Shown: positions 1 through 64,000, counted from the first letter of the stretch. The stretch: DNA of 64,000 bases from an uncultured Verrucomicrobiae bacterium (GCA_963756875.1 CAVWPA010000003.1:224001-288000); one strand, 5' to 3'. The notes: generated by a model from the sequence alone, not told the origin. Made by a program: numbers and translations.

Positions 1-817
1 GCAAGTGGGTCACGCAATGATTTTACGCGATATCACCCAGAGCCGGCGCACCGCGCAACAAACGCTGGAATCAGAGCGCCTCAATGCACTCACATTGCTC
101 GCCGCCGGTGTGGCGCACGAAATCGGCAACCCGCTTAATTCGCTCAATATTCATTTGCAGTTAATGGAGCGGCAGGCCCGAAAACTCGACGGCCCGGCCC
201 GCAAGGAGTTGCAGGAATCGATCAAAGTGGCGCGCGCCGAAATTAACCGGCTCGATTCCATCGTAACGCAATTCTTGCGCGCGATCCGGCCGACCAGACC
301 GCAGCTGCGGCCGGGAAACATTAATCAAGTTGTCGAAGAAGCCGTGCATTTTTTTGCACCGGAGATCAAGGACAGAGATGTCGTGGTCGAGCAGGAATTG
401 CGTCCGGATCTGCCGATGATCGAAATCGATCGCGACCAGATGAAGCAGGCGTTTTACAACGTGATTAAGAACAGTTTTGAAGCGATGAAGAAACGCGGCA
501 TTCTGCGCATCCGCACCGATCGGGACGACACGCATATTATTGTAAGTTTCACCGACACCGGCGGCGGCATCTCTGTGGAAAACCTGAGTCGCGTTTTCGA
601 GCCCTATTTCACCACCAAAAGTTCCGGCACCGGGCTGGGTCTGCTGATCGTCCGCCGGATCGTGCGCGAGCATGGCGGCGAGCTTTCAATCGAAAGCAAG
701 GAAGGCAAGGGACTCACGCTGACCATTCGCCTGCCTTACACCAATAACCGCGTGCGAATGCTCGAAGCGGGAAGCTTGGAGCGAAACGACGAAGACCGTT
801 CAGGGTCGCCAGTTTAG
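1..817 (+). CDS. Sensor histidine kinase (NtrB/AtoS-like), 5' end outside the window
   Basis: H-box GVAHEIGNPL, N-box NVIKNS, DTGGGI, FEPYFTTK, GTGLGL; directly upstream of a sigma-54 response regulator. Confidence 0.92.
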   Translation, partial: QVGHAMILRDITQSRRTAQQTLESERLNALTLLAAGVAHEIGNPLNSLNIHLQLMERQARKLDGPARKELQESIKVARAEINRLDSIVTQFLRAIRPTRPQLRPGNINQVVEEAVHFFAPEIKDRDVVVEQELRPDLPMIEIDRDQMKQAFYNVIKNSFEAMKKRGILRIRTDRDDTHIIVSFTDTGGGISVENLSRVFEPYFTTKSSGTGLGLLIVRRIVREHGGELSIESKEGKGLTLTIRLPYTNNRVRMLEAGSLERNDEDRSGSPV

Positions 818-890
818 CAGACTTACCGATTGAGAGATCGCGCGATTGAGTGAGAATAAATGGCGCACTGCCAGCTCGATATTTCGCTCA

Positions 891-2327
891 ATGGATTCCA
901 TTCAACCAACGATTCTGATCGTCGATGATGAAAAACCGACGCGCGACGGGTTACGGAGCTTGCTCGAAGACGATTACGACGTCTATGTCGCAGGCGATAT
1001 TGCAGGGGCAGTCAATGTGCTCGAGCGGGAGCACATCGATCTTTTGCTGACCGATCTCCGCCTCGGCGCTGACGATGGAATGCAACTCATTGAGCGCGCC
1101 CTGAAAATGCCGCGCCCGCCGATTTGCATCATGATGACCGCCTATGGCTCCGTGGATACCGCGGTCGACGCGATGAAACGCGGCGCCTACGATTTCGTTA
1201 CCAAGCCGCTCAATCTCGACAAAGTGGAAATTCTGATCGCGCGCGCGCTGAAAGGCCGCAAGCTCGAACAGGAAAACCGGACACTGCGCCAGCAGGTGAA
1301 CGAACGCTACGGATTGGAAAACATCATCGGCGAATCGGGAGTGCTTCACGAAGTCATCGACACCATCCGGCAGGTCGCGCCTTCCTCCGCCAATGTTTTG
1401 ATCGAAGGCGAAAGTGGCACAGGCAAGGAACTCGCCGCGCACGCCATTCATAATCTGAGCCGGCGCAGCCAGGCCAAATTTGTGACCGTTCACTGCGCGG
1501 CGCTGTCGCCGCAATTACTCGAAAGCGAATTGTTCGGTCACGAAAGGGGCGCATTCACCGGCGCGCACGAGCGGCGGATCGGGCGATTCGAGCAGGCGAA
1601 GGGGGGGACGATCTTTCTCGATGAGGTGGCTGAGATCGATCCGAGCACACAGGTGAAATTGCTGCGGGTCGTGAGCGAAGAACGTGCATTCGAGCGAGTG
1701 GGCGGCAATCAAACATTGCGCGCGGACGTGCGCCTCATCGCCGCCACGAACAAGGATCTCGGGAAACTTGTGGCCGAGGGAAAATTTCGCGACGATTTGT
1801 ATTTTCGCCTAAACGTCGTGCGCATCACCATGCCGCCGCTGCGCGATCGCAAGGAAGACATTCCTATTTTAGTGAGCCGGTTCGTGCAGCATTTCGCCAA
1901 GGCGAACGACAAGCAAGTAGGAGAGCTTACCACCGACGCGATGAACGCCCTGCTAATTTACAATTGGCCCGGCAACGTGCGCGAGCTGCGCACCGCGATC
2001 GAGCACGGAGTCGTCATGGCGACCGGGCGCAAGATCACGCTGCGCGATCTCCCCACAGCGATGCGTGAAGCCACCGGCGCCGCGTTGCCGCGCGGTATTT
2101 CGCCCAGCCAGGCTTTCGGCGAGAAAAGAAATCCGCTCAATATTCACGAAACGGAACGGAAACTGATTCTGCAGGCCCTGGCGACCACTAAAGGCAATGT
2201 AACAGCGGCGGCAAAAAGGCTCGGCATCAGCCGGCGCACTTTGCACCGCAAAATCAACGAGATGAATGCAAATGAGTCGACCGGCCCTGCAGCCGGCGCC
2301 GGGGAAAAAGCAGCGAATGCCAAGTAG
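891..2327 (+). CDS. Sigma-54-dependent response regulator (REC-AAA+-Fis HTH, NtrC/AtoC family)
   Basis: REC domain (IVDDE...TDLRL), Walker A GESGTGKE, intact GAFTGA, WPGNVREL, C-terminal HTH; ATG 891 preferred over TTG 846. Confidence 0.95.
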   Translation: MDSIQPTILIVDDEKPTRDGLRSLLEDDYDVYVAGDIAGAVNVLEREHIDLLLTDLRLGADDGMQLIERALKMPRPPICIMMTAYGSVDTAVDAMKRGAYDFVTKPLNLDKVEILIARALKGRKLEQENRTLRQQVNERYGLENIIGESGVLHEVIDTIRQVAPSSANVLIEGESGTGKELAAHAIHNLSRRSQAKFVTVHCAALSPQLLESELFGHERGAFTGAHERRIGRFEQAKGGTIFLDEVAEIDPSTQVKLLRVVSEERAFERVGGNQTLRADVRLIAATNKDLGKLVAEGKFRDDLYFRLNVVRITMPPLRDRKEDIPILVSRFVQHFAKANDKQVGELTTDAMNALLIYNWPGNVRELRTAIEHGVVMATGRKITLRDLPTAMREATGAALPRGISPSQAFGEKRNPLNIHETERKLILQALATTKGNVTAAAKRLGISRRTLHRKINEMNANESTGPAAGAGEKAANAK

Positions 2328-4053
2328 CGAGGAATTTGTCCAGCGCGCGGTGCACGCACTGGAAGCCGGAGTTCTGGCTATCTGGATCCGTCGCGCGCTG
2401 GTCGCCATCGCCATCGCGGCGATCGCGGTACTATATTTGTACCATTTCCGCGGACTGGCGACTTCGCAGGCAATGGACCAGGCACAAATCGGACGTGCCA
2501 TTGCCACCGGACACGGATGGCGCACAAACTTTGTCCGGCCCCGGGCGATTGGACAACTGCTGGCCCATCACAAGAGCGTCCCGCAAAAAATATGGCGCGA
2601 CACCTACAACGCTCCGCTACCGCCGCTCGTGGATGCGATCGCGCTCTGGCCGGTAAGAGGACACCTGAAGCTGTCACCGCGCGATCTTGTCGGCACCGGC
2701 GACAAAGTCATTGCCATCATGTCGATGTTTCTCTTCGCGTTATCGGTGGTGGTCCTCTTTTTTACGGCACGCCGGCTGTTCGACCGCCGGCTGGCCCTTC
2801 TCGCCTGCGGTCTCGTTTTACTCTGCGACGCCATGTGGCAGTACTCGCTCTCCGGTCTGCCGCAGATGTTGTTGCTGCTTCTTTTCAACGCAACCGTCTA
2901 CGCACTCGTGCGGGCTGTTGAAGCGCGCTACGGCGGAGAACCCAACACGATCTGGCTCGCTGCTGTTGGGGCCGGCTTCGGATTATTGGCGCTTACTCAT
3001 GCGCTCACTTTGTGGATCTTTTTGGGCGCTTTCGTTTTTATCGTTTTCTTCTTCAAACCGCGCCTCCGCACGGCGGCGATCGTGCTGGGTGTCTTTGCAC
3101 TCCTTTACCTGCCGTGGCTGGTCCGGAATTATATCGTCTGCGGCAATCCGGGCGGGGTCGCAATTTATAGCGTTTTGGACGGCCTCGGTCACAGCGAGGC
3201 CGGCTGGATGCGCGGGTTAGGCTTAAACCTGACGGGAATTGGCCCGGCCGCCCTGGCCAACAAGATCATGACGAATCTGGTCGCGCAGTTCGGACTCCTT
3301 TTTCAATATTTCGGATGGAGCATCGTGGCGGTGATGTTTTTTCCCGCGCTACTTTATTCGTTCAAGCGACGGGAAACTGCCGTGTTGCGCTGGATGATCC
3401 TCGCCATGTGGGGCGGCGCGGTTCTGGGTATGGCCGTTTATGGAATCAATGAAGAACAGGGCGTTGCTGCGAATCAATTGCATTTGATTTTCGTGCCGCT
3501 GATGACCTGCTACGGCCTGGCTTATCTGCTCGTGCAATGGAACCGCCTTGGAATAAACATCCGCCTGGCGCGGATGGCGTTCATCGCGTTGCTCTACTTC
3601 CTGTGCGCGCTGCCGATGCTTTTCGCGCCGCCATTTCTCGGACCGGCAAAACCGCGCATCTACTGGCCGCCTTACATGCCGCCGTACATTGCCATTTTAA
3701 ACGACTGGATGAAACCGGACGAGATTACGGCGTCGGACATGCCCTGGGCGATCGCCTGGTATGCGAACAGACGCAGCATCTGGCTGCCTGAAACGGTGAA
3801 GAATTTCACCGACTTGAGCGATTACCTGGTCCTCGGCGCTCCAATTAACGGCGTGTATCTCACGCCCATCAGCGGCACCGAGAACAAACTGGGCGACATC
3901 GTCAGGGGTGATTACCACGAGTGGACGGCCTTGATTCTACGAACGCAGGCCCTAGGAAAATTCCCGCTCAAATGGTCGACTGTGGAACTCGGGCTGGAAA
4001 ATGAGTGCCTTTTTCTGAGCGACCACGATCGACGAAACCCGGGAACGCCCTAA
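2317..4053 (+). CDS. Multi-pass membrane protein, GT-C/ArnT-PMT-like glycosyltransferase
   Basis: Many hydrophobic segments, APLPPL and LPWLVRN motifs typical of PMT_2/GT39-like proteins; start overlaps the regulator 3' end. Confidence 0.65.
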   Translation: MPSSEEFVQRAVHALEAGVLAIWIRRALVAIAIAAIAVLYLYHFRGLATSQAMDQAQIGRAIATGHGWRTNFVRPRAIGQLLAHHKSVPQKIWRDTYNAPLPPLVDAIALWPVRGHLKLSPRDLVGTGDKVIAIMSMFLFALSVVVLFFTARRLFDRRLALLACGLVLLCDAMWQYSLSGLPQMLLLLLFNATVYALVRAVEARYGGEPNTIWLAAVGAGFGLLALTHALTLWIFLGAFVFIVFFFKPRLRTAAIVLGVFALLYLPWLVRNYIVCGNPGGVAIYSVLDGLGHSEAGWMRGLGLNLTGIGPAALANKIMTNLVAQFGLLFQYFGWSIVAVMFFPALLYSFKRRETAVLRWMILAMWGGAVLGMAVYGINEEQGVAANQLHLIFVPLMTCYGLAYLLVQWNRLGINIRLARMAFIALLYFLCALPMLFAPPFLGPAKPRIYWPPYMPPYIAILNDWMKPDEITASDMPWAIAWYANRRSIWLPETVKNFTDLSDYLVLGAPINGVYLTPISGTENKLGDIVRGDYHEWTALILRTQALGKFPLKWSTVELGLENECLFLSDHDRRNPGTP

Positions 4054-4123
4054 ATGAGCATGCCTGCGATCTTCCGTGCGAAAGAAGCAGTAATCGCTGA
4101 TTGTCAGTTGGAAGGAAACTACC

Positions 4124-4188
4124 GCCCTCACCTGGTCCGGCGGCTGCCGAATCCTCCTCTCCCCGAGGGACAGGATTGAGGTGAGGGC
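4124..4188. repeat. Palindromic repeat, GCCCTCACC...CCTCTCCC/GG...GGTGAGGGC family, copy 1
   Basis: Inverted termini GCCCTCACCT/AGGTGAGGGC; related copy at 22615-22697. Confidence 0.75.
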
Positions 4189-4276
4189 AAGTCGTGCAAC
4201 TGACCCGCACTATCCTCGAAACGTGAGCACTTGATTTTCCCGTTTACGAACTGCCCTTCGAGCGTTTCAATATCGC

Positions 4277-5662
4277 GTGGCCAGCGAGAAAAAAATCTTC
4301 GGGACGGACGGCGTGCGTGGCGTGGCCAACGTCGAGCCGGTTACCGCGGAAACCGCTCTGAAGCTCGGGCGTGCTGCGGCGCACGTTTTCACCCAGTTGA
4401 ATCCGCGGACGATTCCCGAAGGCACGCGACCGAAAATTGTGCTCGGCAAGGACACGCGTCTTTCCGGGTACATGCTCGAGAACGCGCTCGTTGCGGGAAT
4501 CACCTCACTCGGCGTCGATGTCCTCATTATCGGGCCGCTGCCTACTCCGGGCGTAGCTTATATCACGCGCTCACTCCGAGCCGACGCCGGCATCGTCCTC
4601 TCTGCGTCACATAATCCTTACGAAGATAACGGCATCAAATTTTTCCGGCACGACGGCTACAAACTGGACGACCAGGTCGAAGACAAGATCGAGCGGCTGG
4701 TTTTCGGGGGTGAAGTCGATTCCATCCGGCCGACTGCCGGAAAAATCGGACGCGCAGCGCGAATTGACGATGCGCTTGGTCGTTACGTCGAATTCGCCAA
4801 GGCGAGTTTCCCGAGAAAAATGTCGCTCGAAGAGATGCGCATCGCCGTCGACGTCGCGAACGGCGCCGGGTACAAATCGACGCCGTGCATTCTGCGCGAA
4901 CTCGGCGCGGAGGTGATTGTCGCGCACAACGAGCCGAATGGAATGAACATCAACGATGGATGCGGCAGCATTTATCCGCAGGAAATCCAGCGCGTCGTGA
5001 AAGAAAGCGGCGCGCACGTCGGCATCACGCATGACGGCGACGCCGATCGCGTCCTGCTTTGCGATGAGAACGGCGAGATTGTCGACGGCGACGAAATTCT
5101 TGCCATCGCGGCAATCGATCTTTTGCGAAACAAACAGCTCCAGGAGAATACGCTGGTTGCGACCGTAATGAGCAACTTCGGGCTGGATGAAGCGCTGGCC
5201 GCGAATGGCGGCAAGGTTCTCCGCACGAAAGTGGGCGATCGTTACGTCATTGAGGAAATGGTGGCGCGCAATCTGAATCTCGGCGGCGAACAGAGCGGCC
5301 ACATTATTTTTCGTGATTTTAGCACCACCGGAGACGGCATCATCAGCGCGCTGCAAATCTTACGGATCATGCACGCAACCGGTCAGCCGCTCAGCAAATT
5401 GAAAGCGTGTCTAAAAAAATACCCGCAGGCCCAGCGCAACTTGAAAGTTAAGGCAAAACCGCCTATCGAAGAATTGCGCGAGGTTGTAAAGCTGCGCGAC
5501 GAAGTGGAACGCGAGCTCGGCGGCAAAGGCCGCGTCCTTTTACGCTATTCCGGCACCGAGCCCAAAATTCGACTGCTCATCGAAGGTCGCGAACTGGACA
5601 AAATCGATAGGCAGGCCAACCGCATTGCCGATGCAATCCAAAGCGCAATCGGCGCAAACTGA
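4277..5662 (+). CDS. glmM: Phosphoglucosamine mutase
   Basis: FGTDGVRG, active-site SASHNP, DGDADR, GGEQSGH, RYSGTEP. Confidence 0.97.
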   Translation: MASEKKIFGTDGVRGVANVEPVTAETALKLGRAAAHVFTQLNPRTIPEGTRPKIVLGKDTRLSGYMLENALVAGITSLGVDVLIIGPLPTPGVAYITRSLRADAGIVLSASHNPYEDNGIKFFRHDGYKLDDQVEDKIERLVFGGEVDSIRPTAGKIGRAARIDDALGRYVEFAKASFPRKMSLEEMRIAVDVANGAGYKSTPCILRELGAEVIVAHNEPNGMNINDGCGSIYPQEIQRVVKESGAHVGITHDGDADRVLLCDENGEIVDGDEILAIAAIDLLRNKQLQENTLVATVMSNFGLDEALAANGGKVLRTKVGDRYVIEEMVARNLNLGGEQSGHIIFRDFSTTGDGIISALQILRIMHATGQPLSKLKACLKKYPQAQRNLKVKAKPPIEELREVVKLRDEVERELGGKGRVLLRYSGTEPKIRLLIEGRELDKIDRQANRIADAIQSAIGAN

Positions 5663-5692
5663 ACCCGATGACGCGCGATCGATTTTTGAGAC

Positions 5693-5752
5693 TGGAGGGC
5701 GCGGCGGTGTCAGCGCCTATGAATTTGGGACACGACGGCGCGTGTCCCTCCA
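5693..5752. repeat. REP-like double hairpin with TGGAGGG...CCCTCCA termini
   Basis: Terminal inverted repeat plus internal GGCGC/GCGCC and GGGACACG/CGTGTCCC stems. Confidence 0.65.
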
Positions 5753-5759
5753 TTAGCTC

Positions 5760-6374
5760 ATGACGCTGACCAAAGTCATCGAGGCGCTTCTTTGCAGCGC
5801 GCGGAAGCCGCTCCCGGCAAAGGAGATTGTCGAAGTCTTGAAACGCGCAGGCGAGGCGGACTCGTTGTCGCCCAACGAATTTTCCAGAGTGCGCGAACCG
5901 GAAGTGGCCGCGGCGCTTCAGCAATTGAAGATCGAATACGTCGAACAACAGCGCGGGTTTCAACTTGTGGAGAAAGCCGAAGGCTGGCAGCTGGCGACCG
6001 ATCCCCAATATGCGCCGTGGGTGCGCGAGCTTTTTCCCGAACCGAAGGCGGCTCGACTGACTTCACCCGCGCTGGAGACGCTGGCAATTATTGCCTACCG
6101 CCAGCCGATTACGCGCGCCGATGTCGAGGCGGTCCGCGGTGTCACCATAGACAGTGTCCTGCAGACGTTGATGGAACGCGGCCTTGTCAAAATTGCGGGC
6201 CGCGCTGAGATCCCCGGCAGACCCCTGCTTTACGAGACGACGCAATTCTTTCTCGATCACTTCGGTCTGCGTAATCTGGATGAATTGCCAAACGTCGAGG
6301 AATTGAGAAGACGCTATCTCCCGGTAGCTTCGCGGGTCGAAGCATCTAAGGCCCCGGAGCCGCCCCCTGAGTAG
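5760..6374 (+). CDS. scpB: SMC-Scp complex subunit ScpB
   Basis: ALETLAIIAYRQPITRADVEAVRGV, GRPLLYETT..FLDHFGL. Confidence 0.95.
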   Translation: MTLTKVIEALLCSARKPLPAKEIVEVLKRAGEADSLSPNEFSRVREPEVAAALQQLKIEYVEQQRGFQLVEKAEGWQLATDPQYAPWVRELFPEPKAARLTSPALETLAIIAYRQPITRADVEAVRGVTIDSVLQTLMERGLVKIAGRAEIPGRPLLYETTQFFLDHFGLRNLDELPNVEELRRRYLPVASRVEASKAPEPPPE

Positions 6375-6495
6375 CGCACGTGTCTCGCGTGTTGGCGAAA
6401 GCGTCCCGTTTTCGCAGGCTTTCATTGTGTTTACCATCAACCAAAAGGTTGTTTCGGCGAGACGCCGGAACCAGCGCGCGAGACGCGTCCGCTAC
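6371..6495. repeat. GTAG-type REP/REPIN-like inverted repeat
   Basis: GTAGCGCACGTGTCTCGCGTGTTGG at the left end pairs with CCAGCGCGCGAGACGCGTCCGCTAC at the right; internal TTTCGGCGAGACGCCGGAA hairpin. Confidence 0.8.
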
Positions 6496-7518
6496 CCAAT
6501 TCGTTTCCTTGCCGCGCTCCTTCTCCTAACCGGCACTACGGCGTTTGGAGAAATCTCTTCGGCCGATTGCGCGCGCGCCGCAAAATATTCGGAAAAGGAG
6601 CGCGGCATCTCGATGCTCGCCATGCAAAACGGTCGCACCGTTTTCGAGCATTACGCGAATGGCGGCGCGGCTAATGGCCGGTGGCCGATCTTCAGCGGCA
6701 CGAAGAGCTTTTGGGGAATTGCCGCTCTCTGCGCGGTCAAAGAAGGTCTGTTCAGGTTTGATGATCGCGTGGCCGACACGATCATCGAGTGGAGAAACGA
6801 TCCGCTCCGATCGCAGATCACAATTCGCGAGCTTCTGCATTTCACCGACGGGATCGAAGCCGCATCGCACTTGCAGAGCTCGTCGGTCCGCGACCGCAAT
6901 GGCATGGCAATCCGGCTGCGAATCGTAGCCAGACCCGGCTCGGCTTTTATTTACGGCCCGAGCCATCTCCAGATTTTTTTGGAATTGCTCCGGCGAAAAT
7001 TACATGACCGCACAACGACTTCGTATCTTGAAGAGCATGTCCTCAACCCGCTTGGATTATATAATCTCAACTATAAAAAGGACTCTCGCGGTCATCCGCT
7101 TGCCGCCAGCGGTTTCGAACTGACCGCGCGCGAGTGGGCCCGCTTCGGCGAAATGGTCCTCGGTCACGGAAGCTACAATGGCCACCAGGTGGTCTCCGCA
7201 GGTTTACTCCGCGAGGCGTTTGTCGGGTCGCCGGCAAATCCATCTTACGGAATGACATTCTGGCTAAATCGCGAGGCAGGCACCTTCGCCCATGAAGCGA
7301 ACATCGAAAAAATGCTCGACTTGCCATGGAAACGCGCGAACTGGAGAAACATTTGCATTGGCCGAAGCGCGCCTGCCGACATGGTGGTCGCTCTGGGCTC
7401 CGATTATCAGCGTCTTTTTATTATTCCATCGATGAACGCCCTGATTGTGCGCCAGGGATCGAATGCGAAATTCTCCGACGCACATTTCCTGCGGCTCGCC
7501 CTGGAGCACAGCCGGTAG
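6427..7518 (+). CDS. Exported serine hydrolase, beta-lactamase class C/AmpC-like family; start uncertain
   Basis: SxxK (FSGTKS), ITIRELL, PGSAFIY; hydrophobic signal-like segment FLAALLLL. Confidence 0.85.
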   Translation: MFTINQKVVSARRRNQRARRVRYPIRFLAALLLLTGTTAFGEISSADCARAAKYSEKERGISMLAMQNGRTVFEHYANGGAANGRWPIFSGTKSFWGIAALCAVKEGLFRFDDRVADTIIEWRNDPLRSQITIRELLHFTDGIEAASHLQSSSVRDRNGMAIRLRIVARPGSAFIYGPSHLQIFLELLRRKLHDRTTTSYLEEHVLNPLGLYNLNYKKDSRGHPLAASGFELTAREWARFGEMVLGHGSYNGHQVVSAGLLREAFVGSPANPSYGMTFWLNREAGTFAHEANIEKMLDLPWKRANWRNICIGRSAPADMVVALGSDYQRLFIIPSMNALIVRQGSNAKFSDAHFLRLALEHSR

Positions 7519-7581
7519 CCCGAGACCGGGCCGCGCCGGAGTTGACTTGACTGCGCATTTCTTGAACGATGCCAGGAGTCG

Positions 7582-8067
7582 ATGAAGACCAGGACCTTTC
7601 TCGCGCTTGCCGGGGCCGTTGCGCTTGCCCAATTACCGGCTTATGCGGCCACCACGGATCGCACCGCTGACGAGCAGCAAATCCGAAAGATCGAGCAAGA
7701 TTGGGTCAACGCCATGGTGAAACGCGACGGCGCGTTTTTAAAAAAGCTCGAGGCCGACGATTACACCCTGACGGGACCGGATGGAAAGGTGCTCACCAAG
7801 GAGGAGGACATCAAAAATACGACCGAGGGCGACACAATTTTCGACGACATCAAGATCGAGAATCTGGAGGTGCGTTTTTACGGCGATACCGCAGTGGTCA
7901 ATGGAATGAACATGATCAAGGCGCACAGTAAAAGCGGCGACATGGAAGAAGATTTGAGCGGTCCGTATTCGTGGACCGATGTTTTTGTGAAACAGAACGG
8001 CCAATGGAAAGTGGTTGCGACGCACATCACGGCATTGGCTTCAGAAACCAAAGAGGACCAGGATTAA
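7582..8067 (+). CDS. Exported NTF2-like (DUF4440) protein
   Basis: Signal peptide; VRFYGDTAVV and TDVFVKQNGQWKVVATH motifs; AGGAG RBS. Confidence 0.85.
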   Translation: MKTRTFLALAGAVALAQLPAYAATTDRTADEQQIRKIEQDWVNAMVKRDGAFLKKLEADDYTLTGPDGKVLTKEEDIKNTTEGDTIFDDIKIENLEVRFYGDTAVVNGMNMIKAHSKSGDMEEDLSGPYSWTDVFVKQNGQWKVVATHITALASETKEDQD

Positions 8068-8073
8068 GAACCT

Positions 8074-8727
8074 ATGAATAAGTTTGCGCTCGGCTGCGGC
8101 GGCGTGTTGGTCATCATTCTTGTTATTGCTTTCATTGTGGGCCTGTTTTTTTGGGGGACCTACAATCGGCTGGTCACGTTGCAACAAAACGTGAACAAGA
8201 AATGGGCCGACGTGCAAAGCGTCTATCAGCGGCGCGCGGATTTGATTCCGAACCTGGTGAATACGGTGCAGGGGGCGGCCAATTTCGAGAAGTCCACTCT
8301 GATCGCGGTGACCGACGCGCGGGCCAGCGTGGGCCGCGTTCAATTGGACCCCAACAAGGCGCCCACCGATGCCGCTCAGCTCGCGCAGTTTCAGGCCGCG
8401 CAGGGGCAGTTGGGCAACGCTCTTTCGCGATTGCTCGTCGTGGTCGAGCGGTATCCGGAGTTGAAATCCAACCAAAACTTCATGGGGTTGCAGGCCCAGT
8501 TGGAGGGCACTGAAAACAGGATTGCGGTGGAACGGAACAACTTCAACGGCGCGGTGCAGGATTACAATACCGCTTTACTACGATTCCCGACGAACGTGGT
8601 GGCGGGGATATTCGGGTTTCAGTCGCGCCCGTTTTTCAACGCGCAACCGGGTGCGGAAAAAGTGCCGGCCGTGAATTTCAATTTTGGCACGCCCGTTCCG
8701 GCGCCGGCGGCGACCGCCTCGCCCTAG
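8074..8727 (+). CDS. lemA: LemA family protein
   Basis: YQRRADLIPNLV, VERYPELKSN, LEGTENRI. Confidence 0.95.
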   Translation: MNKFALGCGGVLVIILVIAFIVGLFFWGTYNRLVTLQQNVNKKWADVQSVYQRRADLIPNLVNTVQGAANFEKSTLIAVTDARASVGRVQLDPNKAPTDAAQLAQFQAAQGQLGNALSRLLVVVERYPELKSNQNFMGLQAQLEGTENRIAVERNNFNGAVQDYNTALLRFPTNVVAGIFGFQSRPFFNAQPGAEKVPAVNFNFGTPVPAPAATASP

Positions 8728-8746
8728 CTGCAACGTCACTGGCGCG

Positions 8747-9667
8747 ATGCAGCGCGAATTAAATCCGGGGAGCGCACGCGCCCTCGCGTGCACTGTTCGG
8801 CGCTTCGCCGAACAGACTCCGCGCCACCCGCCTTTGAAACCTGTTTTAGATTTAAATCATGTGCAGAGGTTGCGGCGAGGGCGCCGCAACCAGCACGCGA
8901 GGCGCGTGTGCTCCCCGGCGTTCTGCGTCGCGTTCCTCGTCGCCGCAGCGGCATTTGCCCACGGGAGAGCCTTCGCCGCAGAAGTCATCCCGCCGAAGCC
9001 GGACCACTACTTCAATGATTACGCCGCCGTCGTTTCAAAAGAAGCGGCCGATCGCTTCAACCAGCAGCTCGAGCAATTTGAGCGAGAAACATCAGACCAG
9101 GTTGTCGTCGCCGTTTACCCAAAAATGCAGAGCGATTCTTCGATCGCCGATTACACACAGCGTGTCGCCCAGGCCTGGGGTGTCGGACAAAAAGAGCAAC
9201 GCAACGGAGTTGTTCTTTTCGTTTTCATCCAGGATCGCAAGATGTTTATCCAGGTCGGATACGGATTGGAGGGCGCGTTGCCCGATGTCACGGCTTTCGA
9301 CATTACCGAATACAGAATCAAGCCGCGTTTTCGTGAAAACGATTACGAAGGAGGCCTGGCAGCAGGGATTGATTCCATCTGCAAGGCGATCCGCGGTGAA
9401 TACAAAGGCACGGGAAAGACGGTTGCGGAACAACACGGTGGATCCGCTGCCCCCAGCTTCTTGTTTTTCATCGTCTTCATCATTGTGTTGATCGCGATCT
9501 CAGGGCTGATGCGACAATTTGGCGGTTATGGTTATTCGGCCCGGGGAGGTGGCCCAATATTCTTTCCAATGGGCGGGGGCGGCGGCGGCGGCTGGTCCTC
9601 TGGCGGCGGCGGTTTTAGTGGAGGGGGCGGAAGTTTTGGCGGCGGTGGAGCGGGATCCAGCTGGTAA
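8747..9667 (+). CDS. TPM-domain (YgcG-like) membrane protein with Gly-rich C-terminus; start uncertain
   Basis: WGVGQKEQRNGV, QVGYGLEGALPD, GGGSFGGGGAGSSW tail; lies in a LemA operon. Confidence 0.88.
   Translation: MQRELNPGSARALACTVRRFAEQTPRHPPLKPVLDLNHVQRLRRGRRNQHARRVCSPAFCVAFLVAAAAFAHGRAFAAEVIPPKPDHYFNDYAAVVSKEAADRFNQQLEQFERETSDQVVVAVYPKMQSDSSIADYTQRVAQAWGVGQKEQRNGVVLFVFIQDRKMFIQVGYGLEGALPDVTAFDITEYRIKPRFRENDYEGGLAAGIDSICKAIRGEYKGTGKTVAEQHGGSAAPSFLFFIVFIIVLIAISGLMRQFGGYGYSARGGGPIFFPMGGGGGGGWSSGGGGFSGGGGSFGGGGAGSSW
8765..8918. repeat. REPIN-like inverted repeat, same family as 6371-6495
   Basis: CCGGGGAGCGCACGCGCCCTCGCGTGC and GCACGCGAGGCGCGTGTGCTCCCCGG termini with two internal hairpins; a lone right end occurs at about 47697-47721. 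Confidence 0.85.
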
Positions 9668-10105
9668 ATGAGAACCAAGGAATTTCTCAGCAAACTCGAC
9701 CACGACCGGATCATCCGGGCGATCCGGGACGCAGAATCGAAAACCTCCGGACAGATCCGCGTTTTTATTCAGCGCGGAGAACTGGATGACGATCCGCTCC
9801 CCATAGCACAAAGGAAATTTCAACGGCTCGGTATGCACAAAACTCGCCAGCGTAACGCCGTTCTCATCTTTGTGGCGCCGCGCGCCCACAAATTTGCCGT
9901 GGTGGGCGACCAACGGATCCACGAAAAATGCGGCGACCCATTCTGGAAACGCCTCGTCGAGTCGATGGGTGCCCACTTCCGGGGCGAACAATTCAGCTCC
10001 GCGATCGTTGAAGCGATCGAGGAAACCGGCAGGGTATTGGCGGCCCATTTTCCAAAAGATCCGACATCGTCCAACGAGTTGCCGGATGAGATTATCGAGC
10101 AATAA
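9668..10105 (+). CDS. TPM-domain (DUF477-like) protein
   Basis: AESKTSGQIRV, TRQRNAVLIF, NELPDEI; usual third gene of the LemA operon. Confidence 0.88.
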   Translation: MRTKEFLSKLDHDRIIRAIRDAESKTSGQIRVFIQRGELDDDPLPIAQRKFQRLGMHKTRQRNAVLIFVAPRAHKFAVVGDQRIHEKCGDPFWKRLVESMGAHFRGEQFSSAIVEAIEETGRVLAAHFPKDPTSSNELPDEIIEQ

Positions 10106-10326
10106 CGCGGCATGCGCTTCCAGCGCATGTCCTATCGGCAGCCGCCTTCGTCTCAAGGCTTCGGCGTGCCATGGGATGCCGACGCGACGAAATCCGGCTT
10201 GCGTTTCCGGCCAACTACTGTTTATTTCCGCTTCGCAGCGAGTTTTTGAAGTTGCGCCGTTGGTCCCTGGGTTTCCGTCGCTGGACGTGAAGCCGCACTC
10301 GCCAGGGGGAACCCGGTGAAGAGAAA

Positions 10327-10406
10327 TGGAGTAGTAGAGTAATGGAGCAATGAGGTAGACGTGCTGTCTTTACAGCACTCCGATTCTCCAGCACTCCGTC
10401 ACTCCA
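10327..10406. repeat. Octamer (TGGAGTAA-like) inverted tandem repeat, copy 1
   Basis: TGGAGTAGTAGAGTAATGGAGCAATG facing CACTCC-type units; second copy at 28412-28475. Confidence 0.75.
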
Positions 10407-10421
10407 GGAAAGAAAGCAGTT

Positions 10422-11468
10422 ATGCCAATTCGTTACGGTCGTTTTGAAATGCCGAAAACCCTCACCAAGGATGAGGACACGGTCACAGAAACCTATGCCA
10501 AGTTCGTTGCCGAGCCGTTTGAAGCCGGATACGGCCACACCGTTGGCAATTCGCTCCGGCGCGTTCTGCTGTCGTCGCTGGAAGGCGCCGCCATCACCGC
10601 GGTAAAGATCACCGGCGCTCAGCACGAGTTCGCCACCCTGCCTGCGGTGGTCGAGGATGTGACCGACATCGTGTTGAACCTCAAGAAAGTGAAGTTCAAG
10701 GCCGATGACCACGAACCGAAAAAGCTTTCGATCAGCGTCAACAAGGAGGGGGAAGTAACCGCCGGCGACATTCAGACCGTGCAAGGCTACGAAGTGCTCA
10801 ACCCGAAGCAGCTGATCTGCACCCTCGACAAGAAACACAAATTCGACGCCGAGCTCGAAGTGCGCGTCGGCCGCGGCTTCGCCACCGGCGAGGAAAACAA
10901 ACGGACAGACCAGCCGATCGGGCTGATTCCAATCGATTCCATTTTTTCACCGGTGACGCGCGTCAAGTACGCCGTCGAGAATACACGAGTGGGTCAGCGC
11001 ACCGACTACGACAAGCTCATCCTTGAAGTCTGGACGGATGGCCGGTTGACGCCCGATGACGCTCTTCTCCAGGCGTCCGCCATCCTTCGCCATCACCTCG
11101 ATGTCTTCGTTAATTTCAACGAGGAGGTGATCGAGTTCGACGAGACGCCCGCCGGCGTGAGCGAAGAGAACATGAAGCTGAAGAAGCTGCTCAACATGAG
11201 TGTCAACGAGATCGAGCTGAGCGTGCGCGCTGCCAATTGCTTGAACAACGCGAACATCACAACCGTCGGCCAACTGGCGCAAAAGACCGAAGCCGAAATG
11301 CTCAAATACCGCAACTTTGGCAAGAAATCGCTCAACGAAATCAAGGACAAGCTGCAGCAGCTTGGGCTTGGCCTTGGCATGAAGTTCGAGGCTGGCCTGG
11401 TCGAAACTCCGGCCGGGGTCGACGGCGCAACCGCGAACGGTGCGGCGGCGAGTCCGGAAAGAAAGTAA
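10422..11468 (+). CDS. rpoA: DNA-directed RNA polymerase subunit alpha
   Basis: EPFEAGYGHTVGNSLRRVLLSS, ENTRVGQRTDYDKL, ELSVRAANCL, NFGKKSLNEI. Confidence 0.98.
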   Translation: MPIRYGRFEMPKTLTKDEDTVTETYAKFVAEPFEAGYGHTVGNSLRRVLLSSLEGAAITAVKITGAQHEFATLPAVVEDVTDIVLNLKKVKFKADDHEPKKLSISVNKEGEVTAGDIQTVQGYEVLNPKQLICTLDKKHKFDAELEVRVGRGFATGEENKRTDQPIGLIPIDSIFSPVTRVKYAVENTRVGQRTDYDKLILEVWTDGRLTPDDALLQASAILRHHLDVFVNFNEEVIEFDETPAGVSEENMKLKKLLNMSVNEIELSVRAANCLNNANITTVGQLAQKTEAEMLKYRNFGKKSLNEIKDKLQQLGLGLGMKFEAGLVETPAGVDGATANGAAASPERK

Positions 11469-11506
11469 CAATTCGTTAGCTAATTCGCTTCGCAACCGCG
11501 TTACCC

Positions 11507-12064
11507 ATGAGACACCAAAAGAAGACGGTGAAGCTTGGCCGCAAAGCTGAGCACCGCAAAGCCCTGCTTGCGAACCAGGTTTGCAGTCTGATCGCACATC
11601 AGCGCATCAAAACCACTCTGGCCAAGGCGAAAGCCGTTCGCCCGCTCGCGGAGCGAATGGTGACGCTCGGGAAAAACGGCTCGATCCATGCGCGCCGTAA
11701 CGCCTTATCGGTCTTGCGCCACAAAGATGCCGTTAAAAAATTGTTCGACGAGATCGCGCCAAGATCGACCGACAGAAATGGCGGGTACACGCGAATCGTG
11801 AAGCTCGGCCAGCGCAAAAGCGACTCCGCCTCGATGGCGTTTCTCGAATGGGTCGATGCTGCCCATGTGGTTGAAGAAAAACCGGCCGAAGAAAAGAAGG
11901 CGAAGCGTAAAGAGTCCGAGCCAAAACCGAAACAGCAGAAAGAGCCTGCTGCTCCCGAAAGGGAATCCAAGCCCGCAGCCGAAGAAGCTGCGCCGGCTCC
12001 GAAGGAAGAACCGAAGCCCAAAAAGCGGGGATGGTTCGGCAGAAAATCACGCGGCGAGAAATAA
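11507..12064 (+). CDS. rplQ: 50S ribosomal protein L17 with a K/E/P-rich C-terminal extension
   Basis: MRHQKK..KLGR, IKTTLAKAK, RNGGYTRIVK. Confidence 0.97.
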   Translation: MRHQKKTVKLGRKAEHRKALLANQVCSLIAHQRIKTTLAKAKAVRPLAERMVTLGKNGSIHARRNALSVLRHKDAVKKLFDEIAPRSTDRNGGYTRIVKLGQRKSDSASMAFLEWVDAAHVVEEKPAEEKKAKRKESEPKPKQQKEPAAPERESKPAAEEAAPAPKEEPKPKKRGWFGRKSRGEK

Positions 12065-12124
12065 TTGCAGGCGCCTCGCTCGGTCGAGACGTGCCGGTCA
12101 CGGCGACAGAGCGCCGTGGCTACA
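12065..12124. repeat. GTAG-type REP
   Basis: The reverse complement begins TGTAGCCACGGCGCTCTGTCGCCGTG, 26 nt identical to 34535-34560. Confidence 0.8.
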
Positions 12125-12554
12125 GGTCGACCAACCGCCAGTTTATTTTGCCATCGACAATTTCCAGCCACGCGACGCTCGCCGGCGCTCCGCGATTTGG
12201 GCGCGTCACGCAGCCGGGATTCAGAAACAAAACGCCCCTGCGTCGCTCATTCCGTGGAACGTGCGTATGACCATGCAAGACAACGCCAACATCCTCCGGC
12301 GGATTCTCCGGCGGAACATGTTGCAGCCGAAATCTGATTTCCGCGCGGACAAGATCGACGACAAGCGGCCACTCGAAATTGCTGTCGCAATTTCCACGCA
12401 CGACCACGACCGGTGGACCGATTGCGCGCAGTTCGTCCAAAATCCTTTCGGCACAGACATCCCCGAGGTGCCAGATTTCATCCGCCTCTTTCGCCATCGA
12501 TTCAATCCACTCAGGAAAGCGATCATGCGTATCGGCGATAACAAGAATTCTCAA
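12120..12554 (-). CDS. Metallophosphoesterase (YfcE/MJ0936 family)
   Basis: ADTH, HLGD, VRGNCD, HGHTH, LNPG motifs; TTG 12554 chosen because the longer ORF starts inside a repeat. Confidence 0.9.
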   Translation of the reverse strand: MRILVIADTHDRFPEWIESMAKEADEIWHLGDVCAERILDELRAIGPPVVVVRGNCDSNFEWPLVVDLVRAEIRFRLQHVPPENPPEDVGVVLHGHTHVPRNERRRGVLFLNPGCVTRPNRGAPASVAWLEIVDGKINWRLVDL

Positions 12555-12677
12555 AGCACCAAGCACCAAACCCAAACCCCAGGGAAACTTCAAGCTTCAA
12601 GCGCCCGGAGGCTCGTGCTTATTTGGTCATTGATGCTTGGAGCTTCCCTGGGATTTGGTGCTTGGAACTTGGAGCTT
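12554..12677. repeat. Heptamer (CCAAGCA/CCAAGCT-like) inverted tandem repeat element, copy A
   Basis: Left arm AAGCACCAAGCACCAAACCCAAACCCCAGGGAAAC, right arm is its approximate reverse complement. Confidence 0.85.
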
Positions 12678-12717
12678 ACCGCGTTGCGCACATTAACTCC
12701 CATCGTAAACTTCAGCC

Positions 12718-13935
12718 GTGTCATTTAATAATTTCGATCTTTCGCCGGAAGTCGTGCGCGGAACTCAGGCGATGGGGTTCATCGAACCGACCCCCATTCA
12801 ATTACGGGCGTTCCCAATCATTCTAGAAGGGAAGGATTTAATCGGCACGGCGCAGACCGGTACCGGCAAGACCGCGGCGTTCGCGCTACCCATTCTCACA
12901 TTGCTGTCGCGTCACGGAAAATTTCGCTGTCTTGTTCTTGAACCTACTCGCGAGCTGGCGGCGCAAGTGGAAACCGCGTTTCGCGATTACGGGCGTTTCA
13001 CGGATTTGCGAGTGACGGTCGTGCATGGCGGTGTCGGTTACGGGAAACAGCGCGAAGATCTCAAAAATGGCGTCGACATTGTTGCCGCGACACCAGGCCG
13101 GCTTCTCGATCATCTTCAGCAGCGCACGCTTCATTTTCGAGACGTAAATATTCTCGTGCTCGATGAAGTCGATCGGATGCTGGACATGGGATTTTTGCCG
13201 GACGTGCGCCGCATCGTCGAACAAATCTCGACGGACCGGCAAACGCTCCTTTTCTCCGCAACGTTGCCGCCGGAAATCGAACGGCTCGCCGCCTGGGTCC
13301 TGCGCGATCCGGTCACGGTCGAGATCGGGGTGCGGCGTTCCCCGGCAGACACCGTTACCCACGCGGTTTACCCGGTGGCGGCAGAACAAAAGTTCGATCT
13401 CCTGATTGCTTTACTGGAGCGGACAAACTTCGACAGCGTCCTGATTTTTTGCCGCACCAAACAAAATGCCGATCGTGTCGCGCACTCTCTAAAAAACGCG
13501 AAACATTCCGTCGCGGTGCTCCATTCGAACCGCACGCAGCGCGAGCGCATCGAGGCACTCGAAGGGTTCAAGTCCGGAAAATACGAAGTGATGGTCGCAA
13601 CGGACATCGCATCGCGCGGGCTCGATATCGCCGGCGTGAGTCACGTCATCAACTATGACGTCCCGGAACATCCGGAGGATTATGTGCATCGTATCGGCCG
13701 TACAGGTCGAGCCCAGAATGTGGGCGACGCTTTTACCCTCATGAACGGGGAGGAAGTCGCGGCGTTGCAGGCAATCGAACATTTTATCGGCCAGAAAATC
13801 CCCCGCCTTAAACTCGAAAATTTTCCGTATCTTTACACGGTCCTCTTCGAACCGGAATCCGCGACCGGAGGCAGACGCGCAATTGGCGGCGGCCGCTCGC
13901 ATCGCGGCTATTCCTACGGCCGAAGACGCAGGTAG
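12718..13935 (+). CDS. DEAD-box RNA helicase (RhlE-like)
   Basis: Q motif PTPIQ, AQTGTGKT, PTRELA, DEVD, SAT, HRIGRTGR. Confidence 0.95.
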   Translation: MSFNNFDLSPEVVRGTQAMGFIEPTPIQLRAFPIILEGKDLIGTAQTGTGKTAAFALPILTLLSRHGKFRCLVLEPTRELAAQVETAFRDYGRFTDLRVTVVHGGVGYGKQREDLKNGVDIVAATPGRLLDHLQQRTLHFRDVNILVLDEVDRMLDMGFLPDVRRIVEQISTDRQTLLFSATLPPEIERLAAWVLRDPVTVEIGVRRSPADTVTHAVYPVAAEQKFDLLIALLERTNFDSVLIFCRTKQNADRVAHSLKNAKHSVAVLHSNRTQRERIEALEGFKSGKYEVMVATDIASRGLDIAGVSHVINYDVPEHPEDYVHRIGRTGRAQNVGDAFTLMNGEEVAALQAIEHFIGQKIPRLKLENFPYLYTVLFEPESATGGRRAIGGGRSHRGYSYGRRRR

Positions 13936-13998
13936 GGACGTTTCTCCGAAACGTCCGACGAATTGCGGGTGGATGGGCTTCGCCGAAGACGATCCACC
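13931..13998. repeat. GTAG-type REP
   Basis: GGTAGGGACGTTTCTCCGAAACGTCC hairpin; related to 36128-36160, sharing GTCCGACGAAT. Confidence 0.7.
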
Positions 13999-14037
13999 GC
14001 CTTGTCATTCCTACAAAAGTCGAGCAACCTCGTGACG

Positions 14038-15441
14038 ATGAAATTCAGAATTGTCCTTTGTCTTCTTTCCATCTTCGCACTCACCGCTCGCGGGGAAAAA
14101 ATCGCGCTGGTCGGCGCGACCGTGATCAATCCGGCCGACGGCAAAGTCATGCCGAACGCGACCGTAGTAATCAATGGCCATACAATTGAAAGCGTTAGCA
14201 TGGGCAAGCAGAGCGCGGCAGCCTTGGGCCAGAAACAAATCGATTGTTCGGGCAAGTTCATCCTGCCCGGTTACATCGATACACACGTTCACTTCTTTCA
14301 ATCGGGCGATCTTTTCACGCGGCCGGATGTTGTCGATCTGACGAAAGTGCGTCCGTATGCGGATGAGGTCGGGTGGATCAAGTCGCACCTCAACGACACG
14401 TTCGCGCGTTATCTACGCAGCGGAATTACCTCCGTGGTCGATGTTGGCGGGCCGTTTTGGAATTTCGAGGTGCGGAAGCGCGCGAACTCAACCGCCAAAG
14501 CGCCGCGGGTCGCTGTCGCCGGGCCTTTGATCTCAAGCGTCTCGCGGCCGCAACTTGACCTCGGTGATCCGCCGATCGTCCAAATCGACACGCCCGACCA
14601 GGCGCGGGCTTTTGTGCGCAGACTGGCGGCTCAAAAACCCGATCTCGTTAAGATCTGGTATATCGTCAACAAAGACCACCCGGTTGACAGCTTTCGTCCA
14701 ATCGTGCGGGCGACGGTCGAGGAGAGCCATGCGCACAAATTGCGAGTGGCAGTGCATGCGACTGAGTTGGAAACGGCGCGCGCCGCGGTCGAAGAAGGCG
14801 CGGACATTCTCGTGCACAGCGTAGTCGACAAACCGGTCGACGAAGCATTCGTGAGGTTATTGAAAGATCGACACATCATTTTGTGTCCGACGCTGGTCGT
14901 CTTCGAGCGCTATGGCCGCACCTTTGCGAACAAGTTGAATCTGACCCCGGAAGAAAAGGCATGGGGCAATCCAGAAGTCATCGCGACGCTCGACGTGACC
15001 AAGCTCCCGCAGGACCAGGTGCCCGATCGAATCAAAACCGCGCTCGCCGACCCGAACGCCGTCCTCGACCACATCAAACAAACGTACGATGTCGCGCTCA
15101 AAAATCTGAAGGCGCTCGAAGATGCCGGCGTCACCATCGCAGCCGGCACCGACGCCGGAAACATCGGGACAATTCACGGCCCGGCGTTGTTTCGTGAGTT
15201 TCAATTGATGCGCGAAGCCGGCCTGACACCGATGCAGATTCTTCAGTGCACAACAGCGAACGCCGCGAAGCTCTTCGGCGGCGATACCGGAGCGCATATT
15301 GGCAAAATTGAAAAGGGCGACTTCGCCGATCTCGTAATCCTTAATTCGAACCCGCTCGACGACATCGCGCACGCCTCAGACATCGACAGTGTCGTAAAGA
15401 ACGGCGTGGTTTACGCTGCAAAATCGATTGTGCAGCCCTAG
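14038..15441 (+). CDS. Exported amidohydrolase family protein
   Basis: Signal peptide; LPGYIDTHVH, VAVHA, AGTDAGN, G.IEKGDFADLV. Confidence 0.9.
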   Translation: MKFRIVLCLLSIFALTARGEKIALVGATVINPADGKVMPNATVVINGHTIESVSMGKQSAAALGQKQIDCSGKFILPGYIDTHVHFFQSGDLFTRPDVVDLTKVRPYADEVGWIKSHLNDTFARYLRSGITSVVDVGGPFWNFEVRKRANSTAKAPRVAVAGPLISSVSRPQLDLGDPPIVQIDTPDQARAFVRRLAAQKPDLVKIWYIVNKDHPVDSFRPIVRATVEESHAHKLRVAVHATELETARAAVEEGADILVHSVVDKPVDEAFVRLLKDRHIILCPTLVVFERYGRTFANKLNLTPEEKAWGNPEVIATLDVTKLPQDQVPDRIKTALADPNAVLDHIKQTYDVALKNLKALEDAGVTIAAGTDAGNIGTIHGPALFREFQLMREAGLTPMQILQCTTANAAKLFGGDTGAHIGKIEKGDFADLVILNSNPLDDIAHASDIDSVVKNGVVYAAKSIVQP

Positions 15442-15497
15442 GCACACGCTGCAAAAAGAGTTGAACAGATGGCCGACCTACACGTCCATAAACTCCT

Positions 15498-17648
15498 ATG
15501 ACCATGAATCCTGTACCGTTTTCATTCATTGCGGCTTTCGCGCTTTGTTCCATCACTCTTGCCGGTTCCAAACCGGCCCCACAAACTCCGAAAAAACCGG
15601 TGATAAATGAATACCATGGAGTAAAAGTCGAGGACGATTACCAGTGGCTCGAGAACGATAACGATCCACACGTCAAAGCGTGGTCGAATGCGCAAAATCA
15701 GCGCACCCGCGCTTACCTGGACACAGTGCCGGACCGGCAAAGGATCGAGAAACAATTGACGGAGTGGTATGCCAAAACCTCGCCCAGCTACTTCAGCCTG
15801 GTCTCACGGCCGGGCATGCTGTTCGCGCTGAAATTTCAGCCGCCCAAGCAGCAGCCGATGCTGGTCACGCTGGCGTCGGCCAACGATTTGAAATCGGAAA
15901 GGATGGTGCTGGATCCTAACGCACTCGACACCAAAGGCACGACGGCGATCGATTGGTTTATGCCGTCGCGCGATGGCAAATACGTGGCCGTCTCGCTGTC
16001 AAAGGGCGGGAGCGAGGACGGGACGCTGCATATCTATGAAACCGCCACCGGCAAAGCGCTCCCAGACACGATCGCCCACGTGCAATTTCCGACCGCGGGC
16101 GGAAGTGCGGCCTGGAACGCGGATGGCACCGGCCTTTATTACACGCGCTTCCCTCGAAAAGGCGAGCGGCCGGACGCCGACTTGAATTTTTATCAGCAGA
16201 TCTATTTTCACAAACTCGGCGCGCCCGATACCAAAGACACCTACGCCATCGGCAAGGATTTTCCCCGCATTGCCGAGATCCAGTTGGCGGCGTCGCGCGA
16301 TGGAAAATACATTCTGGCGACCGTTGCCAACGGCGACGGCGGCGACTTTGCGCATTATCTGCTCGGCCCGGACGGAACCTGGAAGCAGATCACTCAATTC
16401 AGCGACCAAGTCAAAGTCGTGAGACTGGGGCGCGACAACGCTCTTTACCTCCTTTCCCGCGCTGACGCGTCACGCGGCAAGGTTTTGCGGCTGCCGATCG
16501 AGACACCGGAATTGGCAAACGCGACGGTGATCGTCCCGGCAGGCGACGCGGTCATCCAACAACTGGAACCGACCGGCGACGCGCTTTACGTCGAAGATCT
16601 GCTGGGCGGACCCTCACAGATCCGCCGGTTCGGTCTGGATGGCAAAGGTGAAACGATCATTCCCATCCCGAAGATTTCCGAAGTGTCGGAGATGGAATCT
16701 TTGGAAGACAATTCCTTGCTCTTCCGCAACGTCAGTTACACCGAGCCGGCGGCCTGGTTCCATTTGACCGCGGGAAAAACGGCGGCGGTCAAGACGGCGC
16801 TGGTCAACACGTCGCCCGTGTCGTTTGCGGACATTGAGGTCACGCGCGAGTTCGCGACTTCGAAGGACGGCACAAAAATTCCGCTCAACATCATCCGGAA
16901 AAAAGGAACCCGCCTTGACAGCAACAATCCCACGCTGCTTTACGGCTACGGCGGTTACGGCATTAGCATGCAGCCAAATTTCGATTTCACGAGACGACTC
17001 TGGTTCGACCGCGGGGGCGTCTATGTTGTGGCGAACATCCGCGGAGGGGGCGAGTTCGGCGAAGAGTGGCACAAGGCCGGCAACCTGACGCACAAGCAAA
17101 ACGTGTTCGATGATTTCGCCGCCGCCGCCGAGTATCTGATCAAACAAAAATGGACGAGTTCGAACAAGCTGGCCATCGTGGGCGGCAGCAATGGCGGTCT
17201 GCTCATGGGCGCGATGATCACGCAGCACCCTGACCTCATGCGCGCGGTCGTCTCGTTCGTTGGAATTTACGATATGCTGCGGGTTGAGCTCGCGCCCAAT
17301 GGTGCATTCAACACAACGGAGTTCGGGACGGTGAAAAATCCCGAGCAGTTCAAGGCGCTCTACGCGTACTCGCCTTATCATCACGTCGTCGATGGAACAA
17401 AATATCCTTCCATCCTGATGATGACTGGAGCGAACGACGGCCGCGTCGCGCCATACCATTCCCGCAAAATGGTCGCCCGACTCGACGAAGCTAACAAATC
17501 GAGCAACCCGACTTTGCTGCGGACCAGCACGAGCGCCGGGCACGGCATCGGCACCGCCTTGAGCGAGCGAATCAAACAGCAGGCAGACATGTACGCGTTT
17601 CTCTTCGCCCAATTAGGCACGTCCTCGAATCCGAAAGCCGGCGGCTAG
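15498..17648 (+). CDS. Prolyl oligopeptidase (S9A)
   Basis: DDYQWLE, SKDGTKIP, YGYGGY, GGSNGG nucleophile, DGRV, AGHG. Confidence 0.95.
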   Translation: MTMNPVPFSFIAAFALCSITLAGSKPAPQTPKKPVINEYHGVKVEDDYQWLENDNDPHVKAWSNAQNQRTRAYLDTVPDRQRIEKQLTEWYAKTSPSYFSLVSRPGMLFALKFQPPKQQPMLVTLASANDLKSERMVLDPNALDTKGTTAIDWFMPSRDGKYVAVSLSKGGSEDGTLHIYETATGKALPDTIAHVQFPTAGGSAAWNADGTGLYYTRFPRKGERPDADLNFYQQIYFHKLGAPDTKDTYAIGKDFPRIAEIQLAASRDGKYILATVANGDGGDFAHYLLGPDGTWKQITQFSDQVKVVRLGRDNALYLLSRADASRGKVLRLPIETPELANATVIVPAGDAVIQQLEPTGDALYVEDLLGGPSQIRRFGLDGKGETIIPIPKISEVSEMESLEDNSLLFRNVSYTEPAAWFHLTAGKTAAVKTALVNTSPVSFADIEVTREFATSKDGTKIPLNIIRKKGTRLDSNNPTLLYGYGGYGISMQPNFDFTRRLWFDRGGVYVVANIRGGGEFGEEWHKAGNLTHKQNVFDDFAAAAEYLIKQKWTSSNKLAIVGGSNGGLLMGAMITQHPDLMRAVVSFVGIYDMLRVELAPNGAFNTTEFGTVKNPEQFKALYAYSPYHHVVDGTKYPSILMMTGANDGRVAPYHSRKMVARLDEANKSSNPTLLRTSTSAGHGIGTALSERIKQQADMYAFLFAQLGTSSNPKAGG

Positions 17649-17726
17649 CCGGGCTTGATTCAGCAGGGGGGGCGCTGCGCTCTCGCGATTACTTGCAACA
17701 AGCGGGGCGTGCGGCCATCCTTTGGT

Positions 17727-18593
17727 ATGGCTAAGAAGCCCACAGAGTACGCGCATCCGGAGGCGCTGGTTGAGACGGATTGGCTCGAGAAGCATCTCAA
17801 GGACGAAGGCATCCGCATCGTGGAATCGAACGAAGATGTGCTGCTTTACGACACCGGGCACATCCCCAGGGCGGTGCATATCGATTGGCGGGCCGATCTG
17901 CAGGACCCAGTTATTCGCGATTATATTTCGCCGGGAAAATTTGCGCGGCTTTGCAGCCGGCACGGCATCACCCCTGAGACTACCTGCATCTTTTACGGTG
18001 ACAAAGCGAACTGGTGGGCCTGTTATGCGCTTTGGGCGTTTCGGCTTTTCGGACACGAGAAGGTCAAAATTTTGAACGGTGGCCGGGATAAATGGAAAGC
18101 AGATGGCCGCCCGATGACCCGCGACGTGTTCAAATATCAAAAGGCTAATTATCCGGTGCCGCGCAAACGCCACGACGAAAAGATTCGCGCCTTCGCCGAG
18201 CATGCGCTGGCCCAAAGCAAGAGCGGCAAGCCGCTGATCGACGTGCGTTCGCCAGGCGAATACAGGGGGGAGATTACGCACATGCCGGAGTATCCGCAGG
18301 AGGGGGTCCTGCGCGGCGGCCACATCCCGGGCGCCAAAAGCATGCCGTGGAAGATGGCCACGAACGATGACAGCACATTTAAACCGGCCGAAGAACTGGC
18401 AAAGATCTATATGGATTGCTGCGGGGTCAGCCGCGACAAAGACACGATCGTGTATTGCCGGATCGGCGAGCGGTCGAGCCATACCTGGTTCGTGCTCACC
18501 TATCTCCTCGGAGTCGACAATGTGCGTAACTATGACGGTTCATGGACCGAATGGGGCAACAAGGTCGGCGCCCCGATCGAAAAGAGCACGTGA
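17727..18593 (+). CDS. Two-domain sulfurtransferase (rhodanese, SseA/CysA-like)
   Basis: [28 protein letters not shown]. Confidence 0.93.
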
Positions 18594-18610
18594 GCCTGGT
18601 TGGGAGGCTG

Positions 18611-18672
18611 TTGTAGAGCGGCTGTGTCAGCCGCCGAACTGATAGCCGGCGCTTGACGCAAGCGCCCTGCAA
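18611..18672. repeat. GTAG-type REP-like double hairpin
   Basis: TTGTAG...CTGCAA termini; GCGGCTG/CAGCCGC and GGCGCTTG/CAAGCGCC stems. Confidence 0.65.
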
Positions 18673-18744
18673 TTTGTTGGACCACAAGAATTAACGTAAT
18701 CCGTTTAAATCCGCGTGATTCGCGGTAAATTCCGATCACTGTCG

Positions 18745-19206
18745 ATGTACCCCAATAAGCTCAATAAGATCATTAGCCTCTTCGAGTCGCTCCCGGAAGA
18801 CGAGCGCCGCGAGACCCTCGTTTCCTACGCGGACAACGCAAAGAAACAAGAGCCGCGCGAGGACGAAAAATTCGATCTGGTCGATGTCCGTAAAGACGAA
18901 GATTGCATGGACACGGTCGGCGTCTATTTGCACGTCGATGAAAAAGGCAAGGCGCACATCCGCATGACCCTCGGCCCGGAAGTGCAGACGCTGACCCGCT
19001 CGATGACGGCAATTCTTTGCAAGGGGCTCGACGGCTGCACGCCTCGTGAGATTCTCGATCTCCCCAGCGATTTCGTGAACCGCATCGTGGGCGCGGAATT
19101 GGTGCGGATCCGCAGCCAGACGATTTTCTACGTGCTCACCCGGATCAAGGGCGTCTGCAAGGTGTGGCTCGATCGGCAGCGCATGGCTCAGGCACAGGTG
19201 GCGTAA
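18745..19206 (+). CDS. SufE family sulfur-acceptor protein
   Basis: Size, single candidate catalytic Cys (EDCMD), LDGCTPREIL; follows a sulfurtransferase. Confidence 0.75.
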   Translation: MYPNKLNKIISLFESLPEDERRETLVSYADNAKKQEPREDEKFDLVDVRKDEDCMDTVGVYLHVDEKGKAHIRMTLGPEVQTLTRSMTAILCKGLDGCTPREILDLPSDFVNRIVGAELVRIRSQTIFYVLTRIKGVCKVWLDRQRMAQAQVA

Positions 19207-19320
19207 ATTCTTCAGCCACGGGAGACCCTTCTCCCGCAAAAGCCGGCTCAGGATGATCGCGCAAGAATTCGCGATTCGCGCGTGAAGTTCCTCTGATTTG
19301 ATTTATCATCCCGCGCGCAG

Positions 19321-22300
19321 ATGCCGCGGAATAACCAGCTCAAGAAAATCCTGCTGATCGGGTCCGGTCCAATCGTGATCGGGCAGGGCTGTGAATTTGA
19401 TTATTCCGGTGTGCAGGCTTGCAAGGCATTGAGGGAAGAGGGTTACCAGGTCGTGCTGGTGAACTCGAATCCGGCCACGATCATGACCGACCCCGAGTTC
19501 GCCGATCGCACGTATATCGAGCCGATCACGGCAGAAGTGATCGAAGCGATCGTCCAGCGTGAAAAACCGGATGCGATTTTACCGACGATGGGCGGGCAAA
19601 CCGCCCTCAACGCCGCAATGGAACTTTACCGCAACGGCGCGCTCGTCCGGCACGGCGTGAAATTAATCGGAGCCAATGCGCAGGCGATTGCGAAGGGCGA
19701 AGACCGGCAGCTGTTCAAGGAAGCGATGTTGCGCATCGGCCTGGATGTCCCGCGCTCAGGCGTGGCGCGTTCGCTCGCGGATGCAGCCCGGATCGCCACG
19801 GAGATCGGCACTTTTCCGCTCATCATTCGCCCCGCATTTAGCCTTGGCGGGATGGGCGGCGGAATCGCATACAACGGCGACGAACTGGACGACATCACCG
19901 CGCGCGGTCTTGATGTGTCCCCGGTCACCGAAGTTTTGATCGAAGAGTCGCTGGTCGGCTGGAAGGAATTCGAGATGGAAGTGATGCGCGACCATATGGA
20001 CAACTGTGTGGTCGTTTGTTCCATCGAAAACTTCGATCCGATGGGCGTTCACACCGGCGACTCGATCACTGTGGCGCCGGTGCAGACGCTCACCGACAAG
20101 GAATACCAAATGATGCGCGACGCCTCATTCGCGGTCATCCGCGAGATCGGCGTGGAAACGGGCGGCTCAAACATCCAGTTTGCCATTCACCCGGACAATG
20201 GCCGCATGATGATAATCGAAATGAATCCCCGCGTGTCGCGTTCCAGCGCGCTCGCCTCCAAGGCGACCGGCTTTCCGATTGCAAAGATCGCAGCCAAACT
20301 CGCAGTCGGGTACACGCTCGACGAAATCAAAAACGATATCACGCGCGAAACACCGGCATGTTTCGAACCGACGATCGATTACTGCGTGGTGAAAGTGCCG
20401 CGGTTCACGTTTGAAAAATTTCCGCAGGCCGATCCCACGTTGACGACGCAAATGAAAAGCGTCGGTGAAGCGATGGCCATCGGTCGCACATTCAAGGAGG
20501 CGTTGCAAAAAGCCTTGCGCAGTCTGGAAATCAAACGCTTCGGCTTGTGCGGTGACGGGGCTGACAAACCTGCTCTCGATCCCGAGTCGTTGCGGTTGAA
20601 GCTTTCAATTCCAAATGCGGAGCGAATTTTTTACCTGGCACAGGCATTCCAAAATGGAATGTCCATTGACGAGGTTTTTGAACTCACAAAAATCGACAGG
20701 TGGTTTTTGCGAAATGTGGCTGAGATCGTAACGGAAGCGACCGCGCTGCGCAGTACAACGGGTAAAACACCGGCGGAGCGTCTGCTGCGCTCCAAGAAGC
20801 TGGGTTTCTCGGATCGGCAACTTGCGATCGCGAACGGCTCGTCGGAAGAGAAAATACGGGCGGCTCGGATTGCGGAAGGAATCACGCCAACTTACCGGCT
20901 CGTGGATACTTGCGCGGCCGAATTCGAAGCTTACACGCCCTACTATTACTCGACGTATGGCGATGAGAACGAGCGGCGCGAGAGCGGCAAACGCAAAGTG
21001 ATGATCCTCGGCGGCGGACCCAACCGCATCGGCCAGGGCATCGAATTCGATTATTGCTGCGTGCACGCGGCCTTCGCGCTGCGCGAGCTCGGGTTCGAAA
21101 CGATCATGGTCAACTCGAATCCGGAAACCGTTTCCACCGATTACGACACCAGCGACAAACTTTATTTCGAGCCTCTTACGCTCGAAGACGTGCTGAACAT
21201 TTACGATCAGGAAAAGCCCGAAGGCGTGATGGTTCAGTTCGGCGGTCAAACGCCGCTCAATCTCGCGAATGGCCTGAAAGCAGCCAAAGTCCCCATCCTC
21301 GGCACGCAGCCGGAGAGCATCGAGACTGCTGAAGACCGAAAACTCTTTGCCGCGATGCTCGACAAGCTCGGGTTGCGACAGACGCCCAGCGGTTCCGCCG
21401 TTACCGAAGACGACGCGGTCGCAATCGCGGAGCGAATTGGCTATCCCGTGCTCGTCAGGCCGAGCTTTGTTCTCGGGGGCCGCGCCATGGAGCTCGTTTA
21501 TAACGAACAGGATTTGCGCCGTTACATGACAAGCGCAATCGAGGCAAGCCCGGAACGGCCAATCCTGGTGGACCGCTTTCTTGAAGACGCCATCGAGGTG
21601 GACGTCGATTGCATTTCCGACGGCGAGACAACGGTGCTCGGCGCGATCATGGAACATATCGAAGAAGCTGGCATTCATAGCGGAGACAGCGCCTGCGTAA
21701 TTCCAACGTTTTCGCTGCCGAAAAAGGTTCTCGATGAGATCGCGTCGGCAACGAAGGCGATGGCGCGCGAATTGAACGTGCGCGGCCTCATGAATGTGCA
21801 ATTCGCGGTCAAAGGCGAAGTCGTCTACGTGCTGGAGGTGAATCCTCGCGCGTCGCGGACGGTGCCATTTGTCAGCAAGGCGATCGGCGTGCCCCTGGCG
21901 AAACTGGCTGCAAAAGTGATGACCGGAAAAACTTTGCGCGAACTCGGGTTCACAAAAGAAGTCGTGCCCGCGCACTTCTCCGTCAAAGAGGCGGTCTTCC
22001 CTTTCCTGCGTTACCAGGGAACGGATATTTCACTGGGCCCGGAAATGAAATCGACCGGCGAAGTAATGGGCATGGACGTCGATCTGGGCCTGGCCTACGC
22101 GAAATCGCAGATGGCTGCGCCGCCGCCGCTGCCGAAACGCGGAAACGTCTTCATCAGCGTGAAAAACACCGACAAGGAAGCCGTGATCCCGGTCGCCCGG
22201 GAATTTGTGAAGCTTGGATTTGGAGTTTTTTCGACCAGCGGCACGGCGGCCGCCCTGGCGAAGGCAAAAATCAAGGTGAAAAAAGTCTTCAAGCTCCATG

Positions 22301-22569
22301 AAGGCCGCCCGAACGTGCTCGACCGCGTCAAAAATGGCGACATTAACTTCATCATCAACACGCCCAGCGGCAAAATCCCCCGCGAACACGAGGTCATGAT
22401 CCGAAATGCGGCGCTCGCGCAAAAGATCCCGATCATGACCACTGTCCGGGCAGCGCAGGCAAGCGCCAACGGCATTCGGTCACTGCAGAAGAGCAAAGTG
22501 CAGGTGCGCAGTTTGCAGGAATATCACGCCGGCGCCGCGGCGGCCACCGACGCCAAACGCTACCCCTAA
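19321..22569 (+). CDS. carB: Carbamoyl-phosphate synthase large subunit
   Basis: [17 protein letters not shown], duplicated ATP-grasp, [16 protein letters not shown]-terminal MGS domain. Confidence 0.98.
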
Positions 22570-22614
22570 ATAGCATAAGTTGGTCGTCAACTTTCGAGAC
22601 ATCGGTCTGAACCT

Positions 22615-22697
22615 GCCCTCATCAGGCGCTTCGCGTCCTCCTCTCCCCCGGAGAGAGGATTGCCTGCCGCAGCCCAACGGAGGCGGGAGGTGAGGGC
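22615..22697. repeat. GCCCTCA...GGTGAGGGC palindromic repeat, copy 2, with a nested 25-bp insert
   Basis: Aligns to 4124-4188 with extra CCTGCCGCAGCCCAACGGAGGCGGG at 22663-22687. Confidence 0.75.
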
Positions 22698-22838
22698 CAA
22701 CTCTCCAGCCTCGAGCTACCATTGGCTGTCGCTACCCTCGCTTTCGGTGTTCAATAAAACTCTGGTCACGGCAGGTGAAGTCGCTCGCCACGCGGAAGCT
22801 TTATGCGAAGGTCGGGAGACATCTCTTACCGCCCGATA

Positions 22839-23780
22839 ATGAAAAATTCTTCCCGCCGTTCATCCCGTAAGCGTGCAACCGCCTCGCGGCAGCCGACCAG
22901 GCCTGGGATGACAAAAGTGGCCCTCGTCCAGATGCGTTGCGGCCGCGATCCAGAAAAAAATTTCGCGCATGCTATCGAGTTCGTTCGCGACGCCGCTAAA
23001 CAAGGGGCGCAGATCGTCTGCTTGCCGGAGCTTTTTCGCTCCCAGTACTTCTGCCAATCGGAAGAGCACAAAAACTTCGAGCTGGCTGAAGAAGTGCCTG
23101 GGAAATCGACATCTGCTCTCGGCAAAATTGCGCGGGAGCTCGGGGTGGTCATCGTGGCGTCGCTCTTCGAAAAGCGCAGCGCCGGCATTTACCACAACAC
23201 AGCAGCGATCATCGACGCCGACGGAAAGTTCCTCGGCAAGTACCGCAAAATGCACATTCCGGACGACCCGCTTTATCATGAGAAATTCTATTTCGCTCCT
23301 GGAGATCTCGGCTTTCGGTCCTGGAAAACCCAACGTGGAAAGATCGGCGTGTGCGTTTGCTGGGACCAATGGTATCCGGAAGCGGCTCGGCTGACTGCGT
23401 TGCGCGGCGCTGAGATTATTTTTTATCCCACCGCCATCGGCTGGCATCCATCGGAGAAAAAAGAGTTCGGCGCGGCACAATATTCCGCCTGGGAAACGGT
23501 GCAGCGCGGCCACGCGATCGCCAACGGTTGCTACGTTGCCGCGGCCAATCGCGTCGGTCATGAGGCGCCGGCCGGCGGCCACGGAATCGAGTTTTGGGGC
23601 CAAAGCTTTATTGTCGATCCAGCCGGCGAGATCATTGCAAAAGGCTCGGTGAACCGCGAAGAAATCGTGATCGCCGACGTGAATTGGGCCCGCGTAAACG
23701 AACATCGTACCCATTGGCCGTTTCTGCGCGATCGCCGGGTGGACGCCTATAGCGGAATCAATCAGCGGATGATCGATTAA
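22839..23780 (+). CDS. Carbon-nitrogen hydrolase, N-carbamoylputrescine amidase (AguB)-like; alternative start 22908
   Basis: LPELF, YRKMHIPDDP..EKFYF, CWDQWYPE, YPTAIGW, WPFLRDRR. Confidence 0.88.
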   Translation: MKNSSRRSSRKRATASRQPTRPGMTKVALVQMRCGRDPEKNFAHAIEFVRDAAKQGAQIVCLPELFRSQYFCQSEEHKNFELAEEVPGKSTSALGKIARELGVVIVASLFEKRSAGIYHNTAAIIDADGKFLGKYRKMHIPDDPLYHEKFYFAPGDLGFRSWKTQRGKIGVCVCWDQWYPEAARLTALRGAEIIFYPTAIGWHPSEKKEFGAAQYSAWETVQRGHAIANGCYVAAANRVGHEAPAGGHGIEFWGQSFIVDPAGEIIAKGSVNREEIVIADVNWARVNEHRTHWPFLRDRRVDAYSGINQRMID

Positions 23781-23792
23781 CCACGCCGGCCA

Positions 23793-23930
23793 AAAGCTCC
23801 AAATCCCAACATCTCCGCCACAGGACGGATTCGTCCGACTGGCGAACAGGCTCCAAAAATCGCTACGCCTCCTATTGGATTTTGAAGCTTGGGATTTCTC
23901 TGGATGTTGGTGCCTGGAGCTTGGAACTTT
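23793..23930. repeat. Heptamer inverted tandem repeat element, copy B, containing a nested mini-element
   Basis: AAAGCTCCAAATCCCAACATC...TTGGTGCCTGGAGCTTGGAACTTT. Confidence 0.85.
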
Positions 23931-23936
23931 AGATAG

Positions 23937-24998
23937 ATGGACCTGATGACCCTTATCAAAATTCGGCGCGCCGCTCAAAAAGGCGCGGTCTCCGCGCGCG
24001 CGCACGTTCAGGTAGAGAGCGTTATGGCAAAGTTGACTCGTGAGCAACAGCCCTACTGCGAGTTGAGCCTCGCCGACGCGTGCGATCGAATGACGCTGCG
24101 GGTCTGGAGCGATCATCCCGCTTACAAAAGCTGCAGCGAACTTAAGGAACAGGACTTCATCGAGCTCAGCGCCGAGTTTCATCGGCATTCCCAGTACGGA
24201 CTTGAAGCACGCAAGTGGACGGTGCGCCCGCTAACGACACAGGAAAGGAACGAACTTTTACAGGGCCCCGCAGAGTTACGTGCGCGGCAAAGGACAGATT
24301 GGGACTTCATCGTGCAGACAGTCGCTTCGATTTCGGATCCTCGGCTGCGCGGCCTGTGCGAGGCGTTTCTTCAGGAATGGGGCGACCGTTTTCGGCGCAC
24401 GGCCGCGGCTCGTAATTATCACCACGCCCGGCGCGGCGGACTGGTCGAGCACACTGCTCAGATGATGCGGGTGGCGAAGGGAATCGCGCCGCTCTATCCA
24501 CAGTTGAACTTCGACCTCTTGCTCGCCGGCGTTCTGTTTCACGATTGCGGCAAGCTTTGGGAAAACTCTCTGCCCGAGAACGGATTCGTCATGACCTACG
24601 ACGAACGGGGCGAATTGATGGGCCACATTTCCATCGGTCTCGAGTTGGTGAATTCCATCTGGCGCAAATTGATCTCGGAGAACGGCGAAACGTGGAAAGA
24701 CTTCACTCCGGCGTCGGAAGATGTCCGCCTGCATCTGCTGCATTTGATCGGCGCGCACCACGGCGAGCTCCAATTCGGTTCGCCGGTCAGCCCGAAAACA
24801 CCGGAGGCGATGGCGCTTCATTACATCGACAACCTCGATGCGCGCCTGGAGATGTTCGCCGCCGGTTACACGACGGCGAAGCCACTCGCCGCGCGCATTT
24901 TCGATCGGGTTCGGCCGTTGCCGGGCAATCTGGTGAAATCTTTGGGGAAATTCCAAAGCGACTCCGACACACAGCCGAAAGAGGGCGAATTGCTTTAG
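23937..24998 (+). CDS. OB-fold + HD-domain protein, YhaM/CBF1-like 3'-5' exoribonuclease
   Basis: AARNYHHA..GGLVEHT, LFHDCGK, GHI, HHG..FGSPV.PKTPEA..LHYIDNLDA. Confidence 0.88.
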   Translation: MDLMTLIKIRRAAQKGAVSARAHVQVESVMAKLTREQQPYCELSLADACDRMTLRVWSDHPAYKSCSELKEQDFIELSAEFHRHSQYGLEARKWTVRPLTTQERNELLQGPAELRARQRTDWDFIVQTVASISDPRLRGLCEAFLQEWGDRFRRTAAARNYHHARRGGLVEHTAQMMRVAKGIAPLYPQLNFDLLLAGVLFHDCGKLWENSLPENGFVMTYDERGELMGHISIGLELVNSIWRKLISENGETWKDFTPASEDVRLHLLHLIGAHHGELQFGSPVSPKTPEAMALHYIDNLDARLEMFAAGYTTAKPLAARIFDRVRPLPGNLVKSLGKFQSDSDTQPKEGELL

Positions 24999-25019
24999 CG
25001 ATATCGCGCATCGGCCGTG

Positions 25020-25071
25020 GGCAGGGACGCCGCGCTGCGGCGTCCGGTCGGCGCAGCGCGCCGACCCTACC
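25020..25071. repeat. GTAG-type REP double hairpin
   Basis: GGCAGGGACGCCGCGCTGCGGCGTCC followed by GGTCGGCGCAGCGCGCCGACCCTACC. Confidence 0.75.
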
Positions 25072-25885
25072 AATTTGACCTGGCAGAGCGTTTCTGCGCG
25101 ATCCGGCGCCTCGCTTCTGCGAGATAGGTTTCGTCAATTTCGAAGCCTATGAACTTTTTGACGCCGCGTCTCTGCGCGGCGAGGGCGGAGTTCCCGATCC
25201 CCAAAAACGGATCGAGCATTGTTTGAACACGCGAGACGCCGTGCAGTTTGATGCACCATTCGGCAAGTTGCACCGGAAAAGTGGCAGGATGCGGACGTTC
25301 TTTCGCGCGGCTCTGGATCGTTTCGTACGGAATGAACCAGGTGTTCCCGCGGCAGCGAAGGTCGCTTCCGCGCGTATGCCGCCAGCGCGCGATGTTGCTC
25401 TTGTCCTGATACGGAACACCAAGCGCAAGCCGGTCGATCTCAACGCGCCCGGTCTTTGTGAAATGGAAAATGTATTCGTGACAATCGTTCAGGAAGCGCT
25501 TCGAGCTGATCGGCTTGAAGTGGCCACACGAGCGAATCTCGCCTTCGCGATCCTCGATGGTGATCGACTTGATCCAGTGAATCGTGTTCTGCAGAACAAA
25601 GTGGTCGCGCAATTCGATCGCGATTTCGTGCGGCAGCATCGGATTGGATGGCGCAGCGCCAACATTGAGAAAAAACGAACCCGTGGACTTCAGGAGCCGG
25701 GATATTTGCGCTCCCCATTCCCCGCACCAAATCAAATACGATCGTCGATCCTGCCGGTCCGAATATTTTCGGTAGCGAATACCGAGATTGTAAGGCGGGG
25801 ATGTGACAACAAGATCGACATGCTCACCGGGCAGCCTTGCCATTCCCTTTACGCAATCTTCCAGACAAAGCTCGAATCGGGTCAT
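25067..25885 (-). CDS. Site-specific DNA amino-methyltransferase (beta class, N4-C/N6-A), orphan
   Basis: Catalytic TSPPY near the N-terminus, HPATFP, SAM-binding LDPFLGIG near the C-terminus. Confidence 0.9.
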   Translation of the reverse strand: MTRFELCLEDCVKGMARLPGEHVDLVVTSPPYNLGIRYRKYSDRQDRRSYLIWCGEWGAQISRLLKSTGSFFLNVGAAPSNPMLPHEIAIELRDHFVLQNTIHWIKSITIEDREGEIRSCGHFKPISSKRFLNDCHEYIFHFTKTGRVEIDRLALGVPYQDKSNIARWRHTRGSDLRCRGNTWFIPYETIQSRAKERPHPATFPVQLAEWCIKLHGVSRVQTMLDPFLGIGNSALAAQRRGVKKFIGFEIDETYLAEARRRIAQKRSARSNW

Positions 25886-25950
25886 GCGAGTAATCTGAAT
25901 CGCCGCCAGCAATTCGTACAGCGAAAAAATCGCAATGCGCGTGTTCTGTT

Positions 25951-25987
25951 TCCGAGGAGCACGGGCTGCTAGCCTGTGCTCCCCGGA
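25951..25987. repeat. Short GGAG-type palindrome
   Basis: TCCGAGGAGCACGGGCT-GCT-AGCCTGTGCTCCCCGGA. Confidence 0.55.
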
Positions 25988-26037
25988 CGGGCACGAAATT
26001 CGCACGCTTGGGCAAATTCGTTTATTGTTTTTCGCAC

Positions 26038-26835
26038 ATGTCGGATAAGCCTTCCAAACTGAAGATCGCGGACCGCGAGTTTACTTCGCGGCTGCTCGTC
26101 GGCACAGGTAAGTTTGCCTCCAACGAGCTGATGCGCGACGCGCTCATTGCGAGCGGAACGGAGATTGTCACCGTCGCCCTCCGCCGCGCCGATCTCTCCG
26201 GCAAAGGCGATCCCTACGCGAACATTCTGGAGTTCATCGATCCGAAGCGTTTTCTTCTTTTGCCAAACACGAGCGGAGCCCGCAACGCGCAAGAGGCAGT
26301 GCGGCTTGCGCGACTGGCCGCAAGTGCAGGCTTGCCAACCTGGGTGAAGCTGGAGATCCATCCGGACCCGCGCTATCTCCTCCCCGACCCCGTCGAAACA
26401 CTCGCGGCGGCGGAAATTTTGGTGAAGGAAGGGTTCACGGTGCTGCCTTACATCAACGCCGACCCCGTGCTGGCAAAGCGGCTGCAGGATATTGGCACCG
26501 CCACGGTCATGCCGCTCGGTTCGCCGATCGGCAGCAATCGCGGGATCGAAACGCGGCCGCAGATTGAGATCATCATTGAGCAGGCGACTGTCCCGGTGGT
26601 GGTCGACGCCGGTTTGGGCGCCCCAAGCCAGGCAGCCGAAGCGATGGAAATGGGCGCGGATGCGGTGCTGGTAAACACGGCCATTGCCATTGCGTCCGAT
26701 CCCGTCCGCATGGCGCAGGCGTTTCGCAAGGCGATCGAAGCCGGGCGCGAAGCGCGAGAAATCGGACTTGGCGAAAAGCTAGCCACCGCCGCCGCGACGA
26801 GCCCGCTCACTGGATTTCTGTCCGGCGCGAAATAA
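26038..26835 (+). CDS. thiG: Thiazole synthase
   Basis: [38 protein letters not shown]. Confidence 0.96.
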
Positions 26836-26856
26836 TCCGCTCGATGTAAAGGGCGG

Positions 26857-27078
26857 CTACCGATTCACTCCAGCGTCGTTATAGAACTCAATCTGCCGTC
26901 CGCCCACGCGACGCACAATGCGCCAGCCGCGTTTAGCTGCGAATTTCCGCAACTGACCATCTGTCATTGACTGCAAAACACGAAGTTCGGCAGGATGACT
27001 GATGAAAATCTCCGGCCTCACCGCAAGCGCGGCCGAAATTTTTGTGGCTAGCCCGGCAAGCCGTTCATCTCTGGCCAT
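26857..27078 (-). CDS. Small hypothetical protein
   Basis: 73-aa ATG ORF filling an otherwise empty gap; no recognisable motif. Confidence 0.5.
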   Translation of the reverse strand: MARDERLAGLATKISAALAVRPEIFISHPAELRVLQSMTDGQLRKFAAKRGWRIVRRVGGRQIEFYNDAGVNR

Positions 27079-27312
27079 AAATCGATTTCGCGCCAGGGGC
27101 TGAACGCTGGTTGTTCCCGGATTTTGTGGCGGGCGGCAACGGTGGAGGCGGTTTAAACCTGCGATTGAGCCTGTTTCTCAACACGAGATGTGCCTTTCGG
27201 CTCGGCGACGGGCCCCTTACATTTGGCTTCTTCATAGCGATCTCTTAAGATATCGGTCTGCCAATCGATTTGCGCAATTGGCGTACGCCATGTTCATCGG
27301 TTAATTTTACTG

Positions 27313-27594
27313 ATGGTTTCAGAGACAATCGAACTTCGCGGCCACATCATTGATTCGCTTACTTTGCCCAAGGTGCTCGACCAGATTCTGGGCGCGGGCG
27401 CCAATTTCAAGATTAACGAGATCAAGATCGGTCAGCGGCGCGCCGACCAAAGCTGTGCGCGCATCGAAATTTCGGGGCCGACAATCGAGGCGCTCGACGA
27501 GCTTGTGGAGCGTTTGCAGCAACAGGGGGCTGAAGTGATAAGACGGATCGATGTGCAAGGCGACCCGTCCAAGGAAGGCGCTCCGGAAAACTAA
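27313..27594 (+). CDS. Stand-alone LOR/SDH-associated (Saccharop_dh_N-like) domain, the N-terminus of TIGR00300/AgrE-type proteins; possibly truncated
   Basis: IELRGHIIDSL.LPKVLD.I motif. Confidence 0.7.
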   Translation: MVSETIELRGHIIDSLTLPKVLDQILGAGANFKINEIKIGQRRADQSCARIEISGPTIEALDELVERLQQQGAEVIRRIDVQGDPSKEGAPEN

Positions 27595-27605
27595 ATCTAA
27601 ATCTC

Positions 27606-28418
27606 ATGCGCGAGCTGCTCCTTTGCCCGCCGGACCATTACGGCATCGAATACGAGATCAATCCCTGGATGAGCCGGGCCCGCGGAGCGGATGCGCCTGT
27701 CGCGCAACAGCAATGGAAGAATCTCCGTGCCACGTTGTCGAAGCTGGATTGCAACATTCACCTGGTGAAGCCGCAGCCGAAGCTGCCCGACATGGTCTTC
27801 ACCGCTAATGCCGGGCTCGCCGTCGGCAGGAAATTCATTCCAAGCAATTTTCGTCACAAAGAACGCGCCGGCGAGGCGCCGCACTTTGCGCGATGGATGG
27901 AAGAACACGGATACCGAATCGCGTGGCTGCCCAAGGACCTGTACTTTGAAGGCGAAGGCGACGCGCTTTTTAGCGGCGACATGCTTTTCTGCGGCTACAA
28001 ATTCCGATCGGATATCCAATCGCACCGGGCCATCGCGGACATGCTCGCTTGCCTGGTCATCTCCGTCGAGCTGGTCGATCCGCGCTTTTACCATCTCGAT
28101 ACCTGCTTCTGTCCGTTGCCCGATGGCGGGGCTGTCTGGTTCCCGGCTGCGTTCGACGAATACGGGCAACGCGCCATTCGCGAGCACGTGCGCGAGTTAA
28201 TCGACGTCGTGCCTGAAGAAGCGATGCATTTTTCCTGCAATGCGGTCGTGCTTAAGCACGATGTCGTTTTACCTGAAGGCGCGCCGAAGCTGGTCGGGGC
28301 CCTTCAGAAACGAGGATACACGTGTCATCAGTTGCCGATGACGGAGTTCATCAAGGCGGGCGGCGCCTGCAAATGTCTCACCATGTTCATGCCGCAACGG
28401 GACGGCGCAAAGGAGTAG
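27606..28418 (+). CDS. Guanidino-modifying (pentein) enzyme, arginine dihydrolase ArgZ/AgrE N-domain-like
   Basis: CPPDHY..EYEINPWM, PDMVFTAN, FEGEGD, YHLDT, GGACKC. Confidence 0.85.
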   Translation: MRELLLCPPDHYGIEYEINPWMSRARGADAPVAQQQWKNLRATLSKLDCNIHLVKPQPKLPDMVFTANAGLAVGRKFIPSNFRHKERAGEAPHFARWMEEHGYRIAWLPKDLYFEGEGDALFSGDMLFCGYKFRSDIQSHRAIADMLACLVISVELVDPRFYHLDTCFCPLPDGGAVWFPAAFDEYGQRAIREHVRELIDVVPEEAMHFSCNAVVLKHDVVLPEGAPKLVGALQKRGYTCHQLPMTEFIKAGGACKCLTMFMPQRDGAKE

Positions 28419-28475
28419 TGGAGTAATGGGGATTCGTTTTCCCTTCCTCCACTGCTCCAATACTCCATTACTTCC
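28412..28475. repeat. Octamer inverted tandem repeat, copy 2
   Basis: GGAGTAGTGGAGTAATGG facing CTCCAATACTCCATTACTTCC. Confidence 0.75.
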
Positions 28476-30270
28476 GCTCGCGTTTGCGCTTCAACTCGAT
28501 CTCGATTTTTGTGAGCGGAAGACAATTCACCACGTCGGCTTTCGTAAGCCAGCCTTTGCGCGCAATGCCGATGCCAAACCAAAGGTCCTGCAGACGCTCG
28601 GTTCGGTGCGCGTCCGGGTTGATCACGCATTTGACTCCTTTCTTCTTCGCCAGCGGCCACCAGCGCCAGTCGAGATCGAGGCGCTTGGGCGCGGCGTTCA
28701 GCTCAATCCACGTTCCATTCGCCGCCGCCGCGTCCAGGACGGCAGGAATATCGACAACATAAGGCTCGCGCTGCAGAAGAAGTCGCCCCGTCGGGTGCGC
28801 GAGAATGGTAACGAAACGATTGCTAATCGCGCGGATCACGCGGCGCGTCATTTCCGCTTCGCTCAAATTAAAAACCGAATGGATCGAGGCGACAACGAAA
28901 TCCAGTTCGGATAAGAGATCATCCGAAAAGTCGAGGGTGCCGTCGCGGAGGATATCGCATTCCACACCGGCAAAAAGCCGGAAGCCGTCGAATTTTTTGT
29001 TCAATTTTCGAATCGCCGCAATTTGTGCGCGGAGTTTCTTTTCATCGAGCCCGTGCGCCTGAACGGAGCTGCGGCTGTGCTCCGCGATCCCCAGATATTC
29101 CAGGCCGAGCGCCTGCGCTGCATCGGCCATTTCCTCCAGCGTATTATGGCCGTCGCTCGCGACCGTATGACAATGAAATGTGCCGCGTAAATTTTCCTTT
29201 TCGATCAAGTGCGGCAACACATGTTTTTCCGAAGCCTCGAATTCGCCGCAATTTTCACGCAGCTCCGGCGGGATAAAATCGAGATCGAGCGCGTGATAAA
29301 GGCCGGCTTCATCGTTAATTTTCTCGTTCTTCTGCGGCGATCGTTTAACCGTCTGTCCAGTCGAAGACTCGCCGTGGCGAGCTCGGACCTTTTTTGCTTT
29401 GGGATCCGGCGGCAACGGCCCGAGCCGATACTCGTTCAACGTCCAGCCGCGTTTAAGCGCCCGGTTACGCATCTCGATATTATGCTCCCTGTTGCCTGTA
29501 AAATAATTCAACGCGAAAGGATATTCGCTCGAGCTTACCACTCGCAGGTCGCATTGGATCCCGGAACGCAGCCGCACACTCGATTTCGTCGGTCCGTGTG
29601 CAACGATCGACTCAACCAGCGGGTGCTCGACGAAAAATTTCGTGATTACGTCCGGCTTTTTTGTCGCCACCACAAAATCGATATCGTGCACGATCTCCCG
29701 GCGTCGCCGGTAACTCCCTGCGACATCGACATGCAAGGCGTCACGATGCGCCGTCAGATCCGCGCGCAGCGACTCCGCTTCGGCTGCGATCCGGCCGAAT
29801 TGAAAATAGCCGGCATGCTTTGTCCGCTGCTCAATGGCGGCGCAAATTTTTGCCTGTGTCGTTTCGCCAAAGCCAGGCAACTGCGCGACTCGCCCGGACT
29901 CACACGCTTTTCGCAGCTGTTCAATTGAGCTGATCTGCAGGTTCTCGTACAGCGCCTTGATCTTTTTCGCGCCAAGACCCGAGATCGAGAATAACTCCAG
30001 AATCGCCGCCGGGAAGTTGGCCCGGAGTTCTTCCAGATATTTCAATGATCCCGTGGCGGCCAGCTCTTTGATTTTCTCCGCGATGCTTTTGCCGATTCCC
30101 GGAATTTTCGCCAGCGCCTGTTCGTCCTGCAGATCGGGCAGGTTACCGCCCCAGGTTTCGAGGGAGCGCGCGGCATTGGCATAAGCCCGGATCTTGAATG
30201 GATTCTCCTCCTTCAATTCGAGAAGAGTGGCGATCTCTTCCAGGACTTCGACGATCTGGGTCTTTGTCAT
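28468..30270 (-). CDS. polX: DNA polymerase X / PHP 3'-5' exonuclease
   Basis: ENPFKIRAY, HhH motifs, GSYRR, catalytic DID and CDLR, YFTG, PHP motifs HCH..SDG, HPTGR, DAH. Confidence 0.95.
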   Translation of the reverse strand: MTKTQIVEVLEEIATLLELKEENPFKIRAYANAARSLETWGGNLPDLQDEQALAKIPGIGKSIAEKIKELAATGSLKYLEELRANFPAAILELFSISGLGAKKIKALYENLQISSIEQLRKACESGRVAQLPGFGETTQAKICAAIEQRTKHAGYFQFGRIAAEAESLRADLTAHRDALHVDVAGSYRRRREIVHDIDFVVATKKPDVITKFFVEHPLVESIVAHGPTKSSVRLRSGIQCDLRVVSSSEYPFALNYFTGNREHNIEMRNRALKRGWTLNEYRLGPLPPDPKAKKVRARHGESSTGQTVKRSPQKNEKINDEAGLYHALDLDFIPPELRENCGEFEASEKHVLPHLIEKENLRGTFHCHTVASDGHNTLEEMADAAQALGLEYLGIAEHSRSSVQAHGLDEKKLRAQIAAIRKLNKKFDGFRLFAGVECDILRDGTLDFSDDLLSELDFVVASIHSVFNLSEAEMTRRVIRAISNRFVTILAHPTGRLLLQREPYVVDIPAVLDAAAANGTWIELNAAPKRLDLDWRWWPLAKKKGVKCVINPDAHRTERLQDLWFGIGIARKGWLTKADVVNCLPLTKIEIELKRKRERK

Positions 30271-30348
30271 TATTTTAACGGTTAGCCTAGAATCGCTGAG
30301 CGTCGAATGCGACAGGAGACCGGGCGTTGTGCTAATCTGGGTGTGTTC

Positions 30349-31539
30349 GTGAAGAAGATCGTTTTACCTGTCACGCTCAGCGTTTTCGCAACCGCAACCG
30401 CTTGCGCGGTCATTCTTTTCAGTACGGCCGATCCGTCAGTCAACACGACCCCGCCGACTGGCGATCTGTCCGGCAGCGGATGGCAGTACCAAGGATTTTG
30501 GGGCGGATACCTTGGGACGCCCATCGCGCCGAACTTTTTCGTTTCCGCGCACCACATCGGCCGGGCTGGATCGGTGTTCACGTTTCAAGGTGTCGACTAC
30601 CATTTAGTGGCGACCGGCAATCCGAACGATCCTTACAAGCACTTCGACGATCCATACAGCGATCTGATGATCTGGCAGGTAATGGAAACCTTCCCGACCT
30701 TCGCGCCGCTTTACTCCGCCGGCGACGAGGTTGGCAAACATCTGGTCGTGATCGGACGCGGTACGCAGCGCGGCAGCGAAATTATCATCAACGGCGCTTT
30801 GCACGGCTGGAACTGGGGGACCGGCGACGGGGTCGAACGATGGGGCGAAAACATCGTCACCTCAATTGTTCCGGACCCTGGCCTGCGCGAACTTATCCAA
30901 GCCACCTTTGATGAAAACGGTTTGCCCAGCGAAGCGCATCTCTCCAGCGGCGACTCGGGCGGCGCGGTCTTTCTTCAAGACAACGGTGTCTGGAAACTGG
31001 CGGCGATTAATTACGGCGTCGATACCGGATATTACACGGACGCAAACGGAACGAACGAGCTTTCGGCTGCCGCGCTCTTCGATACGCGCGAGTTGTATTA
31101 CGAAGACCAAACGAATCCGCCGCATTACACTCTCATCAGCGGCCCGGATCCGGCGCCAACCGCATTTTACTCAACGCGAATCGTGGCGTGTCTCGGTTGG
31201 ATCCGTAGCGTGATCGATCCAAATGGCGATGCGGATGGGGACGGAATCCCAAATCTGCTTCAGTATGCGCTCGTTCTTAATGCCCCCGGGGAACGGGGAT
31301 ACGGCGCGACGCAAGCGTCGCTAAGCTCCGGGTTGCTTTCGCTTACCTATCGGAAGATCACCACGGCAATGCAGCTCCAATATGACGTGAGAGAATCCAC
31401 CGATCTCGTTTCGTGGACAACAGTGACTCCCCAGGAGCAGATCGTGGAGACGCGGGGAAACGTGCAGACGATCAAAGCCAGCGTGCCCGTCGGCTCGAAC
31501 ACGCCGCTGTTTTTACGTCTTCGCATCACCCAGCAGTAG
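30349..31539 (+). CDS. Exported trypsin-like serine protease with a distinct C-terminal domain
   Basis: Signal peptide, SAHH (His), SDL (Asp), GDSGG (Ser); C-terminal DADGDG..STDL..W..FLRLR segment. Confidence 0.75.
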   Translation: MKKIVLPVTLSVFATATACAVILFSTADPSVNTTPPTGDLSGSGWQYQGFWGGYLGTPIAPNFFVSAHHIGRAGSVFTFQGVDYHLVATGNPNDPYKHFDDPYSDLMIWQVMETFPTFAPLYSAGDEVGKHLVVIGRGTQRGSEIIINGALHGWNWGTGDGVERWGENIVTSIVPDPGLRELIQATFDENGLPSEAHLSSGDSGGAVFLQDNGVWKLAAINYGVDTGYYTDANGTNELSAAALFDTRELYYEDQTNPPHYTLISGPDPAPTAFYSTRIVACLGWIRSVIDPNGDADGDGIPNLLQYALVLNAPGERGYGATQASLSSGLLSLTYRKITTAMQLQYDVRESTDLVSWTTVTPQEQIVETRGNVQTIKASVPVGSNTPLFLRLRITQQ

Positions 31540-31544
31540 GCCCG

Positions 31545-32180
31545 TCACATCCGCCCCCGGCGCTTGTAGAATTTGTAGCGGGCAATGATTGAATCGACGT
31601 AATTCCGGGTCCCCGGAAACTGGATCTTCCGGCGAAACTCTTCCCCCGAAGCGGCCGGATCGTTGCCGTCGGCCCAGCGCTGTGCCCGACTGGCCCCGGC
31701 ATTGTACTCAGCCAGCGCAAAGGAAAGCGGCTCGGCCTGGTTCTCCCAGTGCTCGAGAGCGCGTTGCAAATACCAGGTTCCGGCTTCCAGATTTGTTCTG
31801 GGATCGTAAAGCTGCTCCGGCCGGAAATTGGCAATCCTGTTTTCCTGCGCCCATTCATTGGCGGCTTTCTCGCTCACCTGCATGAGACCGCGCTCGCCTG
31901 CGCTGCCACGCTTGTGCGGATCGAGCCGGCTTTCGCGCCACACCACCGCTTTAACCAGCATGGGGTCGAGATGATGCTCGGCCGCAACCGACCGGATCAA
32001 TTTGTCGTACTGTCGAAAGCGCGCCGGACTGATCCATTCATAAAACGTGTAGACCGGATCGCCGGAGCGCACCGCCAGATAGCCAAATCCTGCTACGAGC
32101 GCCAGCAGAACGCAAAGGATCAACTTGAACAAAAACCGGATCACGTCAGCATCAATCAACGCATCGCCCCAGATGATCAA
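31545..32180 (-). CDS. Lytic transglycosylase (SLT domain), membrane anchored; start may be 32144
   Basis: AVVWRES, GLMQV, AEYNAG. Confidence 0.9.
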   Translation of the reverse strand: MIIWGDALIDADVIRFLFKLILCVLLALVAGFGYLAVRSGDPVYTFYEWISPARFRQYDKLIRSVAAEHHLDPMLVKAVVWRESRLDPHKRGSAGERGLMQVSEKAANEWAQENRIANFRPEQLYDPRTNLEAGTWYLQRALEHWENQAEPLSFALAEYNAGASRAQRWADGNDPAASGEEFRRKIQFPGTRNYVDSIIARYKFYKRRGRM

Positions 32181-32200
32181 TTAAAAATCGGCGCAATGGC

Positions 32201-34432
32201 ATGATGAAGCCCAGTTTTGTTCGGGTACTTATCGATCGCGCGATTCATCGCGAGCTGGATTATGCGGTTCCCGAAACCTTGTCGGACCGCATCGGCGTCG
32301 GGTCGCGGGTGCGTGTTCCTTTCCGGGATAAATCCGCGCTCGGCACCGTGGTGGTCACCCTGGAGCACAGCGACGCCAAGGGAATTCGCCCGATCGAAGC
32401 GCTTGTGGGCGAAGCACCAGCCTTCAGCGAGCAGCTTCTCGAGCTGGCGCGATGGATGAGCGCTTATTATTGCTGCCCGATCGAGACCGTGATGCGAAGC
32501 CTGCTTCCACAGGTGATTCGACGCGCGGAGATCGGCTGGAAGAAGCAGCTGTTCGTGCAGCCTGCGCGCTCGATTGACAACGAGGAGCTCGAAAAACTCA
32601 GGAAACGCGCGCCGCGCCAGGCCGAACTGCTGGAGGCAATCCGCCCCTTGGAAATGCCTGTTCGCGCCGCCGAGCTGCTGCGCAAGACATCGCTCGACAA
32701 TCAAACTCTGCGCGCGCTCGCCAAACGCGGGCTCATCGAGCTGCGTGAGGAAGCCGTGGAACGCGATCCACATGGCGACGAGCAATTTCTCGCGACCGCG
32801 AACCTCGAATTGAATTCCGAGCAGGCGCTCGCCCTCAAGCCGATTTTTGCCGCGCTCGATTCCCCCGGGAACGCGCGGCCGATCCTGCTGCACGGAGTCA
32901 CCGGCAGCGGCAAAACCGAAATCTATTTGCAGGCAATCCGCGCCGCGCTCGATCGCGGACAAAGCGCCATTGTTTTGGTCCCGGAAATCTCGCTGACGCC
33001 TCAAACCGTCGAACGTTTCAAAGGCCGGTTCGCCGAAGCGCACGATCTGGTCGCGGTTTTGCACAGCCACCTGTCGGAAGGCGAACGTCATGATGAATGG
33101 CACAAGATCCATTCCGGACGGGCGCGAATTGTGATCGGCGCGCGGAGCGCCGTTTTCGCGCCGCTGAAAAAACTTGGCCTCATCATTGTCGACGAGGAAC
33201 ACGAGACCACTTACAAGCAGGAAGACGCTCCCCGTTACCATGCGCGCGACGTCGCCGTCATGCGGGCGAAGATCGAGAAATGCGCCATCGTGCTCGGAAG
33301 CGCCACACCCTCACTGGAAAGCTATCACAACGCGACTACGGGCAAATATCAGCTGGCGACCCTTACCCAGCGCGTGGACGAGCAAAAGATGCCGCTCATG
33401 CGCATTGTCGATCTTCGCCAGGAGCGACGGAAAGGAAAAGCGGCTGCGATCTTATCGGAAAAATTGCGTCAAGCCATTGGCGATCGACTCGAAAAAGGCG
33501 AGCAGACAATCTTGTTTTTGAACCGGCGCGGCTTTTCCACCTCCCTGCTTTGCAGCAACTGCGGCAAGGCGCGCGACTGTCCAAATTGCAGCGTGGCGCT
33601 CACTTTTCACCGGCACATCGCGCGGCTGAGCTGTCATTTGTGCGGGCACACCGCAGCCGTGCCAAAGAAATGTCCGGAATGCGGCAAGGACGCGTTGATT
33701 TATGTGGGATTCGGAACGGAAAAAGTGGAATCAAACGTTTCACATCTTTTCCCCAGGGCGAACGTCCGCCGCATGGATGCTGATTCCATGACGCGGAAGG
33801 ATGCGTATCGGGAAACTTTGAACAGTTTTCGCACGGGCAAAATCGACATCCTGGTCGGCACACAAATGATCGCCAAGGGCCTGCATTTTCCAAACGTGAC
33901 ACTGGTGGGGATCATTAACGCCGATCTCGCGTTGCACCTGCCCGATTTCCGCGCCGGCGAACGGACGTTTCAACTTCTCACCCAGGTGGCCGGACGGGCC
34001 GGCCGGGGCGAGCAGCCGGGAGAAGTATTCGTGCAAACGTACACGCCGTTCAGTCCATCGATCCAATTCGCGCGGCACCACGATTTCGCCGGTTACTTCC
34101 AGCAGGAACTCGAATTTCGCGAGCGCTGCGATTTCCCGCCATTCAAGCACGCCATTCTCATCACGGTGCGTTCGGCGCACGAAGAGCGCGCAAAGTTTTC
34201 AGCCGCGACGTTGGGCCGCCGACTGAAGGAAGCGGTCGGCACCAAATTTATTCTGAGCGAACCAACTCCGGCGCCACTGGAGAAACTGCAGGGCCAGTTT
34301 CGTTTTCACATTCTGCTGCGCGGGGAAGCGATCATGCGTTTGAGCCGGCTGGTGCGCGAGACCCTGGAGAAGCTGCCGTTCCCGGAAGACGTGGCCGTGA
34401 CGGTGGACGTCGATCCGTATCAGTTGCTCTAA
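32201..34432 (+). CDS. priA: Primosomal protein N'
   Basis: GVTGSGKT, VPEISLTPQ, DEEH, GSATPS, four CxxC motifs, GTQMIAKG. Confidence 0.97.
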   Translation: MMKPSFVRVLIDRAIHRELDYAVPETLSDRIGVGSRVRVPFRDKSALGTVVVTLEHSDAKGIRPIEALVGEAPAFSEQLLELARWMSAYYCCPIETVMRSLLPQVIRRAEIGWKKQLFVQPARSIDNEELEKLRKRAPRQAELLEAIRPLEMPVRAAELLRKTSLDNQTLRALAKRGLIELREEAVERDPHGDEQFLATANLELNSEQALALKPIFAALDSPGNARPILLHGVTGSGKTEIYLQAIRAALDRGQSAIVLVPEISLTPQTVERFKGRFAEAHDLVAVLHSHLSEGERHDEWHKIHSGRARIVIGARSAVFAPLKKLGLIIVDEEHETTYKQEDAPRYHARDVAVMRAKIEKCAIVLGSATPSLESYHNATTGKYQLATLTQRVDEQKMPLMRIVDLRQERRKGKAAAILSEKLRQAIGDRLEKGEQTILFLNRRGFSTSLLCSNCGKARDCPNCSVALTFHRHIARLSCHLCGHTAAVPKKCPECGKDALIYVGFGTEKVESNVSHLFPRANVRRMDADSMTRKDAYRETLNSFRTGKIDILVGTQMIAKGLHFPNVTLVGIINADLALHLPDFRAGERTFQLLTQVAGRAGRGEQPGEVFVQTYTPFSPSIQFARHHDFAGYFQQELEFRERCDFPPFKHAILITVRSAHEERAKFSAATLGRRLKEAVGTKFILSEPTPAPLEKLQGQFRFHILLRGEAIMRLSRLVRETLEKLPFPEDVAVTVDVDPYQLL

Positions 34433-34434
34433 CT

Positions 34435-34560
34435 GGTTGGGACGCCGCGCAGCGGCAAAGCCGCTCAAACTCGATTTCTGAGCGCCGGACGGCGCTGCCC
34501 GCTTTAACATTGTGCTCGGAGAGCCCGATCCACCTGTAGCCACGGCGCTCTGTCGCCGTG
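34435..34560. repeat. Degenerate REP remnants plus a GTAG REP arm
   Basis: GGGACGCCGCGCAGCGGC resembles the 25020 element; TGTAGCCACGGCGCTCTGTCGCCGTG at 34535-34560 is identical to the 12065-12124 element. Confidence 0.65.
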
Positions 34561-34670
34561 CCGCGCCGGAAATCGAGACCAGGAGAGGATCATTGCTGGT
34601 GGGGCGCCGTAACGCGAGTAAAGCAGCGGCCTGGCCTGCAAACTCCGTCGAGCCGACGAATTCTGATACT

Positions 34671-36032
34671 CTACACCAGCCCCTGGTCCATCATGGCGTT
34701 GGCGACCTTCAGAAACCCGGCGATGTTCGCGCCGTTCACGTAATTGCCCGGCGTGCCGTATTTCTCCGCGGTCCGATAACAGACCTCGTGGATCGTTTTC
34801 ATGATGTTGTAGAGCCGGTTGTCCACTTCTTCACGCGTCCATGAGATGCGCATGCTGTTCTGCGCCATTTCCAGCCCGGACGTCGCCACGCCCCCCGCAT
34901 TGGCGGCTTTGCCGGGACCGAAAAGAATTTTCGCTTCGAGAAACTTATTGATGCCGTCGATCGTGGTCGGCATGTTCGCGCCCTCCGAGACGACATACAC
35001 GCCATTCTTCAGCAGATTGGCCGCATCCCTGCCGTTAATTTCGTTCTGGGTCGCGCTCGGGAACGCGCACTGTGCCTTGTGGTTCCAGAGCGGATTGTGA
35101 TCCAGTTTCCGATCGACCGGCGTAAATTCGGCGCCTTTGAACTTGTCGGCGTATTCCGAAATGCGGCCGCGCCGCACGTTCTTCAGGTCCATGACAAACG
35201 CCAGCCTCTCGCGCGTGATCCCGGCCTCGTCGAAGATGTAACCGGTGGAATCGGAAAGCGTGACCGGCTTGGCCCCCAACGTAATCAATTTTTCGACGGT
35301 GTACTGCGCGACATTTCCGCTGCCGGACACAAGCGCAATTTTGCCTTTGAGCTCTTCTTTGCGGGTTTTGAGCATTTCTTCCGCAAAATAAACCGCGCCG
35401 TAGCCGGTCGCTTCCGGGCGAATGACCGAGCCGCCCCACGTCAGACCTTTGCCGGTCATCACGCCGGTGAATTCGTTCCTGAGCCGTTTGTACATTCCGA
35501 ACAAGTACCCGATTTCCCGGGAACCGACACCGATGTCTCCCGCCGGAACGTCCGTGTTCGGACCGATGTGGCGAAACAACTCCGACATGAACGCCTGACA
35601 AAAGCGCATCACCTCAAAATCGCTTTTGCCTTTCGGGTCGAAATCGGCGCCTCCTTTGCCGCCGCCCATTGGCAGCGTGGTCAGCGCGTTTTTGAATACC
35701 TGCTCGAAGGCGAGGAATTTCAAAATGCCGAGATTGACCGAGGGATGAAATCGCAACCCGCCCTTGTACGGTCCGATGGCGCTGTTCATCTGGATCCGGA
35801 ACCCGCGATTGACAAGAAATCTGCCGGCGTCATCCCGCCAGGGAACACGGAACATGATCACGCGCTCCGGCTCGATGATGCGCTCGAGAATTTTGTGTTC
35901 TCGATATTCCGGGCTCCGCTCGAGCACGAGCGCGAGCGACTCCGCCACTTCCTGCACTGCCTGGTGAAACTCCGGTTCGGCCGGGTTTTTGGCCTTCACC
36001 TCGGCCATTAGATTCGAAACGTAATTTTGCAT
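34671..36032 (-). CDS. gdhA: NADP-specific glutamate dehydrogenase
   Basis: GPYKGGLRFH, MGGGKGG, DVPAGDIG, RPEATGYG, GSGNVA. Confidence 0.96.
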   Translation of the reverse strand: MQNYVSNLMAEVKAKNPAEPEFHQAVQEVAESLALVLERSPEYREHKILERIIEPERVIMFRVPWRDDAGRFLVNRGFRIQMNSAIGPYKGGLRFHPSVNLGILKFLAFEQVFKNALTTLPMGGGKGGADFDPKGKSDFEVMRFCQAFMSELFRHIGPNTDVPAGDIGVGSREIGYLFGMYKRLRNEFTGVMTGKGLTWGGSVIRPEATGYGAVYFAEEMLKTRKEELKGKIALVSGSGNVAQYTVEKLITLGAKPVTLSDSTGYIFDEAGITRERLAFVMDLKNVRRGRISEYADKFKGAEFTPVDRKLDHNPLWNHKAQCAFPSATQNEINGRDAANLLKNGVYVVSEGANMPTTIDGINKFLEAKILFGPGKAANAGGVATSGLEMAQNSMRISWTREEVDNRLYNIMKTIHEVCYRTAEKYGTPGNYVNGANIAGFLKVANAMMDQGLV

Positions 36033-36127
36033 GAAAACTGCCTTTGTTTGCGCGGCTGCCGCGCGTTAGATACGAGAGCTTAAGCTACGTCCAACAGCAA
36101 ATAAAACAGAAGGAAAAATTTGGCCCA

Positions 36128-36160
36128 GGCAGGGATGGCTCTCCGAGCCGTCCGACGAAT
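36128..36160. repeat. REP arm of the 13931 family
   Basis: GGCAGGGATGGCTCTCCGAGCCGTCCGACGAAT. Confidence 0.6.
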
Positions 36161-36203
36161 CCGCGGAGCGCCTTCCCACGGCCTTAGGGAAACGAGTGCC
36201 AAT

Positions 36204-36470
36204 CTATCGGAGCCGGTTAACAAAATTGTTGTATTCCTCGCGCGTACCGATCCAGAACCATGCAACGACATCACCGTCGCGACGTGCTACGGCACGATAG
36301 TGATCTCCGATTCGGGCCGACCAAACGTTTCCGCCGAGCGGCTTGAACTGCATGGATGGATGAAATGGATCGCCCATCCAGACTTGAAACTTGTCGCGGG
36401 CGAGGCATTGGACGTGCCCTGGCAGTCGATTGAATTCATTCCAGAATCGCCGATGCGTTCTGGATTTCAC
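36204..36470 (-). CDS. RelE/ParE-like toxin
   Basis: 88 aa, basic; DPFHPSMQFK, WSARIG..YRA, WFWIGT.EEY pattern; GTGA overlap with the upstream small gene. Confidence 0.75.
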   Translation of the reverse strand: MKSRTHRRFWNEFNRLPGHVQCLARDKFQVWMGDPFHPSMQFKPLGGNVWSARIGDHYRAVARRDGDVVAWFWIGTREEYNNFVNRLR

Positions 36471-36667
36471 GGCATATCGCGGAGCCGCCCCGCCTTGATG
36501 TCGTCTTCGACTTCGCGCAGAACATTATCCAGGTCGCCACTGCCGATGTCGCGCTTCATCTGCTCGTCCCAATCGTCGTCCTTCCAGCCATGCAGCCATG
36601 CGGCAAGCTCGGCGCGCTGCTCGAACGGCAGCTGCGCAATTGCAGTTTTGATTTCAGCAAGGCTCAC
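36467..36667 (-). CDS. Putative antitoxin
   Basis: 66 aa, acidic (WDEQMKRDI..G.LD); directly upstream of and coupled to the toxin. Confidence 0.7.
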   Translation of the reverse strand: MSLAEIKTAIAQLPFEQRAELAAWLHGWKDDDWDEQMKRDIGSGDLDNVLREVEDDIKAGRLRDMP

Positions 36668-36862
36668 ACGTCGATCTTACCACCGTCCGATCGCTCTTCC
36701 AAGTTCCAGCAATGCAGCCGGAAAAGTGTCGATAGTAAGCCCTGACCCCCATTCCCGATCCATTCCCTACTGTTTTGTAGCCGGATCAGTGTCCGGTCAT
36801 TTAGATTGTCCGATTTTGGCCGGCAGACCGATTTCCCGCACAACTCTTGCTGATCAAAAGGA

Positions 36863-37900
36863 ATGGCTGCCAGAGACTTTTTTGCCTTTTGCAGGTCGCT
36901 CCATTTGCTGGAGTTAAAGGCAATAGGTGAGCTATCCCGGGTGAGACATTTTGAAGAGAACGACCTTGTTTTTTCCGCGGGCGATAGCGGCGATGAGCTT
37001 TTCATCATTAATCACGGATTGGCCGAGATCACGCCGGAGCCGTTCCATCCCGGAATGGTCGCGACCGTGCTCGCGCGCGGAGATGTCTTCGGCGAGGCGG
37101 GTGCCCTTCTTCATCTTCCAAGGCGTCAGACGGCTCGTGCTCGCGCTGCACTCAGCGTGCAATGCTTTCGGGGACAAGATTTTCAGGAACTCCTCCGCCG
37201 CGTCCCATCGTTCTTCGTCTTCCTGTGCGAAAAGCTGGCCAACCATCTGTTCCTGGCAAGCGAGATAGGGAAATCTCAAGAGGGCGATCTCGAATTGACC
37301 GGCAACCTGGCCAATTTTGACGTCGTGACGATCTATCAAACCATCATCCGGTCGATGCAGACCGGTCTCCTTACCATCGCCGATGAAAATGCTAAGACGG
37401 TTTGCGAGTTTTATTTCGATAACGGGGCTCCCCGTTGGGGACGCTTTCAACAGCTCAAGGGCGAAGAAGCGTTCTGGCAGCTATTCATCCAAACCCGCCG
37501 CGGCTGGACGTTCTCCTTTTCCAAGAAAGCGCTGGTCCGTGCCGATTGGACCGACGAGAGCGCGATCAGCCGTAACCCGGATGAAATGCTGATGACGGCG
37601 ATCCACATGCGCGACGAATTTGAAGATCTGTGCAAGCGCATGAGTGACGGCGCAGCCAGTTTGAAGCGCCAAAAATTGAACTTCGTTTGGCCAAGCACCG
37701 ATCTCGAGGAACTGCGGCCACTGGCGGAAGAGATTTGGCAGATCGCCTATAGCCAGCCGATTTCATTGACGGATCTGTCTGGACGTTGCGGCCATTGCGG
37801 ACTCAAAGTCTATCGGGCCGTGGACGAAATGGTGCGTGCTGGAATTGTCGCGTTGCAAAGCAACGGCGAAGCGCCGAAGCCGTTGGAGGCCGCGCCCTGA
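36863..37900 (+). CDS. cNMP-binding domain + DUF4388 (PatA-N-like) protein
   Basis: VFSAGDSGDELFII..G, GDVFGE...R; LTGNLANFDVV.IYQ....MQTGLLTI..FYFDNG. Confidence 0.78.
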   Translation: MAARDFFAFCRSLHLLELKAIGELSRVRHFEENDLVFSAGDSGDELFIINHGLAEITPEPFHPGMVATVLARGDVFGEAGALLHLPRRQTARARAALSVQCFRGQDFQELLRRVPSFFVFLCEKLANHLFLASEIGKSQEGDLELTGNLANFDVVTIYQTIIRSMQTGLLTIADENAKTVCEFYFDNGAPRWGRFQQLKGEEAFWQLFIQTRRGWTFSFSKKALVRADWTDESAISRNPDEMLMTAIHMRDEFEDLCKRMSDGAASLKRQKLNFVWPSTDLEELRPLAEEIWQIAYSQPISLTDLSGRCGHCGLKVYRAVDEMVRAGIVALQSNGEAPKPLEAAP

Positions 37901-37941
37901 AGTTTACGAGCGGCTGTCTGGGGAGCACAGACGCTACATCC

Positions 37942-39294
37942 TCACGCCTTCTTAAGCGTGAAGACGTGACTCTCCGGCTCACGGTATAGAATCAATTCAA
38001 CCAACACCGGCTCGTTCGGGTAGATGAAATTCATGCTTGTTGGCTGAAACACGTCAAGACCGAGCGCCTTACTGCTAGGGTTACGAAAACTAATGTCATC
38101 AGAAAGCCTGGCGGCGGCGACACTCAGGTCGATCTCGCAATCGGTATGCTTCCTTAGGAAATCGATCAAGTCCGTCGTGTCGAAGAAAAAACTCCGGTAA
38201 CTCGAATTCAAGGAATACGTGGTAACCTTCTCCAGAATCTCGCCATGAATCGTGCGCCACACAACGTTACTGCTGCCAGGGCGCGGGTCGTAAAAGTCGA
38301 TGACGTAGTCGGTAATGTCCGCTCCAAATTGATCTCGCAGGTGGAAGACGACGTGCATGTACTGATGAAAGTCGGTATTAGCCGGATCCGCCATGAAAGT
38401 TGTGGCCGTTTGCTTGTCGCAGCTTTCGACGTGGGCCGCGTAACCAGCGGGAGTAACCGAAAGCGAGTTGAGTAAAATCTTTTCCCACTCCTGGTGCTGG
38501 ACTGGCTCGTTGGGATCATGAATGGTCGTGTGGTTTCTGGCAAAAACTGCGAATGCAATACGCGGCTTAACGTCAACCTGATCCTCAAACTTCGGGTTTT
38601 CAGGGTCGGCAAAATCGGCCAGGAAATAATGAGCGTTCAGGTTCGCGGTTGAAACTCGCACGGTGCCGTCGCTGCCAGGCTCGTGGGCAATCTCTCGAAG
38701 ACCCGAATAATGCGATGACCCAACCATTACGGTTGCAAGCACATTGTCTGGATCGAAGATTGGGAACTTCGAGTTGAAAAGGTCGTCGAACGCGAGCTGC
38801 CACGAGTATGGCGACGCAAGTTCGAGCGCGTTCAGAATACGCGTCCCCGTTTCTCCCAGATGCTTGAAGTCCCATCTCCAGCCCTTAAGAAGCCGGCCAA
38901 GTACGGATTTGCCCAGGGCGGCCAGCGGCGATCCAAAATTCGCAGGCGCCAGCATGCAGAGCCGGCGAACAGGCGTTCGCGTGGCGTCCCGCGTCCCATC
39001 GGGACGTGTGCAGACCTGGCGAAGAAATTCCCGGGCGACAAGACCGCCGGTGCTATGAACGACAAGATCGAAGCTGTGACGCGACGTCGCGATTTTGTTG
39101 GCTTCAAGCGCGCGAATAAAGGCGTAGCCGAGATCTGTCATCTCGATCTTGTCGTGCATCGAGATGTAGTTGCCCAGCCAGATATCGATCACCCTGAAGC
39201 CCTGATTTTTTAAGTAATCAGCCAGAGGCTGAAACGACTTGGAAGAATCGCTCCAACCATGCAGGATCACGAGGGGGAGATCGGGCTTAGGCAC
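37942..39294 (-). CDS. Alpha/beta-fold hydrolase
   Basis: ILHGW, VHSTGG nucleophile elbow, APANFGS, SDGTV. Confidence 0.8.
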   Translation of the reverse strand: MPKPDLPLVILHGWSDSSKSFQPLADYLKNQGFRVIDIWLGNYISMHDKIEMTDLGYAFIRALEANKIATSRHSFDLVVHSTGGLVAREFLRQVCTRPDGTRDATRTPVRRLCMLAPANFGSPLAALGKSVLGRLLKGWRWDFKHLGETGTRILNALELASPYSWQLAFDDLFNSKFPIFDPDNVLATVMVGSSHYSGLREIAHEPGSDGTVRVSTANLNAHYFLADFADPENPKFEDQVDVKPRIAFAVFARNHTTIHDPNEPVQHQEWEKILLNSLSVTPAGYAAHVESCDKQTATTFMADPANTDFHQYMHVVFHLRDQFGADITDYVIDFYDPRPGSSNVVWRTIHGEILEKVTTYSLNSSYRSFFFDTTDLIDFLRKHTDCEIDLSVAAARLSDDISFRNPSSKALGLDVFQPTSMNFIYPNEPVLVELILYREPESHVFTLKKA

Positions 39295-39327
39295 CGCCCG
39301 TATCCAACCAAAAAAGACCGCTACCCG

Positions 39328-39684
39328 TCAAAACGCTTCTTCCGAGCTCAAATTCAGAGGAACCAAATTTCGCATTTGCGCAACACGCCAATTAGATATG
39401 GCCCGCCGTTCTCCCCCCAGCAGGCCAAGAAAGTTCTTCAGTGCATAGAGTTCGAGCGCGAATGGGACGTAGCCGCCGTAACCCAATAATGGCATTTCAA
39501 AAATGTGCAGGAACCCGGCACCAGGCGTGTGATATACCCACTTCGGAAACGAGTAATGGTTCCAGAGCTCCCCAAAAAAGCCGCATACCACTCCGGCCAC
39601 GGCCAGTGAAATGACCATTCGCCAGTCGCCGTTCCCCAGATCTTGGAGAAAATGCGGCCGACCCTTCCAGTGATTGACTGGCTC
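39328..39684 (-). pseudogene. 3' fragment of a conserved membrane protein
   Basis: Reads EPVNHW..DWRMVISL..CGFF.ELWN..SFPKWVY..FEMPLLGYGGY.PFALE; no 5' half. Confidence 0.6.
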
Positions 39685-39900
39685 GCAGGGCGCAGCCCAT
39701 GTCCGCCACGAGCTTTCGGATGAACGTCATCGCCAAGTTATTTCCGCCTCGCCGTTTCTCTATGACTTTGCTGAATGTGTAGGTCTTACCCGTCCCTGCA
39801 CCGGCGACGATTAGCTTCTTCCTTGCGCTGGACTCGAGGATGCTGCGCAAACATTTCTCCCGTTGCTCGCGCTGGCTTTCTTGATTTCCTCTCGAGTCAC
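39685..39900 (-). pseudogene. 5' fragment of a UvrD/Rep-like SF1 helicase, frameshifted and truncated
   Basis: KLIVAGAGTGKT (Walker A) and LAMTF (motif Ia); GTG 39900 is out of frame with the motif-bearing frame. Confidence 0.65.
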
Positions 39901-39913
39901 AATGACGCTGTGT

Positions 39914-39951
39914 ACAACAAAACAGCCGGAGCCTTTCGACTCCGGCTGTTT
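39914..39951 (-). terminator. Intrinsic terminator after groEL
   Basis: AAACAGCCGGAG/CTCCGGCTGTTT stem followed by a T-rich tract on the minus strand. Confidence 0.75.
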
Positions 39952-39978
39952 GAATTCATTTGTTGTTTCGGCTGTCGC

Positions 39979-41667
<1,689 letters not shown>

Positions 41668-41728
41668 TTATTCGAGTTGAACATTGGAAAGTTGATAGTT
41701 TTCAGTTGTTGAGAGTTGAGAGATCGGA

Positions 41729-42025
41729 CTAGCCGATGATGCCGAGGATGTCGTCCTCGCGCATGATCAGGTAGGTGTCGTTGTCGATCTTGATTTCGGT
41801 TCCGCCGTATTTCGAAATGAGAACCTTGTCTCCTTTCTTGACGGTGAAATCGACTTTCTTTCCGTTGTCGTCGACTTTACCGGTACCAAGAGCGACGACT
41901 TTGCCCTCTTGCGGTTTTTCCTTGGCGGTATCGGGGATAATGATCCCGCCCTTTTTCATTTCCTGCTCTTCAATCGGCTGCACCAGCACCCGGTCTCCGA
42001 GCGGCTTTACGTTAACGCTTGCCAT
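41729..42025 (-). CDS. groES: Co-chaperonin GroES
   Basis: [25 protein letters not shown]. Confidence 0.97.
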
Positions 42026-42119
42026 AGGGTTTTGTTCTTTACTCCTTATTGGTTTTTTTGGTTTTTGGGTTGAGCCGGCGACTGTCGTTGTGGCGACACC
42101 CGCCGGCAAATTGTTTCCT

Positions 42120-44078
42120 TTATTTCTTCTTATCTTCGTCCACGACTTCGAACTCGGCGTCGACGACGTCGCCTTCGCCGCCGCGTTTACCGGCGCCCTG
42201 CTCGCCACCGCCGCGCGGTTGCGCTTCGGGGCCGGGGCCGGGTTGCGGGCCAGGACCAGCTTGCGCTGACGCCTGTTTGTACAGCTCGGCGCTGATTTCC
42301 TGGAACTTGTTCTGCAGCTCCTCGTAGGTCCGCTTCATCGCGTCGGTGTCGTTCTTGTTGATCGCTTCACGCACCGCGGCGATGGCGTCCTCGACCTGCT
42401 TCTTCTTGTCGCCGGGGATCTTGTCGCCCAACTCCTTCAATTGCTTCTCGCTCTGATACGCAAGCATGTCGGCGTTATTCTTGATCTCGATCGATTCTTT
42501 CGCCTTTTTGTCCTCTTCGGCATGCGATTCGGCTTCCCGCTGCATTTTGTCGATTTCGTCCTTCGAAAGCCCGGAGCTGCCGGTAATGGAAATCTTTTGT
42601 TCCTTGCCGGTGCCGAGATCTTTCGCCGAGACATGCAGAATGCCGTTCGCGTCGATGTCGAAGGTCACTTCGATCTGCGGAACGCCGCGCGGGGCCGGCG
42701 GGATTCCATCGAGATGGAACGTGCCCAGATTCTTGTTGTCGCGCGACAGCGGCCGTTCGCCCTGTAACACCTTGATCTCCACGCCCGGTTGATTGTCGCT
42801 GTAAGTCGAAAAGATTTGCGACTTCCGGGTCGGAATGGTGGTGTTCCGCGGAATCATCGGCGTGGCTACTCCCCCGGCGGTCTCGATCGCCAGCGTGAGC
42901 GGAGTCACGTCTAAGAGGAGAACGTCTTTGACTTCTCCTTTGAGCACGCCGCCCTGGATCGCCGCGCCTACCGCGACGACTTCGTCCGGGTTGACGCCCT
43001 TATGCGGTTCTTTGCCGATTAAACTGCGCGCCGTATCGATGACCTTCGGCATGCGCGTCATGCCGCCGACGAGCACCAGTTCGTTGACGTCGCGCTCCGG
43101 AAGCTTCGCGTCCGCCAGACAATCCTTGACCGGTTTGATGGTGCGCTGGAAAAGATCGTCGCACAGTTGCTCGAGCTTCGAGCGGGTTAGTTTCTTCTGA
43201 ATGTGCTTCGGCCCGCTCGCGTCCGCCGTGATAAACGGCAGATTAATTTCGTATTCCTGCGTGGACGAGAGCGCGATCTTGGCTTTCTCCGCTTCTTCCT
43301 TGATGCGTTGGATCGCATCCGGTTGCTTGGTCAGATCGATCCCGCTCTCCTTTTTAAATTCGCTCACGATCCAATCCATGATTCGCGCGTCCCAGTCGTC
43401 ACCGCCAAGGTGCGTATCGCCGTTGGTCGCCTTCACTTCGAAAACGCCATCGCCGATTTCCAGAACGGAAATGTCGAACGTGCCACCGCCCAAATCGTAA
43501 ACGGCGATCTCTTCGTCTTTTTTCTTGTCGAGACCGTAGGCGAGCGACGCCGCGGTTGGTTCGTTAATGATGCGCAGCACTTCCAGACCGGCGATTTTGC
43601 CCGCGTCCTTCGTCGCGTTGCGCTGTGAATCGTTGAAATACGCCGGCACGGTGATCACGGCCTGCGTGATTTTTTCCCCGAGCTTCGCTTCCGCGTCGGC
43701 CTTCAGCTTCGATAAAATCATTGCCGAAATTTCCGGCGGCGAAAAGGTCTTTAGCTGCCCGTTCACTTCCACCTGCACGTGCGCGTCGCCATTGGCCGCT
43801 TTCACGATTTTGTACGGGACGCGATGCTCTTCTTCGTGGACTTCATCGAATTTGCGGCCCATGAAACGTTTGATCGAGAAAACCGTATTCTGCGAATTGG
43901 TCACGGCCTGGCGTTTTGCCGCCTGACCTACCAACCGCTCGCCACTTTTTGTAAATGCAACCACAGAAGGCGTTGTGCGCGCGCCTTCGCTATTTTCCAA
44001 TACCGCCGGGTCGCCACCTTCCATGACCGCCATGCACGAGTTGGTAGTGCCCAGGTCAATTCCTAAAACTTTAGCCAT
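42120..44078 (-). CDS. dnaK: Chaperone DnaK
   Basis: [27 protein letters not shown]. Confidence 0.98.
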
Positions 44079-44163
44079 ATATAAAGAGATCCTTTCTTGG
44101 GTTCGAGTCCGGCCGGTGGGGGAACAGGTGCGCCGCGCCGAGACTTCAACCTATGCGCTCTTT

Positions 44164-44179
44164 AGCATGGCCCAAGCCA
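44164..44179 (-). promoter_or_regulatory. Candidate sigma-54 (-24/-12) promoter for dnaK-groES-groEL
   Basis: Minus strand TGGCTTGGGCCATGCT = GG-N10-GC, about 85 nt upstream of the dnaK ATG; imperfect match to TGGCAC-N5-TTGC. Confidence 0.45.
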
Positions 44180-44330
44180 CGGGCGCGCGAACAATCATAA
44201 GTGCTTTACAATCAGGATATAACGTAAATCATAGATCTATTGGAGCTCCTGGGAATCGGGACAATCAGGCGCACTTTTAGGCTCCTTAGCAAGGGGCTCT
44301 GAGCCACAGCGGCACACTGGGAGCGCGCCC

Positions 44331-44474
44331 GAAGCTCCAAGCACCAAACGCCAAGCACCAGGGAAGCTCCAAACCTCAAAGCCAAAGCACCAAAACGGAA
44401 GCGATGCCTCTATGACCATTGGAGTTTGGGATTTGAAGATTCCCTGGAGGTTGGTGATTGGTGCTTGGGATTTC
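44331..44474. repeat. Heptamer inverted tandem repeat element, copy C
   Basis: GAAGCTCCAAGCACCAAACGCCAAGCACCAGGGAAGCTCC...TTCCCTGGAGGTTGGTGATTGGTGCTTGGGATTTC. Confidence 0.85.
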
Positions 44475-44885
44475 CGGCGATGGCCAGCGGCACGACGACT
44501 GCTAATTTTAGTTTCGTGCAAAACCAGAGCGCAGTACCGATCACGCCCCGAAAAAAAGTCGGCGGCTGATCCCGATATTTTCTTTCATTGCGAACATTGC
44601 AAAGCGTCACTGGTCGTGAATCGATCGGCTGCGGGCATGAGCTTGAGCTGTCAAAGTTGCGGGAAGCTGACTCTTGTTCCAAAACCGAGTATGGCCTCGG
44701 CGGATAGGACCGCCCAATTACAGGAGATCCGGCGACGTCTGTCCGAAAACGAATCGCAGCGGACCGAGGTCACCGGGTATATCAATCAGCTCAGCATCCA
44801 GGTTCATCGCTGGCAACTGCGTCTGCAAACACTGAGCGAGCGCAAGCAGCAGCTCGAAAGCGAGCTCGCCTCGCTCGGAACATAG
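44412..44885 (+). CDS. Zinc-ribbon + coiled-coil protein; start uncertain
   Basis: CEHC...CQSCG followed by a heptad-rich helix. Confidence 0.6.
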
Positions 44886-44907
44886 CGCGATTCGACGTTT
44901 CCTTTCC

Positions 44908-44973
44908 TGTAGCGGCCCCAAAAGCGTTCGGGGTCGCATTAACGGGACCACACCCGCCACGCGGGCAAGCTAC
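44908..44973. repeat. Degenerate GTAG REP
   Basis: TGTAGCGGCCCCAAAAGCGTTCGGGGTCGC...GCTAC. Confidence 0.5.
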
Positions 44974-45028
44974 GGTCGTCCCTCCAATTTTTGTTTTCGC
45001 GAATGCCACTTCGCGATACTTTTTCGCC

Positions 45029-45862
45029 GTGCGACGGTATCACGATTTGCTCCGCCTCGTCCTGGAACAAGGCCAGCCGCGCGCCGATCGCACCGGTACC
45101 GGCACACTATCGATCTTCGGCGCGCAGGCCCGCTTCGATTTACGGCCCGATGGCCCCGGATTTCCGCTGCTGACGACCAAGAAGTTGCACACGAAGTCGA
45201 TCATCTACGAGTTGCTTTGGTTTTTGCGGGGCGACACGAACATTCGTTACCTTAACGAGCACGGCGTCACCATTTGGGACGAATGGGCCGATGAAAACGG
45301 CGACCTCGGCCGCGTGTACGGGGCGCAATGGCGCGACTGGCACGGCCAAAACGGCGTGCGTGTCGATCAGATCGACAATGTCATCGCGCAAATCAAAAAT
45401 AATCCGTCGAGCCGGCGTTTGATCGTGAGCGCCTGGAACCCGGCGGAGATCGATAAGATGGCGCTGCCGCCCTGTCACGTGCTGTTTCAGTTTTATGTTT
45501 CCGCCGCGGCGGATTCGTCCGATGGCGAACAGAGAGGCGAGTTAAGCTGCCAGCTTTACCAGCGGAGCGCCGACTTGTTTCTCGGTGTGCCGTTCAATGT
45601 CGCGTCGTATGCACTTCTCACGATGATGGTCGCCCAGGTGTGCGATCTGCGCGCCGGCGATTTCGTTCACACTTTTGGCGACCTGCACCTCTATCAGAAC
45701 CATCTCGAACAGGCGCGCGAACAGCTCAGCCGCGATTGCCGTCCTTTGCCGCGCATGAAATTAAATCCGGCGATCAAGAACATCCGCGATTTTAAGTTCG
45801 AAGACTTTGAGTTGGTCGGGTACGATCCGCACCCGTCGATCAAGGCGCCGATCGCGGTGTAA
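45029..45862 (+). CDS. thyA: Thymidylate synthase, with a 10-aa insertion
   Basis: DRTGTGT, ELLWFL.GDTN, PPCH, YQRSAD..LGVPFN, IKAPIAV. Confidence 0.97.
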
Positions 45863-45876
45863 CGCCGCAAGGCGGC

Positions 45877-45964
45877 GAAACCTCCAAATCCCAAGCTCCA
45901 AACCCCAGAGAAATTCCAATCATCAATATCCAAACCCGATTTGGAGCTTGGGGCTTGGCGATTT
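45877..45964. repeat. Heptamer inverted tandem repeat element, copy D, right arm shortened
   Basis: CCTCCAAATCCCAAGCTCCAAACCCCAGAGAAATTCCAA...TTTGGAGCTTGGGGCTTGG. Confidence 0.8.
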
Positions 45965-46014
45965 AAGAAGACGCGCTCAACCCCGGATTCCACGCAAAAA
46001 GCGTCTGATGGCGG

Positions 46015-47238
46015 TTATCGCGACGAAGATATCGATTCTTCTTTCGGCTTTTCCGCTTTCCAGATCGGACCGCTCTTGGCAACCACCGGCGCTTCGCTTC
46101 CGGAATGGGCGACCGTGCTGGGAGCGAGCTTGAATATCGGCAGGATCGGATTCCCGTTGGCGTCCTTCTCGTACTCGACGCCCTCTTTTTGGATGAGCAG
46201 CCACGCTTTGAAATCGCCGCCCGGCCACTCACCAATCAGCACCTCCATCGGATAACTCTGTCCGCCGGTGACCTGGAATGTTTCGCCCACACCGAGCCCT
46301 TTGTACCAGCCCATCTTGGGATCCAGATGCAAGCCCGCGGTCGCGTAAAACTTCTGGGGCCCGTGCCCGCTCGGATTGGTCGATCCACAATCGAGCACCA
46401 CCTTTCCGTTAAATCGCACAACCAAAACGTCGTCCGCCATGCCAACGAAACGAAAAGTTCCGATCTCCGTCGGAATCACATTCCCTTTGTAATGAACCAC
46501 CCACATTTTGGGCTGAACACGGCCGCCCAGCCCGAACTCCAGCGGGCCCTGGTTCGCATTCATTTTCGGAATAAAGATCTGGGTGGTGAAAAGCGGGTTC
46601 GGTCCGACGAAATATTTTGAAAAGGTGGATTCGTTCCAGCCGTTAACGAACTTTGCCAGCTCGGCGGGATAGCCCTTGTCCTGATCGAGCTTCGACGGCG
46701 TCCCGTTCTTGAGTTGCTTCAAGTCGTAGAATTTCCCGACAAGCGCACCTCCGCCTTTGGATTCGCGAAATCCAAAAAACGGAACGGCCGCGCCGCCAGC
46801 GCCGGCGCCGCCACTCACTTCCATCCCGCCGGGATTGAAACTGACATTTACCCCGCCAGCACCGGCCATTTTCGTGGGCAACGCGTCCAGTTTGGGCATG
46901 GCAGGCATCTCCGGCAGCGCTACTTTGGCCAAACCGGTCGTCGTAATGCGCTTGACCGCTGCCGGCGCGCTCATCGTGCTTTGCTTTTTCGCCAGTTGCA
47001 CTTTGTGTTCGAGCGCGCGCGTGGACGGATTGGGCGACGGCGGCCCGCCCTTAAACGTCAGTTTGCGGTTCGCCTGGTAATGCTGCACCACCCAAAAAGC
47101 CGCACCCAGACCGAAAAGCAGGTGCACTGCGATGCTGATCATTAAGAATTTTCCGCTCGTGCGCTCCCATTGCCACCACTGCGCCAGGCGCGTTTTTCGT
47201 CGCGGCGTTCCCTCCACCGGCTCGACGAGGGTGCTCAT
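46015..47238 (-). CDS. Single-TM protein with a TonB/TolA-like SxxxH anchor, Pro/Gly-rich linker and PA14-like C-terminal domain
   Basis: ISIAVHLLFGL TM; FRFVGMADDVLVVRFNGKVVLD resembles the PA14 core; ATGA overlap with exbD. Confidence 0.65.
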   Translation of the reverse strand: MSTLVEPVEGTPRRKTRLAQWWQWERTSGKFLMISIAVHLLFGLGAAFWVVQHYQANRKLTFKGGPPSPNPSTRALEHKVQLAKKQSTMSAPAAVKRITTTGLAKVALPEMPAMPKLDALPTKMAGAGGVNVSFNPGGMEVSGGAGAGGAAVPFFGFRESKGGGALVGKFYDLKQLKNGTPSKLDQDKGYPAELAKFVNGWNESTFSKYFVGPNPLFTTQIFIPKMNANQGPLEFGLGGRVQPKMWVVHYKGNVIPTEIGTFRFVGMADDVLVVRFNGKVVLDCGSTNPSGHGPQKFYATAGLHLDPKMGWYKGLGVGETFQVTGGQSYPMEVLIGEWPGGDFKAWLLIQKEGVEYEKDANGNPILPIFKLAPSTVAHSGSEAPVVAKSGPIWKAEKPKEESISSSR

Positions 47239-47678
47239 TCTTCTTCGTTCACGGTGAACGTGACGTTGTCGATCTTGGCGACGGCCAAAGCGTCAAGCAC
47301 ATCGATTGTTCGACTGTACTTTGCCTGCTCGTCACTGATAATCGTGACCACTGTGGGAGTCTTCGCCTCGTCGGCATTCTGCTTCAACCGCATCAACGTC
47401 GCTTTCAGCTGCGGCAAATCCTTGCTCTGCGGCGAATCGAACGGCTCATCGTTCAGCGAAACTTCGCCCGCATCGGAAATGGTGATGATTTGTTCGTCGA
47501 CAAAATCGACCGATGTGGAAGTCGCCGCCGTCCCGGGTAACTGGGTATTCAATTCGTTCTCCACCTTCACCGCACCGGCCATAACCATGAAAAACAGCAT
47601 GATGACAAAGACGACGTCGATCATCGGCGCGATTTGAAAACCGAATGAGCCTTCGTTTTGATTCAGTTCGAGTCGCAT
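47235..47678 (-). CDS. exbD: Biopolymer transporter ExbD/TolR
   Basis: FQIAPMIDVVFVIMLFFM with the conserved TM Asp. Confidence 0.9.
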   Translation of the reverse strand: MRLELNQNEGSFGFQIAPMIDVVFVIMLFFMVMAGAVKVENELNTQLPGTAATSTSVDFVDEQIITISDAGEVSLNDEPFDSPQSKDLPQLKATLMRLKQNADEAKTPTVVTIISDEQAKYSRTIDVLDALAVAKIDNVTFTVNEEE

Positions 47679-47744
47679 GACTTAAGAAGTCCCAAAGTGC
47701 GAGGCGCGTGCGCTCCCCGGATCAATCAAGTCGCGTCGCATTTT

Positions 47745-48200
47745 TTACTCCTTGTTTACCGCCGAAAACGAGATGTCGGTGATGCCTGCCTCGGCGCACG
47801 CGTTCATCGCTTGTGACACGTAAATTGCAGGCACATCGCGATCGCCGCGAATGACAGCCCGAAAAGTCGGGTTCGCGGTCCCGGTGACTTTTTTCTCGCC
47901 AGTGATCTTTGCTGTCTTTAGAGCATCAACCATCGCGCTGGCTTGCGAATAAATGCGGTCGTCGAAAACGAACTGCGCTTTCTTATCCTTCCAGCGCACA
48001 TTCAACACGGCTTCCGCGCGCGTATTGTCCTTCTTCTGCGCGTCCTTGGCCACCGGCAGATGGATCGTCTTGTCCACTTTCAGAACCTGGGCGGATGTGA
48101 TCGTCATGAAAAAGACCAGAATGGTCAGGAGTACATCGATCATCGGCGCGACCTGAAACTCAGGCTCGCCCCTTTCTGCTCCACCTGCTCCTGCCGCCAT
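47745..48200 (-). CDS. exbD: Biopolymer transporter ExbD/TolR
   Basis: FQVAPMIDVLLTILVFFM; IRGDRDV. Confidence 0.9.
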   Translation of the reverse strand: MAAGAGGAERGEPEFQVAPMIDVLLTILVFFMTITSAQVLKVDKTIHLPVAKDAQKKDNTRAEAVLNVRWKDKKAQFVFDDRIYSQASAMVDALKTAKITGEKKVTGTANPTFRAVIRGDRDVPAIYVSQAMNACAEAGITDISFSAVNKE

Positions 48201-48207
48201 ATGCCGC

Positions 48208-49050
48208 TTACTTGGGCTGCTCGTTCGCCGTTACAATCTTGCCGGTCTGGCCTGAGCCATGTGGTTGGACAAGCCAGTTGGGAATCGCCGCGTAAAGCTC
48301 CTCGTCGCCGAGGTGAACACCGGCGAGCGATTCATATGGCATTTTGCGGAACAAGCTGTTGATCACATCCTGGATGTAATGGATCGACGCGCCGGCCCGA
48401 TTGCGCAGAAAATAAAACGCGCCGAACGCCGGGATGGCGATGAAAAGGCCGCTTGCCGTGGCCACCAGCACTTCACCAATGGCCGCCGAGAGCCCGGACG
48501 GGTCGCCGATGCCGGAGGCGCCCAACTTGGCAAAGGCCTTGATCATTCCGGTGACCGTGCCGAGCAGACCGAGCATCGGCGCGCAAACGCCAATCACCGA
48601 CAGATAGCTGATGTAGGTCTGCATCTTGGAATTTTCTTTCGCAAGCTCGCCGATCATCCCTTCCTCGGCGACCTGTTGGCCATCGCCTAACAGGCCGATT
48701 CCGACGCGCAAAACATTCGTCAGCGCGGAAGGATGTTCCTTGCAATAATTGTAGGCGCCCACGTAATCGCCCTGCCGAAACAAGGTTTTCACGTTTTGCT
48801 CCTGATCGATCGGGGCAATGCGCGCCCGGCCCGTGCGAATGATTCCGTCGCCGATCAGATAAAGCGTTGCAACGGAAGTGAGACCGATTGGGATCATCAC
48901 CCAACCGCCTTCCTGGATCTGTTGCCATAGCGTTTTCTTGCGCAGCGCCTCGCCGCCCGCCGGCGACGCAGACTGTGCGAAGGCAGCCGATGCGAACATC
49001 GACAGCAGCAAGATCGACAGACCTGCCAGATTAATGATTTTTCTTTTCAT
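48208..49050 (-). CDS. MotA/TolQ/ExbB proton channel
   Basis: GGWVMIPI, APMLGLLGTVTGMI, EVLVATASGL.IAIPA. Confidence 0.92.
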   Translation of the reverse strand: MKRKIINLAGLSILLLSMFASAAFAQSASPAGGEALRKKTLWQQIQEGGWVMIPIGLTSVATLYLIGDGIIRTGRARIAPIDQEQNVKTLFRQGDYVGAYNYCKEHPSALTNVLRVGIGLLGDGQQVAEEGMIGELAKENSKMQTYISYLSVIGVCAPMLGLLGTVTGMIKAFAKLGASGIGDPSGLSAAIGEVLVATASGLFIAIPAFGAFYFLRNRAGASIHYIQDVINSLFRKMPYESLAGVHLGDEELYAAIPNWLVQPHGSGQTGKIVTANEQPK

Positions 49051-49078
49051 AGTTTGTTCGGAAAGTTCCAGACTGCTG

Positions 49079-49996
49079 TCACTTCTCCAGCTTTCGGATT
49101 TCGGTTTGCGCGACCGCCGCCTCCGCAGATTTCGGAAACGTTGCGATCAATTCATTCAACGATTTCTTGGCGCGTCCCTCGTCGTCGAGCTGTCCATAAG
49201 TCCGCCCGCTACCCAGGAGCGCCGCCGGCATGAACCGCTTCTCGTCCGAATAGAAGACCGGCACATGCAAATAGGCAAGCAATGCCTCATCCCAGCGCCT
49301 CTGCGCATATAGCAAATCGCCCTTTTTTATCCACGCTTCGGCCAGGATTTCCGGGTGCCTGCTATCTTTAATTGCATCGTCGCAAATTTTAGCAGCCTTT
49401 TCAAAATCCTGTTTGCGTATCAGGTCGGTGGTTAGCTGCAACTGCGCGGCATGCGCGGTCTCAGGGTCGGTCACAAATTTCTGGATCTCGGCCGTAAGCG
49501 CTTCCGCTTCAGCATCACGGTGAAGGGCGGAGAGTGCCGACACCTTGATCAACGCCGCCTGGGACCACCATGCGCCGGGGACATCCTTGAACGGTTCGTA
49601 GTACACAATGACCTGTTCTATCTCCCCGAGCGCCTTCTGCGGATTGCCTTGCGACAAGAGATTGGAAGCCTCTTCCAAGCCACGCGGTTTCGGAAATTCA
49701 ATCCTGGCAATCTGGCGAATATGATATCCGACTTCCCCGTTGCCCGAGCCGACCTGGACTTTGCCCATGATCATGTCGCCCTGGCGTCGAACTCCCAGTG
49801 TTTCAACTTTTTGACCCGTGGCCAGGTCGATTGTCTGCGCTTGCGCTGAAGCGTCGATTACGATTACGGGCAGGAGCAGGATTACGAAGGAGAAAACGCT
49901 CAACGTCCAACGCTCAACACCCAACATCGAACTCGGACAATTCGACATTCGGCGTTCGGCATTCGGCGTTCGGCGTTTTCCGCTTTCGTTTCTCAT
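49079..49996 (-). CDS. Exported TPR protein
   Basis: Hydrophobic signal, helical TPR-like repeats, YLHVPVFY, FPKSAEA; ATGA-coupled to the upstream gene. Confidence 0.8.
   Translation of the reverse strand: MRNESGKRRTPNAERRMSNCPSSMLGVERWTLSVFSFVILLLPVIVIDASAQAQTIDLATGQKVETLGVRRQGDMIMGKVQVGSGNGEVGYHIRQIARIEFPKPRGLEEASNLLSQGNPQKALGEIEQVIVYYEPFKDVPGAWWSQAALIKVSALSALHRDAEAEALTAEIQKFVTDPETAHAAQLQLTTDLIRKQDFEKAAKICDDAIKDSRHPEILAEAWIKKGDLLYAQRRWDEALLAYLHVPVFYSDEKRFMPAALLGSGRTYGQLDDEGRAKKSLNELIATFPKSAEAAVAQTEIRKLEK
49892..49980. repeat. Heptamer inverted tandem repeat (CAACGCT/TTCGGCG type) inside the 5' end of the TPR gene
   Basis: GAAAACGCTCAACGTCCAACGCTCAACACCCAACATCGAA facing TTCGACATTCGGCGTTCGGCATTCGGCGTTCGGCGTTTTC. 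Confidence 0.85.
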
Positions 49997-52854
49997 CCTT
50001 GTTGTCCCAACGCTTCCAATCGTTTCCGCGCTTCCTCCGCCTCGGCGAAGTTTCGCAACTTTTGATTACGCAGAAGTTCCCGGTAGGTATTGGCCGCCTC
50101 CTGCGTCTTGCCCAGTTTTTCAAAACTTTCGCCGCTGGCAATATATGCCTTGGCCACCCAGGGCAGAAACTTCTGATATCCAACGTAAACCCGCTGGAAA
50201 TAGGCGTTCGCCGCCGCCCAGTGCCCCTGCTTGGCCGCGATTTCGCCTAACGAATACACGCTGAAAGCCGTGCATTCGCCGCGCCACTCGCGCACCGATG
50301 CAACTTGCTCAAAAATCTTCTTCGCTTCGTCGAGGCGGTCCAGGGCCAGCAGTGTCTTCGCTTTACCGACTGTGAGATCTTTCAACTTTTGCTGAGCCGC
50401 AATCTTGTCCGTTCCATCCGAGAAAAACTGTAACGCGCGATTAAAATCCTTTTTCTGAAACGCGATCTCGCCCAGGCCGTTGTCGGCGAAGTCGAGATAT
50501 TCGCTTTTGGGAAATTCGTTCAGAAGCTGTTGATAGAAGCCAGCCGCTGCGTCGAGCTTTTGCTTCGCCAACAAATAATCGCCGGCGCGCCCGAGCAAGA
50601 GCGGGCTTAAATCTTGCGGCTTAAAATCCTGCGCGATCTGAGCGAGGTTTTTTTCCTCTTCTGCTGGTTGCCGCCGCAACCGCGCCAGTTCAGCCTTGGC
50701 AAAGAGAGTGCGCGCCCGGGCCGTTGCCGTCTGGTCTTTCTCCGTCGAGCCGAGCAGCGCATCAAGCTCCGCGCCCGGGTCGGGCTGCGCCGCCGGCGAC
50801 GCGCTGGTCTCTGCGCCGGTCCTGGTTGCCTCCGCCGCAACCGGTTTCTTTTTCACGCACAGTTGTGCAAGTTGCGTCAGCAAAAGCTCAACCGCTTCAC
50901 GCTTCGGGTCGTCGATATATTTTTTGATCGTGTCCGCGGAAATCTTCTTGGCCTCATCCAGCTTGCCCTCGTGCGCTTTCGCCTTGCCGATCCAGTAAAT
51001 CGCCGAGATCAGCGTCGGACTGTCCGGCTTCTCCCGGATGAATTCGTCGAACAGATCGGCCACCTTTTGCCATTCGCCCCGTTTTTGCAGGAGTTTGCTC
51101 GCGGCAAAAAGAGAGTAATTCATCACCTCGTCGGTGGTCGCGATCTTATAAGAACGGACATAAATCGGGATCGCCTGGTCTTCGCGGTTACTGGCCGCGT
51201 AGGAATCCGCCAGCAGTGCGAGAACTTCACCGAGTTGTTTGTTCTTTGGGAACTCGCGCTCCCAGGCTTTGCAATCCGCGATCACCTTGTCGTAAAGCGA
51301 AGCGGCATACTTGCAAACGGCCAGCCGGTACTTGGCATCGCTCACATAGGCCCCCTCTGGATACTTCCGCAGGTAGTCGTGAATCTGGTCCATTGCTTCC
51401 TGGTACTTGCCGGCGAAAAGAGCGTTGAGCCCGAGGCGATAATTTACGTCTTCAACATTTTTGCCCTTCGGAAAGTCGCTCAGATATTTTTTGTACTGCG
51501 CGGTCGCCTCGTCGTGTTTCCCCTCCATGAACTTGGCGTTGCCTAACAAGTAGCTCATTTGTTCGCGATACTTGCTATTCGGCTGCGTCTCGAGCATGTG
51601 CTGAAAATATTTCTCCGCCGCCTGCGGATCGTTTGCCTCCAGCGCGACCGCTCCCATCATGTAGCCGACAGTCTCGGCGTTCGGCCCGCCTTGGAATTCG
51701 CGCAAATACTCCTGGCAGCGCGCTTCCGCCCTTTGCGGCTGGTTCACGTCCGCCAGGGAGACGATTAAGCCGAAAAGCGCAGGCTCCCGCTCGGGCGCCT
51801 TAGGGAAATGGTCGAACAGCTCCTGATAAACGACGATCGCTTCCCATTTTCGGTCGATCTCATAGAAAGACCGGGCCATGCGAATGTAAATCGCGGGCGT
51901 GATCGAGGGGAGTTTCTGAAACGCGTCAAGCAGGCTTTTCGTATGGGCGATATCGTTGTTGAGCTCGTTGTTCTCGGCGGCAAGCTGGCCAAACTGCGAT
52001 GGGTCTCTCCGGGCGGCGGCCAGATTCGCCTGAAGCTGCTTCTGCATCGCGGCAATCCGCTCGTTTTGCATGCGAACGATCTGCTCCCGCGGATACGCGG
52101 CGCGATAACATTCCAGCGCGTCGGCGTATAATTTTTTTCGGAAGAACTGGTCGCCCAGCTCGACTGTCATCGAATTGAGATCAACGATGTTATCGACCAG
52201 CGCGATTTGCGTGTGAATTTTATCGATCGTGCGGATGGCCTTGTCGGCTTCTCCCTTTTCCGAATAGAGCTGGGCCAGCATCATGGCGCCGCGAACGGAC
52301 ATGGCGGTTTGCAATTGTCCGCCGGCGAGTTTCTCCAGGGTCGCAATGGCCTGGTCTTTTTTTCCCGCCTCCTTGCTGGCAGTCGCCCCGAAAAAAAGCG
52401 CTTGCTCGCGCAAACGGGGATCTTTTTCCAATTTGGCAAACTCGGCCGCCGCTTCCGCGTAGTTTTTGCCGAGCAGGCTCGATTGCGCGATGGCAAACGC
52501 CACCTGGCTCAAATGCGCGCCATTGGGAAATTTTTTCTGGTAATTCTTGAACGCGCCGACCGCTTTCTTGTAATCGCCGGCGTTAAAATAGGCCGAGCCG
52601 AGCGTAAAAAAGGCCGGCTCCAACTGCGGCGTAAATTCCGCCTTGGTCAGGAGCGCTTCCAAGTCCGTAGCCGCCTTCGCGTAATCGCCCGATTGAAATT
52701 CCGACATGCCGCGCGCGTACAGCTGCGGTAGCTCGGAATTTTGTTCGCCGGAAGCGGGCGGATTCTGTTGTGCTGCGGCGCTGCCGCAGACCAGCAACAG
52801 GAAGAGAATCGAGCGCCGGATCACGCGGATCGTGCCACCGGGAAAGAACGACAT
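49993..52854 (-). CDS. Large exported TPR protein (BamD/CpoB-type repeats)
   Basis: Signal peptide ending AAA; repeated Y..KFP.G..A.F.LG helical hairpins over about 900 aa. Confidence 0.85.
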   Translation of the reverse strand: MSFFPGGTIRVIRRSILFLLLVCGSAAAQQNPPASGEQNSELPQLYARGMSEFQSGDYAKAATDLEALLTKAEFTPQLEPAFFTLGSAYFNAGDYKKAVGAFKNYQKKFPNGAHLSQVAFAIAQSSLLGKNYAEAAAEFAKLEKDPRLREQALFFGATASKEAGKKDQAIATLEKLAGGQLQTAMSVRGAMMLAQLYSEKGEADKAIRTIDKIHTQIALVDNIVDLNSMTVELGDQFFRKKLYADALECYRAAYPREQIVRMQNERIAAMQKQLQANLAAARRDPSQFGQLAAENNELNNDIAHTKSLLDAFQKLPSITPAIYIRMARSFYEIDRKWEAIVVYQELFDHFPKAPEREPALFGLIVSLADVNQPQRAEARCQEYLREFQGGPNAETVGYMMGAVALEANDPQAAEKYFQHMLETQPNSKYREQMSYLLGNAKFMEGKHDEATAQYKKYLSDFPKGKNVEDVNYRLGLNALFAGKYQEAMDQIHDYLRKYPEGAYVSDAKYRLAVCKYAASLYDKVIADCKAWEREFPKNKQLGEVLALLADSYAASNREDQAIPIYVRSYKIATTDEVMNYSLFAASKLLQKRGEWQKVADLFDEFIREKPDSPTLISAIYWIGKAKAHEGKLDEAKKISADTIKKYIDDPKREAVELLLTQLAQLCVKKKPVAAEATRTGAETSASPAAQPDPGAELDALLGSTEKDQTATARARTLFAKAELARLRRQPAEEEKNLAQIAQDFKPQDLSPLLLGRAGDYLLAKQKLDAAAGFYQQLLNEFPKSEYLDFADNGLGEIAFQKKDFNRALQFFSDGTDKIAAQQKLKDLTVGKAKTLLALDRLDEAKKIFEQVASVREWRGECTAFSVYSLGEIAAKQGHWAAANAYFQRVYVGYQKFLPWVAKAYIASGESFEKLGKTQEAANTYRELLRNQKLRNFAEAEEARKRLEALGQQG

Positions 52855-52926
52855 GCTGCGATAGTATCAACCGGCGCCTGGATTGAAAAGCGACGAGTCC
52901 AAGAAACGGCGCAATCTCAAGACCGA

Positions 52927-55116
52927 TCAGTGCCTTGTGCTGGCCGTCTTCGGCCCGCGTAAAAGATTGATCAGGTCGTCCAGAATATTCAACGACTCGT
53001 CGCGCTCCGGATCGATGGCCGGTTCCTTGGTATCGTCGTCTCCGCCGATCAGGTCGCTGGGGTCATCCGATGTGTCAGGTGCAGTCTGGGCCGGACTGGC
53101 TTTCTTGGCGGACGCCAGTTTACCCGGATACATGACCAACTGAAGGTCGGGCTTGTCCACCGTGTCGAGAGTCAGTCTATAAATGCGCGGCTCCTGCTCA
53201 TTGCGCGCCAGTCGCTCCTTTGCGCGCAGTTCTTTACGGGCCTTCTCTGCCAGCAGCTCCTTGCGCCGCACATCTTCATTCAACGAGATTCCATTCTGCT
53301 CGATCTTTTTGCGCAGCCGATCCATGTCCTCCATCACGTAATGGAATTCCGGATTACTTTTAACCCGCTCCGCCGACCGGCGCTTCAGTTCGTCCAGGAA
53401 AAGGGGATGCGTTCCCGACCACTTTGTGTAGTGCGCTTTCGGCACTTCGTCGTAGGAAAGACAATTTTTCAACGCGCCTTCGCTCAATTCCGGCTGGTCG
53501 GTCAGACTCGGAAACACAATATCCGAAGCCACCCCGTGGAGCTGGGTCGAGCCGCCCGCCACCCGATAAAATTTCTGGATGGTCAGCTTGAGCGCGCCAT
53601 CATCATCGGAACGGCTGCCAAGCAGCGAAGTAAATCGCCCGATGGGAAGAATCGTTTGTACCGTCCCTTTGCCGAAAGTCCTAGTGTCGCCGACAATCAC
53701 GGCGCGACCGTAATCCTGCAGCGCCGCCGCGAAGATTTCGCTGGCCGACGCGCTTTGCCGGCTCGTCAAAACGACCATCGGCCCGGAATAGGCGATGCCC
53801 GGGTCGGGATCGTTCGAAACGACGATGTTACCGTTTGAGCTTTTCGTTTGCACGATCGGTCCCGATTTTAAAAACAATCCGGTCAGCGAAATCGCTTCTT
53901 CAAGCGAACCGCCGCCGTTCCGGCGGAGATCGACCACGAGGCCGGCGATTTTTTCTTTTCGCAACCGTCTGAGCAACAGCGCCACATCCCGGGTAGTGCT
54001 CTTCTGGTGCCGATCCATGTCGGCGTAAAACGAGGGGAGAGTCAGCCATCCAAGTTTCACCGTGTTGCCGTTCTCGTCCTTGTGAATAATGATGTCTGCG
54101 CGCGCTTCCTGGTCCTTCAGCTTAATTTCATCGCGCGCGAGGTCGATGTTCTTGCGCTGCGAAGGGTCGGCGGTGTTGACCGGGATCACGAGCAGGCGCA
54201 CATGCGTGCCTTTCTTGCCGCGGATCATCTCCACCACCTTGTCCAACCGCATATCGCGAACATCGACGTAACTATTCTGCCCCTGGGCCACCGCCGCGAT
54301 GCGGTCGCCCACTTTCAAGCGGCCATCTTTTTGCGCCGGGCCGCCTGGAACCAGGCTCTCGATCTTTGCGTATCCATCTTCCGTCCTTAGCATCGCCCCG
54401 ATCCCTACCAGTGAGAGGCCCATGTTAATGCTGAAGTTTTTCAGGTCGGCTTTGCTTAGATATTCCGAATGCGGATCGTACGTCTGGGCGAGCGCGTCGA
54501 GATAGAGTTTCACCTGCTCGTCTTTGTCGTTTTCGTGGACATTGCGCGACAGGCGATCGTAACGACGCGTCACCAGTTGCGGGCCGGGTTCAATGGGGTG
54601 CTCGCTCAGTTTTTCCTGTAAAAGTTCACTTTCGATACGGCCCCGCCACAACTGGTCGGCCTCGGCTTCATCTTTCGGCCAGGGCGCTTTTTGCCGGTTC
54701 ATCTCGATGGTCGCGTTGGTTTTGAAATCCATCGGCTGTTTAAGCAGCTCCTCGATCTTGGCCACACGTTCATCAACGCGTTTCTCATAAAGAGCGTAGA
54801 TGTCGTAGGCGGGTCTCAAATTGCCCAGCAACACGTCGTCGTCGAGCGCGGTCCCGTACTTTGCGTTGAGAGCAGCGACATCTTTCTGAGTGAAAAAGAG
54901 ATGACTGGCGTCGAGCAACTCCAGGTAAGTCTGTAAAAACTTCCTCGATACCTGGTCGTTGAGCGGCAGTCGGGTGTAATGGCCTTCCTCCAGCAGGCGG
55001 CCGACAGAAATGCAAACCTGCTCGGGGTCGGATTTCGCAAAAATCGGTTGCGATCCGAGCGCGAGGACGAGCGAGAGAGCCGGTGCGGCCAGTAGAAGAC
55101 CAAAACGTGGTTTCAT
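52927..55116 (-). CDS. prc: Carboxy-terminal processing (tail-specific) protease
   Basis: YDPHSEY, PDZ (GIGAML), DLRRNGGG, SASASEI, TFGKGTVQ. Confidence 0.93.
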   Translation of the reverse strand: MKPRFGLLLAAPALSLVLALGSQPIFAKSDPEQVCISVGRLLEEGHYTRLPLNDQVSRKFLQTYLELLDASHLFFTQKDVAALNAKYGTALDDDVLLGNLRPAYDIYALYEKRVDERVAKIEELLKQPMDFKTNATIEMNRQKAPWPKDEAEADQLWRGRIESELLQEKLSEHPIEPGPQLVTRRYDRLSRNVHENDKDEQVKLYLDALAQTYDPHSEYLSKADLKNFSINMGLSLVGIGAMLRTEDGYAKIESLVPGGPAQKDGRLKVGDRIAAVAQGQNSYVDVRDMRLDKVVEMIRGKKGTHVRLLVIPVNTADPSQRKNIDLARDEIKLKDQEARADIIIHKDENGNTVKLGWLTLPSFYADMDRHQKSTTRDVALLLRRLRKEKIAGLVVDLRRNGGGSLEEAISLTGLFLKSGPIVQTKSSNGNIVVSNDPDPGIAYSGPMVVLTSRQSASASEIFAAALQDYGRAVIVGDTRTFGKGTVQTILPIGRFTSLLGSRSDDDGALKLTIQKFYRVAGGSTQLHGVASDIVFPSLTDQPELSEGALKNCLSYDEVPKAHYTKWSGTHPLFLDELKRRSAERVKSNPEFHYVMEDMDRLRKKIEQNGISLNEDVRRKELLAEKARKELRAKERLARNEQEPRIYRLTLDTVDKPDLQLVMYPGKLASAKKASPAQTAPDTSDDPSDLIGGDDDTKEPAIDPERDESLNILDDLINLLRGPKTASTRH

Positions 55117-55339
55117 TGAGAAAAGAGGTTCGCCAAGGTCGCAGAGTTTACCCCGAAAGCAACCCGCTGGTCGACGACATTAACATGCAGAAGTTGAGAC
55201 AACGCCCGGGCATTAACATTCAAAAAAGCGGAAAAATAGCGGGATCTTGACGCGGCTTGCTTCCTTCTGCTTATGGTAGCAGGCGATCTATGACCATCGG
55301 TGAAATTTGTGCGACGCTCACAGAGCGCTGCGACAGCAA

Positions 55340-55951
55340 ATGACCTACAAAGCTTTCTGCGGCGGGATTTTCGAGACGAATTGTTACCTGGTGTCCGCGC
55401 CGCAGGGCGGAATCCTGTTCGACGCGCCCGATGGCGCCTGCGCCTGGCTTGAATCGCAGCGCGCAGACATAAAACTTCTGCTCCTCACCCATGGCCATAT
55501 CGATCATGTCCAGGATGTTGCGAAGATTAAGCGGCGCTTCGGTTGCCAGATCGGCTGCCACCCTCTGACCGCGCCGATGATCTCCGATCCCGAATTTTTC
55601 CGGAAATTCGGCTTTGAACTCGAAATCGAGCCGGCCGAGCCCGATTTTTTTATCGAGGAGACGCCTAATCGGGATTTTCTCGGCCTTGAAATGCAAGTTC
55701 TCGAAGTGCCCGGTCACTGTCCGGGGAGTCTTTGTTTTTTCTCGCGCAAAGACGAAGTTCTTATCGGCGGCGACGTTCTTTTCGCGAGCGGCGTCGGCCG
55801 CTGGGACCTGCCGGGCGGAGATGGAGATCTTTTGTTCGATGGGATCAGGAAAAAATTATTTCCGCTCGGTGACAACGTGACGGTCCTGCCCGGCCACGGA
55901 CCGCCGACGAAAATCGGCACCGAGCGCCTAACGAATCCGTTCGTGAGCTAA
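55340..55951 (+). CDS. MBL-fold metallo-hydrolase (glyoxalase II-like)
   Basis: THGHIDH, PGHCPG, GDVLF, PGHG. Confidence 0.92.
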   Translation: MTYKAFCGGIFETNCYLVSAPQGGILFDAPDGACAWLESQRADIKLLLLTHGHIDHVQDVAKIKRRFGCQIGCHPLTAPMISDPEFFRKFGFELEIEPAEPDFFIEETPNRDFLGLEMQVLEVPGHCPGSLCFFSRKDEVLIGGDVLFASGVGRWDLPGGDGDLLFDGIRKKLFPLGDNVTVLPGHGPPTKIGTERLTNPFVS

Positions 55952-56937
55952 ACCAAATCGCGCAGTGTCGCGCCCAGTGGCTGCAATCCGTCGATTGTCG
56001 CAATGATGCCGCGCAACGATTTCGCGGCAGCAGGAATGTACTCAAGAAACTGCCTGTGGCCTTTGACGAGCCCGAGAAATCCATACGCGCCGAGCGCCTG
56101 CATGAGGCGTTGCATCGCGCAGAGCCGGAGCGTCTCGTCGAAATCTCCGTCCGCCGCCCAGCCATGACCGGCCTGTTCCTGTTTGTAGTAATCGATCAAT
56201 TCGCGGCGCTCGCTCTCTGGCAGGTCGACATAAGGGTCAAACAGCAACGACGCGAGATCATAATGAGCCAGGCCGGGCCGCATCCCTTGAAAATCGATCA
56301 GGTAAGCCTGGTGGTCACGGATGAGAATGTTTTGCGATTGAAAATCGCGGTGGATTAGAACCCTCCGTAAAATGGCCAGATGTTCTGCGATCTGATCCAG
56401 TGCCGGCAATGCAGCGAGCGGAGCCAGCTTCGCGTTGGCGATCTTGAAATAAAGGCCGAGGCAATTTTCGAAAAAGTAATGTTGTTCCCAGCGGTAAAGA
56501 GCGGCATTGAACTCGCCCGGCAAACTTTCCCTCAGGCCGACATGAACTTCCTCCGGGAGCCGATGAAGTTTCGCCACTTCGTCGAGCGCCGACTCGTAAA
56601 AGGCGCGACGCACCGGCCAGCTTTCGCCGCGATAACTGAAAAGATCGTGTTCGCCGAGATCTTCGATCCAGATTAAACCCTCGTCCGCATCGTGAAAATA
56701 AATCTTCGGCGCTCGAATATCGTGCTCGGCGAGAAACTTTGCGATCTCCACGTAGTGGCGGTTCTCCTCACGCTCGAGATTGTATTTAACCAGAATCAGC
56801 CTCTGCTCCGCCGGGCACTGGATACGATAAAATTTTCGATCGGACCCGCCTTTCTCGATCGGATTAATTTTGATTTCATCGACATTAAATCGCGGAAAAT
56901 GCATTCGCGTCTCGCGAAGAAGCAGGTCGGTTCTCAT
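55948..56937 (-). CDS. Phosphotransferase, AmgK-like anomeric sugar kinase
   Basis: GGSDRKFYR, IEDLG, IHRDFQSQN, IDFQG, YDLASLL.DPY. Confidence 0.85.
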   Translation of the reverse strand: MRTDLLLRETRMHFPRFNVDEIKINPIEKGGSDRKFYRIQCPAEQRLILVKYNLEREENRHYVEIAKFLAEHDIRAPKIYFHDADEGLIWIEDLGEHDLFSYRGESWPVRRAFYESALDEVAKLHRLPEEVHVGLRESLPGEFNAALYRWEQHYFFENCLGLYFKIANAKLAPLAALPALDQIAEHLAILRRVLIHRDFQSQNILIRDHQAYLIDFQGMRPGLAHYDLASLLFDPYVDLPESERRELIDYYKQEQAGHGWAADGDFDETLRLCAMQRLMQALGAYGFLGLVKGHRQFLEYIPAAAKSLRGIIATIDGLQPLGATLRDLV

Positions 56938-56940
56938 GGG

Positions 56941-57924
56941 TCAGATGTCGATGTTGCGATGAGCGCCCTCGGCTGTTTTATAAGTGCGGACGATACAACC
57001 AGAGAGGTGGCTTCGGGAAGCAATTTGTGCACCGGGCCACAAAATCGTGTCTTCTAAAATCGCGTCCGCTCCAACGCGGCAATCTTTGGCGGCAACCGTG
57101 CAGCCGCGCAATTGTGCCGTCGGATCGACCGTCGCCGTCTTATGGACCGGCGCTTTCCATTGCGGGTCGCCGACCGGATAAGCCGGAAACTTCAGCGCCG
57201 CAGTCGGGACCCCGGCGCTCCCTGATAGTTCCCGATGCAGCTGCAAATAAGCGTCGCGACTTCCGACGTCCCACCAATTTCCTTCGTCGATCACGATTCC
57301 GCCGATCTTTTCATCGCGCCGGATGAGATCGAGAAAGTGTGGAATCACCGAGCGCTTTACTCCGCGTTCCAGTGCATCGACAAATCCGGGCTCGATAATG
57401 TAAATGCCGGTGAAGAGAAATTCGTCAGGCGCTCCGCTGCCAAGTTGATTGCGAATATCGATGAGCCGGCCCGATCCCGGGTCGAACGCAACATGTTTCG
57501 GCTCGGCATTAGAACGCAGTGCAAGCGTAACCAGATTGCCGGCAGAGAAATGACGGTCGATCAGAGCGCTGATCGGCAGATCGGTTAAAACATCGCCGTT
57601 ATAAACAAGCAAAGGCTCGCGGACCAGCGAGTCGGCGATGTTGGCAATGCCGCCGGCGGTCTCGAGCAGATCCGGCTCGTGAAAAAATTCGATGCGCCGG
57701 TCGCGATATTCCGATTCGGGGAAAATTTCAACAAACCGGTCCGGCCGGTGATGGGTGTTCACGAGGAATTTCTTCAGTCCGACATCGATCAACTGGTCGA
57801 AGGCGAAGGTGATGAGCGGCTTTTGAAAAACAGGGACCAGCGGCTTGGGCAAGTCGTCGGTCAGCGGTCGCAGCCGGGTGCCGAGCCCCGCTCCAAGGAC
57901 GAACGCTTGTGTGATTGAGGCCAT
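56941..57924 (-). CDS. Sugar-phosphate nucleotidyltransferase, MurU-like
   Basis: LGAGLGTRLRPLT...PKPL, LETAGGI, YNGD, WWDVG; adjacent to an AmgK-like gene. Confidence 0.85.
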   Translation of the reverse strand: MASITQAFVLGAGLGTRLRPLTDDLPKPLVPVFQKPLITFAFDQLIDVGLKKFLVNTHHRPDRFVEIFPESEYRDRRIEFFHEPDLLETAGGIANIADSLVREPLLVYNGDVLTDLPISALIDRHFSAGNLVTLALRSNAEPKHVAFDPGSGRLIDIRNQLGSGAPDEFLFTGIYIIEPGFVDALERGVKRSVIPHFLDLIRRDEKIGGIVIDEGNWWDVGSRDAYLQLHRELSGSAGVPTAALKFPAYPVGDPQWKAPVHKTATVDPTAQLRGCTVAAKDCRVGADAILEDTILWPGAQIASRSHLSGCIVRTYKTAEGAHRNIDI

Positions 57925-57941
57925 TCCGTTAAGAATTGCGC

Positions 57942-58442
57942 ATGGCTGAAGAAACCCTCTGGCGCGGCAGTTCTTCGCAATGGAAGAACTTCGGCTTTTT
58001 TCTTCTGCAAGCGATCGTCGCCCTCGTCATTGTGCTTATTTTTGCCGTGCTGTCACGTTCGGCCCCGCCAGAAGCCAGGAGTCTCAGCCCGTACATCCTA
58101 ATTCTCCTCGCCTTGCCAATCCTTATCGCGTTGGCGCGCTATCTCCAAACGAAATGCAAAGTTTACCAGCTCACGACGGAACGGTTGAAAACCAGCAAAG
58201 GCGTGTTGAGCAAGCTGACCGACACCCTCGAGCTCTATCGGGTGAAGGATATCGAAACACGCCAGCCGTTTCTTTATCGAATGTTCGGCGTCGAGAACGT
58301 GGAGATGAATACTTCCGACACTTCTTCGCCGTTCGTTTTTATCGATGCAATTCCTTGCGCCGCTGCTCTGGCCGACAAAATTCGCAACCAGGTCGAGATC
58401 ATCCGCCAGCAAAAAGGGGTGCGCGAGATCGACGTCGAATGA
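57942..58442 (+). CDS. Membrane protein with a bacterial PH domain (bPH_2)
   Basis: Two TM segments then YQLTTERL...G.LSK..D.LELYRVKD. Confidence 0.8.
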   Translation: MAEETLWRGSSSQWKNFGFFLLQAIVALVIVLIFAVLSRSAPPEARSLSPYILILLALPILIALARYLQTKCKVYQLTTERLKTSKGVLSKLTDTLELYRVKDIETRQPFLYRMFGVENVEMNTSDTSSPFVFIDAIPCAAALADKIRNQVEIIRQQKGVREIDVE

Positions 58443-58468
58443 TTGGATATAGCCGCGTCGCAGAGGGT

Positions 58469-59509
58469 CTACCTTTGCAGGTAAAGCGTGCGGGTGCCGA
58501 AGTCGATGATGCCGTGATGTGAACGCAAGATCTCGGCGCCAAGCAGGCCCGCGACCGGCGGCGATCCTCGCAACAGATCGCTGTGAATCAGACCTTCGAG
58601 ATCGACCACGCCGATTTCCTTGCCCACAATATCGACAGAACCGACCGACAAACGGCGGATTCGAGCGATCTGGATGCCGCGTTGGTCCAGATTTACAGCT
58701 TCAGAGCTGTAACGCGTCTTGTGCAACGGGATCCGCATCCGGCGCACGTAATCGTGATGAAGCAGGGTGGCGAACGCGCCCGTGTCGATCATGAGACGCG
58801 CAGGCGAACCGTTTACGGCGCCGTCCACATACAAATTATAGCCTTCGCTGACGCGAATCCGCATCCTGCGAAAGCCGCGATAACTTACGCCGGGAGTCCT
58901 GCCGCGAGCGCTTGGATCGACCTTTAGAATCAGCATCTGTTTTTTACAGTCCAGGACCGCCCTTGTCGGGAAAAGAACGTCGGCACCGAGAATGCCGTCG
59001 AGCTCCTGCTCGTGCAGCATGTGCGCGGCGTGACTTGAGCTGCTCAGGTCGACCACCACCACCGGTTCATCAATCAGGTCCAGGGCGCCGAGTCGAAAGT
59101 GGTGCGCAATGGCCACATTATTGAACGCGCCATTGATCTGAAGACGCGCGGGGAGCTTCGAGCTGCCTGGAATTCCCGAGAGACGAAAATGCCGACGACG
59201 GTTCAGCGCAACCGCGCTGACTGGCGCGCCGGTATCCACGCCAAGCAACGCCAGCCGGCCGTTGATACTGGCGCGAACGATCAGATGATTCTGGCGGGAG
59301 CGCAGCAACGGAAGCGCCTCGAATTGAGGAGACGAGTCCTCGGATTGCCTTCCGCTGTGGCTCGCGCCGGACAATCCGCTCGCAAAAAGGAGCAGACCGG
59401 CGACCGCGGCCCACAGAGGATTCCGCGTGAAAAGAGTCCGATTCAGGGAGAGCACGCGGCGCAGAATAGCATGGTTTTGGGAACGCGAAAGAATTGATGG
59501 GCCTTTCAT
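58469..59509 (-). CDS. Aspartyl protease with two retropepsin-like domains
   Basis: Two DTGA motifs each followed by GILG/GLLG; TAATG overlap with the upstream gene. Confidence 0.85.
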   Translation of the reverse strand: MKGPSILSRSQNHAILRRVLSLNRTLFTRNPLWAAVAGLLLFASGLSGASHSGRQSEDSSPQFEALPLLRSRQNHLIVRASINGRLALLGVDTGAPVSAVALNRRRHFRLSGIPGSSKLPARLQINGAFNNVAIAHHFRLGALDLIDEPVVVVDLSSSSHAAHMLHEQELDGILGADVLFPTRAVLDCKKQMLILKVDPSARGRTPGVSYRGFRRMRIRVSEGYNLYVDGAVNGSPARLMIDTGAFATLLHHDYVRRMRIPLHKTRYSSEAVNLDQRGIQIARIRRLSVGSVDIVGKEIGVVDLEGLIHSDLLRGSPPVAGLLGAEILRSHHGIIDFGTRTLYLQR

Positions 59510-60828
59510 TAACAGTAACGCGAACCAAAATTGTTCCATTCCATATGCATCTGGGTCGTGGGTACCATCTTCGACGGAAGAGGAGTGTCCGGGTGCCAGT
59601 GCCACAGGACCAGCATCACAAAAAATGCGATGAGGTAAGCGGCCGCAATCCACCAGCCATAACGCACCCACTGAACGACGGAGCGAGCCTCTGGGAACAA
59701 ACTGGAAAGCGCGACGCCCGCTGACGAACCGAACCAAAGCATGGATCCCCCAAATCCCACCGAATACGCGAGAAAACCCCAGTCGTAGCCACCGTGTTTC
59801 AGCGCCAGCGCCGTGAGTGGAATGTTATCGAACACGGCGGACAGGAAACCAAGACCCAGTGTCGTCGGCCAGGAGGCAGCGGGCAATTTCTCCACTGGCA
59901 TCATCGACGCGCACAACACAAGGGAGAGCAGAAAAATCGAACCCCTGAATGCTTGTGGCAGAACCTCCCAGTCGGGCCGGCGCGTTGCCATCGACAAAAA
60001 CAGGGGCAGCCAAACGGCCACCCCGATAAATGGGAAATGGCTGGAGACGGCAGGAAAGATCAAATTGACGGTCACGTTTGTGGCGATGGCGAACGAAAGC
60101 ATCAGCGCCACGATGCCTACCCGGACCCAATCGATATTGGGGTGCTCGCGCGAGTGTTGCAGAATGGGCGAATACTTGTGCTGTCGCTTCGCGGCGGGAA
60201 CTCCAAAAATTAAGAGGGCCACTCCTGCCGCGATAATCGCCTCGAAAACGGCCGAAGGCGACACGCCGGCGATCCACATCATGGTGGTCGTTGTGTCGCC
60301 TACAACGCTCCAGGCTCCCCCAGCGTTCGATGCGGCGACAATGGCGGCAAGAAAACCAATGTGAACTTTGGACCGGAAGAGCTGATGCGCCATCGCGCCG
60401 CCAATCAAAGCGGCGGCGATATTATCAAGAAAACTCGAGAGCACCCAAACCATCACCAGCAAAATGAAGCCGCCCTTCCAATCGTGCGGAAGAAATCGGG
60501 GCAGCACCCCCGGCACGTGGCTCTTCTCGAAATGGCGGGATAACAACGCGAAGCCGAGCAGCAAACAGAACAGGTTGGCCAGGATGACCCATTCGTGCGC
60601 CAAATGAGTTACGAATCCGGCGATGCCTGGCCCGGTTTTGAAACCGGTAAAGAGAATCTTGTAGATCGTAATGCCCGACAGCCCGCTAAGCGCGACCTGC
60701 AGCGTGTGACGGTGAAAAAGCGCGACTCCGAGCAACGTCAGCCCGAATAGAATAAAATCGATCGGAATACCAAACAGTGCGGGCGGGTTCGGCGGCATCC
60801 TGTCGAGAAGAGCAGCAGAGAGCATCAA
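59509..60828 (-). CDS. Ion-transporter superfamily permease (citrate transporter/NhaD-like)
   Basis: SSFLDN, SNAGGAWSVVGD, SAVFDNIP, GSSAGV. Confidence 0.85.
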   Translation of the reverse strand: MMLSAALLDRMPPNPPALFGIPIDFILFGLTLLGVALFHRHTLQVALSGLSGITIYKILFTGFKTGPGIAGFVTHLAHEWVILANLFCLLLGFALLSRHFEKSHVPGVLPRFLPHDWKGGFILLVMVWVLSSFLDNIAAALIGGAMAHQLFRSKVHIGFLAAIVAASNAGGAWSVVGDTTTTMMWIAGVSPSAVFEAIIAAGVALLIFGVPAAKRQHKYSPILQHSREHPNIDWVRVGIVALMLSFAIATNVTVNLIFPAVSSHFPFIGVAVWLPLFLSMATRRPDWEVLPQAFRGSIFLLSLVLCASMMPVEKLPAASWPTTLGLGFLSAVFDNIPLTALALKHGGYDWGFLAYSVGFGGSMLWFGSSAGVALSSLFPEARSVVQWVRYGWWIAAAYLIAFFVMLVLWHWHPDTPLPSKMVPTTQMHMEWNNFGSRYC

Positions 60829-60892
60829 GGTGACGAGACCGAGCGCTTAGTCCACGCGCTGGCGTCTCTTGGGTTGAGAATCGTCCGTCCGG

Positions 60893-61003
60893 TTAAGAGT
60901 CGCCGTCGCGCGGCGAACTCAGGAGACGGCAATAGGCCCAGATCGTCATCCCCCAAACCAAGCCAAGGGATAACAGCATAAAAATCCAACCCCATGTATT
61001 CAT
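60893..61003 (-). CDS. 36-aa single-TM protein, probable small subunit of the NSS transporter
   Basis: MNTWGWIFMLLSLGLVWGMTIWAYCRLLSSPRDGDS; AAGGAG RBS; starts 15 nt after the NSS stop; below the ORF track cutoff. Confidence 0.75.
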   Translation of the reverse strand: MNTWGWIFMLLSLGLVWGMTIWAYCRLLSSPRDGDS

Positions 61004-61018
61004 CAGTTAGCTGCTCCT

Positions 61019-62584
61019 TTAATTGTTCCGTCCATCGATGTCGAGACCAGCTGCGCGCCAACGCCGTTCGCCGACCGCGAGCACCGCGACCAGCAGCAGC
61101 AGCGTGACAGCAATAATAACCGCGGTCCAGAGCGCGATCGGGTTGCCCGCCATGCCCCGCAGCTTTGCGGGAAGCTCAGAATAAGTAAACCCGCCAAGCA
61201 CCACGAGCAGATACACGGGCGCCACCCATTTCATGATGAATACAAATACGCGCGGGATCCTGATCAGCGCGCCCTGATCCAGTTCCGCCATTCCTTTTTG
61301 AGTCCCAAAAATCCAGCCGAAGCAGATGATCTGCACGGTCGCAAGCAGGAAAATACAAAACGTGCCGACCCAAAAATCCATCGTGTCGAGCGCAATCGTG
61401 TTCCTGCTGAACCAGATTACCCAAAACGATCCGGCTCCGCAAATGACAGAGGTCAAGGCGATCGCCTTGCCGTGAGTGATCCCAAGGGCTTCCTCGAAAA
61501 ACGTCTTTACCGGTTGCAGCATCGAAATCGAGCTGGTGATGGCGGCGAGAAAGAGAAGAAAGAACCAGGCGAATCCAATCAATGGCCCCAGCGCGCCCAT
61601 TTGATGAAAAACAACCGGCAAAGTCTGGAAACCAAGCCCAAAAGTGCTGGTCCCGACAATTCCGCTGGCGCCCAGGAAAACAAACGCGGCGGTGATCGTA
61701 ATCAACCCGCCAAAGCCCACTTCAAAGAGTTCGTTCGTGGCGCTTGCCGTGAATCCAGACAAGGCAACGTCGTCTCTCTTCTTCAGATAAGAGGCGTAAT
61801 TCAGAATCACACCGAAGCCGACTGAGAGACTGAAGAAAATCTGTCCCGCCGCTGCGAGCCACGTTTCAAAATCAGTCAGTTTGGAAAAATCGGGGTTCCA
61901 GAGATAGCCCAACCCGGCCAGCACATTTTGACCTGGATGAGTTGGATCGGGAGTGCCGAGCGTTAACACTCGAATCAAGACGACCACTGCCAAAACGGCC
62001 ATGGCCGGAAGAGCGAACTGGCAAAACTTCTCAATGCCGCCTTTCAATCCGCGATAGACGAGGACGATGTTCAACGCGACGACGATCATCCAAAAGACCG
62101 CGCTCATGTTCAAAACGCCGTTTGTGCTCGTCCCCGTCGCGTCGCCAAAAAACGTTGCTGCGGCTTTGACTTGATCTCCGATGCTCCCGGTGAGGTGCAC
62201 GCCGCCGATCAGATATTCCCAGGCATAACGGAGACACCACGCCTCGATGTAAACATAGTACATGTATACGACCATCGGGATAAGGATCGAGAGCACTCCC
62301 AGGTAACGAACGATCCGGCCACCTGCCAAGCCGAGAATCGCCGCGCCGTTGTGAAACCCCTTTGTTCCGCCGTGCCGCGCCATGGCCCACTCCGCCCAGC
62401 CGATCGGCAAGGCGAGAAAAAGCAGGGCGCAGATATACGGAATCATAAATGCGCCACCGCCGTGCGCCACCGCCTGGCCGGGGAAGCGGAGGAAATTTCC
62501 CAGACCGACAGCCGAGCCCGAGACCGCGAGGATCACGCCGACCCGCGTTCCCCACTCCATCTGTTTCTTTTCAGGGCCGTTCAT
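61019..62584 (-). CDS. Sodium-dependent transporter, NSS/SNF family
   Basis: GSAVGLGNFLRFP, GGGAFMIPY, AAGQIFFSLSVG, AAITSSIS. Confidence 0.93.
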   Translation of the reverse strand: MNGPEKKQMEWGTRVGVILAVSGSAVGLGNFLRFPGQAVAHGGGAFMIPYICALLFLALPIGWAEWAMARHGGTKGFHNGAAILGLAGGRIVRYLGVLSILIPMVVYMYYVYIEAWCLRYAWEYLIGGVHLTGSIGDQVKAAATFFGDATGTSTNGVLNMSAVFWMIVVALNIVLVYRGLKGGIEKFCQFALPAMAVLAVVVLIRVLTLGTPDPTHPGQNVLAGLGYLWNPDFSKLTDFETWLAAAGQIFFSLSVGFGVILNYASYLKKRDDVALSGFTASATNELFEVGFGGLITITAAFVFLGASGIVGTSTFGLGFQTLPVVFHQMGALGPLIGFAWFFLLFLAAITSSISMLQPVKTFFEEALGITHGKAIALTSVICGAGSFWVIWFSRNTIALDTMDFWVGTFCIFLLATVQIICFGWIFGTQKGMAELDQGALIRIPRVFVFIMKWVAPVYLLVVLGGFTYSELPAKLRGMAGNPIALWTAVIIAVTLLLLVAVLAVGERRWRAAGLDIDGRNN

Positions 62585-62690
62585 GCGCGATTCGGGGGAG
62601 ATACAGGTCCTCGAAGATTTTTCATGCAACGTTGCTTAACGAAATCGCCCACGGCTTGACAAATAGATTCACCTTGGACGCGGCAAAATC

Positions 62691-63491
62691 TCAGGCGCGA
62701 CGACTTAAGCCGCTCCAGCTGCTTTCTCCAAATCCGCGCGACGGACTGGTCGAGCCGAAGCCGAGAAGCGCTTCCGCCTGTTGGCGCAGCGCGGCCTCGC
62801 TTGCGCGATTCGTGAATGTGCGGCGCGCAGACTCCATCTCATCGAGCGACAAGTTCATGGCGCAAAGAATTTCCCATTCTTCCGGAGTAAGAAGCGCGCG
62901 GTCCGCGTCCGTCAGCGCGCGCTTTTGCAAACGGGCAACGATTGCGGCCAGCGCATCCCCACTGGACGCGCGAAAGAGATCGACGAGCCGCTGAAAGCTG
63001 AGGTGAAATGGAATTGTAGCGAGATCGACATCCAGATTTTCCGAGACGCGATCGGGAGGCATCGTGACCTCATCTGAGGTCGCCACGGAATTCCAGGTAT
63101 TTTCCGGCTGATAATATCCGATCTCGACGCGATACGCGCCCCGCGGCTGTGAAACCTCGAGATAGCAACTGCCGGCCATCGGTTCCGCGGCGGCGCTTGT
63201 CTCTTCGGCGCCATCATTTCGACGAACACGTAGATGTACCTGTCGGTCCACGGGTGCCGTCTTTTCGAAGATCGACGGCCAATCGATATTCCAGTAAGTA
63301 AAGATCGTCCGCGGGTCGCGCGCGAGAGCAAACAAGACCGGCGGCCCATAAACGCGCGGCAATTCGATCACATCATCCAGATCAAATCTCCGGTTACCTT
63401 CGGCGAAACGGACGACCGGCCCCTCGGAAATGCGAAACCCACTTCCCGTGTCGGACGTGGTTGAATGTCCGTTGCCTTCTTGTTTAGCCAT
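62691..63491 (-). CDS. DUF4912-like protein
   Basis: ELPRVYG...[26 protein letters not shown]. Confidence 0.75.
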
Positions 63492-63608
63492 AGCAAAATC
63501 GCGCGTAACAACTTGGCGCAAATAAGCGAAACGCAAGGGGAATCTTGCGCCGGCTGGGCAAAGATCGACACTTGTTCCGGGCGCGTTAAACTTTGTGATC
63601 AACAAGCC

Positions 63609-64000
63609 ATGAACCGGAAAATTATCCGTTTGGAGGAATTGCCTCAGCGCGCAAAGGAATTGCGAGCCAAAGGGAAAAAACTGGTCGCCACGAATGGATG
63701 CTTCGACCTGCTGCATTTGGGGCACGTGCGTTACTTGCAGGCGGCGCGCGCACTTGGCGACGCTCTGGTGGTCGGGGTGAACGGCGACGAATCAGTCCGG
63801 GAACTCAAGGGGCCCGGACGTCCGCTCAACGGAGAACACGCGCGCGCGGAAGTGCTTGCCGCATTGGAGTGCGTTGATTTGGTCACAATTTTTCCCGAAG
63901 AACGCGCCACACACTTTATCCAGCTGGCGGCGCCCGATGTCTATGCCAAGGGCGGCGATTATACGCCTGCCACTTTGAACGCGGAGGAACGCGCAGTTCT
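63609..64000 (+). CDS. rfaE2: D-glycero-beta-D-manno-heptose 1-phosphate adenylyltransferase (RfaE domain II type), runs off the window end
   Basis: Hand translation from ATG 63609: [34 protein letters not shown]. Confidence 0.88.

Follow-up and report, generated by a model that had tools for sequence, protein, structure and literature searches.

What are 30 extra nucleotides doing inside thyA, the thymidylate synthase gene, of an uncultured Verrucomicrobiae bacterium? The stretch of DNA that we analysed (64,000 nucleotides, hereafter the window) carries these bases in frame within the gene, and an earlier reading of the sequence, here called the original prediction, took them for a very small mobile DNA that can land in core genes and be translated there as a tolerated loop. 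We asked whether the bases are a true insertion, whether they belong to a repeat family, how old the copy in thyA is, and what may copy such a unit.

Results

An exact in-frame insertion in thyA

The gene and the extra bases lie in the window as follows.

45029..45862, plus strand: thyA (thymidylate synthase), the host gene of the insert; an ORF of 277 aa with Pfam PF00303 and PDB matches
45500..45529, strand ambiguous: 30-nt probable copy of a double-hairpin repeat within thyA; residues 158-167

In a Pfam search the whole thyA ORF is covered by PF00303 (Thymidylat_synt, E 5.8e-123), and solved thymidylate synthases in the PDB match it with a best E of 5.7e-122. The insert, TCCGCCGCGGCGGATTCGTCCGATGGCGAA, sits between the codons for FQFYV and QRGELSC, and the codons at the site read TTT TAT GTT [TCC GCC GCG GCG GAT TCG TCC GAT GGC GAA] CAG AGA GGC GAG TTA AGC, with the insert in brackets. 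Its 10 residues are missing from the ThyA of 29 of 29 related genomes; thyA was fetched from 40 such genomes and was readable in 29, among them the unpublished G002 and G007, which are not needed for the result. At the DNA level the empty site in these relatives is TAY GTN|CAG RAY GGC GAR, and hence the extra piece is exactly 30 nt long and no flanking sequence is duplicated. The original prediction had held that removing these bases restores the spacing of the protein and that the site has no target-site duplication, and the DNA of the relatives bears out both statements. When the protein is aligned with solved thymidylate synthases, a gap falls at the position of the insert. In an AlphaFold2 model (23-row alignment, mean pLDDT 82.7; residues 161-170 have a mean pLDDT of 60) the insert is placed in a 12-residue loop between strands 151-158 and 171-182. 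The ThyA of one relative, G017, has a different insertion of 3 residues in the same turn.

Family models connect the insert to a dispersed repeat

A sequence resembling the insert occurs between genes elsewhere in the window.

23814..23846, plus strand: intergenic 33-nt copy, TCCGCC ACA GGACGGA / TTCGTCC GACT GGCGAA; HMM E 1.2e-4, R1 44.2 bits

This intergenic copy lies about 35 nt past a stop codon and forms the apex of a larger inverted repeat built of GCTCCAAATCCCAA-type repeats. The original prediction regarded it as nearly the same sequence as the thyA insert. A 13-mer common to the two has two exact occurrences in the window, against 0.34 expected at up to one mismatch. A blast search of the 2.69-Mb genome with a 46-nt query round the insert returned one other site, at window 23826-23849 (24 nt, one gap, E 0.018), and no further match above noise. 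By itself the thyA/intergenic pair is therefore a weak indication of common origin, and the resemblance gains its significance from the wider family, not from the pair alone. Both copies are indeed followed by CAG, as the original prediction remarked, but this is not a feature of the family, and the CAG in thyA is the native Gln codon.

We modelled the family in two ways. An HMM was trained on 14 members, which had been reached by seed scans and profile searches, with both window copies left out; genome-wide it ranked the intergenic copy 15 (E 1.2e-4) and the thyA insert 16 (E 0.0081 on the minus strand, 0.38 on the plus strand). A covariance model, R1, was built from 15 members with the thyA copy left out, and its E-values are rough. 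R1 placed the insert at window 45494-45533(-) with 32.6 bits and E 4.6e-5 genome-wide, against 22.4 bits on the plus strand. This is the best non-training R1 site in the 2.69-Mb genome, and it outscores one training member. Moreover, the insert coincides end to end with the family core on the minus strand (6+3+7+6+2+6 = 30 nt). The intergenic copy is real. Further copies across the genome, whose absence would have counted against the original prediction, are found by the HMM and by R1.

Covariation supports a unit of two abutting hairpins

The repeat has the consensus TCCGCC-N3/4-GG(A)CGGA followed by YTCG(T)CC-N2/3-GGCGAR, that is, two abutting hairpins of 6-7 bp with a conserved bulged A. 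In the 30-nt form, (G)TCCGCC-ANN-GG(A)CGGA passes directly into CTCGCC-GT-GGCGAG, and its second hairpin is perfectly palindromic. In the 33-nt form, CTCG(T)CC-NGT-GGCGAG makes up the second half; here the second hairpin (YTCG-T-CC...GGCGAR) mirrors the first (TCCGCC...GG-A-CGGA), so that the two make an inverted pair with zero spacer. Among the 120 pattern matches listed, 65 units measure 30 nt and 35 measure 33 nt; 32 nt (16) and 31 nt (4) are less frequent, and units of 34-36 nt, which the pattern would have admitted, are absent. Other phyla contribute several of the units of 32 nt. The consensus is open in every frame; because the unit is a multiple of three and no consensus frame contains a stop codon, intragenic copies can survive as surface loops of 10-11 residues.

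Two folds are possible because the four arms of the repeat are alike. In the two-hairpin structure, 98.8% of cells in an alignment of 15 copies pair and 7 cells show double changes, a result that 0 of 500 shuffles reached. Over 73 unique sites (from this genome, 5 other-phylum genomes and 30 loci of relatives, including L053, L077 and L068 from the unpublished G014 and G007) the covarying pairs are CG 46/TA 26/GC 1, TA 67/CG 6, and CG 68/TA 4 plus one mismatch, and hairpin 1 keeps its bulged A at nearly every site. By minimum energy, a single copy folds instead into one long bulged hairpin. We rejected this structure, which is energetically favoured but lacks covariation: it has 1 double-change cell, a value reached by 334 of 500 shuffles. 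The fold energies are -9.8 kcal/mol for the intergenic copy (z -3.6) and -8.2 for the thyA copy (z -0.96, no better than shuffles). The two-hairpin fold is thus supported by covariation among the aligned copies; the two mini-hairpins of the original prediction are retained on this ground, and not on that of the minimum-energy fold. A strand asymmetry (G.T but no A.C mismatches) was clear in the 15 copies, faded to 9 versus 3 in the 73 sites, and was dropped.

These data also bear on whether the insert might be a product of chance, with local slippage or duplication giving rise to its 10 residues in a beta-turn of ThyA that tolerates indels, and the likeness to the intergenic sequence being accidental. 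Such an origin would be in keeping with the weak pair match (E 0.018), the unrelated 3-residue insertion of G017 in the same loop, the poor folding of the thyA copy on its own (z -0.96), and the likeness of the insert's last codons, GAT GGC GAA, to the native GAY GGC GAR. It does not explain why models made without the thyA copy rank the insert as the top non-member in 2.69 Mb, or why its ends coincide with those of the family core. Other members share, as compensated pairs, the rare stem variants of the thyA copy, TTCGCC/GGACGAA and TCCGCC/GGCGGA, and two metagenomic ThyA proteins carry the canonical 11-residue peptide SASRTDSSGGE at this very codon boundary. We consider a chance origin highly improbable, and conclude with good confidence that the thyA insert is a copy of the dispersed repeat family and of inserted origin, a confidence that does not extend to the enzyme responsible.

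Copies lie mostly between genes and extend to other phyla

In this genome R1 recognises 16 full sites and 2 half sites at E <= 1e-3 (2.69 Mb). Repeat copies are mostly located between genes, with 3 of the 16 full sites verified as intragenic, and no common neighbouring gene was seen beside them. One half-copy lies in the window.

29357..29387, plus strand: half-copy, second hairpin only (GACTCGCCGTGGCGAGCTCGGAC); R1 28.8 bits, E 4.1e-4 genome-wide

This half-copy is contained in a longer hairpin that is followed by TTTTTT, and it has two sister half-copies in the genome, at C3:783237 and C1:103874.

To follow the repeat among relatives we used a census of 40 genomes with stricter filters, in which incomplete genomes cannot show absence. 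Matches occur in 17 of 24 other genera of the same family, with 1-70 per genome; the copy-rich relatives are G017 (70), G012 (41), G010 (32) and G008 (29). In 16 genomes belonging to other families of the same order, an R1 search found no match. When one genome per species was scanned for the exact pattern, at least 119 loci were returned, most of them labelled Chthoniobacterales, Candidatus Udaeobacter or Verrucomicrobiota, and a few labelled Planctomycetota, Falkowbacteria, Saccharibacteria, Omnitrophota, Nitrospirae, Dormibacterota or Chitinophagaceae. These outliers are not stray, since R1 detects 5-20 matches per genome in five genomes of other phyla (10, 18, 6, 5 and 20 at E <= 0.01). 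In the other phyla each copy is an island rich in G+C amid A+T-rich DNA, the longer flanks are specific to the lineage and often pair into an outer stem, and the core is nearly the same in Verrucomicrobiota, Planctomycetota, Falkowbacteria and Saccharibacteria. Judged by its sequence, the repeat family reaches beyond the soil Verrucomicrobia clade into Planctomycetota and candidate-phyla-radiation (CPR) bacteria. Rfam holds no family for the repeat; 16 loci searched at E up to 1 gave 4 sub-threshold, unrelated matches. In a word match against sequencing runs, the only holders listed were two soil-metagenome contig sets, which shared 0.07-0.11 of words, and no RNA set was among them.

In-frame insertions in other genes and nesting in other repeats

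Insertions of the same kind are found in other protein-coding genes. The mtnA-like gene of this genome reads KGKSE-LATGRVRPTGG-PDWH, compared with KGKSE-PDWH in its closest orthologue (G015, 86% identity), and the 11-residue core is missing from 8 of 8 orthologues. The LigD-like gene of this genome reads AREM-FATGRIRPTGG-EEQK (11 aa). At the same place LigD of G010 has LATGRVRPTGG, and the other 15 of the 16 orthologues have no insert. By ThyA identity, G010 is the nearest genus. Compared with the copies in this genome, gatA of G015 contains an 11-residue insert, SASRTDSSRGE, and the succinyl-CoA-synthetase/citrate-lyase-like gene of G004 a 10-residue insert. A ThiD case in the unpublished G014 was unclean, with a 6-residue difference, and was left unused. 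The elements occur in either orientation relative to the host gene. When five insertion sites were compared with their empty counterparts, neither a duplicated flank nor a shared flanking motif was seen (GTT|CAG, GAG|CCG, ATG|GAA, AAG|ATC and GAG|CCT). As to the tiny mobile DNA of the original prediction, then, a dispersed unit that is inserted in frame and translated as a loop is encountered in other core genes as well, while the landing in thyA itself is old, as described below.

In mtnA the 33-nt core lies between GTCCGAG and CCGGACTGGCAC, where G015 has just GTCCGAGCCGGACTGGCAC, in frame. This 19-mer is a dispersed mini-hairpin repeat in its own right, with 35 matches at <=3 mismatches in this genome, and the composite, in which a core occupies the loop of this hairpin, is found again at two further loci of this genome as well as in G010 and G008. 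It reflects either repeated entry of the core at one loop position or movement of the composite as a whole, and both readings imply copying. We rejected hairpin-loop targeting as a general rule, having folded the empty thyA and ligD sites and found no common hairpin. Several intergenic and composite copies have the core at the apex of larger hairpins.

The thyA copy is old and conserved at the nucleotide level

Among the best 120 ThyA clusters of a collection of 5.8 billion proteins, 58 carry the same 14-residue loop (proteins 84-92% identical) and four carry longer derivatives of it. In a sample of 300 species of the family, thyA measures at least 831 nt in G088, G146, G176 and G134 (one genus), G051 and G305, and many congeners of these species have the short form. 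The original prediction had proposed aligning ThyA from close relatives to see whether the extra residues are patchily present; the insert is absent in 29 of 29 genomes of the first set and present in six other species.

Seven other DNA copies, from the six species and the metagenome contig L301, keep the stems of the thyA insert; L301 was the only locus returned by a metagenome scan for insert-bearing thyA DNA. Differences among the DNA copies lie in the two hairpin loops (GC/CC/AC and GAT/AAT/GGT/AAC), and the changes in the insert sit in these loops or are compensatory. The second hairpin of the copy in G051 is partly degraded, and in G176 and G134 the first loop is 12 nt longer. The residues of the insert that vary among the 58 proteins are positions 3 and 8 (1.44 and 1.72 bits, versus 0.13-0.47 for the other eight), which are exactly the codons of the two hairpin loops. 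Where residues are identical the codon is also identical in 45 of 48 cases in the insert versus 804 of 1367 (59%) in the rest of thyA, a count from six comparisons among kin that are not independent. Hence the insert is conserved across the clade at the DNA level and not only at the protein level, with its stems kept, an outcome on which the original prediction had made its reading depend. These comparisons show that the thyA copy is an old insertion common to a clade of soil Verrucomicrobia and that its stems have since been held at the nucleotide level.

The residues that follow the insertion site carry additional information. Insert-bearing ThyA proteins mostly have Q-R/K-G-E after the insert (R in 49 of 58, K in 6 of 58), whereas empty alleles mostly have QDGE, which argues against frequent precise excision. 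In the ThyA proteins P0072 and P0106, the peptide SASRTDSSGGE, that of the canonical 33-nt form, occupies the same codon boundary; in P0106, where it stands in a QDGE background, the protein sequence indicates that the 33-nt form may be a second insertion at the same site. The ThyA tree, poorly resolved and unfinished, has 5 of 66 inner branches starred, and the starred branches force at least 2 changes in the presence of the insert.

Conservation of synonymous sites in a fixed copy is unlike the behaviour of a purely selfish, decaying insert and points to function or homogenisation. An alternative is that the repeat is a host-functional nucleic-acid module and not a selfish element: a binding or processing site for a conserved host factor, selected wherever it is placed and rarely spreading. 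It could act as RNA (stability, processing or ribosome pausing) or as DNA (gyrase- or IHF-like binding, as proposed for REPs). The conserved synonymous sites (45/48 vs 59%) and the compensatory change that keeps the stems fit such a role, as do the near-identity of the core across phyla inside AT-rich flanks and the lack of a linked transposase. Against it, genera within one family carry anywhere between 0 and 70 copies, and copies lie in unrelated genes in both orientations and nest inside other repeats, with no Rfam match and no common neighbour gene seen. A role in a surface loop of ThyA is also hard to picture, and the exact boundaries of new copies would go unexplained. We regard a mainly host-functional module as unlikely.

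RAYT-like genes are not linked to the repeat

In the original prediction the lack of a duplication was taken to fit HUH-type insertion. There are 6 matches to PF01797 in this genome, of which 5 are real small RAYT-like genes with HUH and Tyr motifs. The 1.5 kb on either side of these genes is free of R1 copies here, and each gene is flanked by its own, different repeats of 46-54 nt. In 5 copy-rich relatives, 30 RAYT loci totalling 96 kb contain 3 R1 sites, which is about background density. The site beside a strong RAYT gene in these relatives is weak, 200 nt away, and outside the different palindromes that flank the gene itself. In CPR genomes no R1 copy was present at 4 PF01797 loci, and 3 of the 5 other-phylum carriers (CPR and Planctomycetia), whose completeness is not given, are without a PF01797 match. 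TnpB (PF07282) was not found in this 87.6%-complete genome. With RAYT linkage absent here and in CPR genomes and at background level in the 5 relatives, the HUH-type insertion of the original prediction finds no support in these data, and the proposal that an HUH/RAYT-type enzyme copies the repeat from an unlinked position is a tentative one.

The same observations allow for a mini-element that is copied by some other process, either by a different recombinase or nuclease or by hairpin-driven template switching during replication or repair. This would agree with the lack of RAYT linkage, with the 3 of 5 other-phylum carriers without PF01797, and with the five insertion sites, which show no conserved target tetranucleotide of the IS200/IS605 type; REPs of the CGTC type are likewise reported to have no dedicated transposase (PMC3733652). 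Template switching alone, however, leaves the conserved sequence, the bulged base and the exact unit boundaries across phyla unexplained, and no candidate gene for another process came to light in these searches. We hold copying by a process other than HUH/RAYT to be about as likely as copying by an HUH/RAYT-type enzyme, each with a rather low probability.

Discussion

Repeats of this general kind have been described before. Di Nocera et al. 2013 (PMC3733652) treat REPs of 20-40 bp tagged GTAG or CGTC. According to that paper, Opitutus terrae has tight REP dimers with 1-2-bp spacers, REPs wholly inside ORFs are most numerous in O. terrae and Rickettsia conorii, and single intra-ORF REPs encode 7-8 residues (about 70 rows for O. 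terrae in Additional file 3). The paper also describes CGTC repeats without a linked transposase and explicitly expects more untagged REP families. For REPINs, a hairpin and a two-hairpin 'clover' alternative are discussed by Bertels & Rainey 2011 (PMC3116915), and this competition of clover and long hairpin is comparable to the two-fold ambiguity of the 30/33-nt repeat. Like REPs and REPINs, the family of the thyA insert consists of 20-40-nt imperfect palindromes that are dispersed, mostly extragenic, often abutting dimers, lineage-conserved and in some cases intra-ORF.

Several features set the family apart. Unlike REPs, the 30/33-nt consensus has no GTAG/CTAC at either end (15 and 73 sites); CGTC occurs in it only inside the bulged stem on the reverse strand, and GTAG follows the core only in one Saccharibacteria lineage. 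Unlike in REPIN-RAYT systems, no RAYT gene is flanked by the repeat. Its unit, again unlike REPs, combines two unlike hairpins, which have no spacer between them and include a conserved bulged A, and the same core is present in distant phyla. The supplements of PMC3733652 contain no match to the repeat sequence or its peptides, and our literature search found no paper combining 'Udaeobacter' with 'palindromic'. The original prediction named this its best candidate for an undescribed system, but tiny intra-ORF REPs, including those of Verrucomicrobia, are already published (PMC3733652). The kind of element is known, and the family appears to be new. Its distinctive traits are the zero-spacer two-hairpin unit of 30/33 nt with its bulged A, the cross-phylum core, the lack of a flanking RAYT gene, and nucleotide-level conservation in an essential gene.

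Other small repeats share part of this profile. The Rickettsia palindromic element RPE-1 is about 100-150 bp long. Rickettsia palindromic elements (RPEs), which PMC3733652 also covers, resemble the 30/33-nt repeat in being palindromic, in lying in frame in conserved protein genes as a tolerated surface peptide, and in having no autonomous coding capacity. They differ from it in their larger size, sequence, host phylum and lifestyle, and no sequence relation to RPEs was found in Rfam or in the PMC3733652 supplements. The parallel to RPEs drawn by the original prediction therefore extends to in-frame insertion, at the much shorter length of 30-33 nt, and not to sequence. In cyanobacteria, hairpin repeats of about 20-30 nt that seem mobile, nest, and occasionally lie in genes were reportedly described by Elhai and colleagues in 2008; they are like the 30/33-nt repeat in size, hairpins and nesting, and are unrelated in sequence and phylum.

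Y1 HUH transposases mobilise the mini-elements of the IS200/IS605 type (PATEs), whose ends are hairpins with an extrahelical base and whose insertion leaves no target-site duplication. The 30/33-nt repeat shares with them the extrahelical base in a hairpin, the absence of target duplication and boundaries at the feet of hairpins. PATEs, however, use a fixed target of 4-5 nt, of which none is evident at the five sites here, and the hairpins of the present repeat abut; no PF01797 or PF07282 gene lies near its copies in this genome, and that search brought up no autonomous IS with such ends. A classical MITE has terminal inverted repeats and produces a target-site duplication, whereas the empty thyA, mtnA and ligD sites show no duplicated base.

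We propose that the 30 bases in thyA are one copy of a minimal REP-like repeat family. New copies have arisen with boundaries at the hairpin feet and with no target duplication, as lineage-specific in-frame gains. Neither presence/absence polymorphism of a copy within a species nor an excision read was encountered. We infer that a protein acting in trans, of which an HUH/RAYT type is a first guess, may recognise the folded single strand and copy the unit, and that the same recognition, or a host function of the hairpins, might account for the conservation of sequence across genera and phyla. In its fullest form the proposal is that of a self-contained double-hairpin module of 30-33 nt, roughly a multiple of three, shared by Verrucomicrobiota, Planctomycetota and CPR bacteria. 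It would be copied with no target duplication by machinery other than a flanking RAYT, even into essential genes and into the loops of mini-hairpins, and would afterwards come under nucleotide-level selection. As a whole we advance this as a speculation of rather low probability.

The family shows how small a spreading repeat can be and that essential enzymes, among them thymidylate synthase, GatA, MtnA and LigD, can accommodate it. In soil Verrucomicrobia, inserts of 10-11 residues can lead alignments, annotation and the length statistics of protein families astray. The passage of the thyA insert through several species provides a natural experiment that separates selection on a DNA or RNA hairpin from selection on the peptide. 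A core that crosses phyla with no linked transposase makes the mover or user of untagged REP-like repeats directly testable. If the full proposal were true, no complete mobile unit known in bacteria would be smaller than this repeat, and it would have a widely distributed partner protein.

Mini-hairpin repeats that accompany the double hairpin

A second mini-hairpin repeat, GTCCGAGCCGGACTGGCAY, with the stem GTCCG/CGGAC, yields 35 matches at ≤3 mismatches across the whole genome (G000), and the small palindromes TTCCGGCG..CGCCGGAA and GCACGCG..CGCGTGC are often chained with it. In mtnA of G000, a core of the double-hairpin family modeled by R1 is nested within this second repeat, which is also present in-frame in mtnA of a relative (genome G015, locus L086).

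C1:228810, GTCCGAGCCGGACTGGCAY repeat, example site
C3:1167563, GTCCGAGCCGGACTGGCAY repeat, example site
C3:1338949-1339000, GTCCGAGCCGGACTGGCAY repeat in mtnA

The second R1 hairpin also lies within another G000 repeat, CAGTTTACTCGCCGTGGCGAG(C)CC.., four sites of which cluster in 13 kb of contig C3.

C3:1328587, CAGTTTACTCGCCGTGGCGAG(C)CC.. site
C3:1334311, CAGTTTACTCGCCGTGGCGAG(C)CC.. site
C3:1335147, CAGTTTACTCGCCGTGGCGAG(C)CC.. site
C3:1341104, CAGTTTACTCGCCGTGGCGAG(C)CC.. site
C2:168077, CAGTTTACTCGCCGTGGCGAG(C)CC.. site

Larger inverted repeats, built by GCTCCAAATCCCAA-type repeats at window positions 23790-23930 and 45878-45964, surround the intergenic R1-family copy and also occur immediately 3' of thyA. 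Genome-wide, the GCTCCAAATCCCAA 13-mer recurs in 7 exact copies and in 48 that differ by one mismatch.

A half copy that retains hairpin 2 only was observed at window positions 29340-29395, within a longer stem that is followed by TTTTTT and resembles an intrinsic terminator. This half copy recurs almost unchanged at C3:783237 and C1:103874. Separately, a run of CCCCTTACC units at C2:4500-4560 adjoins one R1 copy; the genome has 7 exact occurrences of the 16-mer CCCCTTACCCCTTACC.

RAYT-like genes and their own repeats

Five small RAYT-like (PF01797) genes are found in G000.

C3:11963-12409, RAYT-like gene
C2:136837-137304, RAYT-like gene
C3:1631560-1632216, RAYT-like gene
C1:672209-672676, RAYT-like gene
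C3:1385540-1386013, RAYT-like gene

Four of the five have copies of their own repeat on both sides (46-54 nt for two genes, tandem units of ~240 nt for one). These flanking repeats are found elsewhere in G000 too, one of them with a copy near window positions 5690-5753. The genes and their repeats match the classical REPtron layout, but the repeats involved are not the double hairpin. A weak further PF01797 match (29.4 bits, C2:26294-26587) falls inside a 1538-aa metH-like (methionine-synthase-like) ORF at C2:23186-27799 and is probably spurious. Directly beyond the end of this ORF, at C2:23086-23123, lies a degenerate R1-like copy.

Variation at the thyA insertion site

The thyA inserts of two related species (G176, locus L364; G134, locus L365) carry a further 12 nt in the loop of hairpin 1, giving SASAKATADSSNG..; the addition is TCCGCCAAGGCT-like and part of it repeats TCCGCC. 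One metagenomic ThyA protein (P0005) has 7 extra residues in its place. In the relative G070, an 831-nt thyA match with two in-frame TGA codons (C1:1030700-1031530) agrees in length with the insert-bearing form. An unrelated 3-residue insertion (SGGSRSE / SGGCRSE) occupies the same beta-turn in G017 thyA (locus L003) and in the metagenomic protein P0088, which argues that the ThyA beta-turn at the insert site tolerates indels in general.
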